DNA from: a virus
DNA: 64,000 nucleotides
Strand: one strand, 5' to 3'
Virus record (IMG/VR): IMGVR_UViG_3300042509_001112
Span: 33,847-97,846 of that record
Shown here: positions 1 to 64,000 of the stretch, one piece after another
Layout: each line of letters begins with the position of its first letter
How positions within the stretch are numbered: the stretch's first letter is position 1
Made by a program: the position numbers and the translations under genes
The notes under the pieces: model-generated
Told to the model about the DNA's origin: nothing
The model's database searches: none
What the model saw: only the letters and a program-made list of their open reading frames with translations

Positions 1-205
1 TTCCATTTACAGGTGTCCACATTCTATCACATTCAAGTGGTTGTGTTGAGTGGGTGATTTTTATTTTATATCCTCCAGTAACATGATTATTACTACCAGT
101 TCTTATTTCTTTTTGTTTATCATCCCAATAATAATCTGTTTCAGAGAAATCTAAGGAATTATCTACAACAATATAGTAATCTGTGTTTATTTTTATTAGT
201 TTCAT
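1..205 (-). CDS. Hypothetical phage protein, partial (runs off the window start)
   Basis: ATG at 205, just after the stop of the SPL-like gene; reads MKLIKINTDYYIVVDNSLDF...ITHSTQPLE and stays open to position 1. Confidence 0.7.
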   Translation of the reverse strand, partial: MKLIKINTDYYIVVDNSLDFSETDYYWDDKQKEIRTGSNNHVTGGYKIKITHSTQPLECDRMWTPVNG

Positions 206-206
206 A

Positions 207-1064
207 TTAAAATATATATCTTATTGTGTTCCATGGTATTATTTTATTGTGTAATTCAATCCATTGATTAATAAATTCAGCTTTTAATTTATGGTTGTAT
301 CTAATATTTTCCCCACCATATTGAGATATTTTAAATTCTTGTATTTCTGGTTTCCATAATAAATGCTCACCTGATAAGTTATTATCTAAATTATAATGAT
401 GTTTACTTGCATTATGAGTAAGAAATATTACTTCACATTTAACTATATCTTTGTAATCTACATAAGTATTAACATAATCAAATAAATCTTCATAATCTTG
501 TAACCAATTATCATATACAACTACAGGACTAAAGTTAATATGTACATCATAACCTGCATCTATAAAAGCATCAATAGCTTTGATTCTATCAATTATCTTA
601 GAAGTATTAGGTTCTAACTCATTTGATATGTTTTGAGGCATTAAACTAAATCTAATACGTATTTTACCTTCAGGATTAAATTTAGTTAAATTAGGATTTA
701 CATATTTAGTAGCTAAGCTACCCATTGCTATTGGATGTTCTTTAAAGAATTGAAATATTCTTTCCCATTCATGATATTTAGCATGCAAAGCAAAATCTTC
801 ATTACAAGATAAATCATATGTTACATATTGATGGTGAGTTTGATTAGGTTTATCTACACTAGCAAACCATGCATGATTATTAATTTCTGTTAATATATCA
901 TTAGTATTTTTAGATATAGATAATCCAGTATGGTTATGTCTTTTCATATAACAGTAAGAACAATTATATAAACAGCCATAACCAAAACTCGGACTAATAA
1001 AATCAGTAGACCTACCACTAGGTCTTATTAACATAGATTTTCTATTTATCTGTTTTATTATCAT
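207..1064 (-). CDS. Spore photoproduct lyase-like radical SAM protein
   Basis: CxxxCxxC motif (GCLYNCSYCYM); DLSCNED matches the SplB EASCTSD region; RIRFSLMP and NFSPVV motifs. Confidence 0.85.
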   Translation of the reverse strand: MIIKQINRKSMLIRPSGRSTDFISPSFGYGCLYNCSYCYMKRHNHTGLSISKNTNDILTEINNHAWFASVDKPNQTHHQYVTYDLSCNEDFALHAKYHEWERIFQFFKEHPIAMGSLATKYVNPNLTKFNPEGKIRIRFSLMPQNISNELEPNTSKIIDRIKAIDAFIDAGYDVHINFSPVVVYDNWLQDYEDLFDYVNTYVDYKDIVKCEVIFLTHNASKHHYNLDNNLSGEHLLWKPEIQEFKISQYGGENIRYNHKLKAEFINQWIELHNKIIPWNTIRYIF

Positions 1065-1248
1065 TTTGTTTAATCAATGAACTTAAAAATATTTTCATTG
1101 TTCTACCACCATCTTGCATACTAATTTCTGCAATATCAAAATCACCTAACTCTTTATATAGAGTTAACATTCTACCAACAGAATAATCATTTTTAGCATG
1201 ATTAATTACTTCTATTCTTGTTATTTTACTATCATCAATTCCTTTCAT
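1042..1248 (-). CDS. Hypothetical protein
   Basis: 68-aa ORF overlapping both neighbours in the operon. Confidence 0.7.
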   Translation of the reverse strand: MKGIDDSKITRIEVINHAKNDYSVGRMLTLYKELGDFDIAEISMQDGGRTMKIFLSSLIKQNDNKTDK

Positions 1249-1772
1249 TATTTCATATTTTTAAGTTTATAAATATAACTACTATCTTCAGCATATTTAC
1301 CATCAATAGCTTTTAAATATCTATTTTGTATTTTTATATAATGTTCTAAACACTCAGTATAAGTATTATATACTCTGTATTTATTACCTTTTTTAATACC
1401 TAATAAGTTTTTATTAGTTTTAACTAATTTAGATGTATAATTACCTGATTCTAACTTAATTTGAGCTAATGCTACATTAGGTAATACACAACCTAATTCT
1501 ACTAATTTAACAGTAATAGCACTATCATTTAATTCAACATCTTGAACTTTATTAGTTTTAATAGTTTTAAATATTTTATAATCATTAGCTGAATTACAAG
1601 TAAATACTAATACAGTAATAACTGTTATTACAAGAAATAGTGTAATTGCTGTTACAACACTATCATTGTAAGTTTTACATTCATTTTTACATTTTTTACA
1701 AATGTATTTGTTGTCTACTACTTGCTTAACATTTTCATAACAACAACTTGATTTTAAGATTGGATTTTTCAT
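1248..1772 (-). CDS. Membrane-anchored glucosaminidase (GH73-like) peptidoglycan hydrolase
   Basis: ALAQIKLESG, NLLGIK and YAEDSSY motifs; one TM helix; Cys-rich N-terminus. Confidence 0.7.
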   Translation of the reverse strand: MKNPILKSSCCYENVKQVVDNKYICKKCKNECKTYNDSVVTAITLFLVITVITVLVFTCNSANDYKIFKTIKTNKVQDVELNDSAITVKLVELGCVLPNVALAQIKLESGNYTSKLVKTNKNLLGIKKGNKYRVYNTYTECLEHYIKIQNRYLKAIDGKYAEDSSYIYKLKNMK

Positions 1773-1792
1773 ATTATTTTATTTAATAATTT

Positions 1793-1883
1793 GTAGTCAG
1801 GACGAGATTTGAACTCGCATCTCCTATACTAATATAGGGCGTTACCAATTGTGGTATTTATTCCCACTTACGCCACCTGACCA
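1793..1883 (-). ncRNA. tRNA-like element, copy 1 (D-loop hairpin insert, 4-nt anticodon loop)
   Basis: Acceptor TGGTCAGG/CCTGACTA; D-stem GCGT/ACGC; stem CTATA-TTAG-TATAG; T-arm GCGAG-TTCAAAT-CTCGT. Confidence 0.75.
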
Positions 1884-1965
1884 TTTTGCCACTTATTCTC
1901 TTACCCTTTTATATCGTGACTAACCTGCTTTACTTAAACGAGTTTTTCAAGGGTACAGGTTATTT

Positions 1966-2049
1966 GTAGTCAGGACAGGATTGATAGAAGTAACTACTCA
2001 TCCTCACTTACTTTTGATTGGATAAACTACCAATTCCGCCACCTGACTA
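1966..2049 (-). ncRNA. tRNA-like element, copy 2 (same ends, interior replaced; folds as a rod)
   Basis: TAGTCAGGTGGCGGAATTGGTAG...AATCCTGTCCTGACTAC; lacks the 3' D strand and 5' T strand. Confidence 0.65.
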
Positions 2050-2055
2050 TATTAT

Positions 2056-2310
2056 TTATACATTATGTGTTAATTCATCCATTGTTGGTGTGAACCTATA
2101 CGCAGCTTCTTGAAGAATTGAAAACTGAACCATCATCATACGTTCGTAAGTCTCTCCACCTGCAATCTTTTGAACCATTTTACACTTTTCCCTTATAATA
2201 CCTTCCATACGGATAATACCTTGGGGACCATCTTCTTTCATTTCTTGAATTACCTGAGCCAATTCTTCATCGGACATTTCAGAAAATACTTTTGTTACTT
2301 CGTTTACCAT
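2056..2310 (-). CDS. Hypothetical protein between tRNA-like copies 3 and 2
   Basis: 84-aa ORF with A-rich leader AAAACAAATAAC-ATG, the same leader as ORF 4089-4280. Confidence 0.75.
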   Translation of the reverse strand: MVNEVTKVFSEMSDEELAQVIQEMKEDGPQGIIRMEGIIREKCKMVQKIAGGETYERMMMVQFSILQEAAYRFTPTMDELTHNV

Positions 2311-2330
2311 GTTATTTGTTTTTAAATTTA

Positions 2331-2492
2331 GTAGTCAGGACAGGATTCGAACCTGTATGATAGTAGGGTATGTACACTCCCCATTTGAAGAACTACCTTA
2401 AGCGTCTACCAAGTTACATTGACCTCGTAGTGGATTCTAACCACATTATTTTTACGTCTAGAACGAGGTTGTAACATTCCGCCACCTGACTA
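2331..2492 (-). ncRNA. tRNA-like element, copy 3 (63-nt D-loop insert, non-canonical anticodon domain)
   Basis: TAGTCAGG-TG-GCGGAAT[insert]TTGGTAGACGC...ACAGG-TTCGAAT-CCTGT-CCTGACTAC. Confidence 0.75.
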
Positions 2493-2496
2493 TGTT

Positions 2497-2574
2497 GAGG
2501 ATGAGAAGTCCTCTGTGTTGTAGTGGCTTTTCCATTCCCACTCTCATTCATTCCTTTCTCAAGGGAACAACACA
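2497..2574 (-). ncRNA. Structured RNA candidate with kissing loops, directly 5' of copy 3
   Basis: Stems TGTGTTG/CAACACA, TTCC/GGAA, GTGG/CCAC, GAGGA/TCCTC; loops TGAGAA and TTCTCA are complementary. Confidence 0.55.
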
Positions 2575-2581
2575 TTAATTA

Positions 2582-2607
2582 AGAGAGTAGTATTTCTACT
2601 ACTCTCT
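2582..2607 (-). terminator. Hairpin (terminator or processing site) after ORF 2617-3216
   Basis: Perfect 11-bp stem AGAGAGTAGTA-GAAA-TACTACTCTCT; weak U tract. Confidence 0.55.
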
Positions 2608-2616
2608 ATTAATTGA

Positions 2617-3216
2617 TTAAGCTAAAGACTCTAATACAGCTTTAGTACTAGCTGCTACTGTAGCAGTAGGTACAGATACTTTAGTTTCAACTCTCATATC
2701 TACATCACCAAATACATTAGCATTTGCAGATTCTTTATGATTGGTATAATCATTTACAAAGAATCCAGTAGAATACTGAATAGGTTGAACTACATTACCA
2801 GCACTGTCTTTAATTACATGCTTATCTTGCAACTGTTCTTTAGTTACAATACCAGCACTTAGAGCATACTTTTGCTCATCTGTTAATACATCAACAAGTT
2901 TATTGCTGTATTTCTTGCAGATTCTAGCTTTAGGTTTAGTAGCAAGCATTGCTTCTACTTGTTCTTTAGTTACACCATTTGGAACTAATACCCATGCCAT
3001 ACGAGTACTCTTGTACTCAGTTCCTTCGATATTAAATGCTTCAATATCAAATAAACTATCAGACATACTATTCTCTACTTTCTTACCTGGATAAGTAGAA
3101 ATAATTATTTGTCTAATTTGAGCTTGCTTAAATTCAGGCCCTTTTAATGAATCTACAATACCATCTACAGTAATTGCGTTAAATTCTTTGCTGATTCCAT
3201 TTACAGTTGTTTTCAT
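2617..3216 (-). CDS. Hypothetical protein
   Basis: 199-aa ORF with phage-typical codon usage. Confidence 0.8.
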   Translation of the reverse strand: MKTTVNGISKEFNAITVDGIVDSLKGPEFKQAQIRQIIISTYPGKKVENSMSDSLFDIEAFNIEGTEYKSTRMAWVLVPNGVTKEQVEAMLATKPKARICKKYSNKLVDVLTDEQKYALSAGIVTKEQLQDKHVIKDSAGNVVQPIQYSTGFFVNDYTNHKESANANVFGDVDMRVETKVSVPTATVAASTKAVLESLA

Positions 3217-3247
3217 CTTGATTTAGTTTTAATAATTAATAATTAGT

Positions 3248-3610
3248 TTAATAGTTTGGTTCTTGTATAGCAATTTTAACTGCTTGTTTAAACTTTTGTT
3301 GAAATTTAGGAAACTTAATAAACATAAAGCAATCAGCTAGTTCATTTCGATGATTTAGTTCAATTTTAAATGCATCTAACCATTCTTTGCTATTACGCCC
3401 ATTAATTTTATCCTTAGGCTTATTTTGTAATTGTTTAATACAACTTCTGATATGATTGGTATCCATATATTTTAAATATGTATCACCCCATTTCCAGTTG
3501 CTAGAGCTACTAAATTTTCTAACAATACCATTTTCTTTTTGATAAATGCTAGAATTTAATTTAGCAAATCTTTCTTTAGGACTCATCTGAGTCTGTTGCG
3601 TATTTTTCAT
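3248..3610 (-). CDS. Hypothetical protein
   Basis: 120-aa ORF in operon. Confidence 0.75.
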   Translation of the reverse strand: MKNTQQTQMSPKERFAKLNSSIYQKENGIVRKFSSSSNWKWGDTYLKYMDTNHIRSCIKQLQNKPKDKINGRNSKEWLDAFKIELNHRNELADCFMFIKFPKFQQKFKQAVKIAIQEPNY

Positions 3611-3818
3611 TGTTTTCTAATTGTTTTATATCAACAATATTTTGCTGATTGGTTTGTAATTCGTTTTCTGATTTAGTTTTCCAAATAGGTAGTCTATTAA
3701 CACAGATACCAATAGGAAGGTATAGAATACCTCCTATTGATTTTCCGTATTGCTTTAAATCAGACCATTTGCTAGCTTTAACAGTTAGCTTTGTATCTAT
3801 ATTTAAAGGTTCTTTCAT
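3576..3818 (-). CDS. Hypothetical protein
   Basis: 80-aa ORF; ATGA overlap with upstream gene. Confidence 0.65.
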   Translation of the reverse strand: MKEPLNIDTKLTVKASKWSDLKQYGKSIGGILYLPIGICVNRLPIWKTKSENELQTNQQNIVDIKQLENNEKYATDSDES

Positions 3819-4099
3819 GCTACTTTAAGTACTATGTTGAACATTAATTTTCTTTTGTATCCAACAATAGCTTCAATAAATTGATCTCTTAAAGTTTTAT
3901 TGTAACTACTTAATTTAGCTTTTTTAATAAGAGCTCTTTCATTTTCAGATTTAGCTTCTCTTAAATCAGTTAATGGTAATAGGTGAGGAGGTCTAAGTCC
4001 TTCTTTAACCATTTGAGCATCATTAGAGCAATTAACTTGTAATTTAGCTAATTCAGGATCGTTTGGATGTCTTAATACAGATTTCATGTTATTCTTCAA
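3815..4099 (-). CDS. Hypothetical protein
   Basis: 94-aa ORF overlapping neighbours. Confidence 0.7.
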   Translation of the reverse strand: MKNNMKSVLRHPNDPELAKLQVNCSNDAQMVKEGLRPPHLLPLTDLREAKSENERALIKKAKLSSYNKTLRDQFIEAIVGYKRKLMFNIVLKVA

Positions 4100-4280
4100 T
4101 TAATTGGTTAATAATGTCTTCCTCACTATTTAAGATTTCTCTTACATCATATAATTGTTCTTCTAAATCAGCTTTTTGTTCTAAAAAGTCTTCTTCAGTA
4201 ATACCAATCATTTGATCATAATCAGATTGTAGTGAATCAATTTGATTTTGTAAATCTTTTTCTAATTCAGATGCTGTCAT
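4089..4280 (-). CDS. Small acidic coiled-coil protein
   Basis: 63 aa, very D/E-rich. Confidence 0.7.
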   Translation of the reverse strand: MTASELEKDLQNQIDSLQSDYDQMIGITEEDFLEQKADLEEQLYDVREILNSEEDIINQLIEE

Positions 4281-4296
4281 GTTATTTGTTTTAAGG

Positions 4297-4521
4297 TTAA
4301 TAATTAGATTTCAATACGTGGTCAATGTAACTACCTGCAATTAGTGTACCTACAAATGTTGATGCCCAAAATGGAGGACAGCATACTGTACAATCTGCAA
4401 TTGTGTAATCTGTACCAATAGCTACAAAGAATGCAATTACAAATGGTACTAATGCTCCTAAGAATAGGGTAGATAGCAATATTACAGTTGCTTCTAATAC
4501 TTTGTTTAATAGTGTTTTCAT
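4297..4521 (-). CDS. Small membrane protein with 2 TM helices
   Basis: Hydrophobic ORF; start more likely at MKTLL (about 4521) than at 4545. Confidence 0.65.
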   Translation of the reverse strand: MKTLLNKVLEATVILLSTLFLGALVPFVIAFFVAIGTDYTIADCTVCCPPFWASTFVGTLIAGSYIDHVLKSNY

Positions 4522-4536
4522 GTATTTTAGTATTAA

Positions 4537-4570
4537 TAAGAACAAGACTTAATTAAAAGCCTTGTTCTTA
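4537..4570. terminator. Intergenic hairpin
   Basis: TAAGAACAAG/CTTGTTCTTA 10-bp inverted repeat downstream of ORF 4581-5036. Confidence 0.45.
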
Positions 4571-4580
4571 TAGTTAATAA

Positions 4581-5036
4581 TTAGATATTTAAATAACTAG
4601 CTGATATCCATGAATTACGTGTTTCCAATTCACCTTTTTTATTAGGTATTTGGTATTCTACGTGTAGTTGATTATCAGCATATTCGTTAATATCAATTAC
4701 TTTTACTTGTTTTACATAACCATAAACAGTATTATTTTGCTCTTTACTTTCTTCTGTCCAATAACCATATACTTTATAATCTTTAGTATGATATGTATTA
4801 CCTATTTCAGCAATAATTTCTTTTCTAAAGCCATTCATAGCAGACATTATTCTGCTTAGTAATATGGTATCTTTTGAAGATGCTCTACCAATAATTTGTT
4901 CTACAACAGTATCAGCATAAGGTGAATCTTCTTTAAACATTCCTCTTAATTGTTGAGCAATAGCATCTACTTCTATTTCAATGCTAATAGTTTGATTAAA
5001 TCTTTTCATTGTGTTTTGTGTTTTAATTGTTTTCAT
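4581..5036 (-). CDS. Hypothetical protein
   Basis: 151-aa ORF. Confidence 0.75.
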   Translation of the reverse strand: MKTIKTQNTMKRFNQTISIEIEVDAIAQQLRGMFKEDSPYADTVVEQIIGRASSKDTILLSRIMSAMNGFRKEIIAEIGNTYHTKDYKVYGYWTEESKEQNNTVYGYVKQVKVIDINEYADNQLHVEYQIPNKKGELETRNSWISASYLNI

Positions 5037-5073
5037 GTGTTTTTATTTGATTGTTAGTTAATTATTGTGTTTT

Positions 5074-5300
5074 ACACCTAAAACTTTGATATAGTACAGC
5101 AAGAGTTCTCTATTGTACTTTCATTCTTACTACCTTAACAGCTTCCTTTGTGCATATCTGCATCAACATCAGAGTTTCAGCTAATTAAGCTAAGGAGTAT
5201 AAGACCGACCTTACACTAACTTGTAATTAAATCTCAAAATATACCTTATAGGTGCTGAATGAGTATTACAATATTGTTAGTATATCAAAGAAACTGGTGT
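5074..5300 (-). ncRNA. Multi-branched structured RNA candidate
   Basis: Closing stems CTTTGATATA/TATATCAAAG (5084-5093 and 5281-5290) plus ACACC/GGTGT; several inner hairpins; no ORF. Confidence 0.5.
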
Positions 5301-5343
5301 CCTCAACATCTTGGAAAGTTATTGAGTTTTTTAAAAATCCCTT

Positions 5344-5468
5344 TGCACTCAGTTGTAATAGAAAGACTGACGTCTTTTGAGTTGTAGTTCAGGGTGTTAA
5401 AGGTCCTGGTGGGCTACACATACTTACCCTTCAATTGGATATTACAACTGTTACCTTACGGTAGTGCA
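5344..5468 (-). ncRNA. Structured RNA candidate
   Basis: TGCACT/AGTGCA; perfect 11-bp CAGTTGTAATA/TATTACAACTG; ACC-GTAA-GGT GNRA hairpin on the minus strand. Confidence 0.55.
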
Positions 5469-5563
5469 TTGAGATGTGAGAAACAATAAGGCTGTTTATC
5501 CACAAACAACAAACGCTTTGTATTTAACACTACGGTTGTTTGTATAACACTTATAGCACCTTA

Positions 5564-5899
5564 TTAAATGTATTTCCTAGGCATAGGCATTTCACCTCCT
5601 TGACGCAAACACCAATGGTAAGAACCAGAACTACATTCAGTTCGATAACCTGTACCAAGTTTACCATCAAAGACACAATCTTTAATTTCAGGAAGATAAT
5701 TCATAGATAAAAGTTGTTTGTTTGTTACAAACATTATTTTATACCATTTATTATCTCCATTGAAATTATTATTTGTCTTAACACGCTTAGCCGATATGTC
5801 TTTAAATACATAAATAACCTTCTTATAATAATCTTTATAAGCTGGTTTATTATTGTATAAGCCATAACTGTAATTTGAGTTTGTGTTATTAATAATCAT
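5564..5899 (-). CDS. Hypothetical protein
   Basis: 111-aa ORF. Confidence 0.7.
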   Translation of the reverse strand: MIINNTNSNYSYGLYNNKPAYKDYYKKVIYVFKDISAKRVKTNNNFNGDNKWYKIMFVTNKQLLSMNYLPEIKDCVFDGKLGTGYRTECSSGSYHWCLRQGGEMPMPRKYI

Positions 5900-5932
5900 A
5901 ATTTATGGTTTAAATTGTTGAAAATAAAAAAT

Positions 5933-6253
5933 GGATGTGTTTAACCTACACATCCGTAGAACCTGCATTGTTTGGTTGATGCCAAAATACAGCTTATATA
6001 CTCTTTCTCATATCACTTTGCCAGTTTTGAAAGAATGTAAATCTCAGGCTGTTAAGAATAACAGTATTACTAATGCTCTAATTTCGTTCATTCAGCTGTT
6101 GGTTATAAATCAACAGCTCAGTCTTCTACGTTAGTTTGTTTCAACATAAAGAGTATCAATCTTTACGTTATACGCTTTTTAGCTCATAGTGGAGCCTGTT
6201 TATTTTGAAACATGGTAGGACAGAGCTCACGAAGAGATGTCCTTTAAACCATG
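5933..6253 (-). ncRNA. Cluster of adjacent stem-loops (structured intergenic RNA candidate)
   Basis: GGATGTGT/ACACATCC, CGTAGAA/TTCTACG, AGCTGTTGGTT/AATCAACAGCT, TGTTTCAA/TTGAAACA, CATGGT/ACCATG; strand inferred from the operon. Confidence 0.45.
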
Positions 6254-6260
6254 CAATATT

Positions 6261-6470
6261 TTAGAATATACTTGGAACAGCAATCCATTGTAAAGCACGA
6301 CCTTGATATTCTTTATCAACAATAACATATTGTATTGTATTACCTGCTAGTAAACTATTAAAGTGTTTACGAGAGATAAAGTAAGTATCCCATGTATTAT
6401 CAATATGAATACATACTGAAGCTCTGTTCATACGAATGAGTTGGATTTGGTTTTTAGATAGTGTTTTCAT
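6261..6470 (-). CDS. Hypothetical protein
   Basis: 69-aa ORF. Confidence 0.65.
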   Translation of the reverse strand: MKTLSKNQIQLIRMNRASVCIHIDNTWDTYFISRKHFNSLLAGNTIQYVIVDKEYQGRALQWIAVPSIF

Positions 6471-6533
6471 TGTGCTATATGTTTAGATGGTTAGTTTTTA
6501 GATAGATAGATAAAAAAGTTTTAGTAATGTCCG

Positions 6534-6809
6534 TTAGGACACTACTAAAAACTCTAACTCTTTAAACTTGCAGACTTGGACAAGACCTGTAAGGTCGTCT
6601 AGGTCTGCACCACTCTTAACAGCAAGGCGCCAGCCGCCTGGCATTTGCAAATAGTAACTATCTTCTTTCTTCCCAGCCGTAGGCTCGGGAAGATTTTCAG
6701 GGTTGCTAATTTGCACCAAATCAGTGTACTCCGTTAAACTTACTTTATAACCTGCAGCTTCAGCAAAGGTTTTAAGTTTTTCAACGGTAGTTGTGGGTAA
6801 TTTTTTCAT
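6534..6809 (-). CDS. Hypothetical protein, first gene of the left arm, GC-richer than its neighbours
   Basis: 91-aa ORF with A-rich leader. Confidence 0.7.
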   Translation of the reverse strand: MKKLPTTTVEKLKTFAEAAGYKVSLTEYTDLVQISNPENLPEPTAGKKEDSYYLQMPGGWRLAVKSGADLDDLTGLVQVCKFKELEFLVVS

Positions 6810-6840
6810 AATTTTATTTATTAACTTGTTAATAATCTAG

Positions 6841-6901
6841 GCAGGGCACTATGCCCCGCAATATTTAGGGTGAGTGGGCTTAAAGGAGGAGGTCCTCCCA
6901 C
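6841..6901. promoter_or_regulatory. GC-rich double hairpin at the divergence point
   Basis: GGGCA-CTA-TGCCC and GGAGG-AGGT-CCTCC (alternative GTGGG/CCCAC). Confidence 0.4.
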
Positions 6902-6911
6902 ATATATTCTC

Positions 6912-6963
6912 AAAACAATTTTTAAAATTTTCTAAAAAATTTTCTAAAAAATTTTATTTTTTT
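6912..6963. repeat. Phased A/T tracts (TTTTCTAAAAAA x2 plus degenerate copies)
   Basis: aatttttaaaattttctaaaaaattttctaaaaaattttattttttt. Confidence 0.6.
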
Positions 6964-7011
6964 AATTACATTTAGCTATTTATTGCTTAACATTCTTTAA
7001 CAATAAATCAC

Positions 7012-7040
7012 TTGACTTTTTAATATTATGATATATATTG
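7012..7040 (+). promoter_or_regulatory. Putative rightward promoter
   Basis: TTGACT-16 nt-TATATT(G); resembles both the sigma70 consensus and the Bacteroidota TTG...TAnnTTTG consensus. Confidence 0.45.
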
Positions 7041-7050
7041 TACACGTATC

Positions 7051-7346
7051 ATAATTAGTAAGGTAATGGCTTACGAATTATACCAGTGAATACTAATAAG
7101 TAGGATCTTAGAAGTTGGATAGTAATCCGCAGCCTTGAGATAATAGGTAAACATAGCAGATGAGGTTTCTCCAATAGGTACACAAGGACTTGAGTAAAGT
7201 AAGGTATGGCACTCTAGGGTAAAAAACAACAGTAGTAGAGATACTCCCCTAATGGTTATGATTGAGTGTGTAGGCTAAAAACGGATACTTGAAATAAAAC
7301 TTAAGTCTGAATAATTTAAATTACTAGGGGTAAGTGTGTCTTATTC
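7051..7346 (+). ncRNA. ~300-nt structured RNA candidate with pseudoknot
   Basis: Nested stems (e.g. GGACTTGAGT/ACTTAAGTCT, GCACTC/GAGTGT, AATAAG/CTTATT) and crossing CCCCTA/TAGGGG; no ORF. Confidence 0.55.
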
Positions 7347-7387
7347 TGAAGTAGTATATAAGAGTATTAATATTCTAACTTAGGGAA

Positions 7388-7771
7388 ATGAAAATAGAAA
7401 TTAATAATACTCGTGATAAGATTATAGAGCAATACTATACTCTTGTTAATCCTTTATTAGGTAAGGATAAATTGGGTCCTGTTGAGATTAAAGTCTTGAG
7501 TAAAATGGCTTTAATATATAATACGTATCAACATCTAGGAGAAGAAGCTGCAAATCTTCTATTATTCCATACACAAAGTAGAAAACAAATTAGAGAGGCT
7601 GTTGCTAAAGACTTACAAAGTGCTTTTAGTAGGAATAGTCATGAAGCTATTTTATCTCGTCTTAGGAAGAAGAATTTAATTACTAAGAATAAGATATTAT
7701 ATTTACCTCCTATTAAGGATGGTAAGGTTAGTGTAGATATTAAACTTAATATTGTTAATGTAGATGAGTAA
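7388..7771 (+). CDS. Hypothetical protein, possibly winged-helix DNA-binding
   Basis: 127 aa, basic; ILSRLRKKNLI-type helix. Confidence 0.7.
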   Translation: MKIEINNTRDKIIEQYYTLVNPLLGKDKLGPVEIKVLSKMALIYNTYQHLGEEAANLLLFHTQSRKQIREAVAKDLQSAFSRNSHEAILSRLRKKNLITKNKILYLPPIKDGKVSVDIKLNIVNVDE

Positions 7772-8012
7772 TAAGTTTATTGAGTCTATTATTAAGGAAG
7801 TAGCTGAAGAAGAAGGTTTACCTGAATATGTTGTAGAAGAAATCTACGATTCTCCTTTTAAGTTTATGAAAGAGAATACTAAAAGATTTGCTAGTTGGAA
7901 AATATACTTAGTAAATGGATTAGGTAAGTTTATGCCTTATAATACTATTCTTAATAAGGTTAAGAATGGTGAGCATATTAATAATGTTAAAAAATTAGAT
8001 TATGAAGAATAA
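7764..8012 (+). CDS. HU/IHF-like DNA-binding protein
   Basis: IIKEVAEEEGL...VEEIY...IYLVNGLGKF pattern. Confidence 0.65.
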   Translation: MSNKFIESIIKEVAEEEGLPEYVVEEIYDSPFKFMKENTKRFASWKIYLVNGLGKFMPYNTILNKVKNGEHINNVKKLDYEE

Positions 8013-8427
8013 ATCAATTGATATTGATAAGCAAGATAATAAGTTAGTTATATCTGTTTATCCTAAGTTTTATAAAGATGAACAAGTAAATACCGTAACT
8101 CCTACTGTAATTACTTTAGATAGTAATAAGATTAAGGTTACTATGGATTTTGATATTAATATAACTAATAATGAGTACGATGAGATATTAGGTATAGATA
8201 CTAAGAAAGATGAGAATTATCTTAATAAAGGTACTTGGATTAGTAAGAAACATTTTGTTACTAATATATCTAGTGTTGTAAATAGACTTGAGTTAGAAAA
8301 TGATGAAGTTGATTTAGAATACGTAGTACAAATTACTACTTATGGTAATATAATTAATATTAGAACTAAGAATGAAGAGATTCAAGATCAATTACTAACT
8401 TTATTAGAAGAGTGGTACAATGAGTAA
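8002..8427 (+). CDS. Hypothetical protein
   Basis: 141-aa coupled ORF. Confidence 0.75.
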   Translation: MKNKSIDIDKQDNKLVISVYPKFYKDEQVNTVTPTVITLDSNKIKVTMDFDINITNNEYDEILGIDTKKDENYLNKGTWISKKHFVTNISSVVNRLELENDEVDLEYVVQITTYGNIINIRTKNEEIQDQLLTLLEEWYNE

Positions 8428-8647
8428 ATACAGATATACAATAACTTTAGATAATCCTGTAAGAGAAGAAGATGGTTATATTCATATTTATATAGATGAT
8501 AGGTTAATAAGGATAGAAAGAGAAGCTCCTTTTGAATTTACTACTCCAGAACAACTTTCTGATGATGAATTAAAAAGTAAATTAAATAAAATGAAACATA
8601 ACTATACTGCAAAAGTTGGTTTAAATACATTATATAAAAATGAGTAA
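8420..8647 (+). CDS. Hypothetical protein
   Basis: 75-aa coupled ORF. Confidence 0.7.
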   Translation: MSKYRYTITLDNPVREEDGYIHIYIDDRLIRIEREAPFEFTTPEQLSDDELKSKLNKMKHNYTAKVGLNTLYKNE

Positions 8648-8933
8648 TTATACTGAAATAGTTGAAGGTTGGGGTAATTATATATTCCCTAATAAGAAGG
8701 TAGAATATATTGCTAAATCTAGAGCTTTAATATGTGCTGAATGTCCTTTAAATGTATTAGGAATTTGTAGTCCTTTAAAGAAAGGTAAAGTTGTTAAAGA
8801 CTTTACTTATAAAAATAAACTAAGAAAAGAAGGAGATGAGTATGCTGGTTGTGGATGTCCTATAGCTACTAAAACTAGAAGTTTAACAAGTAAATGTCCT
8901 TTAGGTAAATTCTTAGAAGAATCAATAGATTAA
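8640..8933 (+). CDS. Cys-rich putative Zn-binding protein
   Basis: CAECP...GIC...GCGCP...KCPLGKF. Confidence 0.7.
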   Translation: MSNYTEIVEGWGNYIFPNKKVEYIAKSRALICAECPLNVLGICSPLKKGKVVKDFTYKNKLRKEGDEYAGCGCPIATKTRSLTSKCPLGKFLEESID

Positions 8934-8966
8934 TAAATTATAAATAAACAATTAATAAATTATAGA

Positions 8967-9305
8967 ATGGAAACAAAACAAAACGAGTTAAAAGGAATTA
9001 CCCCATTAAATGGTACAGTTATCTTAGAAATGCCTACTAAAACTGCTAGTGGTATTTTATTGAATACCGATGTTAATAAATATCAAGGTGTATTTAGAGT
9101 AGTAGCTGTAGCTGATGATGTTACTAGTATTAAAGTAGGTGACTATGTATTAGGAGCTGGTAGTGTTATGCCTTTAACTGTTAAACAAAATAATATTAAA
9201 ACTGAGTATGCTCAAGTATATAAATCTGCTATCTATACTATTATAGATAAAGATCTTGTAGAAGATGCGTACTTTGGTACTATTGAATCAGGTCATAATG
9301 ATTAA
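8967..9305 (+). CDS. groES: GroES-like co-chaperonin
   Basis: ITPLNGTVIL, KTASGILL, VVAV and IKVGDYVL motifs. Confidence 0.75.
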   Translation: METKQNELKGITPLNGTVILEMPTKTASGILLNTDVNKYQGVFRVVAVADDVTSIKVGDYVLGAGSVMPLTVKQNNIKTEYAQVYKSAIYTIIDKDLVEDAYFGTIESGHND

Positions 9306-9307
9306 TT

Positions 9308-9829
9308 ATGAGAATATTCCAACAAAAGGATAATAATATAATTGTTTCTCCAGAGATACTAACTATACCAGAGTTTAGTGCTATTTGGAAAGCAGATAAA
9401 ACTAAAGATAAGGTAGAGGCTTTCAAAGCCTTTACCTATATCTATCATACAGTAGATTATAACTCTCCTTATAGTAACTATCCTAAAGATAAAAAGGATG
9501 ACTCTATTAAGCAAGATATGCTTGGTGATCCTCAATATAAAATAAGTGATAAAGTTACTAACGCATTAGCTAAGTATAAACAGTTACAAGAAACTCCTTT
9601 ACAAAGGTTAATGCAAGCTGCTAAGAATAAAATAGATGATATAGCAACTTATTTAGAAACTACTAGTGTTGATGATGAATCAATTAAGTTAGTGTTAGAG
9701 GTATATAAAAATATATCAACTGCTGTAAGTAATTTTGATAAGCTACAACAAGCTGTTGAAAAAGAAGTAGAAAAACAAACTAGCAGAAACCGTGGTGATA
9801 TACAAGTTAATAGTGAATATAATGAATAA
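9308..9829 (+). CDS. Conserved protein upstream of TerL, candidate terminase small subunit
   Basis: 173 aa, helical; call based on position. Confidence 0.5.
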   Translation: MRIFQQKDNNIIVSPEILTIPEFSAIWKADKTKDKVEAFKAFTYIYHTVDYNSPYSNYPKDKKDDSIKQDMLGDPQYKISDKVTNALAKYKQLQETPLQRLMQAAKNKIDDIATYLETTSVDDESIKLVLEVYKNISTAVSNFDKLQQAVEKEVEKQTSRNRGDIQVNSEYNE

Positions 9830-9902
9830 GCTTAAACGTAAATTTAAGCGAGTTAAGCGAGTTAAGCAAACTAAACATTTTGAATCTGAATACGGATGTT
9901 AA
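9822..9902 (+). CDS. Basic micro-ORF (26 aa), not in the ORF track
   Basis: MNKLKRKFKRVKRVKQTKHFESEYGC; overlaps the upstream stop and the TerL start. Confidence 0.4.
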   Translation: MNKLKRKFKRVKRVKQTKHFESEYGC

Positions 9903-11890
9903 TAGGAACTAATCAATTTCTTGAAACTAGACAATTCTTTGAAAAGCATGATATGTATACTAAGGCTTTACCTGGTACTTATCAGTATAAAGAGTTTTGG
10001 GATGAACAAGTAAATAGATGTTTAAATGGATATCAAATAGGTAATCTATGGATACCTGGTCCATACTACTTCTATTTAAACTTCTTTCCAATCTTAGGTA
10101 AGGATCCTGTTACTGGTAGAAAGAAAAAGATATTTCCTAAGTTTACTGATGTGGATTTAGAATATTTTCTTATATTAGAAGAAGCTAGGAAACAAAAGAA
10201 AGGTGTTATTATGACTAAACCTAGACGTACAGGTTTCTCTTATAAGAATGCTGCTGTAGTAGTCCATGAATATAACTTCTATAAAGATGCTAAATGTGTT
10301 ATTGGAGCTTATGAAAAGAAGCTATCTGAGAATACAATGAATATGGCTTTAGAAGGATTAAACTTTCTTAATAAGAGTACAGTGTGGTTTAAACCACGTA
10401 ATCCTGATACTAAAGAACATGTTATGGCTAGACATCAAAAAGTAGTTGATGGTGTACCACAATGGGCTGGTTATAATTCAGAGATTAGACGTTTAACATT
10501 TCAAGATAATCCCTTCTCCTCAATTGGTTTAAGTGCTAACATATTCCTATTTGAAGAAGCTGGTCTATTTGCTAATATTAAGGAGTCTTATAATATATCT
10601 GAACCTACTTGGAAAGATGGTGATGATATGATTGGATTACCTATCTTATTTGGTACAGCTGGTGATATGGATAAAGGCTCTTTACAGTTCTCTGAGATGT
10701 TTTATAATCCTGAGAAGTTTAATCTATTAGCTTTTGATAATATTTGGGATAAAGAAAAGACTGGTACTAAATGTGGTTGGTTCTTACCTGCTAGTAAACA
10801 AAGGTTTGGTAACTATCCTGATCCTAATAACAATAATAAGGTAACTCCTATGGTAGATGAAGATGGTAACTCTAATCAAAAGTTAGCTACCTTATCTATT
10901 CTAAAGTATAGAGAGAGTAAGAAAGGTGATATGAAAGCTTTTAGAGATAGTATTACCCAGTACCCTCTTACTACCATGGAAGCATTCCTAGTTAAAGGTA
11001 ATAATATCTTTCCTACTGATTTAGCTCAAGATAGATTAGCCGAGTTAGAATCTAATAAGATAATTACTGATTCTTATTGGTCAGCTGATTTAAAACAAAC
11101 TGAAACTGGTGTAGAATTTAAATTAACTGATAAATTACCTATATCAAAGTTTCCTTTACAAGCTGATGATGATAAAGAAGGTTGTATACAAATCTTTGAA
11201 CAACCCTATACTGATAAACCTGTACATGGTATGTATATTGCTGGTATTGACCCTTATGATGATGATCAGTCTAGTACTGATTCATTAGGTAGTATATTTA
11301 TTATGCATTCCTTAACAAGTAGAATAGTAGCTGAATATACAGGTAGACCACAGACTGCTAAAGAGTTTTTTGAGATTTGTAGGAAGCTAATGGTATATTA
11401 TAATGCTGTTGGTAACTATGAAAACAATAAAAAAGGTCTATTTGCTTACTTTGAGCAAAGAAATTGCTTACATTTACTCTGTAATACACCTAAAATACTT
11501 AAAGATCAACAAATTATTACCATTATAAGGGATTCTGGTAACACTAGTAAGGGTACTAATGCCTCTAAAGAGGTAAATAAGTACGCTAGACAGCTAATTA
11601 GAAGCTATATGCTTGATCAAGCTTACAATAAAGAGGGTGGAATTACAAATACACACACAATTCCTAGTATTCCTCTATTAAAAGAGATAATTTATTGGAA
11701 TGAAAATGGTAATTTTGATAGAGTTAGTAGTTTAGGTATGCTTTTAATACTTAAAGAAGATAGAATTAAACTAATTGTTGAAGAAGAGGAGGAAGAAGAG
11801 GATAAATTTAGATCTTTTTTTAATAGATATACCAATACAAACAATAGCTATATACCCAGTGGAATAACTTTTGGACATGAATACCGATAA
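9896..11890 (+). CDS. terL: Terminase large subunit
   Basis: Walker A-like KPRRTGFS; Walker B FLFEEAG; nuclease motifs AGIDPYD and NFDRVS. Confidence 0.95.
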   Translation: MLIGTNQFLETRQFFEKHDMYTKALPGTYQYKEFWDEQVNRCLNGYQIGNLWIPGPYYFYLNFFPILGKDPVTGRKKKIFPKFTDVDLEYFLILEEARKQKKGVIMTKPRRTGFSYKNAAVVVHEYNFYKDAKCVIGAYEKKLSENTMNMALEGLNFLNKSTVWFKPRNPDTKEHVMARHQKVVDGVPQWAGYNSEIRRLTFQDNPFSSIGLSANIFLFEEAGLFANIKESYNISEPTWKDGDDMIGLPILFGTAGDMDKGSLQFSEMFYNPEKFNLLAFDNIWDKEKTGTKCGWFLPASKQRFGNYPDPNNNNKVTPMVDEDGNSNQKLATLSILKYRESKKGDMKAFRDSITQYPLTTMEAFLVKGNNIFPTDLAQDRLAELESNKIITDSYWSADLKQTETGVEFKLTDKLPISKFPLQADDDKEGCIQIFEQPYTDKPVHGMYIAGIDPYDDDQSSTDSLGSIFIMHSLTSRIVAEYTGRPQTAKEFFEICRKLMVYYNAVGNYENNKKGLFAYFEQRNCLHLLCNTPKILKDQQIITIIRDSGNTSKGTNASKEVNKYARQLIRSYMLDQAYNKEGGITNTHTIPSIPLLKEIIYWNENGNFDRVSSLGMLLILKEDRIKLIVEEEEEEEDKFRSFFNRYTNTNNSYIPSGITFGHEYR

Positions 11891-11922
11891 TTATATATAA
11901 GTAATACATTACAATTTTTCAT

Positions 11923-14493
11923 ATGAACAAATTCAACTTAAATATTACTTTTCCTAACCAGAAACTACCAGAATCATCTAAAAATGAGGAATGGCGTAAG
12001 CAAAATGTAGATGCTGCTGAAACTTTGATATTGAATCAAAACCAATATACAAGAAATTCTAGGTATTCTAAGCTGGTTAACTACGATTTATATGCAGGTA
12101 AGCTCCATCCTAGTGATATGGAACTTATTATGAATCCTTTGGGGTTAAAAGATGTACATTTTCCTGCAAGACCTTTAAATCACTCTATTATTAATCCTTA
12201 TATTAAGACTTTAATAGGTGAGGAAATTAAAAGAAGGTTTGATTACCATCTTAAAGTTAATAATGAAGATGCTATTAGTGAAAAAGAGAAAGCTCAAATA
12301 CAATCTTATCAACAATTAATTGAGCAAATATTACTTGAAGGTTTAGAACAACCTCAAGAGCAAACTGAGGAAGCTAAAGCTGCTTTTGAAGCTGAAGTTG
12401 AGAAAAGACTTAGACAAAAGAAACAATACATGACCTATGAGTGGCAAGATGTTAGAGAAATTGCTGGTACTAGGTTATTAAAATATTATACACAAAAGAA
12501 TAACTTACCTGATGCCTTTATGAGAGGGTTTGAGGATAGTTTAATTTGTGCTGAAGAAATCTATAGAATAGATGTAGAGAACAACGAACCTGTTGTTTAC
12601 AAATGTAATCCTCTTAATACTTATTTTTTACTACCTCCTAACTCTAATAAAGTAGAGGACTGTGATATTATTATTGAGGAGGATTATGTACCTGTTAGTA
12701 AGATTATAGATGATTATTATGAATACCTTAAACCATCTGAAATTGATTGGTTAGGTGAACGTACTATGTATAAAGCTAAAGGTACTTATGGTGGACCTGT
12801 TAACTATGAGTTACAAGATCCTACCTTTGCAATACCATTTGGTTTTACTAATAGTATTAATATTAATCAAGTAAATGTATCTGCTAATAGTTATCTTGCA
12901 TTTGATTCACAAAACAATGTAAGACGTGTTAAAGTTGTATGGAGAAGTCTTAAGAAAGTAGGTGTATTATCTTATATAGATGAGTTAGGACAACCTCAAG
13001 AAACTTATGTACCTGAAACATATAAGGTAAACAAAGAAGCTGGAGAATCAGTTAAATGGATTTGGATTGGTGAGTGGTGGGAAGGTACTAAACTTGCTAA
13101 TGATATCTATATTAAGATGCAACCTAGACCAATCCAGTTTAGAACTTTAAATAACTTATCTAAATGTGCTAGCGGATATGTTGGTACTATTTACAAAACT
13201 AATAGTTCTCAACCTCAATCTCTATTAGACATTATGAAGTCTTATCAATACTTATATAATGTTATTTATCATAGAACCCAATTAGCTTTTGCTAAGAATA
13301 TTGGTAAGGTAGCTAACTTAGATTTAGCTAAAATGCCTGCTGGATGGGAACCTGATAAGTGGTTATACTATATGAGAGAGATGGGATTAGCTGTAACTGA
13401 TAGTTTTAATGAAGCTAAAAAAGGTGCTGCTACTGGTAAGTTAGCTGGTAATATGTCTAGTAATCAAGCTGTGTTAGATTTGGATATGGGTAACTATATT
13501 CAACAACATATTGAGATGCTACAATATATTAAAACTGAACTTGATTTAGTAACTGGTATTACTCCACAAAGACGTGGACAATATACTTCATCTGATCAAG
13601 GATTAGGTGTAACACAAGAAAATAAGTTAGCTAGTTCTAATATTACTGAATGGTATTATAAGATCCATGATAACACTAAAGTTAGGGTATTATCCCACTT
13701 ACTAGAAACAGCTAAATACTGTTTACGTAATGGTAATAAGAATATCCAATATATAGAAGATGATTATACTACTAAAATATATCAAGTTGATGGAGAGCTT
13801 GTAAATGAATCAGAATACGATTTATTTATTAGAGATGCTGTAGAGGATGGACAAGCTATTGAAATGTTACGTAGAGCTACAGAAATAGGTTTACAAACTG
13901 GTCAGGTTAATATTATCCAATTGATGGATATCTATAGTAATCAATCATTAGCTTCTATTAGAAGAAAGATTGAGAGATCTGTAGCTGAAGCACAAGAGCA
14001 AGCTCAACAAGCTCAAGAAATGCAATTACAACAGCAAAAGGCTATTGAAGATCAAAAAGCTCAAATTGAAATGGAAAAGCTTAGACTTAAGCAATATGAA
14101 ATTGATCAAAACAATCAGACTAAGATTGCTATTGCTGAGATGCAAGCTTATGCTATGGATGAAGGATCTTCTCCAGAGTTAATTGATAGGACTGCAGAAT
14201 ATGCATTTAAACAACAAGAAATATCTCAAAAAGCATTTAATGAGCAAGAAAAGCTTAGACATGCTAAAGAAGTAAAAGATAAAGAACTTGATCTTAAGCG
14301 TAGAGAACTTGATGAAAGGATGAAGATTGAGAATAAGAAACTAGAGCAAATTGAAGTACAAAATAAAAACCAAGAGTACTTAAAAGAGCTTGATGTTAAG
14401 ATGAAGAAAGAAGAACTTAACGCTAAGAAAGAGATTGAAAAAATAAAACTACAAGCAGCTAAATCTAAAGCTAGATCTTCAACTAAAAAGTAA
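11923..14493 (+). CDS. Portal protein (crAss-like)
   Basis: 856 aa directly after TerL; WIGEWWEGTK motif; coiled-coil C-terminus. Confidence 0.9.
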   Translation: MNKFNLNITFPNQKLPESSKNEEWRKQNVDAAETLILNQNQYTRNSRYSKLVNYDLYAGKLHPSDMELIMNPLGLKDVHFPARPLNHSIINPYIKTLIGEEIKRRFDYHLKVNNEDAISEKEKAQIQSYQQLIEQILLEGLEQPQEQTEEAKAAFEAEVEKRLRQKKQYMTYEWQDVREIAGTRLLKYYTQKNNLPDAFMRGFEDSLICAEEIYRIDVENNEPVVYKCNPLNTYFLLPPNSNKVEDCDIIIEEDYVPVSKIIDDYYEYLKPSEIDWLGERTMYKAKGTYGGPVNYELQDPTFAIPFGFTNSININQVNVSANSYLAFDSQNNVRRVKVVWRSLKKVGVLSYIDELGQPQETYVPETYKVNKEAGESVKWIWIGEWWEGTKLANDIYIKMQPRPIQFRTLNNLSKCASGYVGTIYKTNSSQPQSLLDIMKSYQYLYNVIYHRTQLAFAKNIGKVANLDLAKMPAGWEPDKWLYYMREMGLAVTDSFNEAKKGAATGKLAGNMSSNQAVLDLDMGNYIQQHIEMLQYIKTELDLVTGITPQRRGQYTSSDQGLGVTQENKLASSNITEWYYKIHDNTKVRVLSHLLETAKYCLRNGNKNIQYIEDDYTTKIYQVDGELVNESEYDLFIRDAVEDGQAIEMLRRATEIGLQTGQVNIIQLMDIYSNQSLASIRRKIERSVAEAQEQAQQAQEMQLQQQKAIEDQKAQIEMEKLRLKQYEIDQNNQTKIAIAEMQAYAMDEGSSPELIDRTAEYAFKQQEISQKAFNEQEKLRHAKEVKDKELDLKRRELDERMKIENKKLEQIEVQNKNQEYLKELDVKMKKEELNAKKEIEKIKLQAAKSKARSSTKK

Positions 14494-14494
14494 T

Positions 14495-17149
14495 ATGTTA
14501 CTAAATAATAAGCATTACTATAATCTACCTCCACAAGAAAGAAAAGACTTGTGGAAACACTATAAAAAAGTATATCCTAATATGGGGTATACTGATATGG
14601 TTAAACATTTTAATGGTGAAGTAGAGAACTATCAATTTGGTGGTAGAACTGATTATTTTGATAGTGATGTTAAGAAGTTTGCTGATGGTGGAGAAACTAA
14701 TGATAATAAAAATAATGCTCCATATAGACAATTATCTATTCCAATGGAAGGATATGAGCCAGATCCATTATTTTATAATACTTTATCTAAAACTGAAACT
14801 AAAAAACTAAATACAAAAACTAATACAAAAACTAATACTCAAAAATCTGAAACTTCAGATTTAACAAAATATTTATTAAATAAATATAAAAATCAAAATT
14901 CACAATATACACAACCTAGATATGTAGCTGAACCAAGTACTACAAGTACAGCTAAACCTGTAATTATTAATCAAGATTTAATACAGCAAAGTAATTTAAA
15001 TAAAAATAAAGGTACTTTAAAAGGTATAGATAAAATGCCTGAACAACCTCTTACTAGAGAAGAAGTTAGGAAAGGTATAAAATTTACAACTGATGTAGCT
15101 GGTTTATTATATCCTCCAGCAGCTATTGCTGGATCTGCTATGGATATGTATCAAGGAGATAAAACAGGTGCTTTATTAGGTTTAATACCTGGAACTAAAG
15201 ATTTTTTAGCTAGTAAAAATATGGCTACTAAATTTGCTACAAAAGCTTTTAATTTAGGAATACCTAATAAAGTAATACAACCATCTAAAAAAGTAATTAG
15301 AGAAGCTGGTAAATATATTAAAGGATCTGCTGAAGTAGTTGATGCTAAAGATGATATAGGTAAACCTATAGTAGAAACATTAAAATCTAAGTACAAACAA
15401 GGTGGTTTAATTAAAAAATATGAAGATGGTGGTACAGATAAACCTAAAGTAAACTCTAAAATACTTAGTGGATTAGCAAATAACATACCAAAAAATAGAC
15501 TTGAAGCTGAAAGTAGAGAAGAATATAAAAGAATGCATCCTGAAATAGAAGCAGCAAACTTTTATAATAAGATACAAAAAAATATAAATCAAACTTCTGA
15601 AATATATCAATCTGGTCCTAAAAAAGGTCAACCTACAGGTAAAGGTGCTTTAGAACCATCTTATCCTGAAATGATGTTAATGCCAGGTAGTTTACCTATT
15701 AAAGCTGCTAGTAAAATAGGTAAGGCAGCCGTAGGTGTGGCAGAAGCATTAAACCCTATAGGAGGAATGAAAAGTTTAAAACCTACATCTGTAAGTTCAT
15801 CTGTAGATGATATTGGTAGAAATTTAGCAGATTTACAAAAAGCTCAAAAGTTTGCACAACAGTATGGGTATGAGTTACCTGCAAATTTAGAAAGAATATC
15901 TCAGTCAAATATGCTTACTGATAGAACTATTAGAGGTATGATGGATAGGCATAATACTTTTGTAAGAGGTGTTAGTACAAATTGGGATGAAATTGCAAAA
16001 AGAAATCCAGAGATATTAAGACATCTTGAAAGTAAAGGAATTGATTGGCAAAATAATCCTAAAGCAGCAGCAGAATATATGGCTACTCACATTCCTATTA
16101 ATACTGGATATGGTAGAGCATCTTTAAATACTGAAGTTTTTGATAGAGGGTTACAAGGATTATACACATCTAACTCTATACCTACAGCTGAAGGTTATAC
16201 TTACGGTCAAGGTTTTATTACAAAGGTGAAAAAACCTACAGACTTTTTTTCCCCTAATAGACAAGATTGGATTACTAAAAATAATCCGCATTATAGAGAT
16301 GAAGATAAATTTAGAGAATTAATGTTTCCTCTTTCAGATGAAACTAAATATGCAATTCATTCTTCTAAATCTAAAATGTGGACACCTAAAAGTGCAGATG
16401 AAAAATTATTAAAAAATGCTACTTCTAAACAGAAAGCAATCAAAGAGGTAGAGTATAGAATAGAACAACTTAAAAAAGATATTTCTGAAATTGAACCAAA
16501 TAAAGATAAGTGGATTGATGCTCCAGAAGTAATTTATTCTAAAAAAGAATTAGTAAAACAATTAGAAAATGATATAAAATATTTAGAAAAACATGGGGAT
16601 GAAATACTACAAACTCCTGGAGAATTTAATCTTTTAAGAACTGAAAGAAGTAATCTACCTACAGATCCCTATAATTTTTTAATAGCTAAAGAAGGAAATG
16701 CAAAAAGACTTTCTGAATGGTTAAAAAAACAACCTTACCAAGAAAAAATGAGAGAGGTAAATGATCTTGGTGAATCTTTAAGAAAATATAGTTGGGATGA
16801 ACAACAACCAATTAGAGCAAAAATAAAAGAGTTACAAGATGAAGTAAATGCTTTGTATAATCAAAGTGTTCAAGATTATATGAAAGCTAATCATCCTGAC
16901 TATGATCCTATTAATAAATATGCTCATTACATACATTTAGGTACACCTGGACAAAAAGTATTAGAACCTATTAAAAGTTGGGAGATTACTCCTGAGATAT
17001 GGAAAAATAAATCAAGGGCACACACTAATAAATATTCTAAAAAATTTAGTGCGTTAAAATATGGAGGATTTATAGGAATAGGAGGAGCAGGATTATTAGG
17101 AGCAGGAGCATTACAACAAAATAAAAAGAAGGGAGGATTAATTAAATGA
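14495..17149 (+). CDS. Modular virion cargo protein with (F/Y)xxGG repeats and an ART-like domain
   Basis: YQFGG, FADGG, YKQGG, YEDGG, LKYGG; FVRGV...GLYTSNS...AEGY. Confidence 0.6.
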   Translation: MLLNNKHYYNLPPQERKDLWKHYKKVYPNMGYTDMVKHFNGEVENYQFGGRTDYFDSDVKKFADGGETNDNKNNAPYRQLSIPMEGYEPDPLFYNTLSKTETKKLNTKTNTKTNTQKSETSDLTKYLLNKYKNQNSQYTQPRYVAEPSTTSTAKPVIINQDLIQQSNLNKNKGTLKGIDKMPEQPLTREEVRKGIKFTTDVAGLLYPPAAIAGSAMDMYQGDKTGALLGLIPGTKDFLASKNMATKFATKAFNLGIPNKVIQPSKKVIREAGKYIKGSAEVVDAKDDIGKPIVETLKSKYKQGGLIKKYEDGGTDKPKVNSKILSGLANNIPKNRLEAESREEYKRMHPEIEAANFYNKIQKNINQTSEIYQSGPKKGQPTGKGALEPSYPEMMLMPGSLPIKAASKIGKAAVGVAEALNPIGGMKSLKPTSVSSSVDDIGRNLADLQKAQKFAQQYGYELPANLERISQSNMLTDRTIRGMMDRHNTFVRGVSTNWDEIAKRNPEILRHLESKGIDWQNNPKAAAEYMATHIPINTGYGRASLNTEVFDRGLQGLYTSNSIPTAEGYTYGQGFITKVKKPTDFFSPNRQDWITKNNPHYRDEDKFRELMFPLSDETKYAIHSSKSKMWTPKSADEKLLKNATSKQKAIKEVEYRIEQLKKDISEIEPNKDKWIDAPEVIYSKKELVKQLENDIKYLEKHGDEILQTPGEFNLLRTERSNLPTDPYNFLIAKEGNAKRLSEWLKKQPYQEKMREVNDLGESLRKYSWDEQQPIRAKIKELQDEVNALYNQSVQDYMKANHPDYDPINKYAHYIHLGTPGQKVLEPIKSWEITPEIWKNKSRAHTNKYSKKFSALKYGGFIGIGGAGLLGAGALQQNKKKGGLIK

Positions 17150-17439
17150 TAACTAACTTCAACATATTTGGACAACTTATTAAGATAGAAACTCGTAAGT
17201 CTTTATACAAAAAGAAGTGTTTAGGTATGTGGTTAGCTAATGAAAATACAATTCTTATACAAGAGAATACTGATAAATATCCTCTTAATGATGATATAAT
17301 TAATCAAACTACTTGTCATGAAATTATACATGCTTGGTTAGATAAATGTAATTATCATAAGCTTTCTGATGATGAACAATTAGTTGATTTACTAGGTAGT
17401 TGTTTACATGAATTCTTAACTTCACAAAGTAAAAACTAG
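17146..17439 (+). CDS. Small zincin-like metallopeptidase
   Basis: HEIIH motif plus downstream DEQLV. Confidence 0.75.
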   Translation: MITNFNIFGQLIKIETRKSLYKKKCLGMWLANENTILIQENTDKYPLNDDIINQTTCHEIIHAWLDKCNYHKLSDDEQLVDLLGSCLHEFLTSQSKN

Positions 17440-17517
17440 ATATTAAGCTATTAACAGAAAAAATATAAAATAAATAATTATAATACAAATTATAAATAAA
17501 CTAATATATTAACTAAC

Positions 17518-18669
17518 ATGACTGAAAAAAACGAATTATTTGAAGGGTTAGGGTCCTTTCTTTTAAATCAAGATTCTGTAAGTGTTGATTCTTTAGAAGG
17601 TGCTAATACACCACCTGCTGCTGAAGAAGAAACTACTACTACAGAAACCCCAAATGCTAATGTTGTTACGCTAGATGAATTAGAGGCAGATCTAGCTGGA
17701 CAAGCAGAAGAAACTAGTACTGAAGAAACAACTGTTGAATCTACAGATGATATAGATGATTCTGAAAAAGTAACTACTGAGTCTAAAGACTCAACAATCT
17801 ACAAAACTTTATCTGAGTTTCTTAAAGAAGAAGGTATAGTTGATGAAGTGTTTGAAGATAAAGATTCATTATTTAACTACTTCAAATCAGTAGCTGAGAA
17901 TGAAATAAAAGAGTGGAGAAGTAATTTACCTGAAGAGATTACAACTATTATTGAGAACTATGAACAAGGAGTACCTTTTGATGAGTTGCTTAGTATTACT
18001 TCTAATCAAATTAGATTAGATTCAATTGATGATGAAGTGTTATCTGATAATCTTGAATTACAAAAAAACCTAGTTAGAAATTATTACCTTAATAAAGGTT
18101 TTAATGAATCTAAGATTGAAAAGATGATTAGTAAGTCTTTAGAATTAGATGAACTAGAAGAAGAAGCAACTGAAGCTTTAAGTGAACTTAAAGAATTAGA
18201 AGCTCAAAGATTAGAAGAACTAAAAGAAAGAACTAAACAAGAACAAGAAGAACAACGTCTTGCTTATGAACAAACTATTAATAACTTGAATAACACTATT
18301 AAGGAAACTAAAGAAATTATTCCAGGTATTAAACTTGATGATAAAGCTAAGAAAGATCTTTTTAATATGATTACAAAACCTGCAACTCAAAAAGATGGTG
18401 TAAACTATTCTCAAGTAATGTTGCTAAGAGAGAAAGATCCTATTGGTTTTGAAGTAAAACTTAATTATTATGCTAAACTAGGATTGTTTGATGAAAACCC
18501 TAAGTTTGATTTAATAACTAAAAAGAGTGAAACTAAAGCATTAAATAAACTAGAAAAACAATTAGAAGAAGATTTAAAATCAAGAATCAACAAATCTAAT
18601 GCTAATTCTAGAAATTCTGATGATAATTCAGATGTACTTGATGCTTTAAAAACAGTATTTAAAAAATAA
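17518..18669 (+). CDS. Acidic scaffold-like head protein preceding MCP
   Basis: Very acidic coiled coil; conserved position in crAss-like phages. Confidence 0.65.
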   Translation: MTEKNELFEGLGSFLLNQDSVSVDSLEGANTPPAAEEETTTTETPNANVVTLDELEADLAGQAEETSTEETTVESTDDIDDSEKVTTESKDSTIYKTLSEFLKEEGIVDEVFEDKDSLFNYFKSVAENEIKEWRSNLPEEITTIIENYEQGVPFDELLSITSNQIRLDSIDDEVLSDNLELQKNLVRNYYLNKGFNESKIEKMISKSLELDELEEEATEALSELKELEAQRLEELKERTKQEQEEQRLAYEQTINNLNNTIKETKEIIPGIKLDDKAKKDLFNMITKPATQKDGVNYSQVMLLREKDPIGFEVKLNYYAKLGLFDENPKFDLITKKSETKALNKLEKQLEEDLKSRINKSNANSRNSDDNSDVLDALKTVFKK

Positions 18670-18702
18670 AATTAACCCTTAACAATATAAATTTTAAAAT
18701 TA

Positions 18703-20196
18703 ATGAGTCAAATTATTAACCAATTGCAAAAATTTAGTCCTAAGGATTGGAGTGGTTTAACCACAAAAAATCACATTGGGGCTATGTATGGTGAACAACC
18801 TATCATGGTGTCTGAATTGATCAGTAATATCTACGATGTTAATCTAGGATTAGATTTCGATAGATTTATGGAACAATTTGAAACTATGGAAATTGAAAGA
18901 GATGCTCCTTTTGAATGGATGCTTAACTCTCAATCACCTTTCAAAAACATTCCATTACTTGCGTATTACACTGATGTAGCTTTAACTAGTCCTGCTACAA
19001 GTGCTACTCCTGGTATTGGTAATTCAAGTTTTTACTTGGAATTTCCTGATCGTATTTTTGAGTATTCTGATGTAATTGCTCCTGCTAGCTATGCAAAAGA
19101 AACTTATCAAATGCGTGTTATGTCTGATCCTAAGCCTAATGGTGCTAACTGGTGCTATGAAGTAGCTTTAGTATCTGGTGATGCTAACTTGTTTGTTCCT
19201 GTAAGTGAACTTACAAATGGTGTACGTTTTGTTAAAATGTATGCTTTAGCTGAACAAACTCTTTCTCAACGTGGTTCTAGTTCATTGAACTTCAGTTCAC
19301 CGTTTAGAATGCAAAATCGTTGCTCATTCATGCGTTCTGAGTACTTAGTACCTGGTGATATGATTGATCAAAAAGAAAATGCTCCACTTGGATTCTTCTT
19401 TGTAGATGCTCAAGGTAAACGTCATACTACCTGGTTAGGTAAACTTGACTACGACTTTATGGTATCTTGGAAGAGAATGAAGTCTATGGCTCAGTTGTAT
19501 GGAAAATCTTTGAAAAACTCTCAAGGTTCTTACACCATGAAGGGAGATTCAGGATATGAAATCAAAACTGGTTACGGACTTTTGGATCAAATTTCTCCTT
19601 CAAATGTACACTACTACACTACATTTAATATTGATGTATTAAGTGAAATCTTAATGAGTTTATCAGTAGGTAAACTTCCTGAAGATCAACGTAGATTTGT
19701 ACTTGGTACAGGTGAGTATGGTATGCGTCAGTTCCACAAAGCTGTTGAAACCAAAGCTGTAACATTTGCTCCTTCAAGAGAAGAAATTCGTATTGGTGGT
19801 ACACTTACTAATATGAGTTATGGAGGTCAATTTAAGAAGTATTCATTTATCAATGGTATTGAAATTGAATTGATGCACATTCCTTTCTTGGATGATCCTA
19901 GCTTGTGTGCTATTCAACATCCTGATGGTGGTATCTTAAGTTCATATGAATACTTAATTCTTGACTTTGGTACTTCACAAGGTAAACCAAACATTCAAAA
20001 AGTAACTGTAAAAGGTTCTCAAGATGTTTACAAATACATTCCTGGATTGCGTGATCCATTTAGTCCATCTAATAGTGGTACTAAACCTGGTATGACTGTA
20101 TCTAAGGTTGATGGTTATGAAGTAGTTCGTGCTTGTACCCTAGGTATTAAAGTACATAATCCAATGAGATTAGCTCGTTTCATTCCTAATCTATAA
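18703..20196 (+). CDS. Major capsid protein
   Basis: 497 aa; WSGLTTKNH N-terminal motif; highly expressed codon bias; followed by a terminator. Confidence 0.9.
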   Translation: MSQIINQLQKFSPKDWSGLTTKNHIGAMYGEQPIMVSELISNIYDVNLGLDFDRFMEQFETMEIERDAPFEWMLNSQSPFKNIPLLAYYTDVALTSPATSATPGIGNSSFYLEFPDRIFEYSDVIAPASYAKETYQMRVMSDPKPNGANWCYEVALVSGDANLFVPVSELTNGVRFVKMYALAEQTLSQRGSSSLNFSSPFRMQNRCSFMRSEYLVPGDMIDQKENAPLGFFFVDAQGKRHTTWLGKLDYDFMVSWKRMKSMAQLYGKSLKNSQGSYTMKGDSGYEIKTGYGLLDQISPSNVHYYTTFNIDVLSEILMSLSVGKLPEDQRRFVLGTGEYGMRQFHKAVETKAVTFAPSREEIRIGGTLTNMSYGGQFKKYSFINGIEIELMHIPFLDDPSLCAIQHPDGGILSSYEYLILDFGTSQGKPNIQKVTVKGSQDVYKYIPGLRDPFSPSNSGTKPGMTVSKVDGYEVVRACTLGIKVHNPMRLARFIPNL

Positions 20197-20206
20197 TTTA
20201 AAATTT

Positions 20207-20240
20207 AGTAGGGTGGGTTTTTACCCACTCTACTTTATTT
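20207..20240 (+). terminator. Rho-independent terminator
   Basis: AGTAGGGTGGGT-TTTT-ACCCACTCTACT followed by TTATTT. Confidence 0.8.
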
Positions 20241-20276
20241 ATATAAAAAGAAACAAATTAATTATATATAAAAACT

Positions 20277-21131
20277 ATGGGGATAGTAGAAAAAGAACCT
20301 GTCACAATTGACAGTATTTTAAAAAACAAAAAGATTTTAGTAAAACCAATTCTAAGAAATAATGGTAACTTTCCTAAAGGACATGACGGAGAGTTTATGT
20401 ATACTGATACAGTATGGTCTACAGATTTAAGACCTGAACCAGGTACAACCAGATATAAATCAGTATTGTCTGAACCAGAAAGAAAAGCATTTGAAGATGC
20501 TCTTAATCTTGAACCAGGTAATATGTCTTTTTATAAGAAGAATGGATTTTGGTCTACATTTAGAGTTAAACTAAATAAAGAAGGTAAGACTTTAGATTTA
20601 AATGACCCACTTCAATACTTAGAATATTTAGTATTAAAAAATGATAGAAGGATTGCTTCTAATTGGAATACTAAATATGATAGTGGAGAATACAAGTTTG
20701 CTTTAGTAGATGAAGATGAAACTATTAAAGATAATATAACTAAAACTGAAATTAATAAGAAAGCTTATAAGTATTTTGGTAAGATTGAAGATTCTGTTGA
20801 AGAAATGGCTATGGTAATTAGATTAATTACTAATAGAATAGTTAAGAATAGTGATGTAGAGTTTTTAAAATCTGAAATACAAAAAATAATTGATACAAAT
20901 ATTAAAGGATTTGTTGAAATTATGGAAGATAAACACTTTGCAACTAAAGCATTTATTAGTAAGGCTGTTGATGCTAAAGCAATTGATAGAACTACTAAAG
21001 GTGGTTATTCTCTTAAAGGTGGAGATGAAATTGGTAGAACTTTACAAGAAACTGTAGAATTCTTAGAATCTCCTAAAAATCAAGACATCTATTTGAAGAT
21101 TAAAGCTCAAATAGAAAACAGTAAAAAGTAA
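20277..21131 (+). CDS. Conserved crAss-like protein downstream of MCP
   Basis: 284 aa; LDLNDPLQYLEYLVL motif. Confidence 0.7.
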   Translation: MGIVEKEPVTIDSILKNKKILVKPILRNNGNFPKGHDGEFMYTDTVWSTDLRPEPGTTRYKSVLSEPERKAFEDALNLEPGNMSFYKKNGFWSTFRVKLNKEGKTLDLNDPLQYLEYLVLKNDRRIASNWNTKYDSGEYKFALVDEDETIKDNITKTEINKKAYKYFGKIEDSVEEMAMVIRLITNRIVKNSDVEFLKSEIQKIIDTNIKGFVEIMEDKHFATKAFISKAVDAKAIDRTTKGGYSLKGGDEIGRTLQETVEFLESPKNQDIYLKIKAQIENSKK

Positions 21132-21196
21132 TTTATTAACCTACTTAGGAGTGAAACAATTAAACAGACCCTAAGTTAATATATAATTAAGTAGCA

Positions 21197-21913
21197 ATGA
21201 CAAAACAAGAGTTCTTGAACAACTTTTATCTACAATTTGATAAATTAGCAAGTCAAGCTTTGCCAGGTTATGAGCCTGCCGAAATTTCAGCCATGGCAAC
21301 AGAAGCTCAAGAACTCTTGGTTGTTACTTATTATACAGGTAATAACTCTACTGGAAAGTCTTTTGAACAGACTGAAAAAAGAATACAGGACTTAGGTGAG
21401 TTAGTTAAACATGCAATGCTAACACCACTTCCTTATAATCCTCTACTAAATATGCCTAATGGTGTATTTGTAGAGCTACCTAATACACTATTAGATAATC
21501 CTACAGATTATTCTGATGTTCACTGGTTTACTGTATATGAAGAAGTATTAACTAGTGATAAGTGTACTCCTCGTAAGTATGTTTTAGAGATTAATCATAA
21601 CGAATATGTTAGAGCTCTAGACAATCCTTACAACAAACCTAATAAAAACAAAGTTTGGAGGATGAGAATTGAAGGTAGAAAACATGAATTAATTACAGAT
21701 GGTTCTTATAACATACAAAAATATGTATTTAGATATGTTAAGAAACCTAACCCAATTGATTTAACTACTAATTTAAATGATCAAGTAAGTCAACTATCTG
21801 ATCATATTCATAGAGAGTTAGTTAGAAAAACTGTAGAAATAGCTGTTAAAGATATTGAAGCTTATAATAGAATGCAAGCTGAGATTAGTACAAATAACAC
21901 ATACAGGGAATAA
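21197..21913 (+). CDS. Head-tail adaptor / ring protein
   Basis: 238 aa; YVKKP...HRELVRKTVEIA pattern. Confidence 0.6.
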   Translation: MTKQEFLNNFYLQFDKLASQALPGYEPAEISAMATEAQELLVVTYYTGNNSTGKSFEQTEKRIQDLGELVKHAMLTPLPYNPLLNMPNGVFVELPNTLLDNPTDYSDVHWFTVYEEVLTSDKCTPRKYVLEINHNEYVRALDNPYNKPNKNKVWRMRIEGRKHELITDGSYNIQKYVFRYVKKPNPIDLTTNLNDQVSQLSDHIHRELVRKTVEIAVKDIEAYNRMQAEISTNNTYRE

Positions 21914-21993
21914 GCTATAGTTACACAAATTAATTCTTTAAAAATAACAATAACAAATCAATTTATTAATATATTAATTAAAAAATCAAAGAA

Positions 21994-22428
21994 ATGTCTT
22001 TAAACAAAATTTCAAGTGCAAATAGAGCTGAAGTAAGAAGCTCATTAGATGAAGCTCTACCTGCTGTAGGTGGTGATGTTAATCCAATTGTAGATTATAT
22101 CAACAATAGTTTTACACCAAGCACGGTTACTCAAGCTACTAGTATTACTACAGGAGTTACTTTAAACTCTAAATCTGGAGTTATTACTACAGTATCTACT
22201 ACATTAGCAGCTGGTGCTTCAGCTAGTGCTTTTACATTAACAAACTCTACAATAACTTCTAGTTCTGTTATTTTAACAAACTGTGAACAAGGAGCTACAG
22301 GTTCATCTGTAAATGCTTTAGTTAGTAGTATTGCTAATGGAAGTTGTAATATTACATTAACTAATGTTGGTGGTACTACTACAGGAGCAGCTACTGTTAA
22401 AATTCACTTTTTAATAATTAACAATTAA
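21994..22428 (+). CDS. Structural protein (head fibre or decoration-like)
   Basis: Thr/Ser-rich beta protein, VTQATSITTGVTLN. Confidence 0.55.
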   Translation: MSLNKISSANRAEVRSSLDEALPAVGGDVNPIVDYINNSFTPSTVTQATSITTGVTLNSKSGVITTVSTTLAAGASASAFTLTNSTITSSSVILTNCEQGATGSSVNALVSSIANGSCNITLTNVGGTTTGAATVKIHFLIINN

Positions 22429-22466
22429 TTAATCAAATTATTTATAAACATTAAACAAATTAAACA

Positions 22467-23840
22467 ATGTCATTACAAAACGTAAGTAATCACAAACAAT
22501 TACTCATAGGTAAAAATGCCGCTACTAATCCAACAGCAGGTCAAGTAGCTAGCCCAAGTACTCTTGCTGATGGGGCTGTAGCTCTTACTACAATGGATGG
22601 AGTTATTCTTAGTAGTACATCTGCAGATGATGTAGCAAGCACTACTCCTGTAGTATTAGTACAAGGTCAAGGTGCTAATAAACCTTTAATTAAGTCTGCT
22701 CCTTTTACAAGAGAAAGTCTTCTTTCATGGAAAGCTAAAAAATTTGCACCTGCTGCTCAACAAGTATCAACTGTAGGTTACAATGGAACCTCTGGAAATA
22801 TTGTTAATCCTGGTGTAGGTACTAGTATTATTTTGCGTAATACTTTTAAAACTAACTTCTATCAATTTAGTGATAAATTAATGGAGTCTATCGTTGGTTA
22901 CAAAGTAACTGCTGCTGATACTATTTTTACATTAGCAGATGCTCTAACTAAACGCGCTATTCAAGATGTACAAAAATATGTAAATATTCCTTATAAAGTA
23001 GAAAGGTTATTTAACGGTACTAGAACAGCTGCTACTGCTGCTACTACTGGTACTAGTAGATCTATTGTGGTTGTTGCTGCTGGTACTCCAGTTGTTAGTA
23101 TAGCTGCTACAAATGCGTCATCTGTAGTAACTTTATCTGTAGCTACTTCTACAATTTCTTCAGTTAACTTTGTTGCTGGTGATTATATTGAATTAGCAGG
23201 TAAAACATATAAAATTGTTACTGTAGGTGCCACTGGAGGTGCTAGTATGTCTTTAACATTAGATGTAGCTTACCAAGGCCCAACAGCTACTATAGCTGCT
23301 GCTAATATAAAATTCTGGAACGGTACTCCTGATTACACAGCTTGCGGTATTCAATTTACAGGTCTTCCTCAAACTAAATTTGCTCCAAATATCTTCCGTT
23401 ATGAAACTTCTAAGTTTGTAACTACTGCAACTAACTTTAGTACTACTGAAGTAGTTAATGCTGCTACAGTTCCAACTGAAGGTTCTGGTGTATATGAGCA
23501 AATTGCTGAAGAAGAATTCTTCTTCCAATTGTTTGAAGGTATGCATGATGCTAACTTGATTCAGGTTCCTCCTGTAACAATGCGTTCTAATGTTGAACTT
23601 ACTGGATACTACTCAATCATTGATCTTGAAGTAGCTACTCAGTCTGGTACTATGAGCTTTATTAATAATCCAATTGCTCGTAAACAAGTTAGACTTGCTG
23701 TTAATGGTGGTTCTATTACTGGTGGTACACCTGTATCTCCTTCAAGTACATCTGCTGAATTAACTTATATTGCAGCTGTATTAGATGCTTTTATTACTGC
23801 AGGTACTACTTCAACTCCGTTGACTACTCAGTTAACCTAA
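22467..23840 (+). CDS. Abundant structural protein (auxiliary capsid-like)
   Basis: 457 aa, Ala/Thr-rich, MCP-like codon bias, followed by a terminator. Confidence 0.55.
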   Translation: MSLQNVSNHKQLLIGKNAATNPTAGQVASPSTLADGAVALTTMDGVILSSTSADDVASTTPVVLVQGQGANKPLIKSAPFTRESLLSWKAKKFAPAAQQVSTVGYNGTSGNIVNPGVGTSIILRNTFKTNFYQFSDKLMESIVGYKVTAADTIFTLADALTKRAIQDVQKYVNIPYKVERLFNGTRTAATAATTGTSRSIVVVAAGTPVVSIAATNASSVVTLSVATSTISSVNFVAGDYIELAGKTYKIVTVGATGGASMSLTLDVAYQGPTATIAAANIKFWNGTPDYTACGIQFTGLPQTKFAPNIFRYETSKFVTTATNFSTTEVVNAATVPTEGSGVYEQIAEEEFFFQLFEGMHDANLIQVPPVTMRSNVELTGYYSIIDLEVATQSGTMSFINNPIARKQVRLAVNGGSITGGTPVSPSSTSAELTYIAAVLDAFITAGTTSTPLTTQLT

Positions 23841-23861
23841 TAACAACTTTTAAATTTTAAT

Positions 23862-23898
23862 AAAAAGGCTATGGCTAGTTATAGCTGTAGCCTTTTTT
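23862..23898 (+). terminator. Rho-independent terminator
   Basis: AAAAAGGCTATGGCTA-GTTA-TAGCTGTAGCCTTTTTT. Confidence 0.85.
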
Positions 23899-23912
23899 AA
23901 TATAATTAATCC

Positions 23913-24482
23913 ATGGCTTTACAATTAAATATAAATATAACTGAATATATTAATCAAGAATGGTTAACTTTTAAAGAGTTAACTGGTCTATACTCTTTAG
24001 CTAATACAACTGGTTGGGGTACTCCTAATCCAGCTACTGGTTCAGCTACTGCAGCAACTTTAGAAATGCAAGATATTAATGGTAACAGTTTAGGAATAGT
24101 TGATGTTTTTACTTACTTTCCTACCTCTGATACTAATTTTGAATTAAATATACTAGCAAGTGATTTTAATGGTAACACAACTAAGTTTAATGATGGTGTA
24201 TATCAATTTATTTATAGAGTAGTTACTCCAACTGGTAACTATGAAAAACGTATTTGGATAGTATTTAAATGTGCTGCTGAGTGTAAAATGCAAAACTTAT
24301 TATTAAAGCTTGTACAAGATTTTTGTGATACTTGTGAAGATGATGGTAGTGTATTAAAATATACTCAAGCTAGAATGATTTTAGATGCTGCTGAGAGTGC
24401 TGCTCAATGTGGAGATATTATTAGAGCTAGTTCTTTAATGGATATGTTCAATAGATTAAAGATTGAATATTGCTGCGATTAA
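23913..24482 (+). CDS. Tail hub / structural protein
   Basis: 189 aa; DGVY motif; Cys-rich C-terminus (EYCCD). Confidence 0.55.
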   Translation: MALQLNINITEYINQEWLTFKELTGLYSLANTTGWGTPNPATGSATAATLEMQDINGNSLGIVDVFTYFPTSDTNFELNILASDFNGNTTKFNDGVYQFIYRVVTPTGNYEKRIWIVFKCAAECKMQNLLLKLVQDFCDTCEDDGSVLKYTQARMILDAAESAAQCGDIIRASSLMDMFNRLKIEYCCD

Positions 24483-24515
24483 TAGATTTATAAACAATTT
24501 AATATAATATATAAA

Positions 24516-25505
24516 ATGAGTTGCAACGGATGTGACGAAATAATAACAACTGGTAATCAAGGTTATGATGGCTGGAGTCCTGTATTAGCTTTAAGTGAAG
24601 ATTGTGCTGGTAAAATAGTACATAGACTTATTAGCTGGATTGATGGTACTGGTACAAAACCTGATTACAATAGTAATATAATGACTGATGCTTGGTTATT
24701 AGTTAATCCTATTTATTTAAGTGCAAGTGGATTTACTGATGACTGTGATCAAGCTGTTAATTTACAACCTAGTAATGGTACTAACGGTACTAACGGTACT
24801 AATGGTACACAAGGACCTCCTGGTGAAGATGGTTGTACTCCTGAAATAAGTTTTACTGCTATTATAGTAGGAGAAGTAGAAAGTACTCCTTTAACAGTAG
24901 TACCTACTAGTGATGTACCTTGTGCTCCTAGTTTTGAAATAGAATTTCCTGAAGAGTTTTTTACTAGTGATACTGTAGTAGACGCTGTAACAGGTAGTGA
25001 AACATTTACTACTGCTGTAGAAAATGCTGTTGATGGTGTACTTAATGTAACACCTATATCTGTACCTGTAACTATAAGTACAGGTAGTTCTACTTTATTA
25101 CAGTATGATAGTAGTGGAAATGGTATTGATCCAGCTCCAACTCTTTCATTATATACTACAGCTGGTAATAGTTGGTTTGATTATTATATAATAGGAAATC
25201 AAATGACTATTCAGTTTAGATTTGTATTATTTAGTAATTATTCAGGTACAATAAAATTACATGTAAAAATTCCAGCAAATAAAACTTCTTTATTAGGTAC
25301 TGGAACTCCTATAATGATGAATAGAGCTACTAGTGAATTAAGAGTTCCTCAAATAAGTGATGCTTCAGATGTTGGACCAGGATGGTTAAGAATAAACGAC
25401 AGATATGATAATAGTTCAACATACCGTTTTTGGGTTCCTCAATCTGTAGCACCAAGCCAATCACCAATAATTATTGCAGGTACGTATACTTTTTTAATAA
25501 ATTAA
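24516..25505 (+). CDS. Fibre-like structural protein with a short collagen-like repeat
   Basis: NGTNGTNGTNGTQGPPGEDG, encoded by a 9-bp tandem repeat. Confidence 0.6.
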   Translation: MSCNGCDEIITTGNQGYDGWSPVLALSEDCAGKIVHRLISWIDGTGTKPDYNSNIMTDAWLLVNPIYLSASGFTDDCDQAVNLQPSNGTNGTNGTNGTQGPPGEDGCTPEISFTAIIVGEVESTPLTVVPTSDVPCAPSFEIEFPEEFFTSDTVVDAVTGSETFTTAVENAVDGVLNVTPISVPVTISTGSSTLLQYDSSGNGIDPAPTLSLYTTAGNSWFDYYIIGNQMTIQFRFVLFSNYSGTIKLHVKIPANKTSLLGTGTPIMMNRATSELRVPQISDASDVGPGWLRINDRYDNSSTYRFWVPQSVAPSQSPIIIAGTYTFLIN

Positions 25506-25506
25506 T

Positions 25507-26433
25507 ATGGAAATAAATATAAATTTTTCGGGTGCTACTATTAGTTTAACTAATGCTATGGAAAGTGTTCCTTTTATAATAACAGGAACAGGTACATTAA
25601 CTTCTAATTATATAATTACTACAACAGGTTCTTTTGATGAAGGATCTACATTCACTTTTTATTATAAAGGTGTAGTTGATAAAGCTACTTATAATTTTAA
25701 TATATTAGGTACTAATCTTAGTTCTGCTCAATTAAATAGAGAATCTACAATAGTAGCTGTTTATAATGGAGTTACTTGGGATGTTAATCTTTATATTAAT
25801 GCAGTTAATGATAACTGGATAACTTCATCTATAGCTGGTACTTGGCAAAATATACCTTATGATGATGGTGATATTATTAACTCTGGTTCAACTACAGGTA
25901 CTTATACAAATACTACTGGTACTGAAGGTGCTAACTATTTAGGTCAGTGGAAAGCTTATAAAGCTAATGCTGCTAATTATTCTAATTCAGTTCCTTCAGC
26001 TAGAAGATTAAAATATAGAAAAAACTTAGATGGTACTGTACAAATTATGGGTCATTTAAGAAAGCAATTTGCTGTACCTGCAGCTACTACTAGTATTAAA
26101 TTAGATAATAGTTTATACTCTAATACAATTACATCTCCTGCAGCTATAATTATGGATACTAAAGTATTATGGTATTATCAATTACCTAGTCCTATATTAG
26201 ATTTAGGAAGTAATTTAGTACAAATATTACCTTGTGATTTATATGTAGAAGATACTACAGCTGATAATAATGATGTGTTTAGCAGTAATGCTAAAATATG
26301 GATAGGTCAAGGTACTTTAATAGTTCATAATTCATTTTTAAGTTTATACTCAGCTGCTACTATTACAGGATTAACAGCTAGTAGAAATTATACTTTATCA
26401 GCAATTATTAATGCGTCTTATATAGATCTATAA
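25507..26433 (+). CDS. Tail fibre-like protein
   Basis: Beta-rich; LKYRKNLDGTVQIMG. Confidence 0.55.
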   Translation: MEININFSGATISLTNAMESVPFIITGTGTLTSNYIITTTGSFDEGSTFTFYYKGVVDKATYNFNILGTNLSSAQLNRESTIVAVYNGVTWDVNLYINAVNDNWITSSIAGTWQNIPYDDGDIINSGSTTGTYTNTTGTEGANYLGQWKAYKANAANYSNSVPSARRLKYRKNLDGTVQIMGHLRKQFAVPAATTSIKLDNSLYSNTITSPAAIIMDTKVLWYYQLPSPILDLGSNLVQILPCDLYVEDTTADNNDVFSSNAKIWIGQGTLIVHNSFLSLYSAATITGLTASRNYTLSAIINASYIDL

Positions 26434-26434
26434 C

Positions 26435-28402
26435 ATGCAAAGAATTAACTTTACAGAATCTACTTTAAATACATTAAAGAAAACAGCTAACTGTTCATTT
26501 GCTAATGCTGTATACAAACTTACCATGAAGGCTCAACAAGGTCTTAAGTGTGATGATTTGTATAAGAAATCTGTGCTTATGAATGATGTTAATAAGATTC
26601 TTTGTAATTATAAGTTAGATACTTGTATATCATTTCATCCAGCTTTAGAAGGAGGAACTAATACTTGGACATTTGGTCTTGGTAGTTTTACTGGTACAAT
26701 ATCTTATTATCTTAATATAGATGGAGTAAATGTTTTTATTGGAGCAGGTAATTCTGCTGCAAACATTGTAACTGATATAATTAATAATAGTGATGGTACA
26801 GGTGTTACTGCTAGTTTAGATGGTAGTTATATTACAATAACAAGTCCTGTAGGATGTTTTGTAGAAGAAGATTTAACATCCATTAAAACACCTGCTGGTA
26901 CTATACCAGCAACACCACTAGTATTTTTAGCTAGCAAATGTGCTCAAGAAGAAACTTGTATAGATTATACAGAAGAACAACTTAATTGTATTACTCCACA
27001 AGATTTACAAGTATTATATGAGTTTACTCATAAATATAAAGAAACCTTAGCTAAGTCTACTAAAAAGATATCTAATCCTAGTTCTAATACTAATACAAGT
27101 AATTCAACTGATTGTTGTACTTGGGGTAGTATAGGTGGTAGTATAGGTAATCAATCTGATTTGGTTAATTATCTAGCTACTGTTGAAAAGAATATGATAT
27201 CTGTTAAAGATGAAGGTACTGAGATAACTGGTGATGTTAAAAGTATTAATTTTGTTGGAAGTGGTGTAACTGCTGCTAGTGTTAATAGTAATGTTACTGT
27301 TACTATACCTGGTGGTGGAGGTGGAAGTACTTTTGAATGTTCTGATTTAGTAGGTTGTGATGTTAGTCTATTAAATAACGATGCTGGTTATATTACTGAA
27401 GTTCCTAAATATACTGTTGACAATGGATTAACTGAAAGTCCTGCTAATAATTTTCAATTGGGAGGTATTTTAATTCAAAATACTACTATTGATACTGATA
27501 CTAATGAATTATTAATAACAACTAGCACATCACCAAGTGCTCCTTTAGCAGTAGAAAATCTTAATTCTGATGACTCTACTGATGTAGATGGTATTGATGT
27601 TTACTCAGAAGTTGGTGTTGCTGGTGTATTTGAAATAAATCATTATAGTGATTCTAATATATTTCCAGTATTAGAACTTAAAAGAAATAGCTCAACTTCT
27701 TCTAGAAACTATGATGGTTTAGGTGGAGCTATTGATTTTTATTTAAGAAAAAATGATGGAACTTATACAGGTTATCCAACCGCTAGAATAGCAGCTAAAT
27801 GGCTTGCTTCAGCTACCACTGATAGTCAAATAGAATTATGGGCACATTCTAATGGATTTCAAAAAAGAATTGCTACTTTTAATATTGATACTACTCCTAG
27901 ATCAGGTCAAATAAACTTTGAAGAATATGGACTTGGTAATTTTGCTGTTAGTAATCCTGATTATTTATTAGCCGTTAATGGAGCTGGTGATATTATAGAA
28001 AGTGAAAATGTTGTTAAAACTTTTAAAAGAATAATAACAAGTGCTGAATTAGCATCTGTTGGTGCAAATCAAATAATAGCTGCTCCTGGTGCTGGTAAAG
28101 CAATAAATGTTATTGAAGCTAGTATTAAATTAGATTATAACGGTATTGCGTATACTCCAGTACTTGCTGGTATTGGTACTACTGGTGGTGGTTTATTTGG
28201 AATACCAACATCATTTTTTACAGCAACAAGTAATCAATTTGCAAAAATGTATGATATTAATACTTATCAATATGCTGATAGTACAACTTATATATCTAAC
28301 TTAGTTGAAAATTCACCTATAAATTTTACAGTTGTAACACCTTCTAGTGTTGGTAATAGTACTATTACAGTTTATGGTTTATACAGAATAATAGATTTAT
28401 AA
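26435..28402 (+). CDS. Tail fibre / hub protein
   Basis: 655 aa; WGSIGGSIGNQSDL and SINFVGSGVTA fibre motifs. Confidence 0.6.
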   Translation: MQRINFTESTLNTLKKTANCSFANAVYKLTMKAQQGLKCDDLYKKSVLMNDVNKILCNYKLDTCISFHPALEGGTNTWTFGLGSFTGTISYYLNIDGVNVFIGAGNSAANIVTDIINNSDGTGVTASLDGSYITITSPVGCFVEEDLTSIKTPAGTIPATPLVFLASKCAQEETCIDYTEEQLNCITPQDLQVLYEFTHKYKETLAKSTKKISNPSSNTNTSNSTDCCTWGSIGGSIGNQSDLVNYLATVEKNMISVKDEGTEITGDVKSINFVGSGVTAASVNSNVTVTIPGGGGGSTFECSDLVGCDVSLLNNDAGYITEVPKYTVDNGLTESPANNFQLGGILIQNTTIDTDTNELLITTSTSPSAPLAVENLNSDDSTDVDGIDVYSEVGVAGVFEINHYSDSNIFPVLELKRNSSTSSRNYDGLGGAIDFYLRKNDGTYTGYPTARIAAKWLASATTDSQIELWAHSNGFQKRIATFNIDTTPRSGQINFEEYGLGNFAVSNPDYLLAVNGAGDIIESENVVKTFKRIITSAELASVGANQIIAAPGAGKAINVIEASIKLDYNGIAYTPVLAGIGTTGGGLFGIPTSFFTATSNQFAKMYDINTYQYADSTTYISNLVENSPINFTVVTPSSVGNSTITVYGLYRIIDL

Positions 28403-28403
28403 T

Positions 28404-28715
28404 ATGAGTAATGATATATTATTAAACATAAAAAAGTTATTAGACTATCCTCAAGCTCTTGGTAATGAAACAATATTATTAGGTACTGGATATATATCTT
28501 TACTAACTGTACCTGAAATTGCTAACTATGCAATTATGACAATAGATAGTGGAGAAGGTAGAGTATGGTGGACTGGTACTAATCCTAGTGCAACTAGTGG
28601 TTTATCTTTACAAGCATTTGATGTTACAGGTAGACAGAATCTGCTTAACTTTAGAGCTATTGGTACAATAGGTACACCTTTATTAAATATTCAATATTTT
28701 TACTTACAAGCATGA
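28404..28715 (+). CDS. Small structural protein
   Basis: 103 aa in the fibre cluster. Confidence 0.6.
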   Translation: MSNDILLNIKKLLDYPQALGNETILLGTGYISLLTVPEIANYAIMTIDSGEGRVWWTGTNPSATSGLSLQAFDVTGRQNLLNFRAIGTIGTPLLNIQYFYLQA

Positions 28716-30409
28716 CATTCTTTAATAAAAAATCTACATTTGTACCTTATATTAAGGGTAGAGAGATTACAACAGTAGCTAATTATGCTGCTTTACCTGA
28801 TCCAACAACTGTAGGAGATAAGTTTTATTGGTGTGAAAATAGTCAAGGAACTGCTTGGTTACCTGGATCATTAGGAGGTACTTACTATCCTAGAGGATTG
28901 TATTATTCCAATGGTACTACTTGGGAGTATATGGAAACTCCTATTCAAGCTACTCAAGCTGAAGTTGATGCTGGTATTATTGATGATAGATTTGTTAGTC
29001 CTAATACTTTATATAATGCTGATCAATGGAATAGTGTTAAAATAAAACTTTACACTAACGGAAATCTTAATAATGAACCAAATACATTAAATCTTGTAGA
29101 AGGTACTAATATGACTATTACAGATGATGGTAGTGGTAATATAACATTTGATGCTACAGGTGGAGGTGGGGGTAGTGGTATACCTAAAGCAACCGCAGCA
29201 GGTACGGATACGTACACAACAACAATAACAGGTGTTACAGGTTATGTTGATGGGGACGCTTACTTAATACGATTTACCAACGGCAACACAACAGGGGCAA
29301 CGCTGGATATTAACGATGGGACTTCGTTCCTTGGTGCAAAAACACTATACCGCAATAACGATGGCGCAATAATAGGCGGTGACATTTGGGCGGGTGCTGA
29401 AATGCTTTGCGTGTTTAACTCAACTCTTGATGGGTTTCAATGTATCGGTACATCACCGAATAGCTTGTTTGCCTACGTTGTAAACGCTGACTCGGTGACA
29501 ATAAATAGAGGTCAACCTGTGTATGCTTTTGGTAGTACAGGCAACAGAATGAGCGTTAAGTTGGCGAACAACCAAAGTGATTTAACATCTGCACAAACTT
29601 ACGGACTTGTTTATAGCACATCAATAGCAGCAGGTCAAAAAGGCATCATCATTATTCAAGGTGTTTTAGATGGGTTAAATTTGGGCGGTACTTGGGCAGA
29701 TGGTGATCCTGTTTATTTAGGAGCATCAGCAGGGGCAATAACCAAAACAAAGCCATACGCACCTGACCATTTAGTGTATTTGGGTGTTGTTGAACGTGCA
29801 AACGCTGGTAATGGTATTATGTATGTTAGAGTACAGAACGGATATGAACTTGATGAATTACATGATGTGTCAGCGCAAACACCTGCAGACAATAACACAT
29901 TGATTTATAATTCATCAAACAATTTATGGGAAGCTAAAGCAATAAAAGTAACTGACATATCAAATGGAACGGTAGTAACAGGAACTGTAAATAACACGCT
30001 TTCAAAAAGTTTGCTTGTAAAGGCAAACACACTTAAAGCAGGTTCAGCAGCTCAATTTATTGTAAGAGCGGCTAAAACAGGCAATGCGGGAACTATACAA
30101 CTGCGCTTATATTGGAACACAAGTCCGTCTTTAATAGGAGCGATTTTATTAGCCACTACGGCAGCTAACGCAGCAAGTAGTGTTTTTTCGCAAATGTCAA
30201 GGTGGATACCTGTTGAGGTGGCAAACGGAACAGTAAATGGAACACGTATGTTCACACCCACAACATTTGCAGCATCTGACTTCGGAGTATCAACTGCTGC
30301 GATTTCTACATTAGCATTAAATTGGACTGTTGATAGCTACTTAATATGCGCTATTCAAAATGGTGCAGCGGGTGATAGTTCAGTATGTAATTTTTTAGCA
30401 TTAGTATAA
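28712..30409 (+). CDS. Tail fibre / receptor-binding protein with a GC-richer C-terminal part
   Basis: ATQAEVDAG and VQNGYELDELHDV motifs; codon shift after the GGGGGSG linker. Confidence 0.7.
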   Translation: MTFFNKKSTFVPYIKGREITTVANYAALPDPTTVGDKFYWCENSQGTAWLPGSLGGTYYPRGLYYSNGTTWEYMETPIQATQAEVDAGIIDDRFVSPNTLYNADQWNSVKIKLYTNGNLNNEPNTLNLVEGTNMTITDDGSGNITFDATGGGGGSGIPKATAAGTDTYTTTITGVTGYVDGDAYLIRFTNGNTTGATLDINDGTSFLGAKTLYRNNDGAIIGGDIWAGAEMLCVFNSTLDGFQCIGTSPNSLFAYVVNADSVTINRGQPVYAFGSTGNRMSVKLANNQSDLTSAQTYGLVYSTSIAAGQKGIIIIQGVLDGLNLGGTWADGDPVYLGASAGAITKTKPYAPDHLVYLGVVERANAGNGIMYVRVQNGYELDELHDVSAQTPADNNTLIYNSSNNLWEAKAIKVTDISNGTVVTGTVNNTLSKSLLVKANTLKAGSAAQFIVRAAKTGNAGTIQLRLYWNTSPSLIGAILLATTAANAASSVFSQMSRWIPVEVANGTVNGTRMFTPTTFAASDFGVSTAAISTLALNWTVDSYLICAIQNGAAGDSSVCNFLALV

Positions 30410-30410
30410 T

Positions 30411-30578
30411 ATGACAATATACAACAAGCAAGTAACAAGCACATATTTTGAGCAGATAGATGAATTGGGATGCCACATTGAACTTGATGGCTGCATCACA
30501 TTCGTTTATTTAAGAGATACTACTTATTCAACAATGGATGAATTAAAACAAGCAATAGAATCTTTAAAATTTGATTAA
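30411..30578 (+). CDS. Small protein after the fibre gene (55 aa, not in the ORF track)
   Basis: MTIYNKQVTSTYFEQIDELGCHIELDG...SLKFD; fills the gap exactly. Confidence 0.65.
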   Translation: MTIYNKQVTSTYFEQIDELGCHIELDGCITFVYLRDTTYSTMDELKQAIESLKFD

Positions 30579-30579
30579 T

Positions 30580-30816
30580 ATGAAAAAATATTTAACTTTC
30601 TTATTTACTAAAAGACCTTGGGCTGTAGTAGTTAATGCATTTATACTACTATTCTTTACAATAGGATTACCTGGTTATTATCATAACGAATGGATTGTTA
30701 CTACTATATGGGATATAGAAGGAACAACATCTAAAGTACTATTTAGTTTATTTCTTGTTTTAACAGGAATAGCTTGTTTACTACAAGTTTATGATGAGTT
30801 TAAAAATAATAAATGA
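30580..30816 (+). CDS. Membrane protein with 2 TM helices
   Basis: ATG at 30580 (MKKYL) preferred over TTG at 30571. Confidence 0.65.
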   Translation: MKKYLTFLFTKRPWAVVVNAFILLFFTIGLPGYYHNEWIVTTIWDIEGTTSKVLFSLFLVLTGIACLLQVYDEFKNNK

Positions 30817-31022
30817 ACTCAATATTAATATTAATAATTGGTTTACCAATAGCAGTTATACTAGGAGCATATTTAGCAACAAAAAAATTAAATAAAGAAC
30901 TAAATGAATCACTTAAAAAAATTGGATATAAGATACTTTGTGTTTTTGCTATTTTTAATTTATTTGATAACAGCTCTAGTGAAGTGCAGGACAACCAAGA
31001 ATCCAACAAAAAGACAGATTAA
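30813..31022 (+). CDS. Small membrane protein
   Basis: N-terminal TM; start overlaps the upstream stop. Confidence 0.5.
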   Translation: MNSILILIIGLPIAVILGAYLATKKLNKELNESLKKIGYKILCVFAIFNLFDNSSSEVQDNQESNKKTD

Positions 31023-31045
31023 AAACACTATTAAATGCGTTTATA

Positions 31046-31543
31046 ATGATAACAATATTTATTATACTAAGTTGGATAAGCTACGGAATTATATCTTCTG
31101 CTAAAGGAATATATGATGGTTATTTATGGCATTATTGGCTAGAGTCTTGGTTTAAAAAGATACTAAATAGTAATACATCTCTTAAAGGTATGCAAAATGA
31201 AGGTAAGTATTTACACAAAATTGGTAGTTATTTAACTGCTTTACCCTTATTAATAATACTATTAGGTGCTTTAGCTTTAAACTTTAGTATACTTAAACTA
31301 TTGTTTTTAGGTATTAGCTTATCTACAGTTAATCCTTTATTTCATTTAGGGTATATGTTTTATACTAGAAACAAACTAAATAATAAAACCTATACAGATA
31401 GTTTTAAATCAACTCACACCATATCTGATGGTAATACAGATAAGTTTAAAAAACTAACGGTTAAGCTATTCAATACTTATAAAAAAAGAGTTATTTTTGC
31501 AATTATAAGCATAATTACATTATTATTGTCAATCTTTATTTAA
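31046..31543 (+). CDS. Multi-pass membrane protein
   Basis: 3-4 hydrophobic segments. Confidence 0.65.
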   Translation: MITIFIILSWISYGIISSAKGIYDGYLWHYWLESWFKKILNSNTSLKGMQNEGKYLHKIGSYLTALPLLIILLGALALNFSILKLLFLGISLSTVNPLFHLGYMFYTRNKLNNKTYTDSFKSTHTISDGNTDKFKKLTVKLFNTYKKRVIFAIISIITLLLSIFI

Positions 31544-31547
31544 AACT

Positions 31548-31880
31548 ATGATACAACACTACCAAGAAGAACTTAAAAATTTTATAGAAGAAGCAGCCAA
31601 ATTCTTTGGTGTAGCTACTATGGGAATATATGGACAATTCATTGTAATGCTAGGAACACTTAGCTTTGTAAGTTATGGAGAAGCTACTTTTTTATCAGAT
31701 GTCCATTCAGGTAATGACCTCTTAAAAATCTTTTTAGAATTTATAAACTATGGTGCTAAGTTCTTTACAATGTGTGTAGGTGCTATTACAACTTATAAAT
31801 TTGTAGAAAGTATTGGTATTAAAATTACTAAGTTTATAAAAAGTAAAAAACATGTTAACAACCCAACAGATAATAAGTAA
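31548..31880 (+). CDS. Putative holin
   Basis: Hydrophobic with basic C-terminus, immediately before the endolysin. Confidence 0.5.
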   Translation: MIQHYQEELKNFIEEAAKFFGVATMGIYGQFIVMLGTLSFVSYGEATFLSDVHSGNDLLKIFLEFINYGAKFFTMCVGAITTYKFVESIGIKITKFIKSKKHVNNPTDNK

Positions 31881-32319
31881 ATATGGTAAACCAACTCAAA
31901 ATGGTTCACCTTATTTAGTTTCAATCAAATTACCTTATCCTATGAGATTAGCTTGGGATAAGAATACTAAAGTAACTACTATGAGATGTCATAGACTAGT
32001 AGCTGATAAGTTTCTTGCTGTATTTAATGATATATTAAGAACTTATGGTTATGCTAAAATAGTAGAATTAGGTATTGATTTATTTGGAGGATGTTTTAAT
32101 TTTAGAGCTATGAGAGGTGGTTCTGATTATTCAAGACACTCTTGGGGAATAGCAATAGATTTAGATCCTGAAAGAAATCAATTAAACGAAACTAGTAGAA
32201 CAGCTAGATTTGCTAGACCTGAGTATAAACCTATGTTAGAAGCTTTCTATAGAAATGGTTTTATAGGACTAGGACCTGAAAAAAATTATGATTGGATGCA
32301 CTTTGAAATTAAAGATTAA
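31852..32319 (+). CDS. Endolysin, M15 family peptidase
   Basis: SRHSWGIAIDL and DWMHFE Zn-ligand motifs. Confidence 0.9.
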   Translation: MLTTQQIISKYGKPTQNGSPYLVSIKLPYPMRLAWDKNTKVTTMRCHRLVADKFLAVFNDILRTYGYAKIVELGIDLFGGCFNFRAMRGGSDYSRHSWGIAIDLDPERNQLNETSRTARFARPEYKPMLEAFYRNGFIGLGPEKNYDWMHFEIKD

Positions 32320-32519
32320 TGGAAATAAAACTTAAACAAAATAACTATATAGTAGTTAAGAATATACTAAGAATATGTAAAGCTGCATTAGGAGCTATTG
32401 GTATGACTTTTGTAGTAACTGATTATAAATGGACAGGCGTAATCATATTAGTATTAGCTGCTGTTTGTAATGAGAGTTTAGATATAATTAAAGAAACTGA
32501 AGAACAACATGAAAATTAA
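32319..32519 (+). CDS. Small 2-TM protein (holin-like)
   Basis: 66 aa within the lysis cassette. Confidence 0.5.
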   Translation: MEIKLKQNNYIVVKNILRICKAALGAIGMTFVVTDYKWTGVIILVLAAVCNESLDIIKETEEQHEN

Positions 32520-33108
32520 AGCGTATAAGAGAGTTTTAATAGTATTAGGTATATTACTATTCCTAATTTGTTTAGGTAGCTGTAATGCAACAAAAAGAGC
32601 TGAAAAGAAATTTCAAAAGGCTATTAACAAGTTTGGGCAGAAAGAATCTGCTAACTATATAATAACAAAATATCCTGAATACTTTAAAACTAAAACTATT
32701 CATGACACTACAATAGTTAAAATACCTGTCATTATACCAGGTGATACACTTAATGTAGGATTTAATTGTGACAGTTTAGTACAATCTTTACAAGATGGTA
32801 CAACAGTTGCTTTGGGTGAAAATAAGAAACTTAAACTTGAAGTAGAGAAATTAGGTAAAAGACTTAAGATTAAAAGTACTTTAAAACCTGATACTATAGT
32901 AGTACATGACACTATTCCAGTTACTGTACAAGTACCTTGTCCTGATATAGATATGTTATCTACAAAAGATGTAGAACTATTAACAGAACAATTAAAACAT
33001 AAAAAAGCTCAAGTTACTAACTTGTATCTTATTATAGCCCTATTAATAGCTGGTTTTATTGGATTTGAATATTTTAAATATAATAAAAAACAAGATAAAA
33101 CTATTTAA
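32509..33108 (+). CDS. Unimolecular spanin-like lipoprotein
   Basis: N-terminal lipobox LGSC plus C-terminal TM helix. Confidence 0.65.
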   Translation: MKIKAYKRVLIVLGILLFLICLGSCNATKRAEKKFQKAINKFGQKESANYIITKYPEYFKTKTIHDTTIVKIPVIIPGDTLNVGFNCDSLVQSLQDGTTVALGENKKLKLEVEKLGKRLKIKSTLKPDTIVVHDTIPVTVQVPCPDIDMLSTKDVELLTEQLKHKKAQVTNLYLIIALLIAGFIGFEYFKYNKKQDKTI

Positions 33109-33158
33109 TTTAATAGATTTGATTTGTATAAACACATTATATTACTTTATTAACATAC

Positions 33159-33186
33159 AGGCTCTTACTCAAGTATGAGCCTTTTT
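33159..33186 (+). terminator. Rho-independent terminator
   Basis: AGGCTC..TAC-TCAA-GTA..GAGCCT followed by TTTT. Confidence 0.65.
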
Positions 33187-33197
33187 ACTTAAAATAA

Positions 33198-33908
33198 ATG
33201 GCTACAACAACATCTTTAGATCATATTGTATATTTAGTACTTGACCAAATTAGAGGTAGATCAGTAGTTACTGATACTATATTACCTGAGCAAGTTGAAC
33301 AAATAGTAATTAATTTAAGATCTCAACTTATTAAACAAGATTCTAATAAAGGTTATACAGCTGATCCTTACATTATTCAAGACTTAGGTTGTGTTGAAAT
33401 GGAAGTAGTAGATGCAGCTGAATCTTGTATTATTGAAGCAGGTTGTAATTTATTAAGAAGTGTTAAACCTATACCAAGCACAATAGAACTTCATCATAGT
33501 CAATTATTTACTAGAGTAGGACCTGTTAATAAGGGATTACCTGGTTATGATTATGTGCATTATGAAAGAATACCTTATGTATTAAATAACAAATATACTA
33601 AAAATAGAGTTAAGTATTATATGCAAAATACTAACGGTTATTTGTATCTTATAGTACCTAACAATATATTACAGGTATTAAAGTTTATAAATATACAAGG
33701 TGTATTTGAAGATCCAAGAGATGCTTATAACTTTGAAGATTGTGATGGAAAACCTTGCTATTCTTCAACAGATCCTTTCCCAATTAAAAACTGGATGGTT
33801 AATAGTATAGTAGATATGGCTGTTAAATTGTTCTTAGCTACACAAGCTTCAGTAGCTGAAGATACTACTAATAATAATGAAAATGATTACACAACACAAG
33901 CTAAGTAA
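33198..33908 (+). CDS. Tail ring / tubular protein
   Basis: 236 aa; IQGVFEDP and FPIKNWMV; crAss-like position. Confidence 0.6.
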   Translation: MATTTSLDHIVYLVLDQIRGRSVVTDTILPEQVEQIVINLRSQLIKQDSNKGYTADPYIIQDLGCVEMEVVDAAESCIIEAGCNLLRSVKPIPSTIELHHSQLFTRVGPVNKGLPGYDYVHYERIPYVLNNKYTKNRVKYYMQNTNGYLYLIVPNNILQVLKFINIQGVFEDPRDAYNFEDCDGKPCYSSTDPFPIKNWMVNSIVDMAVKLFLATQASVAEDTTNNNENDYTTQAK

Positions 33909-34482
33909 TACTGAATTAGGTATTAAAGAAAGAGGTAAAGGTAAGTATCTTGCTGATTATGGATTAGGAGATTATTATAAATATTATTTAAATAATCTTA
34001 GTAAAGCTGAATTACCATTAGGAACTGATTTAAAAGATTTAAAATACAATGTATCTTTTAATAAGTATAGAAGTGTGCTTATGAAGATATTTAGAAAAGC
34101 TAGAACTAAAATGATTCTTACTAATTCTGAATATCCACTACCTTGTAAGATGGGTAGAATTATGATACAGAAAGTTAGAAAAAAACTACAATTAGATGAG
34201 AATGGTAATGTAATTAAACGAGTACCTATTAATTATAAAGCAACTAGAGAATTGTGGGCTACTGATCCTGAAGCTAAAGAGAAAAGATTAAAAATATATC
34301 AGTTTAATGATCATACTAATGGTTACAGATTAAAGATAGTATGGTTAAAAAAGAATTGTAATATGAATAAAAAGAAATATTACAAACTTACAGCTGTAAG
34401 AGAATTTAAAAGACAAGTACCTGAACTAATTAAAAAACATCCTGAGTTAGATTTTTTTGTAAGTCCTTTCTCAGATTACTAA
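33877..34482 (+). CDS. IHF-like protein of the crAss-like tail module
   Basis: LPCKMGRIMI, PINYKATRELW, NDHTNGY. Confidence 0.65.
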   Translation: MKMITQHKLSNTELGIKERGKGKYLADYGLGDYYKYYLNNLSKAELPLGTDLKDLKYNVSFNKYRSVLMKIFRKARTKMILTNSEYPLPCKMGRIMIQKVRKKLQLDENGNVIKRVPINYKATRELWATDPEAKEKRLKIYQFNDHTNGYRLKIVWLKKNCNMNKKKYYKLTAVREFKRQVPELIKKHPELDFFVSPFSDY

Positions 34483-34497
34483 TATACAAATTAAAAT

Positions 34498-35349
34498 ATG
34501 GCATTAAATGGTAAGTTAATTTCAGTTAATGAAGTTATAAACAATGTACTTAGAGATAACCAATATAAGAATCAACAGTTTGAAGTAGGAAGTTTTGTAG
34601 AATGGGCTAATGAAGCTTGTGATTTAATAGGTGTACCTTATAATCTTATTAATGATTATGCAATTATTGATATTGAGAATCATAAAGGATTTATACCTTG
34701 TAACCTACATACTTTAGATCAAGCTATGGTACTTACTAAAAATGGTGTAATAGTACCTATGAGAGGTTCAACTTCTACTACTCATCCTTGGAACATTAAT
34801 AACATTAATGACTATCCTTTAGTTAATCCTGTACAACCTGTAGGATTTGATCCTGATGGTAATCCTATTATTAACTTTAATAATTATGATAATGCTATTA
34901 CTAAAGGATTAATTAATAACTTACCTTACACATTAAGAGATATTACTTATAATGTTCAAGGTAATTATATATTCACCTCTTTTAAAGATGGTGCTCAAGT
35001 AATTATGTTTTATAAAGCTTTTCCAGTTGATCAAGAGGGTTACCCTCTTATACCTGATGATATTAGCTTTAAACAAGCTGTACAATCTTATATAAGACTT
35101 AAAGTAGATTACTTACTATGGAGAAGAAATATTATTGCTAGAGATGTATTTGAATACTCTGAAAGAGAGTGGATGTGGTATGTAGGTCAAGCTAAAACTA
35201 AAGCTCTTACTCCTAATTATGATATGATGGAATCTTGGAAAAATCAACACCTTACACTTATGCCTAGAATTAATGAACAAGCTAGAAACTTTGAAGGTAT
35301 TGGTCAATCTCAATATATTAACTTTGGTATGAGAAACTATAGATATTAA
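34498..35349 (+). CDS. Tail tubular protein
   Basis: 283 aa; DQEGYPLIPD and WMWYVGQA; precedes the muzzle gene. Confidence 0.65.
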   Translation: MALNGKLISVNEVINNVLRDNQYKNQQFEVGSFVEWANEACDLIGVPYNLINDYAIIDIENHKGFIPCNLHTLDQAMVLTKNGVIVPMRGSTSTTHPWNINNINDYPLVNPVQPVGFDPDGNPIINFNNYDNAITKGLINNLPYTLRDITYNVQGNYIFTSFKDGAQVIMFYKAFPVDQEGYPLIPDDISFKQAVQSYIRLKVDYLLWRRNIIARDVFEYSEREWMWYVGQAKTKALTPNYDMMESWKNQHLTLMPRINEQARNFEGIGQSQYINFGMRNYRY

Positions 35350-35354
35350 TACTA

Positions 35355-38300
35355 ATGGCTCAAGAAAAAGAACAAGAACAAGGTGGTCAAACTAATGGTA
35401 TTGCAATAAATACTTTTACTGGAGGTATTAACCAAGACTTAGCTAAGACTATATATAAACAAGGTAATTATTTAGATGCTCTAAATATTACTTTACTTAC
35501 TGATGGTGGATTAAGTACAGCTGTTGTACAAAATAAGAAGGGAACTAAACTACAAATTCAGTTTCCTACAACTATTCCAGCTGCTACTTATGAATCTAAT
35601 AGAGAATATCCTCAAGTTGTACCTGCTCAAGAAAATATAAAAGTTATTGAAGGTTTAGCAATAACTGATGGTAGTGGAGTACAAAACTTATTCTTTATTA
35701 CAAAGAGTAATGCTGTAGGTAATCCTAATGATAATGGTTATGGTCAAATATGGAAATGTAATTTTTTAGGTACTAGTGATAATATAGCAGGTGCTATTAA
35801 TGGTTTTGAATTAACTGTTAATAATCATATGATGTATAATAGAGATCTTAACTTTAAGTTTGTAGAAAGAATTAAAACTATTGGTAAGTATGAGAATGAA
35901 AACTTTTCTAGAATATACTGGACTGATGGTATTAATCCATTAAGAAGTATTAATACAATAGGTTCTTTACAATCTTTATTAAATATACCTGTTAGAACTT
36001 TAAATATAGTATCTGAATCTAATTTAGATACTCCTGTTATTAGTAGATTAATTAAAGGTAGTTTACCTGAAGGTAAATATCAATTAGCTTATAGATTATT
36101 AAGTAAAAGTGGAGATTTAACTAACTTCAGTACTTGTAGTAATTTAATAGATGTTATTGAAGGTAATGAGTTTAATAGTGAACTTGGATACCCATTAGCT
36201 GATACAATAGAGTATACTACAGATGTTATGGCTGCTACAGATAATAAAGAAGTTATTGACTCTGATAAAGGTATTGAGTTTTATATACCTCGTATTGATA
36301 AAGATTATGAAATGATTCAATACGCTTTAATATATTATAGTCAACCTAATTTACCTGAAATATTTGTATATCCTTATAAAGAAATATCTTTATATAGAAA
36401 TCAATATGAAAGCTTTACTGATTTATTTAGTGATACTTTTCTATTAACTACAGAAGAGTTTAATATAATGTATGCTCCATTTGAAAAAGTAGGTACTATT
36501 GAAGTTAAAGATAATATCTTATTTGCTGCTAATACTACTAACGAAATGTTTAAGGTTAATATAGATTACAGAGCTTATAGATATAATGATAGTGGTGAAT
36601 GTACTACTTATGAATTAGATGGTAATACAAATACTTTTACTACTAACTATCCTAATAATGATTTATTAGATGTTATTAATCCTTATAATGATGAGAGTGG
36701 TAAGATATTTGGTTTAAATAATGTAGGTAATCCTACAACTTGGTATAATAATCATCAATATAAATATAAACAAGATGGTGTTACTTTAGGTGGTCAAGGT
36801 CCTAATATTGGTTATACTTTTGGTACAACTAGTATAGTTGTGGATACTAATCTTACCCAACAACTTAATAGAGCTCCTTTAATTAAAACTGATGTAGATT
36901 ATACTGATACACTTACAAGTGTACCTAATCATATTACAGGTAACAATGGTAGCTTTAGTAGTTTAAAATCTCCTTATAAAGCTAGCTGTCAAGTATCTTG
37001 GCAACGTGGAGAAGTATATAGGTTTGGTATTACTTTTTATAATAAGAAAGGACAAGCTTCTTATGTTAACTGGATAGGTGATATTAAGATGCCTGACTTT
37101 AATGAAACTAATAATCCTGCTTGTTTACTATCAAATTATAATGTTGGTAAATTAACAATGTATTCTACTTATATAGATTTTGATGTTAATGTACCTCAAG
37201 ATTTAGCTAAAGAAATTAGTGGATTTAGAATAGTATATGTTGAAAGACAAGAAAATGATAAGACTAGGTTTGGTACTGCCATTACTGGTGGTATGCAAAC
37301 TTTTGATAGAATGAATATCAATAATAACCAATTTGGTATAGATTATACTATATCAATTATAGCAACTGTTATTTGTTATAAAATAGGTAATTACGTAGAT
37401 GATTTAACTGATTTAGGTGGACAAGATCCTTTTGGTATTAAACAAGATATTAGAGGAAAAGTAATGCGAGCAGCTGCAGCAGCTATTTATAAAAAAATAG
37501 ATAATATGCCTTCAGCAGCTCAACAAAGAATAACTAGTTCTGAAGATTTAGCTGACTTTTTAGATTCTGTTTTAGATGGAGCTACTAATAATGCAGGTGG
37601 ATGGATGACTGCTTTAGCTGGAGGTAATTTACTTAAAATGTTATTTCCTAAAACTATTGAAAAAATTAAAGAATCTATTAAAGAAGATTTAAGAAAATTA
37701 TTAGCTTATAAAGTAGCTGGATTACATCCTAACGTATATTCTTTAGGTCAAGTAGGATTTGCTAATGCTGCAATAGCTAGTTCTTCTTTAGCTCATATAG
37801 GATACACAATATCTCCTAATGTTGACTTTAATAAATATGAATTTAAACAAGGAGATTATTTAAAACCTATTAATACATTTAAACAAGGTAATAAAATTGT
37901 AAATGAATTACATAGAGATTCTACTGTAGGAGTATACAATATATTAGATAGTTCTGCTTACTTAAGAAAATGGTATAAAGGTACTACTTTATCTTGGAAT
38001 CAAGTAGCTGATAGTGATGCTAGAAGAATATATATTAATAATCAAAAAGTACTTATACCTGGTGAATTATTAGGATCTGGTTTTGATAGTGTAATGATTA
38101 GTCAAAATGCTGAAGGCATAGATTTAGATTTTTTAATATCTAATAGTTATATATCTTCAATACCTCAAGCTAATAAAGCGGGTATGTTAATTACTGATAG
38201 TAATCTTAATTTAAATGATGTTATATCTGCTGTTGAAACTGGTATTACAAGTGCTGGTGGAACATATGTTAAAGTTGAAGGCGAAGCTTTTTTAAATAAA

Positions 38301-40217
38301 ATAGTAAGACCTCACCTTGTATTAGGTATAGGAGATAAAAAACATATGATTATTACTAATGCTTTATTTGGTGATAATGGTATACCTGTAGAAAATTGGT
38401 TTGAAAATTATGAAGAAGAATCTTATAAATATGAATTAGATACTTTAAATGATGTTTACAAAGCAAAGCATGCTCTTAGATTTAAAGATCATGGTGGAGA
38501 TTATACAGTAACTTATTGTAGACCTATAAGTAATAATCAATATGGTGGAGTAGGTTATAGTAGTAGAGCTAATAATGAGTATATACCTGCGAGTGAATAT
38601 TATTCTTATACAACTAGATTAGGTAAAACTGTAAATATGAAAGCTGGTTTAGGTGATACTTATGTAGGAGTATATGATGCAGTTAATTACTGTTATTACT
38701 ATAATCAAGTAAGACCAGCTGGTTATCAAGATCCTATTAGAAGTAAGAAAGGAATGTATGAAATATTTCCTTGTGAAGCTAGTTTTAACTTTAGTTTAAG
38801 AGAAGGTAATCACCCAATTATTAGTTTATCTCCAGATGATTTAAAAGAGAATTCTGATTTTAAAACTGAAAGTATTAGTAATCCTGATCAAAGTAAGTTA
38901 TTTAATTTTGTAACAAAAGCCATACCTAAAATTAAAAGAGTAGTTTTTGGAATTTTTACAGCTGGTGGTTCTGAATTTATGTATTATTTAAAAAAACGTA
39001 TGATTAAAAATGGTCCTGATACTGCTAATTTAGTATTAAGAAATGAAAGATTCTTATTATCTGAGTTTAAGTATAATGATGTGTTTAATCAAAAATATAA
39101 CATTCAAAAGTATTTTCCACCTAGTTTATTTTATGATAATGAAGTAGATCAATATACTAATAGAATATGGCATTCTGCTCCTAAAATAGATGGTGAGGTA
39201 ATTGATAGTTGGAGAAACTTTCAATTTGTAGATTACTTAGATGTTGAAGGTACACTAGGTCCTATTATAGAATTAGTTGTTAATAAGAATAAAATATTTT
39301 ATTATCAAACAAATGGTGTAGGTGTTGCTAGTAGTAATGAAAGAGGAGCTGTTCAAGGATCTGAAGGTAATATAATTTTAAGTAATAATAAAATATTATT
39401 AAGATATGATTACATTACTAAGGAAACTGGTACATCACAACAGTATAGTGTTATTAATACTAATAGTGCAATATATCATTATGATAATAATCTTAAAAAG
39501 ATATTTAAACTAGGAGAAGGATTAGAATGTATATCTGATAACTTAGGTTTATTTAGTAAACTACAAAGTGTAAATAATGATATTAATAAAACACTTAATA
39601 CTGTCCATGGTATATATGATACAGAATATCAAACAATATACTTTACATTCTTAGATCCAGTTAATTCTCAAAATAGTTTTACTATTGGATATAATGAAAA
39701 GTTAAATGTATTTGAAAGTTTCTATAGTTTTAAACCTAAGACTTACTTTAGAATGAATACTATGGTATTTGGTAGTATGAGTAATAATCAATGTTATTGG
39801 CATAATAAAGGTGATTATGGTAGTTTTTATGGTACTACTTATCCAAGTAAAATTAAAGTATTAACTAATGATGCACCATTAACTACTAAAGTATGGGATA
39901 ATCAAAAGTTTCAAACACAAGTATATAATACTAATGGAGTATTACTTAATAATGATACATTTGATTTTATTCAACATAAAACTGAAAATCAAGATACAGG
40001 TTTAATTACATTAACTCCACAAAGTAATATAGTTAAGAAAGAAAGAGATTGGAAATTGATTATACCTAGAGATATTAATAATGCTACATTTAGTACTTTA
40101 AGTAAACCTAGATTAAGAGATATGTATTTAGAAACTGAAATAACTTATACTAATGCAAATAATCAAAGATTTATTTTACATCCAATAACAACATTTTATA
40201 GACAATCAATACATTAA
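35355..40217 (+). CDS. Tail stabilization / muzzle protein
   Basis: 1620 aa; NTFTGGINQD, IYWTDG, RGEVYRFGI, FESFYSF, PRLRDMY. Confidence 0.8.
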   Translation: MAQEKEQEQGGQTNGIAINTFTGGINQDLAKTIYKQGNYLDALNITLLTDGGLSTAVVQNKKGTKLQIQFPTTIPAATYESNREYPQVVPAQENIKVIEGLAITDGSGVQNLFFITKSNAVGNPNDNGYGQIWKCNFLGTSDNIAGAINGFELTVNNHMMYNRDLNFKFVERIKTIGKYENENFSRIYWTDGINPLRSINTIGSLQSLLNIPVRTLNIVSESNLDTPVISRLIKGSLPEGKYQLAYRLLSKSGDLTNFSTCSNLIDVIEGNEFNSELGYPLADTIEYTTDVMAATDNKEVIDSDKGIEFYIPRIDKDYEMIQYALIYYSQPNLPEIFVYPYKEISLYRNQYESFTDLFSDTFLLTTEEFNIMYAPFEKVGTIEVKDNILFAANTTNEMFKVNIDYRAYRYNDSGECTTYELDGNTNTFTTNYPNNDLLDVINPYNDESGKIFGLNNVGNPTTWYNNHQYKYKQDGVTLGGQGPNIGYTFGTTSIVVDTNLTQQLNRAPLIKTDVDYTDTLTSVPNHITGNNGSFSSLKSPYKASCQVSWQRGEVYRFGITFYNKKGQASYVNWIGDIKMPDFNETNNPACLLSNYNVGKLTMYSTYIDFDVNVPQDLAKEISGFRIVYVERQENDKTRFGTAITGGMQTFDRMNINNNQFGIDYTISIIATVICYKIGNYVDDLTDLGGQDPFGIKQDIRGKVMRAAAAAIYKKIDNMPSAAQQRITSSEDLADFLDSVLDGATNNAGGWMTALAGGNLLKMLFPKTIEKIKESIKEDLRKLLAYKVAGLHPNVYSLGQVGFANAAIASSSLAHIGYTISPNVDFNKYEFKQGDYLKPINTFKQGNKIVNELHRDSTVGVYNILDSSAYLRKWYKGTTLSWNQVADSDARRIYINNQKVLIPGELLGSGFDSVMISQNAEGIDLDFLISNSYISSIPQANKAGMLITDSNLNLNDVISAVETGITSAGGTYVKVEGEAFLNKIVRPHLVLGIGDKKHMIITNALFGDNGIPVENWFENYEEESYKYELDTLNDVYKAKHALRFKDHGGDYTVTYCRPISNNQYGGVGYSSRANNEYIPASEYYSYTTRLGKTVNMKAGLGDTYVGVYDAVNYCYYYNQVRPAGYQDPIRSKKGMYEIFPCEASFNFSLREGNHPIISLSPDDLKENSDFKTESISNPDQSKLFNFVTKAIPKIKRVVFGIFTAGGSEFMYYLKKRMIKNGPDTANLVLRNERFLLSEFKYNDVFNQKYNIQKYFPPSLFYDNEVDQYTNRIWHSAPKIDGEVIDSWRNFQFVDYLDVEGTLGPIIELVVNKNKIFYYQTNGVGVASSNERGAVQGSEGNIILSNNKILLRYDYITKETGTSQQYSVINTNSAIYHYDNNLKKIFKLGEGLECISDNLGLFSKLQSVNNDINKTLNTVHGIYDTEYQTIYFTFLDPVNSQNSFTIGYNEKLNVFESFYSFKPKTYFRMNTMVFGSMSNNQCYWHNKGDYGSFYGTTYPSKIKVLTNDAPLTTKVWDNQKFQTQVYNTNGVLLNNDTFDFIQHKTENQDTGLITLTPQSNIVKKERDWKLIIPRDINNATFSTLSKPRLRDMYLETEITYTNANNQRFILHPITTFYRQSIH

Positions 40218-40220
40218 GAT

Positions 40221-43106
40221 ATGCCAGATAAGAAACAAGAAATAATACAAGAACCTATGAATAAAAAACAAACATATACAGCATCTCCCAATCTTAAAAA
40301 GATGGGTAAATCTACAGGTAGAGAATATGTAGATGGACAATGGATAGAAACTAAATCTAAAGGTGGAACAGTTAAAAAATATGCACTTGCAGGAACTATA
40401 CCTCCTATAGATGCACTAAATACAGCAGGAGCAGCTGGTGCCACAGGTGCTGCTGGAAAATTTAAAAATTATTTTAAATCTGATGCTGGTAAATCAGATA
40501 TTAAATCAATAATACAAGGATTACCTAGTTTAACTGATGGAAATCAACAACAAACTTCACAAGATCCTAATGCTCCTGTTAAAAAAAGTACAGGTAAAAC
40601 TATAGGTGGAATTGCTGGTGGAATTGCTGGTCTAGCATTAGCTCCATTTACTGGAGGAATTAGTACCGTAGTAGGTCCTGCATTAGGAAGTATGATTGGT
40701 GGAGGAATAGATAATGTTCAGTACAAAAATAAAACTAAAGATTATAATGATCAACAAAATGCAATGACTTCTAATATAGCTGGTAACTTTAATCCTAATG
40801 CTCAAACTAAGCAATTTAAAAAAGGTGGTGAGTTAATTAAACGTGCAGATGGTTCTTATTCTCAAAGAGGTCTTTGGGATAATATAAGAGCTAATAAAGG
40901 TAGTGGTAAAACTCCTACTAAAGAGATGCTTAAACAAGAAAAAAAGATTAAAGCTAAAATGGCTAAAGGTGGTATAGATACTAGTAACTCTATGAGTGGT
41001 CCTAAGTATGCTAAAGGTGGTTTTGATGCTAATAATCCTGCTATGGGTAATACTACACAATATGCACCTGATGCAGAATTTTTTACTAATAGTGAAGCTC
41101 CTGCAAGTGCTAGTAATTTTGCTGTAGATTATGGAAGTAGAAGAAGTCCTGCTCAAACTCAAACTCAATCAAAACAAAAACCTGCTATTAATGTAACAGA
41201 TCCTAATGATCCTAGATTAAAAGCTTATAATGATAGTTTAAATTTAAATAAAAATTATACCAATCAAATAAATTCATTAAGAGAAGAACTTAAGTCAGAT
41301 AATCAACAACTAAAAACTAAAGGTTCTATACCATTTCAAAGATTTGAATTTAGAAATAATTATATGAATGATCCTATAAAACCTTCTCAAATTATGTATT
41401 TTGATAATGGAATTGAAAATTTTGAAGATTATTATTATTGGGAATTTCCTTATTACAAAGCTCCAGTACAACCGTATAAACTTGTTTCTCCTTCAATTAC
41501 AAATAAACCAACAACACCAAAATCTAATAATTTAGTAAAACCTGCTCCAAGAGAAACTTTAAATAAAATGCCTATATCACCAATTAAAAAATTAGATACT
41601 AATTCAATTCAAGCACAACCTAATTTACAAACTAAAGAAATTCCTACAACACCTTCTTCAAATATTAAAGACCAACGTACTTACACTGCTTCTAAAATGT
41701 TAGGAAAAATGAATAAACCTACTGGATATATTAATGAAGGTATGAATGAAGGAAGACAAGAAATTACTAAATCTAAAGGTGGTGTAGTTAAAAAGTATGT
41801 GAAAGGTGGTATGCTTAAACCTATGGGTAATGATATGTATGAAGTTAAATCATATAAGAAAGGTACTGATAAGGTAGAGTACAGACCTAATGTATTTATT
41901 GATAATAAAGAGATTATACGCAAGAATCCTGATGGATCTACTCAAATACTTAGTGATGATTTAGGATACGCTAAAGTAGCTAAAAACATTGCTAGAGCTA
42001 AAGGTGGTAATATAACTGATAATCAATTTGATCAATTATATATGAATCAAGAAATGTCTAAAGCTAGTAAAGGTAAAGGTAATAAATATGTGGAAGGTGG
42101 TACTGATGGTCCTAAAGATACTAAAAATTTTCAAGATTGGTTAGATATAAATCAACCTACTTGGCTAAAAGGTAAATCTTTAAATAAAGGTGCTGGTTAT
42201 GGTACTTATGGACCTAATACAACTGCTGCTTATAAAAAGTATGGTAATGTTTATGAAGCTAGATTTACTCCTCCTGAAGTTAAAGATGAAGGATTTGTTA
42301 ATTTAGATGGTACTAAAGAACCTATATTATCATCACCTACTGTAAGTAAAGATTTAGAAAATAGTATATTAAAAGGTCCTAGTGATGGTTATTCATGGCA
42401 ACCTTCAAATTTATCAACAAAACCGCCTAAAGATAAAAAATCTCTTGATACTAAAGTTAACCCATTAGGTTATTTATCTAGTCTTGCTGGACCTGCTTAT
42501 AATATTGCTCAAGGTTTAAAAGGTGGTGATCCAGTTGATTTTGAAAGAATGAATACTAAGTATCAATTTGCTGATCCTAGAGGTGCTATGGCTGCAGCTA
42601 GTAGAGGAGTAACATCTGCTTACAATGCTGCTAAAAATGCTGCTAAAACTACAACTACTAGTGCTGGTGAGTATCTTGCTAATATGGGAAATTTAGCTAG
42701 TAAAGAAGGTATGGATAGAGCTAGTGCTTTAACTGCTATTAAAGCTCAATATGATATGGCTAATACACAAGGTTTAAATCAAACTAACTTAGCTAAAGAT
42801 CAATATAATGCTCAAACTCAAATGCAAGAATCTATTGCTAGACAACAAGAACAAGATGCAGCTAGAAATGCTCTTAGTCAAGGTTTAAGTAATATAGGTC
42901 AAAATACTATGGGTTATACTTCTGAAAGAAATAGAGCTAAATCTGATAAATTAATGGCTGGAATGCTTAATGAAAATTATGAAGTAGTATATAATAAAGA
43001 TACTGATAGTTATGAGATACAACCTAAGAAAGGGAAAAAATCAGGATCTAATGTTATAAGTACTTTTGGTGAACCTCCTAAAAAAGAAGAATCTTCTAAT
43101 AAATAA
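40221..43106 (+). CDS. Ejection / cargo protein with a Gly-rich TM segment and xxKGG repeats
   Basis: IGGIAGGIAGLALAPFTGG; repeated KGG motifs; Ala/Gln-rich C-terminus. Confidence 0.65.
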   Translation: MPDKKQEIIQEPMNKKQTYTASPNLKKMGKSTGREYVDGQWIETKSKGGTVKKYALAGTIPPIDALNTAGAAGATGAAGKFKNYFKSDAGKSDIKSIIQGLPSLTDGNQQQTSQDPNAPVKKSTGKTIGGIAGGIAGLALAPFTGGISTVVGPALGSMIGGGIDNVQYKNKTKDYNDQQNAMTSNIAGNFNPNAQTKQFKKGGELIKRADGSYSQRGLWDNIRANKGSGKTPTKEMLKQEKKIKAKMAKGGIDTSNSMSGPKYAKGGFDANNPAMGNTTQYAPDAEFFTNSEAPASASNFAVDYGSRRSPAQTQTQSKQKPAINVTDPNDPRLKAYNDSLNLNKNYTNQINSLREELKSDNQQLKTKGSIPFQRFEFRNNYMNDPIKPSQIMYFDNGIENFEDYYYWEFPYYKAPVQPYKLVSPSITNKPTTPKSNNLVKPAPRETLNKMPISPIKKLDTNSIQAQPNLQTKEIPTTPSSNIKDQRTYTASKMLGKMNKPTGYINEGMNEGRQEITKSKGGVVKKYVKGGMLKPMGNDMYEVKSYKKGTDKVEYRPNVFIDNKEIIRKNPDGSTQILSDDLGYAKVAKNIARAKGGNITDNQFDQLYMNQEMSKASKGKGNKYVEGGTDGPKDTKNFQDWLDINQPTWLKGKSLNKGAGYGTYGPNTTAAYKKYGNVYEARFTPPEVKDEGFVNLDGTKEPILSSPTVSKDLENSILKGPSDGYSWQPSNLSTKPPKDKKSLDTKVNPLGYLSSLAGPAYNIAQGLKGGDPVDFERMNTKYQFADPRGAMAAASRGVTSAYNAAKNAAKTTTTSAGEYLANMGNLASKEGMDRASALTAIKAQYDMANTQGLNQTNLAKDQYNAQTQMQESIARQQEQDAARNALSQGLSNIGQNTMGYTSERNRAKSDKLMAGMLNENYEVVYNKDTDSYEIQPKKGKKSGSNVISTFGEPPKKEESSNK

Positions 43107-43130
43107 ATAATTAATAACTATAATAAAAAT

Positions 43131-43167
43131 AATAATAGTAGTCTTAATAAATAGGACTACTATTATT
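43131..43167 (+). terminator. Intergenic hairpin
   Basis: AATAATAGTAGTCTTA-ATAAA-TAGGACTACTATTATT. Confidence 0.55.
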
Positions 43168-43190
43168 ATATTAATAATAAAAAAATAAAC

Positions 43191-45254
43191 ATGAGATTTT
43201 TTCAACCAACACCAACTCAATATGTACCTCAATATACTCCTTTAAATTTAGAGTTAATGAAACAAACTTTAGATGCTAGAGAGATGCAAGATTTAAAAGC
43301 TGAAGATGCATTAGCAGAAGCTGCTAATAGTCTTGTAGTGAAAGGAGGAATGTACACTAAGCCTGAAGAAATAGAAGAAGTAAATAATTATTTACAATCT
43401 AATATAAATAATGTTGCTCAAAAATTGCATGCTGGTGATATTGATGCTAAAGATGCTGTATTAAATATTAATAGATTAAAAACATTCTATAATACACATC
43501 CAAGTGTACAGTTTTTTAAAGAAGATGAAAATTTAACTAATCTTACTAGAACAGCAATGACTCAAGGCAAACTAAACAATGCTGTAAGTCCTGGTGCTAC
43601 ATATTTTGATAATCAACTTAAAATCAATAGACCTATTAGTTGGAAAGAAGGTAAAGAAAGTTTAGCTAATGCTTACAATTTTAAAACTCCTACAAGTATT
43701 GATGCTGAACAAAATTATGGTAAAAGATATGCTGATATAAAACCTAGTTCGCTTATACAAGAATATGCTAATCAAAATGGATTTACATTTCAACGTGATT
43801 CAGCAACTGGATTACCTTTAGTAATAGATAAAAAAACAGGAAGAGTTGATGAGCAAGTTACATGGCAAATGTTATATGATGCTGGATTAACAATGGCTCC
43901 TGATGAATTAAAAAATTCAGCTACTGATTATGTTCAATATCAAAAAGCAAGATATAAAAATTATACACCACAACAATTTGCTAGAGAATTTGCTAATGCA
44001 GGTGCTGCTAAAATATTTACTAAGACAGGTATAACTAGTGAAAACAAATATAATGTTTTAGAATCTTTATATAATGCAGAACAAGCTGCTGCTGCGGCTG
44101 CTGCTATAAATCAAGATTTTGAAGCTCCTACAGCTAATATTATTCCAAGTGATCAAGAATGGGGAATAAGACAAGGTAAATTTATTACCAATCCGTTTGG
44201 TTCTCCAGATAATTTACCTGATAATATGAATATAAATGATTTAGATAATCCTAATAGTACTACAGGATTAATAATAGCAAAAATTGCAACACCTGATGAA
44301 AGACATCAATATATTATAAATAACCCTAAAGCATCTTCAGAAGAAACTACTCCTAATTGGAATTTAGTACAACCATATGATTTACCTGAAACAGAAAAAA
44401 AATATTTTGAAAACTGGTTAAAAAATAATAAAAAACATGGATATATGTATGATAACTACATAGTAAATAATCCTAATAAAGTGGATATAAATCCTAAAAA
44501 ACTTGCTGGAATATATAAAGATTTCTTTAATGATATGAAAGAATATACTCAAGATATTGTTAAAACAGCTTCTACAGCATCACAAGTTAATTATTATTCA
44601 GATGCTTCTATAAATGATGATTTGAAAAAAGGTCAATACGGTGAAGCTCGATATAAACAACAAGCTCAAAGAGTTTGGACAACATATGTAGGTAATAAAT
44701 CTACTGGTACAATATCTGATGTATTAATAAATGCAGCAAATAATAAAAGTAGAATATGGAGTATAACTGATAAAAAGTTTATCGATCCTAATAGTAAAGA
44801 ATGGATAGCAATAAATACAGATCATGGTAAAGTATCAGTACCTTCTTTAGGTAGAACTAATCCTGAAAATTTACTTAATGTGCTTACTGGTGATGAAACA
44901 TTTAAAAATGGTATAACATTTTCTACACCTGATGGTAAACAATATTTAATTGAAGATCGCACATATGGTGTTGGTGATTATAATAAAGCTGAACCATTTG
45001 TTACTGAACTTTATAGAAAAGGTAAAATGGCTTTAGGACAACCTGTAAAAACAAATTGGGATAATGATAATGATATAATATATAAAATTGATAAAGATAA
45101 TCAAGTTATCTTATTAGATAAAACAGGTACTAAAGATATTGGAGTATTTAAAAATACTGCTGATATGAGTTATCAATTAGTGCAAAAAAATAATCCATTT
45201 GTTAAAGAAGCTTTAGTACCAAAAAAAACTAAATCTACTACTGGAAAAAAGTAG
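43191..45254 (+). CDS. Ejection / cargo protein; ends at a -1 slippery site
   Basis: 687 aa; N-terminal QYVPQYTPL; ends GGA AAA AAG TAG. Confidence 0.7.
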   Translation: MRFFQPTPTQYVPQYTPLNLELMKQTLDAREMQDLKAEDALAEAANSLVVKGGMYTKPEEIEEVNNYLQSNINNVAQKLHAGDIDAKDAVLNINRLKTFYNTHPSVQFFKEDENLTNLTRTAMTQGKLNNAVSPGATYFDNQLKINRPISWKEGKESLANAYNFKTPTSIDAEQNYGKRYADIKPSSLIQEYANQNGFTFQRDSATGLPLVIDKKTGRVDEQVTWQMLYDAGLTMAPDELKNSATDYVQYQKARYKNYTPQQFAREFANAGAAKIFTKTGITSENKYNVLESLYNAEQAAAAAAAINQDFEAPTANIIPSDQEWGIRQGKFITNPFGSPDNLPDNMNINDLDNPNSTTGLIIAKIATPDERHQYIINNPKASSEETTPNWNLVQPYDLPETEKKYFENWLKNNKKHGYMYDNYIVNNPNKVDINPKKLAGIYKDFFNDMKEYTQDIVKTASTASQVNYYSDASINDDLKKGQYGEARYKQQAQRVWTTYVGNKSTGTISDVLINAANNKSRIWSITDKKFIDPNSKEWIAINTDHGKVSVPSLGRTNPENLLNVLTGDETFKNGITFSTPDGKQYLIEDRTYGVGDYNKAEPFVTELYRKGKMALGQPVKTNWDNDNDIIYKIDKDNQVILLDKTGTKDIGVFKNTADMSYQLVQKNNPFVKEALVPKKTKSTTGKK

Positions 45255-45290
45255 AATCTCCAGTAGAGGTTAAAGCTCGACCTGCTGGAG
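45245..45290 (+). promoter_or_regulatory. Programmed -1 ribosomal frameshift signal
   Basis: A_AAA_AAG heptamer (45245-45251), 6-nt spacer, stem-loop CTCCAGTAG/CTGCTGGAG (45258-45290). Confidence 0.8.
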
Positions 45291-46795
45291 TTACTAGAGC
45301 TGAAAGTAATAACAATCCTGGAAATTTAAGAGGATGGGATATGCAATTACCTAAAGATGATAAAGGTTTTGATCAATTTCCTACTTTACAAAATGGATGG
45401 AGTGCTTTAAATAGACAAGTTAAAAAAGATGCTTTACCTGAAAGAAAGCATACTGTAGATACTTTTATTGAAAAGTATGCTCCTGCTTCAGATAATAATA
45501 AGCATAAAAACTATGTTAATTATTTTGTAGAAAATGTTAATAACGCAGCTAGAGAATTAGGTAAAGTTATAAAATTTACTGCTGATACACCTTTAAAAAC
45601 TATAGTAGATACTATAGGAGAGAAAGAAGTATCTAAAATTATATCTAAGAAAGAAGATATTAAAACTTATAAAAAGTTAGAGCAAGCTAATTTCTTTGAA
45701 ACTAAACCTGTAGTTAAACCAACAGTACCTGCTAAAAGAGATTTAAGTTTTATACCAACTAAAAAAGTTACTAAAAGTATAAAAGAAACAACTACAGATA
45801 AAGTAGTTGATTATATTAATAAAGCTCCTTGGTCAGAGCCTTCTAAATTAATTACTTATTTTTCAACTGTATATGATACCAAACAAAGAAGTGAAGGTAA
45901 AAATTTAAAAGAAGAAACTAAAGTTAAAACTCCAGTTGTAAATATAACTAATAAAGATAAAGTAAAATTAGGAAGTTCTTATAAAGATAGTAATGGGTTA
46001 GTTTATGGTAAAAGTGTAGTAGATATGTCTAATGGTATATATGTTACTTATCAACCTAGAAATGAAAAATCTAAAAACAGAAAAGATATTAATAACGCTA
46101 TTATGATTTCTGATTATCTATATGATATGGATTTTACAGATAATACAAATCATGAACATGCTCAAAATAGTTTAAATAAATTAAAATCTGGTAAAACAAC
46201 TCAAAAATTTGTTCAAGTGAGAGAACCTTCTAAAACAAAAGGAGAATATATAGTTAAAATTAAAAAAGTATCTGACTTAACAGAAAATGATTTTAAAAAT
46301 AATAATATATATAGACAGTCTTATGCTAAATTAAGTGATCTTGATATTACACCTGATGGTAAAAAAATTAAATTAACTAATTATGCTAAAAAATGGAATG
46401 TTGCTTTATTTGTAAATCAAGGCTTACCGTTTCATGAAGCAGTTGGTAGTGAGCATAATTTAAGATTGCCTGGAGGTAAGGGTAATTATGGTAAATATCA
46501 AAATATATCAGAACTAAAACAATTTGGACCTTATTTAGGAGGAACTGTAACTATAATATCAGATGATGGTAAAATAGTTAAAAAAGTTACTGGTGGTGTA
46601 GGAGATATAGTTGAAGAAGCTCAAAGAATTAAAAAACAAACTGATGGAAAAGAAGTTTATTTTTTACAATCCGATGCTGGAAGTATGAATGTTAAAGCTT
46701 TTGCTAAAAATAATAAACTTACAAAAGATCAATTAGGAATACTTAGAAATTTAGAACCACAAGCTGGAGCTGCTGAGATTTTATTAAATAAATAA
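45251..46795 (+). CDS. -1 frame extension: lysozyme-like NNPGN domain plus a C-terminal domain
   Basis: RAESNNNPGNLR lies upstream of the first Met (45341); TFIEKYAPASDN. Confidence 0.7.
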   Translation, partial: VESPVEVKARPAGVTRAESNNNPGNLRGWDMQLPKDDKGFDQFPTLQNGWSALNRQVKKDALPERKHTVDTFIEKYAPASDNNKHKNYVNYFVENVNNAARELGKVIKFTADTPLKTIVDTIGEKEVSKIISKKEDIKTYKKLEQANFFETKPVVKPTVPAKRDLSFIPTKKVTKSIKETTTDKVVDYINKAPWSEPSKLITYFSTVYDTKQRSEGKNLKEETKVKTPVVNITNKDKVKLGSSYKDSNGLVYGKSVVDMSNGIYVTYQPRNEKSKNRKDINNAIMISDYLYDMDFTDNTNHEHAQNSLNKLKSGKTTQKFVQVREPSKTKGEYIVKIKKVSDLTENDFKNNNIYRQSYAKLSDLDITPDGKKIKLTNYAKKWNVALFVNQGLPFHEAVGSEHNLRLPGGKGNYGKYQNISELKQFGPYLGGTVTIISDDGKIVKKVTGGVGDIVEEAQRIKKQTDGKEVYFLQSDAGSMNVKAFAKNNKLTKDQLGILRNLEPQAGAAEILLNK

Positions 46796-46848
46796 AATTA
46801 ACAAATAGAAATATTTGATTTAATAATACCAATAAATAAATAAATAAC

Positions 46849-49800
46849 ATGCCTGAAAATAATAATACATATTTATCTCAATTTAAACCTCAAGATTTTA
46901 GTGGTTTATTAGCAGTTGCACCAAAAGGTGCTACTACTATGTATGGATTTAAAGAATCTCAATACGCAAAGGATTTTAATGTACCTATGTATGGTGAGAT
47001 GTCTGATAAAGTAGCTGCATTACAAGAAGCTAGAGCTCAAGAACAACCTTTTTATGATAAACTTGCTAACAGTACACTTAAATTAGCTGCTGTTGCTGGT
47101 ACTACATTTGTAGATATATATGCTGGTACTGCTACAGGTTTAATTAACATGGGATTAAAAAGTACTGAATTATTAATTGATAATAAAGAAGATAATTGGT
47201 GGGATGCAACTAAATCTGTTGTTAATGCTTTTGTTAATAATCCTACATCTGTAGCTCTTAATAGTTTTAATGATTGGCTTGATAGTGATGTTTTAGTTAA
47301 TTATAGAACTAAAAAAGAAATGGATAATGAGTGGTGGCAAAATGCTTTAAGTGCTGAAGGTGCTGCTAACTTTTGGGGAGAAAATATATTAAAGAATGCT
47401 GGTTTTATGGTAGGTGCTATGAGTGCTAGTAAATTAGTTGGAGCTGGATTATCTAGATTAGTTAAATTAGAAGCAGCAAGAACTGAATTTAAAACCATAC
47501 AAAATGCTGCTACAAAATTAGGATTAGGTGAAGATATAGCTGCTAAAAATATGGATGAAATTATGAATATTGCTAGAAATAATCCAGCAATGTATGGAGC
47601 AGCATCTGAATCTGTTATAAAAGATTTAGGAAATGCAGCTCAAAAAGTTAGAGCTAAAACTTTTCAAGTACAAGCAGGAGCAGCAACATTAGGTGCTTTT
47701 GGTGAAGCTAGAATGGAAGCTATTGGTAATGGTAATCAATATAGAGAATCTTTATTAATGCCTTTAAATCAAAAATATAAACAAGGTTTAATTACTGAAG
47801 ATGAATATAATGAAGAGTTAAAAAAGATTGATAAACAAGTAGAAGCATATCAAAATGTTTCTTGGTTATCAAATGCTTTATTATTAACTGGAAGTAATTA
47901 TTTAGGATGGAGAGATAGCTTTTTAAAACCTTATGATTATAATGCAAAAAATATAATAGGTAAAAGAGAAGGTAGTATTGCTAAAGGATATAATTATGTA
48001 GCCCCACCAATATTTACAACAGCACTTAAAAGAAAAGCTGTTGATGCTTTCAGAGAATCTCAAGAAGAACAAGCACAGTTTTTTATAGATAAAGCTACAG
48101 GTAGTTATATTAATGCATTATATAATGGTAATGATTATGCACAAAGTTTAGGTAAAGCATTATCTGAAGGTTTTTCTGAAACTTATGGTTCTGCTGAAGG
48201 TTGGGAGAATGCATTTGCTGGAGCTTTATTTGGTGCAGTAGGTGTACCAGGTGTTGGTGGTGGTTTTAGGAGTGAATATAAAAATCTTAAAGCTAAAACT
48301 GCTGAAGAAGCTGCTGCTATAGAAAATCTTAATAAGTTTATTCAAGAAGGTAATTTAACTAATAATAAAGATTCTATATTAGCTAAAGCTTTTTATAGTA
48401 ATATTGCTTTATCAGGTGATCAAAATAATGCTGTTCTTGAAAATGATAGAAAAGCATATGAAGATTTAAAACATCAAAAGTTTTTTAATTTAGCTAATGC
48501 TTTTATTGATGCAGGTAAGTATGAAGATTTTTTAGATTTAATAGAATCTGAAGCAGATTTAGATGTTGAAGAAATTAAAAAGAAATATAGTTATAAAAAT
48601 TCTGATGGTGTAGAAGTAAGTTATTTTGAAAATAAAGATGCTAGTGAAATTAAATCAACTATTGCTAGTACAATTAATAAAGTTAAAACAGAGTATCAAA
48701 ACCTTAGAGATTTAAAAGATAGTTTATCAACTCTATATCAAAATACTTTTGTTAAAATAAAAGATGAGAATGGTAAAGATGTTGAAATATTAGCTAGAGA
48801 TATGATTACCCAAATGTTTTATATGGGTAAAAAAAGAGATGAAAGGATAACAGATTTAAGAGCTAAAATATCTGATATATTAACTAGAAACTATAAAGTA
48901 AGTAGTGATAAAAATGCTGATCAAGTAAGTAATGTAATGAACTTACAAAAACTTGTTGATGATAGTTTTACAAAAGATTTTGAAGGAGGTAAAGCTAATA
49001 GAAATGCTATTATTGATGAGTTTAATAAATTTACAAATACTCTTGATGATAAACTCAATGGTGTTGATATTAAACAAACTAGACAATTATTTCAAGATTA
49101 TCTAGATTTAATTACTGAAAGAGCAATTGCTAATATTAATTTAGCTCAACTTAGTAAGAATGATTTTTCTGATTTAGTAACTGCAATTAATAAAAGAATT
49201 GAAGAAGCTAATGCAGCTAAAAATCAAAAAGAAATGAATGAGTTTAATGCTGAATTAGATGATGAAGCTAAACTTAATTTTGTTAAAAATAAAGCTAAAG
49301 AAGCTGGTTATGTAGATAAAGATGGTAATCCTTATTTTGGTAAATTCTTTACCATGACTGATAGTAAAGGTACTAGAACATTTGAAATAGATCCTAGTAA
49401 TGCTGTTGAGATTAGAAAAGATTTAATTGCTGAAAGAGATGGTATTATAGCTGAGATGGATCCTAAGAATGTAGATGGTATAAAACAAGTTACACTTGAT
49501 TATGAAGAATTAATTGCACAAGCAATTGCTGCTAATACAGCAGGAGGATTTATTAAAAATCTTGAAGATAATGCTTATATTGTAGGTAAAGATGGTAAAG
49601 AAATTTCTTTTGATGATAAATTTGCTATTGAATATTATAATAAAATAAAATTTTTATCTAAAGAAGAAGCTAAAGCATTAAAAATTAAATTAAATATTAT
49701 AAGAACTAATCAAGCTAAAATTGATGCTTTGCAAAAATTAGCTAATGAATTAGATCGTGATATTGTAAAAGAAGTTGATAGTATTAAAAATGAATTACTT

Positions 49801-52800
49801 AATAGAAGTATATTAGAAAAAGAATTAGAACAAGCTAAATTATTAGCTGAGCAAGTAAAAGATAATGTTGTTGATAAAGAATTTATTGATAATTTAATTA
49901 AATCTCTTACTGAACAATTAGAAGCTTGTAATAAAGCAATTGAAAGAGTTGAAAAGTCTAAACAAGCTATTTATAGACAACAAGAAGAAATAACTCAATT
50001 AGTTAATTTAATTAAAGAATCTTTAGAAAAAGAGAACTTTTCTATTAGGCAATTTTTAGATACTTTAGAAAGTGGATTTATAGATAATATAGATAGAGTA
50101 ATGGGTTTAAGTCTTGTTGAAGATTTAGAAACATTAGCTAATATGACTGATTATAATGAAGCTTTAAGTAATCTAGAAACATTAAAAAGCAGTGTTCAAG
50201 ATAGGATTAACGTCTTAACTAAGAAAATAGATTTTCTTGAAGCTTTAAAAACTAAATCAATTAGTTATAAAAATTTAATTGTCGGTACCAAACAAGCTAA
50301 TATGCCTAATTGGTTTACTGAAAAATGGAAAGTGTTTTACCCTGTATCTGGTAATAATATTGAGAATTTACTTAAAGATCCTAAAAAATTTGCTAGATTT
50401 CAATATGGTATAAATAAGTATGCTGAACGTAATAACATAACACCTAATCAAGCTTATGATAGGTTTATGCAAGATTACTATAAAGTGCAACAAGAACTTG
50501 AAATTCAAGCTAATTATGCTGAACAACAAAGTATTGATAATGAAATATTAATTATTAAACAAGATCTTGATCTTTTAAATAGACAATTAAGAGCAATTGA
50601 TAATGTTACTGAATTTAAGCGTCAAGAATCTTTTGTAGATAATTTAAAAGCTACTATAGATAAAATATCAATAGATTATGCTATTGCTTTAAATCGTGCA
50701 TTAAGAGCAATTAAAATACCTCTTAGTCAAGAGAGTGATCCTAAGTTTAGTCAAGATAATCCTCCTACTCAACAAGCATCTGCTAATTTACATAAAGGTG
50801 CTTTAAGTAGTAATTTATATTATACAACTAATAAAGTTGTTGAATATTTACCAGGATCTAAAACATTTCAAACTTTATATGATGATGAAGGTAAACCTAT
50901 ACTTAATTCTAATGATGACTCTAGAAGATGGAATTCATTCTTAGAAATGAATCCTGATATTAAAGATCCATATAAGAGAGCTAAATATACTTTACAAGCA
51001 TTTCATTATAAAACAGATGATCAGATGCCTGATGATCTAAAGAAAGCTGTTAAAAATGCATTAAAAGGTAATGAAACAGATAATACTATAGTAGTTGCTA
51101 TGGTATCTACTGAAAATGGTTCATTTATTAAAGCTGATGTTAATGGTAAACTTGATGGAGATGGTGGATATGTATTTACATTTTTACCTGAATCTGATAA
51201 TTTATTTGCTGGTACTTTAAAGAAAGATGGTTCTATTGATAAAATCAATATGACAGGTTTATTAGACTTTTATAAAAAACATAGTGGTCATAAAGAAGTA
51301 ATACCTTATAGTGCTATCACAAATACCAAACATGATCCTTTATTTAAATTAAGTTGGAAAAAACCTGAAAATAGAGTACCTTTATTTGAAATAAGAGAAG
51401 AAATTGTTAATTTTGCTATTAATAAACATAAAGAATCTATTAGTAAAATTATTAATGATTTACAAGAAGGTGAAGTATATTTACCTATTGAATCAGTTAC
51501 TAATGGTATATTATTAACTACTAATAATAAAGATGCTGAAGGTAATAAAATTAATAATTATGTACCTGTAAGAAATGTTCTTAGATATAAAAGAGGTATT
51601 GATGTTTCAACAGAAAAAGGTTTAGATAAAGTAACTGTAACAGTAGTTACTAAATCTATACAAACATTAAATGGTAGTAATGTTATAGTTAAAAATGCTA
51701 AGATAGGTTCAGTTATTGTTTATAATAAAGAAACAAAAGAATATTTTTATGCTACACAAAGGTTTGTAAATAGCGATGAGATTGATTTAATATTACATAT
51801 TATTCAAAAGTATGGTGGTAATAAAGATGAAGCTTTACAAGATTTATTTGTTAATATAAATAATTCTAAAACAAATGAATATTATTACGATAAAAAACAA
51901 GGTAGTAAATTACCTGTTTTTATGTCTTCTAATAGATTATCTTTAATGAATAATATTATTTATTGGGGAGTACCTAAAAATGCTACTAAAAGTGGTAAAG
52001 GTAAATTAAATAAGAATAATATTTATATTCAAGGTGGTAAAGTACATTTTCCTAATATTGATAATAATAATATATTTACTTCTGTAAATATTGCTGATTT
52101 AGGAAGAGATACTGCAGAACGTAGAAGACTTATTGCTTTTTTAGCTACTAAAAGAATTAATGTACCAACATCAATGTTACAAACAGCTGCTGGTAGAGGA
52201 GGAATTTATTACAAACCTTATTTAAATAAAGCAACAAATGAAATATCTTGGGAACAAATAGAAGGAGGATATCTTTCTTATTTGTTTAATGGAGGTAAAG
52301 CAAGTGATCCAATATTAACTACAAATGCTATATCAGAACCTTTACAAACCGCTGATTCAAAAACTAAGTCTGAAGATATATTATTTGCTTCAAAAAATGT
52401 TATATTAAAAACAGATGAAAATGGTTTAATAAAAACTAAAAATACTTTTGTAGCAGATCAACCTTTAGCAAAAACTGAGAAAAAAACATATAAAGGTAAA
52501 AGAACTGCTAGTAAAGATAAAACTACAAAAACTAGTAATCAAGCAGCTGAAACAACTACTGAAGAAGCTAAAGAACAACAAGAAAATTGTAAGACAGGTG
52601 GTGGTAAAAAAAGCAATAGTAAAGAAAGTACTGGTAAAAAAAGAACTGCTGGTGAAATGACTGAAGAAGAAATGGAAGCTTATGCAAAGGATATGGCACA
52701 AGGAATGGCACATTTTGGTTTTAAATCAAAAAAGACAACTACTAGTACTGATATAAATGATGATATATTAGCACCTGCACCTGAATCTACTAAATTAAAT

Positions 52801-52824
52801 AAAAAACCTAGAACAAAAAATTAA
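46849..52824 (+). CDS. Giant virion ejection protein
   Basis: 1991 aa; Gly/Ala-rich membrane-like N-terminal region, ESQEE motif, long coiled coil. Confidence 0.7.
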   Translation: MPENNNTYLSQFKPQDFSGLLAVAPKGATTMYGFKESQYAKDFNVPMYGEMSDKVAALQEARAQEQPFYDKLANSTLKLAAVAGTTFVDIYAGTATGLINMGLKSTELLIDNKEDNWWDATKSVVNAFVNNPTSVALNSFNDWLDSDVLVNYRTKKEMDNEWWQNALSAEGAANFWGENILKNAGFMVGAMSASKLVGAGLSRLVKLEAARTEFKTIQNAATKLGLGEDIAAKNMDEIMNIARNNPAMYGAASESVIKDLGNAAQKVRAKTFQVQAGAATLGAFGEARMEAIGNGNQYRESLLMPLNQKYKQGLITEDEYNEELKKIDKQVEAYQNVSWLSNALLLTGSNYLGWRDSFLKPYDYNAKNIIGKREGSIAKGYNYVAPPIFTTALKRKAVDAFRESQEEQAQFFIDKATGSYINALYNGNDYAQSLGKALSEGFSETYGSAEGWENAFAGALFGAVGVPGVGGGFRSEYKNLKAKTAEEAAAIENLNKFIQEGNLTNNKDSILAKAFYSNIALSGDQNNAVLENDRKAYEDLKHQKFFNLANAFIDAGKYEDFLDLIESEADLDVEEIKKKYSYKNSDGVEVSYFENKDASEIKSTIASTINKVKTEYQNLRDLKDSLSTLYQNTFVKIKDENGKDVEILARDMITQMFYMGKKRDERITDLRAKISDILTRNYKVSSDKNADQVSNVMNLQKLVDDSFTKDFEGGKANRNAIIDEFNKFTNTLDDKLNGVDIKQTRQLFQDYLDLITERAIANINLAQLSKNDFSDLVTAINKRIEEANAAKNQKEMNEFNAELDDEAKLNFVKNKAKEAGYVDKDGNPYFGKFFTMTDSKGTRTFEIDPSNAVEIRKDLIAERDGIIAEMDPKNVDGIKQVTLDYEELIAQAIAANTAGGFIKNLEDNAYIVGKDGKEISFDDKFAIEYYNKIKFLSKEEAKALKIKLNIIRTNQAKIDALQKLANELDRDIVKEVDSIKNELLNRSILEKELEQAKLLAEQVKDNVVDKEFIDNLIKSLTEQLEACNKAIERVEKSKQAIYRQQEEITQLVNLIKESLEKENFSIRQFLDTLESGFIDNIDRVMGLSLVEDLETLANMTDYNEALSNLETLKSSVQDRINVLTKKIDFLEALKTKSISYKNLIVGTKQANMPNWFTEKWKVFYPVSGNNIENLLKDPKKFARFQYGINKYAERNNITPNQAYDRFMQDYYKVQQELEIQANYAEQQSIDNEILIIKQDLDLLNRQLRAIDNVTEFKRQESFVDNLKATIDKISIDYAIALNRALRAIKIPLSQESDPKFSQDNPPTQQASANLHKGALSSNLYYTTNKVVEYLPGSKTFQTLYDDEGKPILNSNDDSRRWNSFLEMNPDIKDPYKRAKYTLQAFHYKTDDQMPDDLKKAVKNALKGNETDNTIVVAMVSTENGSFIKADVNGKLDGDGGYVFTFLPESDNLFAGTLKKDGSIDKINMTGLLDFYKKHSGHKEVIPYSAITNTKHDPLFKLSWKKPENRVPLFEIREEIVNFAINKHKESISKIINDLQEGEVYLPIESVTNGILLTTNNKDAEGNKINNYVPVRNVLRYKRGIDVSTEKGLDKVTVTVVTKSIQTLNGSNVIVKNAKIGSVIVYNKETKEYFYATQRFVNSDEIDLILHIIQKYGGNKDEALQDLFVNINNSKTNEYYYDKKQGSKLPVFMSSNRLSLMNNIIYWGVPKNATKSGKGKLNKNNIYIQGGKVHFPNIDNNNIFTSVNIADLGRDTAERRRLIAFLATKRINVPTSMLQTAAGRGGIYYKPYLNKATNEISWEQIEGGYLSYLFNGGKASDPILTTNAISEPLQTADSKTKSEDILFASKNVILKTDENGLIKTKNTFVADQPLAKTEKKTYKGKRTASKDKTTKTSNQAAETTTEEAKEQQENCKTGGGKKSNSKESTGKKRTAGEMTEEEMEAYAKDMAQGMAHFGFKSKKTTTSTDINDDILAPAPESTKLNKKPRTKN

Positions 52825-52832
52825 ATTTTAAT

Positions 52833-55800
52833 ATGACGTGTCCTAATATAAATACTGATGAATGGAAAGCTTTAGAAGCTAAGTATGATGAAGATAAAGC
52901 TTATCTTTTATATTATAGAAATAATGGTGTTATACCTTCATTAAAAGAAGCTGATAAAATAATTAAACAAACACCTGATATACTTAATAAATTTATTTTT
53001 GAAGGTGTAGAATTAAATGCTGCTCAAAGAAATGAATTGTTTAGTAGTTTAAAATATTATTTTATTGCTAATTTAGTTAATGATTTAGATAATAGTCAAG
53101 ACTATGCTAATCTTTTAGATGATAGTATTGATGCAGCTGAAATTTTTCAACAAGTATATGAAACATCATTAGATGATGTTATTAATAGTTTACCAGAACA
53201 GCATGATGAAATTTCTATTGCTTTAGCTCAAGATTATGCTAATAATAATTTAGCTAAAGACTTAGGTGTTGATCCTTCAGAAGGTAGTCATCGTAATGCA
53301 GTATATGAGCAATTTAAAACTTATATGAGTACTGTATTAAATTTTAAAGAAAATCAAGAAGATGATGATAAAGATACTCAAAACAATAATAATAAAGAAC
53401 AAATTAAAGATAGTTGGATAAAAGAATCTATTGAACAAAATAGAAAAGATAGTTTCTCTAGAGGTATTAAATTATTATTATCAGGTGTTCCTAGATTATT
53501 AGATGCTGAAGATTTAAAAGATTTCTCTAGTTATGATATTAATGAATCTAAAGATGCATTAGGATTAATTAGATCTATAGATCAAAGTGAAATTAATAAT
53601 ACATTAACTAATTTATTTGCTAATGTAACTCCAACAATAGAAAACTTTATAGATGTTATAGAAAATAATAAAGATCAATTTCCAGAATTACAATGGATAT
53701 ACAATAAAGTATTTAATGCTGTAGATATTATTTCAGATGATGAAGGTAATAGTATTGCTGAGTTAAAGGATAATAGTATAACATCTTTACCAAAGATTAA
53801 TTTAATGATTAAGTTTTTACAATCATTTAGTAATAATAAGTATAACTTAATAACTTATGTAGTACAACCTGCTGAAAATGGTTATATAATTAAACCTCAA
53901 GATGCTGATAGTAATAGCATTCAGCGTAAGATGGTAGAAGAATGGAGAAGTAATTTATTAAACACAATTATTGATAAAAATTTTATTACTAAATTAAAAG
54001 AATTAATTGAAGATAAACAAAATGATAACCGTGCTGAAGAAATTTTAAATTTGTTAGAATTTCCTATGGCTAATTATGATTTGTTAGATCCTAATTCATC
54101 AGTATTTAATAATACCATACTTATTAAAGGTAGTGATAATAAATTTATTGATGTCGCATCAGATTTTATAGATGAGTTAGAAGCTAATTTAAAAAGAGAA
54201 GACTTTAGTTTTGAAGAATTTTTTAATCCTAAAGTAAATAAAGACTTATATGTATTAAGTTTTGGTTTAATAGAACATAATAGTCCTTTTAGACAAGATT
54301 ATGATGGTCAGTTATTTAATAGTGATGGTAATCTTGTATCTAAAAATAACTTAAATAGTTATCAAACTTTGTTATTAAACAGAGTTAAAAATACTATTAA
54401 TAAAGTTAGAAAAAATAATTCTAATAAAAAAGGTAATAATAAACTTAATGATAATAAACTTAAAGAACTAATTTTAAAACAATTAGAAATTGAAACTCCT
54501 GAAATATTAAATCTATGGTCATCAGATAGTATAATTCTTGAAAGATTAATAGATGGTGAAAATATTGAGTTTTCTCTTTTAGATGGTATGAAATCTACAA
54601 CTAAAAATGAGAATAGTACTACAGGAGCAATGGTTGAAACAGATCTTTGGTCTACATTTATCAATAGTAATTTACATAATATATTAACACCAGTTAAACA
54701 TTCAGATAGAAGTAGTTTTCTTGGTATTAAAATGCCTTATGGTTCTACTGATATTTTAGGTAATGGAGGTGAATTTTATTCTACATCTAATTGGGAAGAT
54801 ATATTTAAAACTTATATATATCAATATTTAAAAACTGAACTTAAAAGAATTAAATCAGTTAGAACTACTAAAACTGGTATACCTTTAATGGATAAACAAG
54901 GAGTTAACTTTGTTTTATTTGATGGTTTATTTGATAAAAGTGAAAATAGTAAAAAGATATTAGATAAATTACTTAAAGAAAATCTTAATACTTATAACTT
55001 ATCAAGTGATATAAATGTTCAAAAGTTAGTTGATAAGTGGGTAAATAATTATCTTACAACTAGTGTTGAAAAAGCTCGAATGGCTCAAATAAATAGTACA
55101 GGTAAAGGAGAAAGTATTGATACAGTAATAGCTCAAGAATATTTTAAACGTATTCCTGCTATTAAAAATAACTATGATAAGCTTATAGAAATTGCTGCAG
55201 CTAAACATTTTATTAGTGCTGTAGAACAATCTAAACTATTCTTTGGTGATCCTGCTCTATATGGTATTAAAGAAAAAGATGGTATTTTAATCTATGATAT
55301 GATTAAAAGGTTAAACATGCAGTCATCTACTAAACAAGTATCTGTTGTTGATAATACTACTAATAGTTTCTTAAATTCAATTTTAAAGTCAGATGATTTT
55401 AAAATTACTTTAAATGGCAAAACATTTGAATACAAAAAAGATTTTAATGGTGATATTAATGAATTAGTTATTAATGATCCTGAAACAATAAGTTCTATTG
55501 GTAATGAACTTAAAATATTGTTTGGTGAAGATTCACCTGAATATAAAGCTTATGCTAAAGGATTTGAAGAATCAGATGGTTATAGTATAGGTAATATATT
55601 CTTTGCTATAGAAACTTTATTTAGAACTGAAGGTATTAATCCTGGTAGATTAGAATTAGCTAAAAAAGAAATTAAAGCAATTAGTGCTACTCAAGAAGAG
55701 TTTTATAATCTGTATACTGTACCTGAAGGTATGGAAACTAAAGATTATATAAACAATAATTTAAGACCTTTTACACAACAAAAGTTTCAATATGTAGGTC

Positions 55801-58800
55801 CTAACTATCAAAAAAGTAGACAAGATTATATTGCAGAAGGTACTGATAGTAATTGGCAAGATAGGATAGGAGTTGTTGCAGGTAGAAAAACATCTTATGG
55901 ATTTTTAATGCCTAGTATGATTAAAGGTACTATATTAGAACAACTCAATAACTTTATGTTAGAGAATGGTATAGACGTTATACATTTTAGTTCTGCTGCT
56001 AAATTTGGTGCTGCTAATTCTAGAGATTTTTATAATACTATAAAAACTGAAGATGGTGAATATACTGTTGGATTTAATACACTTGCTATTGAAGATAATG
56101 AGAGAGGTGTATTAGATTTTAGATATATGGGTAAGCAACAAGAAATTGCTTATGAAACTAAAAATAAAATAGTTGATTCTACACAGGCTAGAAAAAATGA
56201 GAATGCTGGTATTATGTTAGCTGGTGAATTACCTATTGATTTTAATGGTACTTTAGAAGAATGGAATAGTTTATCTTATGAAGAAAAAAGACAACAGTCT
56301 GATTTATTTGATCTTTTAGAAGAAAAAGATCAAGCAGTTAGTGATTATGTTAATAAATTAACTAATACTTTATTTAATGAGTATAAAATAGATAATGCTA
56401 ATAATATAACTGATCCTATAGCATTTGTTAATCTTATTAAAAATGCTGCTGTTGAAAGAGGTACAGCAGATAATATTATAGATGCTATTGTAAATTGGTT
56501 AGATTCTGATGAAAACTTAAAACCAATTGAATCATTACCTGATTTTAAGAAAGTACAATATATTTTAACTAGTATTATTACTAATAATATTCTTATATTA
56601 AAGAGAAATGGTACTATGTTACCACAAGCACCTAGTACTGGATGGGAAAGTGTTAGTAGACAAGTACTTGATGGTAAATTTACAGCAGGTAGTTATTTAA
56701 AGTATTATCAACCTATACTTGATGAGAATGGTGATGTGTTAGAATTAATACCTGCAGAATGTGCAATGCCTTTAAATCCTGATGATATAGATAAGTTATT
56801 TAAACAATATCCACAAGCTAATAGAAATATTAATAAACTATTAGATATCTTAAATGCTGAATTAGATGAAAAGTTTAAGTCAGGTAATCTTAGTGATGTA
56901 CCTATGATAAAAGCACTTAGGATTCCACATCAGCAATTATCTAGTACAGATGTACTCAGAGTAAGGAGATGGTTAAATCCTATCTATAATCAAACAATAT
57001 TAGTTCCTAATGAGTTTATTGTAAAAAATGGATCGGATTATGATATTGATAAATTAACTATCTATATGCCTAATTTAAACGATAGTAATGAACCTTATCA
57101 ATATGAATATAATAAAGAAAATTTATTTAATGATTGGTTTTACAATACTATAGGTGAAGAAGTTTTAAATAATGATCAAGATTATTCAGCATTAGTTGAA
57201 GATTTAGTTGATATTAAAGAACAAGAATTAGCTGATAAATTAAATGTTAAAGAAGAATTTAAACAGTTTTATAATTTTGTAGAAAATATTACTGGTTCTA
57301 AAACAAATAACATTAAAGATGCTTTTGATGCACTTAATAAAGCTAGAAAAGAAAAGCGTGATAAAGCTATAGAAATAAGTAATTACTTAAAAAAAGTATA
57401 TAGACAAACTAGAAGTGAAGCTAAAGAAGCTAAAACTTATATTGAAAACTTTGAAGAGTTAGCTGAAACAAGAAAACAATTGTCTGAAGATGTAAAACAT
57501 ATACAAATAGTTATTGATAATATTTTATTATATAATAAACAAAGTAAGCAAAGAAAAACTGATATTGATACTCAGAAAAAAAATGTAAAAGAATTATTAT
57601 ATATTAATAGAGAAGCTATTAAAGATTCTTATAGAGATCAATTTAATGACTTAAGTATTATTGATCTTAACACAAAACAAGCTCATGAAAATAGACTTCT
57701 TGATATAGAATTAAAATTATTACTTCATCCTGCTAGAGCTAAAAGATTTTTAACTCCTGTAATTGAAGGTAGTTTTAAACAGATTGCTAAAGATAAACAA
57801 AAGCAAAAAGTCCAAGAAGAAAAAAATAAAGTTAATAAGACAGTTAATAAACCTGGTGTTAATATGTTTCAGCTTGATGCTTTAGTTGACGGAGTTTTAA
57901 ACTTTACTGGTGGTAAGAAAGGTGTAGGTATTATTGCTACTTGGATTACATTTCAAAATCTTGTTGAAAGATATAATATTAGACTTAAATCTAGTGCTAA
58001 ATTAAATATACCTGGTATTAATAATACTCAAATTGGTAATTATATTCAATTAGCTAATACTACTACTACTGATTTACAAGAACAAGTAGAAAATATATAT
58101 AGTGCTTTAATGACTAGTCAAGTAGATATTGTTAAAGATGATTATGCTGCATTTGTTAATATATGTCTTAATACTCTAAATACTGTTTGTTATTTAGTAA
58201 GTAGAGGTACTCCAACTCAAAATATTATTAGTATTATAGATTCTGAAGCTGTTGTAGAATATTTAAAAATAAAAAATGCTAGACGTGCTTTATCAACAAA
58301 TGCTTATTCAGGATTATCTTCAAATAAGAACATAATAGAGTATTTAGGAACAAAATATAGTAAAAATGAAATCAGTAATCTTTTAACTTATATTGCAGCT
58401 TCAGATCAAGCTAAAGCAATAACTAAAGTTAAAGATTTAATTTCTGCTGATACAAGGTATTTAAAAAGTCCTTCTGAAGTAGATGATGTTACTATTAACT
58501 TATATGCAGAGGTTATGTCTGATGAGGGTATTATACCTCAAGAAGACGTAGAAAAGCTTTTAAATGAAACATTATTAGCTCCATTTGTTAATAGTAGACA
58601 ATCTATTAGTGATGTATTTGGTAAACTATATATTACTAGACAAAATGATAAAGTTAAAGAAAAATTAAATCAAATAAAACTTAATTTATTTTCTCATATA
58701 TTTACAAATGAAGAAAAGAAGAAAGCAATACAAAAGTTTGATGAAAGTTTAATTACTTATTTAATACAAAATGAATCAGGTAAATTTAAAGATAGATTTA

Positions 58801-60329
58801 ATAAATTATTTACAGGTAAGAATAGTCTTCCTAGAAAGATTCAAGATATTAAATATGATGAAAAATATATAAACAATCCTATTATTCAAAACTTAGTACC
58901 AATATTAAATAAGAAAATAGGTAATAATGTTGAAAGAGATATAGCAATTGATAACTTAAAAATGTTTTTAACTCAATTAACTGTAGGTGAATCAAACAGT
59001 TTAATTGAAGCTTATCAAGAATTAAAAAGTCTTAATCCAAGTTTATATAATGATTTAGTAATTTTTAATATATTTCAATCAGGTATTAGTAATGGTACTT
59101 ATCAATACTCTAAAGTGATATCTTATGAAGCACAAAAAAATATCCTAGAGGCGTTAGTTAATTTAGATCCTAAATCAATTACTGATGAGAAATTAGCAGA
59201 TTTTACTGTTAAGTTTATGCTAAGTAATTCATTTAATGAGAAAGTATATAAAAATAAAATTGGTGGTTATTTTAATAAACTTAGACAAGAAGAACTTGAA
59301 AATGAAGCTTTAGAAGTATTAGCTGGTATGGGTGGTGTTGAGAATGAATCGCTTTTTGATCCAGATGATTTTGCTTTTTCTCCATATAATGAAGATGCTT
59401 CATATAATCCTGATGAAGATCTATATAACCCAAATGAGGAAGAAATTAATCCGTTTAAAATATTTAGAACTTTTAGATATAGTAATGGTAAAATAAAGTT
59501 AGTAAATATTGTAACAGATGAAATTATAAATCCAATAGGTGGGTATGATGGTATGGATTATACTCAAGATATAAGTAAGTTTAAAGATTTAGTTTATAAA
59601 ATAAAAAATACAATTAAACAATCAGTTAATAAATCTACTAAACCTGCTCAATCTACTCAACCTACTACACCTACTCAACCATCTACTAGTGTTGAAATAA
59701 CTAAATCAAATTATACAAGACAAGAAGTTCAAAACAATCCTGATACTGCTTATGTATTTACAGAAAATACGCACAGTATTACAGCATTTCCAAATAGATC
59801 TGGTGGAGGTTCTGCAGTAATAAGACCTGAACCTAATGCTTTTGCTATTGTAACTAAAAAGAAATACGATTATAATACTAGAGAAAATGTAGATTATTCT
59901 GATACAGAAGCTGATTTTAAAGAATTTACAGAAGTTAATACTAGATTAATAAATGAACTTAAAAACTCTGGTAAATCTAAAATTAAATTTCCTCAAGGGT
60001 TTGCTACAGACAAAGCTAAAATGCCTACAAGATTTGCTGAATGGTTGCAAAAAGCTTTGTTAGATAATTTTGGATTAGTTACAGAACTAAATTCTACTAA
60101 AACAGGATTGATTAGTAAATCTACTCAACCATCTACTAGTGTTTCTACAGAAGCTGATACATTTTATAATCTTAAAGAGTTTTCAGATGAAGAGAAATTT
60201 ACTATATTGGATAATATAATACTTAAAGGAACAGCAACTACTGAAGATAATGCTATTGATCAATTAAATGATATGTTAATATCTGATAGAGAATTTGCTA
60301 TTGAATTTATGAAATCTTGTTTAACTTAA
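52833..60329 (+). CDS. Virion-packaged RNA polymerase (crAss-like double-psi beta-barrel type)
   Basis: 2498 aa; catalytic GSDYDIDK preceded by LRIPHQ; ESDG and SAAKFG motifs. Confidence 0.9.
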   Translation: MTCPNINTDEWKALEAKYDEDKAYLLYYRNNGVIPSLKEADKIIKQTPDILNKFIFEGVELNAAQRNELFSSLKYYFIANLVNDLDNSQDYANLLDDSIDAAEIFQQVYETSLDDVINSLPEQHDEISIALAQDYANNNLAKDLGVDPSEGSHRNAVYEQFKTYMSTVLNFKENQEDDDKDTQNNNNKEQIKDSWIKESIEQNRKDSFSRGIKLLLSGVPRLLDAEDLKDFSSYDINESKDALGLIRSIDQSEINNTLTNLFANVTPTIENFIDVIENNKDQFPELQWIYNKVFNAVDIISDDEGNSIAELKDNSITSLPKINLMIKFLQSFSNNKYNLITYVVQPAENGYIIKPQDADSNSIQRKMVEEWRSNLLNTIIDKNFITKLKELIEDKQNDNRAEEILNLLEFPMANYDLLDPNSSVFNNTILIKGSDNKFIDVASDFIDELEANLKREDFSFEEFFNPKVNKDLYVLSFGLIEHNSPFRQDYDGQLFNSDGNLVSKNNLNSYQTLLLNRVKNTINKVRKNNSNKKGNNKLNDNKLKELILKQLEIETPEILNLWSSDSIILERLIDGENIEFSLLDGMKSTTKNENSTTGAMVETDLWSTFINSNLHNILTPVKHSDRSSFLGIKMPYGSTDILGNGGEFYSTSNWEDIFKTYIYQYLKTELKRIKSVRTTKTGIPLMDKQGVNFVLFDGLFDKSENSKKILDKLLKENLNTYNLSSDINVQKLVDKWVNNYLTTSVEKARMAQINSTGKGESIDTVIAQEYFKRIPAIKNNYDKLIEIAAAKHFISAVEQSKLFFGDPALYGIKEKDGILIYDMIKRLNMQSSTKQVSVVDNTTNSFLNSILKSDDFKITLNGKTFEYKKDFNGDINELVINDPETISSIGNELKILFGEDSPEYKAYAKGFEESDGYSIGNIFFAIETLFRTEGINPGRLELAKKEIKAISATQEEFYNLYTVPEGMETKDYINNNLRPFTQQKFQYVGPNYQKSRQDYIAEGTDSNWQDRIGVVAGRKTSYGFLMPSMIKGTILEQLNNFMLENGIDVIHFSSAAKFGAANSRDFYNTIKTEDGEYTVGFNTLAIEDNERGVLDFRYMGKQQEIAYETKNKIVDSTQARKNENAGIMLAGELPIDFNGTLEEWNSLSYEEKRQQSDLFDLLEEKDQAVSDYVNKLTNTLFNEYKIDNANNITDPIAFVNLIKNAAVERGTADNIIDAIVNWLDSDENLKPIESLPDFKKVQYILTSIITNNILILKRNGTMLPQAPSTGWESVSRQVLDGKFTAGSYLKYYQPILDENGDVLELIPAECAMPLNPDDIDKLFKQYPQANRNINKLLDILNAELDEKFKSGNLSDVPMIKALRIPHQQLSSTDVLRVRRWLNPIYNQTILVPNEFIVKNGSDYDIDKLTIYMPNLNDSNEPYQYEYNKENLFNDWFYNTIGEEVLNNDQDYSALVEDLVDIKEQELADKLNVKEEFKQFYNFVENITGSKTNNIKDAFDALNKARKEKRDKAIEISNYLKKVYRQTRSEAKEAKTYIENFEELAETRKQLSEDVKHIQIVIDNILLYNKQSKQRKTDIDTQKKNVKELLYINREAIKDSYRDQFNDLSIIDLNTKQAHENRLLDIELKLLLHPARAKRFLTPVIEGSFKQIAKDKQKQKVQEEKNKVNKTVNKPGVNMFQLDALVDGVLNFTGGKKGVGIIATWITFQNLVERYNIRLKSSAKLNIPGINNTQIGNYIQLANTTTTDLQEQVENIYSALMTSQVDIVKDDYAAFVNICLNTLNTVCYLVSRGTPTQNIISIIDSEAVVEYLKIKNARRALSTNAYSGLSSNKNIIEYLGTKYSKNEISNLLTYIAASDQAKAITKVKDLISADTRYLKSPSEVDDVTINLYAEVMSDEGIIPQEDVEKLLNETLLAPFVNSRQSISDVFGKLYITRQNDKVKEKLNQIKLNLFSHIFTNEEKKKAIQKFDESLITYLIQNESGKFKDRFNKLFTGKNSLPRKIQDIKYDEKYINNPIIQNLVPILNKKIGNNVERDIAIDNLKMFLTQLTVGESNSLIEAYQELKSLNPSLYNDLVIFNIFQSGISNGTYQYSKVISYEAQKNILEALVNLDPKSITDEKLADFTVKFMLSNSFNEKVYKNKIGGYFNKLRQEELENEALEVLAGMGGVENESLFDPDDFAFSPYNEDASYNPDEDLYNPNEEEINPFKIFRTFRYSNGKIKLVNIVTDEIINPIGGYDGMDYTQDISKFKDLVYKIKNTIKQSVNKSTKPAQSTQPTTPTQPSTSVEITKSNYTRQEVQNNPDTAYVFTENTHSITAFPNRSGGGSAVIRPEPNAFAIVTKKKYDYNTRENVDYSDTEADFKEFTEVNTRLINELKNSGKSKIKFPQGFATDKAKMPTRFAEWLQKALLDNFGLVTELNSTKTGLISKSTQPSTSVSTEADTFYNLKEFSDEEKFTILDNIILKGTATTEDNAIDQLNDMLISDREFAIEFMKSCLT
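59671..60143 (+). repeat. 23-bp perfect direct repeats flanking an inserted domain
   Basis: CTACTCAACCATCTACTAGTGTT at 59671-59693 and 60121-60143 (encodes TQPSTSV). Confidence 0.85.
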
Positions 60330-60341
60330 AAATATAAATAA

Positions 60342-60752
60342 ATGTTACCTAAATTAAAAGGAACTCAAATGGAACCTGCTGGTTCAACTAAAACAGCTGT
60401 ACAAGCTATATCACAATGTTTGTTTGAAATTGAGATTCAAGCACATATAATTCATTTACAAGCAAGAGATAAGTCATTTGCTATGCATGAAGCACTTGGT
60501 GCATTCTACTCATCACTAGCTGATCTTAATGATGATTTAGTAGAAAAGAGTTTTGTTAAGACTGGTCTTATGATGAACTACACTAATATGAATATTACTA
60601 ATAATGTAGAACCTATTTCTTATATTAAGAAAGAAATGGCTAAGATTGAATCTATGAGAACTAAAATCTCTGAAGGTTATATTCAACAAATAGTTGATAA
60701 TATATTAGAGCAATTTGCTCATGTTACGTATAAACTTGAAAACTTACACTAA
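60342..60752 (+). CDS. Ferritin/Dps-like four-helix protein
   Basis: AHIIHLQ...FAMHEALGAFY...DDLVE. Confidence 0.7.
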   Translation: MLPKLKGTQMEPAGSTKTAVQAISQCLFEIEIQAHIIHLQARDKSFAMHEALGAFYSSLADLNDDLVEKSFVKTGLMMNYTNMNITNNVEPISYIKKEMAKIESMRTKISEGYIQQIVDNILEQFAHVTYKLENLH

Positions 60753-62551
60753 TGGCTGTATTTTGTATAACAAGTAGTAACCCTGAGTTTCAAAAGTTAC
60801 TAGCTGAAAGTGGACAAAAACCACTAGTATTTGAAATGATGGTGTCTAAGTGGATGACTAATAATGAAGTATATGATAGATACCCAACTTTAGAAGAGTT
60901 GGGTATTTCTCAATCTATGCCTCAAATTAAACCAGGAGTAGAAGAACTATTTGATGAGAATCCTGAATTAGCTAATCAAGTATATGAAGCTTTAGGGTTT
61001 GAAATACCTACTACAAAGTTACAAGGTAAACAATTTGAATACGGTGAACCAAGATTTTTTGATGTGGTTGAAGAACTTGCTTCTGGAGAAAGAGCAAATT
61101 TACCAAGTTCTATTTTAATAAATAAATTATTAAAAGGGAAATATTTACCTGAAATAAAAGAATCTCAAATTATTTTAGGTCTTTCAGAAGCAGGAATTTG
61201 GCGACCTAATATTAAAAAAATAGAAGCATTTGGAGAAAATAAATCTACACTTGCTAAAAAAATAGGACATGAGTTACTTCATTCTGTAACTAATAATATA
61301 ATATTAAGTTATCAGAATTTAAAAGGAGTAGTAGATTTTACTGATAAATATTACAAAGATTTTATTAAACAAGGTTATATAAAACCTGTTGATTTGAGTA
61401 AATCTCAAATAGAAGCTTTAGATAATTTAGTTAGAATAAGAAATAAAGTAGTATCTTATGTAGAACAAAATAAAGATAAAATACAAAAACAAGATAGGGG
61501 ATTTGGTACGTATGATTATTTTATAAGAACAAATTATACCGAGTCTGAAACAGATTTACATGAGTTTATTTCTGAAGTATTTACAAACCCTGAGTTAATA
61601 AATATACTTAAAGAAATACCTACAGAAGGTAAAAAATCTAACTTATTTAAAGATTTTGTAGATGCTGTTGCTAAAATACTGGGGTTTACAAACACTTCTA
61701 TTTTAGAAGATGTAATAGCATATTCTGAAGAAGCTTTTTTTAAACAACCTCAAATAACTCCACAACAAAAGCAACAAGCTCAACAACTATACTCTCAATA
61801 TCTTGATACTATATTTCCTAATAGTAAAGTAAAAGATATTGTTTATCATATCGGAGGTATAAATAAAAACGATAAATTTGATAGATTAAAAATAGGACCT
61901 TATTCTAAATTAGATATGTTTTATTTTTCATCTTCTGATAGCATTTTTCATATTAAAAATGAACTAGATTATTTAAAATATTGGGTTTTGTATGGTACAA
62001 CTTCTAAATCAACAAAAGATTTAGTACTAAAAGCTAAAACAAAAGAGGAAGTTATTAAAATAGCAAGAGAAAATATAAAATCTTCTAATTTAGAATCTAA
62101 CATAAAACAAGGGTTAAATCAAGGTACAACTCCTTGGCTTTCGTATGAAAATATGAAAGATACTATATATGGATGGGGAGATTTTTCTACAAAAAGTAAA
62201 GACATAGTAAGAGCTTTAATAAATGTTAAAAATCCTATAACAGAAAGCACCAAAAATGCTTATATTGAAAATCCAAAAAAAGGCTTAGAAAATATTGGTA
62301 AATATCCTTCTAGTACTTATGTAACTATTGGAGAATACGATTCTTATCTTATTTCTAAACAAGATATAGGAGTTAAGAACCCAGAACAAATTCACATATT
62401 AGGTTCTAAACAAGATATAGAAGGATTTAAAGAGTTTGTAGGCAATGTTGAAGATGTAGCTACTGATATTGGGTTAGATATGTCTAGTGATGAAGCTAAA
62501 GCTTTTAACAGTTTAGTAAATGATGGTACAATATCAATTAAATGTGAATAA
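60752..62551 (+). CDS. Polyvalent protein: zincin metallopeptidase plus ADP-ribosyltransferase-like domain
   Basis: HELLH...HEFISE; KDIVYH...FYFSS...ALINVKNP...PEQIHIL. Confidence 0.7.
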   Translation: MAVFCITSSNPEFQKLLAESGQKPLVFEMMVSKWMTNNEVYDRYPTLEELGISQSMPQIKPGVEELFDENPELANQVYEALGFEIPTTKLQGKQFEYGEPRFFDVVEELASGERANLPSSILINKLLKGKYLPEIKESQIILGLSEAGIWRPNIKKIEAFGENKSTLAKKIGHELLHSVTNNIILSYQNLKGVVDFTDKYYKDFIKQGYIKPVDLSKSQIEALDNLVRIRNKVVSYVEQNKDKIQKQDRGFGTYDYFIRTNYTESETDLHEFISEVFTNPELINILKEIPTEGKKSNLFKDFVDAVAKILGFTNTSILEDVIAYSEEAFFKQPQITPQQKQQAQQLYSQYLDTIFPNSKVKDIVYHIGGINKNDKFDRLKIGPYSKLDMFYFSSSDSIFHIKNELDYLKYWVLYGTTSKSTKDLVLKAKTKEEVIKIARENIKSSNLESNIKQGLNQGTTPWLSYENMKDTIYGWGDFSTKSKDIVRALINVKNPITESTKNAYIENPKKGLENIGKYPSSTYVTIGEYDSYLISKQDIGVKNPEQIHILGSKQDIEGFKEFVGNVEDVATDIGLDMSSDEAKAFNSLVNDGTISIKCE

Positions 62552-62781
62552 TGTTATTACAATTAAACCCAACAATACCTGTATATATTCCTGAGTTTGA
62601 TGCTGAAGGATATGCATTTTTAGTTAATGAAACACATGAAGAAGATTATCTTTATTTTACTGTTGCTTTAGATAATGGTGAGATATGGATACTTGATAAT
62701 AGAAGAGTTAGATTTTGTGTTAATAGAACTAAATCTAGAAATAAAATAAATAAATTAAATAAATCAGAATACATAAAATGA
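62551..62781 (+). CDS. Hypothetical protein
   Basis: 76-aa coupled ORF. Confidence 0.7.
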   Translation: MLLQLNPTIPVYIPEFDAEGYAFLVNETHEEDYLYFTVALDNGEIWILDNRRVRFCVNRTKSRNKINKLNKSEYIK

Positions 62782-64000
62782 GTTGTTCAATAGATCCAAA
62801 TAAAACAACAATTGCTGAAGTTAGAGATGCTGTTAATAATAAGATAACAAATAATTGGTTATCATCTGATCCTAATGAAAAAACACAAGATGTTTTTAAT
62901 AGACTTAAAGTAATACAAGATAAGCTAACTACTGAATTAGTAGATAATACACAATTAACTAAAGGATATCATTTAGATCCTAGTGGTAAGACTATGCGTT
63001 ATGTATGGTTAGATACTAAAGAACTAGCATTTAAAGGTAGAACTACAGATATTACTAAAATTAAATATACTAGAAGAAGAGGTGTTAATACTGCTGATGA
63101 AGAAACTAAACTTCCTGATAATGAAATTAAAGCTAATGTTGGTACTAAAGTACATAAAGCAATAGAAGATTTATTTAGATTTTTTATTGCTAATGATTCT
63201 TCAGGTTATTTAGAACCTATATATGATAAAACTAAAGTTAAATCTCAACAAACTATTTTAAAAGAATTAGAATTACCTTCTAATACTGATTGGAAATCAT
63301 TAGTTACTGAAGTTGAAAATAATATTAAATTTATTATTGAAACTCAGAAAAAAATAGACCCTAAAGGTAAAGCTTTATTACAAGTTGAAGCTACCTTATT
63401 TAATAAACTTAAAAATATAGGTGGTACTGCTGACGTTCATGTTGTTTTTTCAGATAAAACTGGTGGTCTTATAGATTGGAAAACTATTACTCCTAAACTA
63501 TCTACTCTTAAAGCAGGAAAAATTGTAGATCCTAATTGGATTCCTGATTATAAGATGGAAGATTTTAATGCTCAGATACCATTACTTATGGAAATGGGTA
63601 AGACTTTAGGTGTTACTAGTTATAGATTTGCTAGAGTTGCTCCTATTCAAATGAATATTCAAGCTAAAGCTAAAACAGATCCGACTAATAAAATTGGTCA
63701 AACACTTACTAATAAAATAAGAAGTGTTAAAATTGGTACTGCAGCTAATGAATATTTACAACAAATTCCTATTATATTAGAAGATACTGGTAGTAAAGCA
63801 TTAAATGAAAGTTTAGAAGATGCTTTAATTCTTAGAAATAATTTAACTAAACGTGCTCAAGGACTTGTACAAAGTTCTCCTGAGTATAAAAAACTTATGA
63901 TTAGAATTAGAAACTTAAATACTAGTATTAGTCAGTTAATGTTATCTAAAGATTTTGAGTATGTAAAAAAAGAATATCAAACTATTGTTAATAATTATTT
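62778..64000 (+). CDS. Large virion protein with a PD-(D/E)xK nuclease domain, partial (runs off the window end)
   Basis: Manual translation MSCSIDPN...GTKVHKAIE...GGTADVHVVFSDKTGGLIDWKT; no stop seen to the window end. Confidence 0.75.
   Translation, partial: MSCSIDPNKTTIAEVRDAVNNKITNNWLSSDPNEKTQDVFNRLKVIQDKLTTELVDNTQLTKGYHLDPSGKTMRYVWLDTKELAFKGRTTDITKIKYTRRRGVNTADEETKLPDNEIKANVGTKVHKAIEDLFRFFIANDSSGYLEPIYDKTKVKSQQTILKELELPSNTDWKSLVTEVENNIKFIIETQKKIDPKGKALLQVEATLFNKLKNIGGTADVHVVFSDKTGGLIDWKTITPKLSTLKAGKIVDPNWIPDYKMEDFNAQIPLLMEMGKTLGVTSYRFARVAPIQMNIQAKAKTDPTNKIGQTLTNKIRSVKIGTAANEYLQQIPIILEDTGSKALNESLEDALILRNNLTKRAQGLVQSSPEYKKLMIRIRNLNTSISQLMLSKDFEYVKKEYQTIVNNY

Follow-up and report, generated by a model that had tools for sequence, protein, structure and literature searches.

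A family of non-decoding, tRNA-framed elements with variable middles in a lake phage and its uncultured relatives

Introduction

The 97.8-kb genome of a lake phage contains three tRNA-like elements on the minus strand that have common acceptor-stem ends and differ in their interiors. Are such elements tRNAs, remnants of tRNAs, stretches of DNA at which genes are exchanged, or genes for RNAs of another kind? An original prediction, made from the nucleotide sequence, held that they form an undecayed, non-decoding family of tRNA mimics with a constant frame and variable cargo, and listed processing signals, scaffolds, decoys and attC-like recombination sites as possible roles. Here we analyze the elements, their relatives in other viral contigs and the adjacent genes. 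Coordinates refer to the window, i.e. the whole stretch of 64,000 nucleotides that was analysed (positions 33,847 to 97,846 of IMG/VR record IMGVR_UViG_3300042509_001112).

Results

Three elements with one frame

The 11-mer GTCAGGTGGCG, with which the frame starts, has exactly three exact matches, all on the minus strand (1871-1881, 2037-2047 and 2480-2490), and does not occur again across the 97.8-kb genome; with two mismatches allowed, 0.89 matches to this 11-mer are expected by chance per whole window. At the 3' end of every copy, the complementary acceptor strand is followed by A and C. The exact matches and the complementary 3' strands thus confirm a minus-strand triplet with common acceptor ends. 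The limits of the elements, all on the minus strand, are now fixed: copy 1 spans 2332-2491 (A1 at 2491, discriminator at 2332) and would specify a tRNA-Leu-framed RNA of 160 nt including the discriminator, copy 2 spans 1967-2048, and copy 3 spans 1794-1882 and would specify a tRNA-framed RNA of 89 nt (fold z = -2.9). The lengths given previously (162, 84 and 91 nt) were correct to within 1-4 nt.

None of the three copies encodes CCA or forms a 7-nt anticodon loop closed by a stem, as had been noticed before. Copies 1 and 3 have, with covariation, an acceptor stem, a D arm containing G18G19 and a T arm whose loop fits UUCRANY. The folds agree with the earlier description of these two copies as having intact D stems and T arms and different hairpins in the D loop (63 vs. 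17 nt), and the T stems differ in a compensatory manner, again as described. The prediction missed, however, that copy 2 is not an intact scaffold: in both its sequence and its fold, only the frame ends are kept (the first 22 and the last 17 nt).

In the 5' to 3' direction of the minus strand, copy 1 consists of the acceptor 5' strand together with the start of the D arm (2476-2491), a D-loop module (2413-2475), the remaining D arm (2402-2412), a middle module (2357-2401), the T arm (2340-2356), the acceptor 3' strand (2333-2339) and A73 (2332). The D-loop module is a 63-nt insert with three nested helices, the innermost of which is a T-arm-like hairpin, and the middle module comprises a closing helix, single-stranded CUUCAAAU and a 3-bp hairpin whose 11-nt loop contains a self-complementary 8-mer. 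The fold is cloverleaf-like, with the acceptor stem, D stem and T arm intact and the insert in the D loop. The sequence CUUCAAA resembles an anticodon loop, yet sits in a three-way junction and not in a closed loop. Against the Rfam tRNA model (RF00005), copy 1 scores 27.7 bits, under the cut-off of 29, and copies 2 and 3 are unreported; this sub-threshold tRNA match is the sole result of the Rfam search of the window.

Both modules of copy 1 recur elsewhere. At least 10 elements from other contigs carry the D-loop module in the same position of the D loop, each together with a different middle, and two helices of the module show compensatory changes across the recurrences; once, in contig L193, a D-loop module of this type is free-standing, after a tRNA. 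The pattern of the middle module is present in 37 viral contigs, always within tRNA-like frames, which are of at least 5 kinds. This set comprises 25 unique sequence contexts including the present window, and 14 full-frame elements were aligned. Among the 22 pairs of the alignment, 12 are compensatory, and 93.5% of the cells pair; in the controls, pairing was at most 46% when the partners were slid, and 0 of 500 shuffles reached the observed value. Judged from this alignment, the stems of copy 1 are under selection for structure.

Copy 3 carries a 17-nt hairpin in the D loop (1851-1867, minus strand), an 'anticodon' hairpin of 5-6 bp with a loop of 4-6 nt, a 5-nt variable region and a T stem with a sequence of its own. 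In the orthologues of copy 3, which come from four other contigs, the acceptor, D and T stems have changed in a compensatory manner, the loop sequence varies, and the discriminator changes from A to U within the lineage. Copy 2 lacks the 3' strand of the D stem and the 5' strand of the T stem and folds as a rod (z = -3.3), formed by pairing of the interior with the D-loop segment; copy 2 probably arose by recombination, as a remnant rather than a gene.

Spacers and neighbouring genes

A spacer of about 80 nt and a single ORF had been reported between the copies, and these correspond to an 82-nt spacer between copies 2 and 3 and an ORF of 84 aa between copies 1 and 2. The spacer (1884-1965, minus strand) may specify a structured RNA with a possible pseudoknot pairing (fold z = -2.5), and is kept upstream of copy 3 orthologues in L127/L135 and L133/L134. 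Upstream of copy 1 lies another predicted structured spacer RNA (2493-2576, minus strand) with a 7-bp closing helix and internal hairpins, then a small hairpin (z = -4.9 for the spacer and the upstream hairpin together). The opening motif of this spacer also occurs 3' of family elements in L099, L161 and L246. After a 199-aa gene, there is a terminator-like hairpin without a clear U tract (2577-2608, minus strand) that is conserved in L125-L127. A search of the phage genome for antisense targets of the three elements and the two spacers gave matches at chance level only.

The 84-aa ORF (2056-2310, minus strand), hereafter ORF84, starts 21 nt past copy 1, and 7 nt separate its end from copy 2. 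It encodes a small protein predicted to be all-helical, with a confident model (pLDDT 90.5), no Pfam or PHROG family and no match of the model to a PDB fold; its 137 homologue clusters are all 'hypothetical' or bear isolated odd source names. Of 7 viral loci examined that have ORF84 homologues, 5 contain family elements within 1.2 kb. A 174-aa gene with a glucosaminidase domain (1248-1772, minus strand) likewise starts 21 nt past copy 3. Across the family, an element is followed closely by an ORF in just a quarter of the cases. When the 2,139 ORFs of the family loci were clustered, no protein family occurred in more than 16 of the 120 loci, and the largest clusters were terminase, DUF932 or unknown. 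A CCA-adding enzyme was not found encoded in the phage genome, and a search of the genome for a T4-type RNA ligase (Rnl1), run with no positive control, gave no match.

A phage family with more than 100 middles

The 5' 16-mer of the frame matches more than 120 uncultured viral contigs, nearly all with the full Leu-type frame. The viral set contains 124 unique elements of 69-181 nt, apart from a few longer ones that span two elements, and the same frame encloses about 105 unrelated middles of 17-130 nt; the collections were seeded by exact motifs, and the invariance of the 5' frame is partly by construction. Several genomes have multiple copies of one frame, e.g. five in L013 and at least four in L134. 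In 186k bacterial species genomes, the 16-mer yields mostly chance matches in coding DNA, with true elements at about nine loci, which are mostly on short MAG contigs, two being on contigs of 59 and 215 kb; no host tRNA-Leu with this frame was found by this 16-mer search. The family is phage-specific. The MAG matches, together with leaders that lack an SD, suggest Bacteroidota as hosts. For cultured phages, a set of 50,697 phage records queried with copy 1 by blastn returned nothing but short T-arm or chance matches, and megablast of 6 kb gave no match.

ARAGORN, which the original prediction had proposed as a check in the expectation that no canonical tRNA would be called, found zero tRNA genes in the window and in the whole 97.8-kb genome. 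Of the 124 family members, 27 are called by ARAGORN, with scattered nonsense anticodons. Two ARAGORN intron models, one of which joins the 5' end of copy 2 to the 3' end of copy 3, were rejected as forced artefacts. Unlike this tRNA-less genome, 64 related loci contain 247 true tRNAs; the bona fide tRNA-Leu genes on the same contigs differ from the elements in their acceptor stems, and have long variable arms and canonical loops. Translation in this phage follows the standard code, with ORFs covering 91% of the genome and TGA ending 13 long ORFs; a recoding of stop codons that would need a UCA tRNA was considered and rejected, as it was not seen. Because Rfam searches of 19 related loci identified just tRNAs and one tmRNA, the middles of the elements and the spacers are uncatalogued. 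The size of the family, its covariation, its classes of cargo and the turnover of genes described below bear out the view of an undecayed, non-decoding family of tRNA mimics in which a constant frame holds variable cargo.

Ends of the elements

Of 153 elements, 130 (85%) have U at position -1, compared to a background of 29%, and this position pairs with position 73 in 82% of the elements. A(-1) accompanies U73 in 7 of 15 cases and A73 in 6 of 153. A73 is present in about 80-90% of the elements (the tail starts with A in 117 of 131, and A73 was counted in 153 of 194), and the 3' tail is ACA or ACU, never CCA. An ATG start of an ORF lies 15-25 nt downstream of 34 of the 131 elements vs. 4 in the antisense control. 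The bias towards U(-1), the missing CCA and the spacing to ORFs are consistent with the proposal that the elements are processing signals. Processing alone, however, leaves the diverse yet individually conserved middles unexplained, and a paired -1:73 could shift or hinder cleavage by RNase P. Contigs from lake RNA libraries, which can hold DNA, include other family members with the same ends; the contigs from four such libraries leave the elements of this phage uncovered.

Exchange of cassettes

At this locus, four close relatives (L125-L128) have different elements and small ORFs. L127 lacks window positions 1967-2494 almost exactly, that is, copy 1, ORF84 and copy 2, so that the indel runs from the 5' end of copy 1 to the 3' end of copy 2, at a background identity of 94%. 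In L126, another element and ORF are found upstream, followed by 100% identity from base 1 of copy 2, and L125 and L128 contain yet other elements. In L240, 93.6% identity extends from the T arm of copy 1 through ORF84 to the first 20 nt of the next element, and the middles differ on both sides of the shared stretch. Of the independent contig groups in the wider set, about half show the break in similarity inside an element. Close relatives show no differences over copies 2 and 3 (100% identity). The gene turnover that had been expected at these sites is thus seen in L125-L128 and L240. Conservation of the frame, covariation, recurrence of modules and mosaic joints inside elements are all direct observations.

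Integron attC sites are recombined in folded form by the tyrosine recombinase IntI. A search for Phage_integrase (tyrosine recombinase) across the complete genome gave no match, whereas its control was positive in 14 of 14 genomes, and the mosaic joints resemble crossovers in shared sequence rather than site-specific events; given these two results, the suggestion that the elements are attC-like sites does not fit. The near-invariant primary sequence of the frame might reflect a factor that recognizes it sequence-specifically rather than recombination.

Comparison with known systems

The stable RNAs of phages T4 and T5 have been annotated for decades, and no function has been assigned to them. 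T5 RNA1 and RNA2 (AY543070.1, 30501-30644 and 32959-33083, respectively), each annotated as 'tRNA-like stable RNA with unknown functions', and T4 species 1 RNA are look-alikes that the original prediction missed. RNA1 has an acceptor stem and a T arm together with a Leu-type D arm that almost matches that of the present frame; where the anticodon arm would be, it carries about 75 nt of other hairpins. RNA2 shares the ACA tail and has a T arm that is almost the same as here. The two RNAs are surrounded by small ORFs, further stable RNAs and a gene for an HNH endonuclease, and are encoded in the same direction as the genes around them. The acceptor-stem sequences differ, however, and the two T5 RNAs lie inside a true tRNA cluster, whereas there is no tRNA here. 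A D-loop module, a frame with many middles or swapping of cassettes has not been described for T5, and blastn of copy 1 against the phage records links no T5 RNA to copy 1. In T4, species 1 RNA (rnaC; NC_000866, 70908-71046) and species 2 RNA (rnaD), likewise a small stable RNA, are located at the end of the tRNA cluster. The rnaC RNA ends in a canonical T arm and an acceptor-like strand, with hairpins between, but has no tRNA-like D arm, and its acceptor pairing is partial, whereas rnaD folds without a tRNA frame; both are single-copy, and no modular family is known for either. When folds and sequences were compared, copies 1 and 3 combine tRNA-like arms with non-tRNA hairpins in the same way as T5 RNA1 and RNA2 and T4 rnaC, and they differ in location, the genome having no tRNA gene and hence no tRNA cluster.

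In T4-type phages, PeSL cassettes are short repeats between small non-essential ORFs in hyperplastic regions, where recombination inserts, deletes and replaces ORFs (PMC2839356, PMC4122927). Here too, conserved repeats flank the places where ORFs are inserted, deleted or replaced between close relatives. Unlike the present elements, however, PeSL consist of a promoter and a terminator hairpin, and are not tRNA-shaped RNA; no sigma-70-like promoter was identified in the constant parts of the elements, and promoter-like sites are fewer than in shuffles, with the proviso that the type of promoter used by the host may differ.

In engineered tRNA scaffolds, polycistronic tRNA-guide arrays, MALAT1-mascRNA and gammaherpesvirus tRNA-miRNA, RNase P and RNase Z are recruited by the tRNA body, and the RNA attached to it is protected or released. 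The engineered scaffolds likewise place cargo in the anticodon arm; these systems are synthetic or eukaryotic, whereas the present one is natural, belongs to viruses of bacteria, is multi-copy and combinatorial, and is presumably processed. Finally, tmRNA and the bacterial Y RNA YrlA are non-decoding and keep the acceptor and T-arm part of tRNA, as is the case here. However, no tmRNA was found by the ARAGORN tmRNA search or Rfam, with neither a tag-peptide frame nor a pseudoknot ring, and the ends of YrlA form a Ro-binding stem instead of an acceptor stem, with no Rfam matches here.

Discussion

The explanation that we favour, and consider somewhat probable, is that the elements give rise to host-processed, tRNA-framed, stable RNAs that do not decode, and that their constant halves double as recombination joints. 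Copies 1 and 3 would be small-RNA genes built on one constant leucine-tRNA frame, and copy 2 a remnant. The frame retains what tRNA-processing enzymes read, namely a 7-bp acceptor stem extended by a U(-1):A73 pair, a D arm of the Leu type containing G18G19, and a canonical T arm, and variable folded modules are accommodated at two permissive sites, the place of the anticodon arm and the D loop. We infer that the elements are transcribed, processed and stable and that their modules are active. The elements would be co-transcribed with the minus-strand gene block, RNase P of the host would cut the 5' end, and RNase Z or exonucleases would trim the 3' end, after which CCA could be added. The product would be a stable tRNA-shaped RNA with the middle module as its working part, and the cutting would leave the next ORF with a short A-rich leader. 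The near-identical halves of the frame (about 25 nt at the 5' side and about 27 nt at the 3' side) would serve as portable homology, such that crossovers in them swap middles and small-ORF cassettes among related phages; copy 2 would be one such product.

The exchange of cassettes could conceivably be the whole of the matter, with the elements acting at the DNA level as recombination linkers or borders of mobile cassettes similar to PeSL, the tRNA shape an inherited leftover and the RNA jobless. Several observations agree with this, namely the mosaic joints inside elements, the L127 indel with its borders at the outer ends of copies 1 and 2, the near-invariant primary sequence of the frame in unrelated contigs and the survival of collapsed or rod forms (copy 2, L055 and the L015 group), and PeSL recombination provides a precedent (PMC2839356). 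DNA homology alone, however, needs neither kept stems nor orientation nor U(-1), whereas compensatory changes hold the stems paired, the bases of the tertiary core (U8, A14, G18G19 and the T loop) are kept, covarying middle classes are reused in different frames, orientation always follows the flanking genes, and U(-1) is conserved; we regard a purely DNA-level role as quite unlikely. A role as working mimics that bind other partners of tRNA is unlikely as well. Such mimics might be leucylated, serve as decoys or sponges for defence toxins directed at the acceptor end or the elbow of tRNAs, or donate amino acids off the ribosome. LeuRS of E. coli does not read the anticodon, and the Leu-type D arm, the presence of A73 in about 80-90% of the elements, the intact elbow and the many copies of one frame per genome in L013 and L134 are all compatible with a mimic, as is the invariance of the frame across phages with likely differing hosts, which suits a conserved partner. 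It fits less well that the phage has no CCA enzyme and, in the search run with no positive control, no match to a T4-type RNA ligase, that the discriminator changes from A to U in the copy 3 lineage and that members with a rod-like fold and no T arm or D arm have survived; moreover, a decoy would not need more than 100 conserved middles.

That copies 1 and 3 are decoding tRNAs, copy 1 reading UGA with an 18-nt intron-like hairpin beside UCA and copy 3 having a 6-nt loop, is very improbable. ARAGORN, run with introns, does call copy 1 'SeC(tca)', and the copy 1 class keeps a 7-mer identical to the anticodon loop of tRNA-Sec next to a well-placed helix. The intron model, however, rests on a different, forced D arm, a hairpin lies within the would-be loop, and we know of no route in bacteria by which the intron-like hairpin could be spliced. 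One member of the copy 1 class has A, not U, at the wobble position, and the genome is on the standard code, with TGA at the end of 13 long ORFs. The loop of copy 3 has 4-6 nt and a sequence unlike among its orthologues, and the same frame carries about 105 unrelated middles. Decaying pseudogenes of tRNAs, or chance repeats, seem hardly credible: copy 2 is clearly defective as a cloverleaf and tRNA finders reject all three copies, but the members number in the hundreds, changes in the stems are compensatory, the middles are conserved and reused, and relatives are 100% identical over copies 2 and 3.

The favoured explanation, host-processed stable RNAs on a constant frame, can be taken further, tentatively and with a good deal of doubt, to a natural 'tRNA chassis', in which one frame that is read, and perhaps charged, by the host makes more than 100 RNA payloads, e.g. 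decoys, aptamers or dimerising modules such as the loop of copy 1, with the halves of the frame as crossovers. If this were true, payloads and neighbouring small genes would be exchanged between phages like integron cassettes, with no dedicated recombinase. If the frame recruits RNase P and RNase Z, the system would be a natural counterpart of engineered tRNA scaffolds and a form of tRNA punctuation of phage transcripts.

For the annotation of phage genomes, the tRNA calls that ARAGORN makes on about a fifth of the members pollute censuses of phage tRNAs. For phage biology, these observations show that stable RNAs of the T4/T5 type are not confined to two laboratory phages but belong to a modular system that is widespread among uncultured phages, in which one frame is conserved, two sites take insertions, more than 100 payloads are conserved and the traces of exchange are clear. 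Conserved classes of payload, such as the copy 1 module in 37 contigs, make the function of these long-known stable RNAs testable.

Structure and setting of the elements

The 11-mer that opens the frame, i.e. the constant leucine-tRNA-type ends (acceptor stem, D arm and T arm) enclosing a variable middle, occurs exactly three times within 620 nt, always on the minus strand, and nowhere else in the genome; each copy ends with a 7-mer complementary to the acceptor start, followed by A and C. Copies 1 (2332-2491) and 3 (1794-1882) are predicted to fold into an acceptor stem, a D stem and a T arm, with an extra D-loop hairpin of 63 nt in copy 1 and 17 nt in copy 3. Of the frame, copy 2 (1967-2048) retains no more than 22 nt at the start and 17 nt at the end; its interior pairs with the D-loop segment to give a rod fold (z = −3.3). 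The original prediction of a non-decoding array of tRNA mimics described the elements correctly overall, except that copy 2 was treated as a scaffold of equal quality. ARAGORN, proposed there as a check, called no tRNA and no tmRNA in the window or the whole genome. The sole Rfam match was a sub-threshold tRNA hit to copy 1 (27.7 bits, cut-off 29), and a custom scan for any T arm with matching acceptor strands found only these elements within the genome.

The source record (97,846 bp, G+C 28%), of which the window takes up bases 33847-97846, is rated complete by CheckV, and the DNA runs containing the virus come mostly from lake or fresh water. With the standard code, 91% of the genome is taken up by ORFs of 100 or more codons, and reassigning any of the stop codons to sense brought no real gain. 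The elements sit within a long minus-strand gene block encoding a 199-aa protein of unknown family (2617-3216, minus strand; phrog_16309, function unknown), with a terminator-like hairpin lacking a U tract after it, a glucosaminidase-domain protein, a spore-photoproduct-lyase-like radical SAM enzyme (207-1064, minus strand; Pfam SPL, E = 4e-21, here in a phage genome), an HNH endonuclease, ThyX and a PolB-like exonuclease. A NUMOD4 + HNH_3 homing-endonuclease gene (genome 32838-33428, or L124:8839-9429 under our handle for this phage) is situated shortly before the window begins, on the same strand as copy 3 and ~2.8 kb downstream of it; the tRNA or stable-RNA regions of T4 (segB) and T5 (TflI) likewise carry homing endonucleases.

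ORF84 (2056-2310, minus strand), between copies 1 and 2, encodes an all-helical protein of 84 aa with a confident structure model (pLDDT 90.5) and 137 homologue clusters (60-100% identity), often located in islands of tRNAs or tRNA-like elements; searches of Pfam, PHROG and PDB folds gave no match. The spacer upstream of copy 1 (2493-2576, minus strand) is structured, with a 7-bp closing helix, internal hairpins and then a small hairpin; because its opening motif recurs right behind family elements in contigs L099, L161 and L246, this spacer may represent another recurring RNA module in these islands. Between copies 2 and 3 lies a spacer (1884-1965, minus strand) that is kept upstream of copy 3 orthologues in L127/L135 and L133/L134. 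Its two interleaved pairs of complementary segments (5 and 7 bp) predict a pseudoknot, for which no covariation has been seen so far.

Distribution and relatives of the family

Among the matches listed, the first 16 nt of the frame were found in more than 120 viral contigs, nearly always continuing into a leucine-type D arm and ending with the same T arm and acceptor strand; element length ranges from 69 to 181 nt, and the middles of the 124 unique elements fall into ~105 unrelated classes. Several contigs carry arrays (five elements in L013, at least four in tandem in L134). By contrast, almost all matches to the 16-mer in 186k bacterial and archaeal species (one genome each) were chance occurrences in coding DNA, true elements being confined to ~9 loci, mostly on short MAG contigs. 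Judged by this distribution, abundant in viral contigs and nearly absent from cellular genomes, the family is phage-specific and its frame is not a copy of any host tRNA. No match was found in the cultured phage records searched. The few true elements in bacterial bins come from MAGs that include Chitinophagia, Sediminibacterium and Flavobacterium (contigs L313, L248, L256); this placement, together with A-rich leaders without a Shine-Dalgarno motif, hints that part of the family belongs to phages of Bacteroidota. Elsewhere, contig L055 (minus strand, offset 4098 of the reverse complement) carries an 'empty frame', its first 16 nt fused directly to the last 14, as if the stretch between the GAAU motifs of the D and T loops had been deleted, and L092, a phage contig with many tRNAs and family elements, encodes a tmRNA (5724-6218; Rfam 68.5 bits, cut-off 47).

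The nearest known likenesses come from T5 and T4. Two T5 RNAs bear the annotation 'tRNA-like stable RNA with unknown functions': RNA1, in which the leucine-type D arm is near-identical to that of the frame and ~75 nt replace the anticodon arm, and RNA2, whose T arm nearly matches that of the frame and whose tail is ACA. Small ORFs, an HNH endonuclease gene and further stable RNAs are found around both. At its end, T4 rnaC (species 1 RNA) has a canonical T arm with a partial acceptor strand. The wider family was not found described in the literature searched; a 2026 preprint on three bacterial tRNA mimics deals with other RNAs.

Conserved stems and exchangeable modules

That the elements are odd decoding tRNAs we consider very improbable. 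ARAGORN called 27 of the 124, all set on one frame; their anticodons are scattered, and many are never used in bacteria or are 2 or 4 nt long. Genuine tRNA-Leu genes that share these contigs show ordinary acceptor stems along with canonical loops and a long variable arm. Decay of tRNAs is hardly credible. The 14-member alignment of the copy 1 class has compensatory changes in 12 of 22 pairs, with 93.5% of cells pairing (32-46% with partners slid) and the observed values reached by none of 500 shuffles. In copy 3 orthologues from four other contigs, both partners of pairs have changed in the D, T and acceptor stems; of the small 'anticodon' hairpin, the stem is retained but not the sequence of the 6-nt loop, and the L127 orthologue lacks the D-loop hairpin. 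Both parts of the original claim, that the elements do not decode and are not decayed tRNAs, are thus borne out.

The middle of copy 1 (2357-2401, minus strand) consists of a closing helix, CUUCAAAY in single-stranded form and a hairpin of 3 bp, in which five versions of the third pair exist. This pattern occurs in 37 viral contigs, each time within a tRNA-like frame of one of at least five kinds, among them a Ser/Tyr-like one (L157) and rods that have no T arm (the L015 group). The loop 8-mer (2365-2372, minus strand) is self-complementary, with G-U at its ends, and, with G-U pairs allowed, all three variants seen stay so (a double central change in the L015 group, a single change giving G-U in L157); this suggests loop-loop dimerisation, and the loop resembles a retroviral dimerisation loop. 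The CUUCAAA 7-mer is identical to a tRNA-Sec anticodon loop; this assignment was rejected, as no stem closes the 7-mer, the wobble base of one member is A and the phage lacks UGA recoding. The D-loop module of copy 1 (2413-2475, minus strand), with two helices showing compensatory changes, occupies the same site in at least ten elements, each with a different middle, and occurs once free-standing. Since each module recurs with different partners, the two insertion sites, D loop and middle, assort independently; both are places where a tRNA tolerates extra RNA with its elbow undisturbed. No known RNA family for the modules was found in Rfam, no antisense target of the elements in the phage genome, and no partner protein family among the proteins of family loci.

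Cassette exchange

Four contigs encode relatives of the 199-aa protein (85-98% identity) and differ sharply downstream of its gene. L127, a 97-kb contig, lacks 1967-2494 almost exactly, i.e. copy 1, ORF84 and copy 2, and keeps both spacer RNAs and the copy 3 orthologue. L126 carries in place a different element (3' acceptor strand missing) and a different small ORF, and is 100% identical to the window from base 1 of copy 2 onward; L125 and L128 have still other elements and ORFs. In L240, the block shared with the window (327 nt, 93.6% identity) begins at the upstream element's T arm, takes in a 21-nt leader and ORF84, and reaches 20 nt into the next element, with different middles on both sides. 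When 128 family elements were compared with their 400-nt flanks and counted as independent contig groups, element and both flanks were kept in 7 groups and the break fell inside the element in 7 others, one of which retained both flanks with the interior swapped out.

By these comparisons, the locus is a cassette hot spot, with the gene turnover originally anticipated, and the pattern matches recombination in shared short sequences, as demonstrated for the PeSL motifs of T4-type phages (PMC2839356). The suggestion of attC-like sites fared differently: the joints do not match site-specific attC recombination, and the genome encodes no tyrosine recombinase.

Possible processing and overall interpretation

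Among 153 unique elements, 130 have U at −1 of the frame (29% background), and −2 is A or U in 150. Pairing between −1 and position 73 is possible in 82% of elements, a figure inflated by sequence relatedness, and A(−1) accompanies U73 (7/15, vs. 6/153 with A73), so the acceptor helix may be 8 bp long. The tail after the acceptor strand is ACA (74), ACU (30) or ACC (8), never an encoded CCA. An ATG ORF starts 15-25 nt downstream of 34 of 131 elements (4 in the antisense control), copies 1 and 3 included, behind the A-rich leaders. Bacterial RNase P prefers U(−1), and RNase Z works on tRNAs without encoded CCA; U(−1), the missing CCA and the ORF spacing fit host processing, not amounting to proof of it. 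Contigs from four lake RNA libraries (2017) carry the 199-aa gene (~99% identity) and other family members, in which the ends are the same and the middle, of 57-60 nt, differs; this phage's own elements are absent from them, and DNA can be present in libraries of this kind.

A role as tRNA mimics that are charged or act as decoys would suit the leucine-type D arm and the intact elbow; we regard it as unlikely. A purely DNA-level linker role, to which the breaks inside elements would point and beside which stand the compensatory changes in the stems, seems to us rather improbable. The reading that we favour, with some reserve, is that the elements are host-processed, tRNA-framed stable RNAs, in which the variable modules would be the working parts and the constant halves would double as recombination joints, copy 2 being a recombinant remnant.
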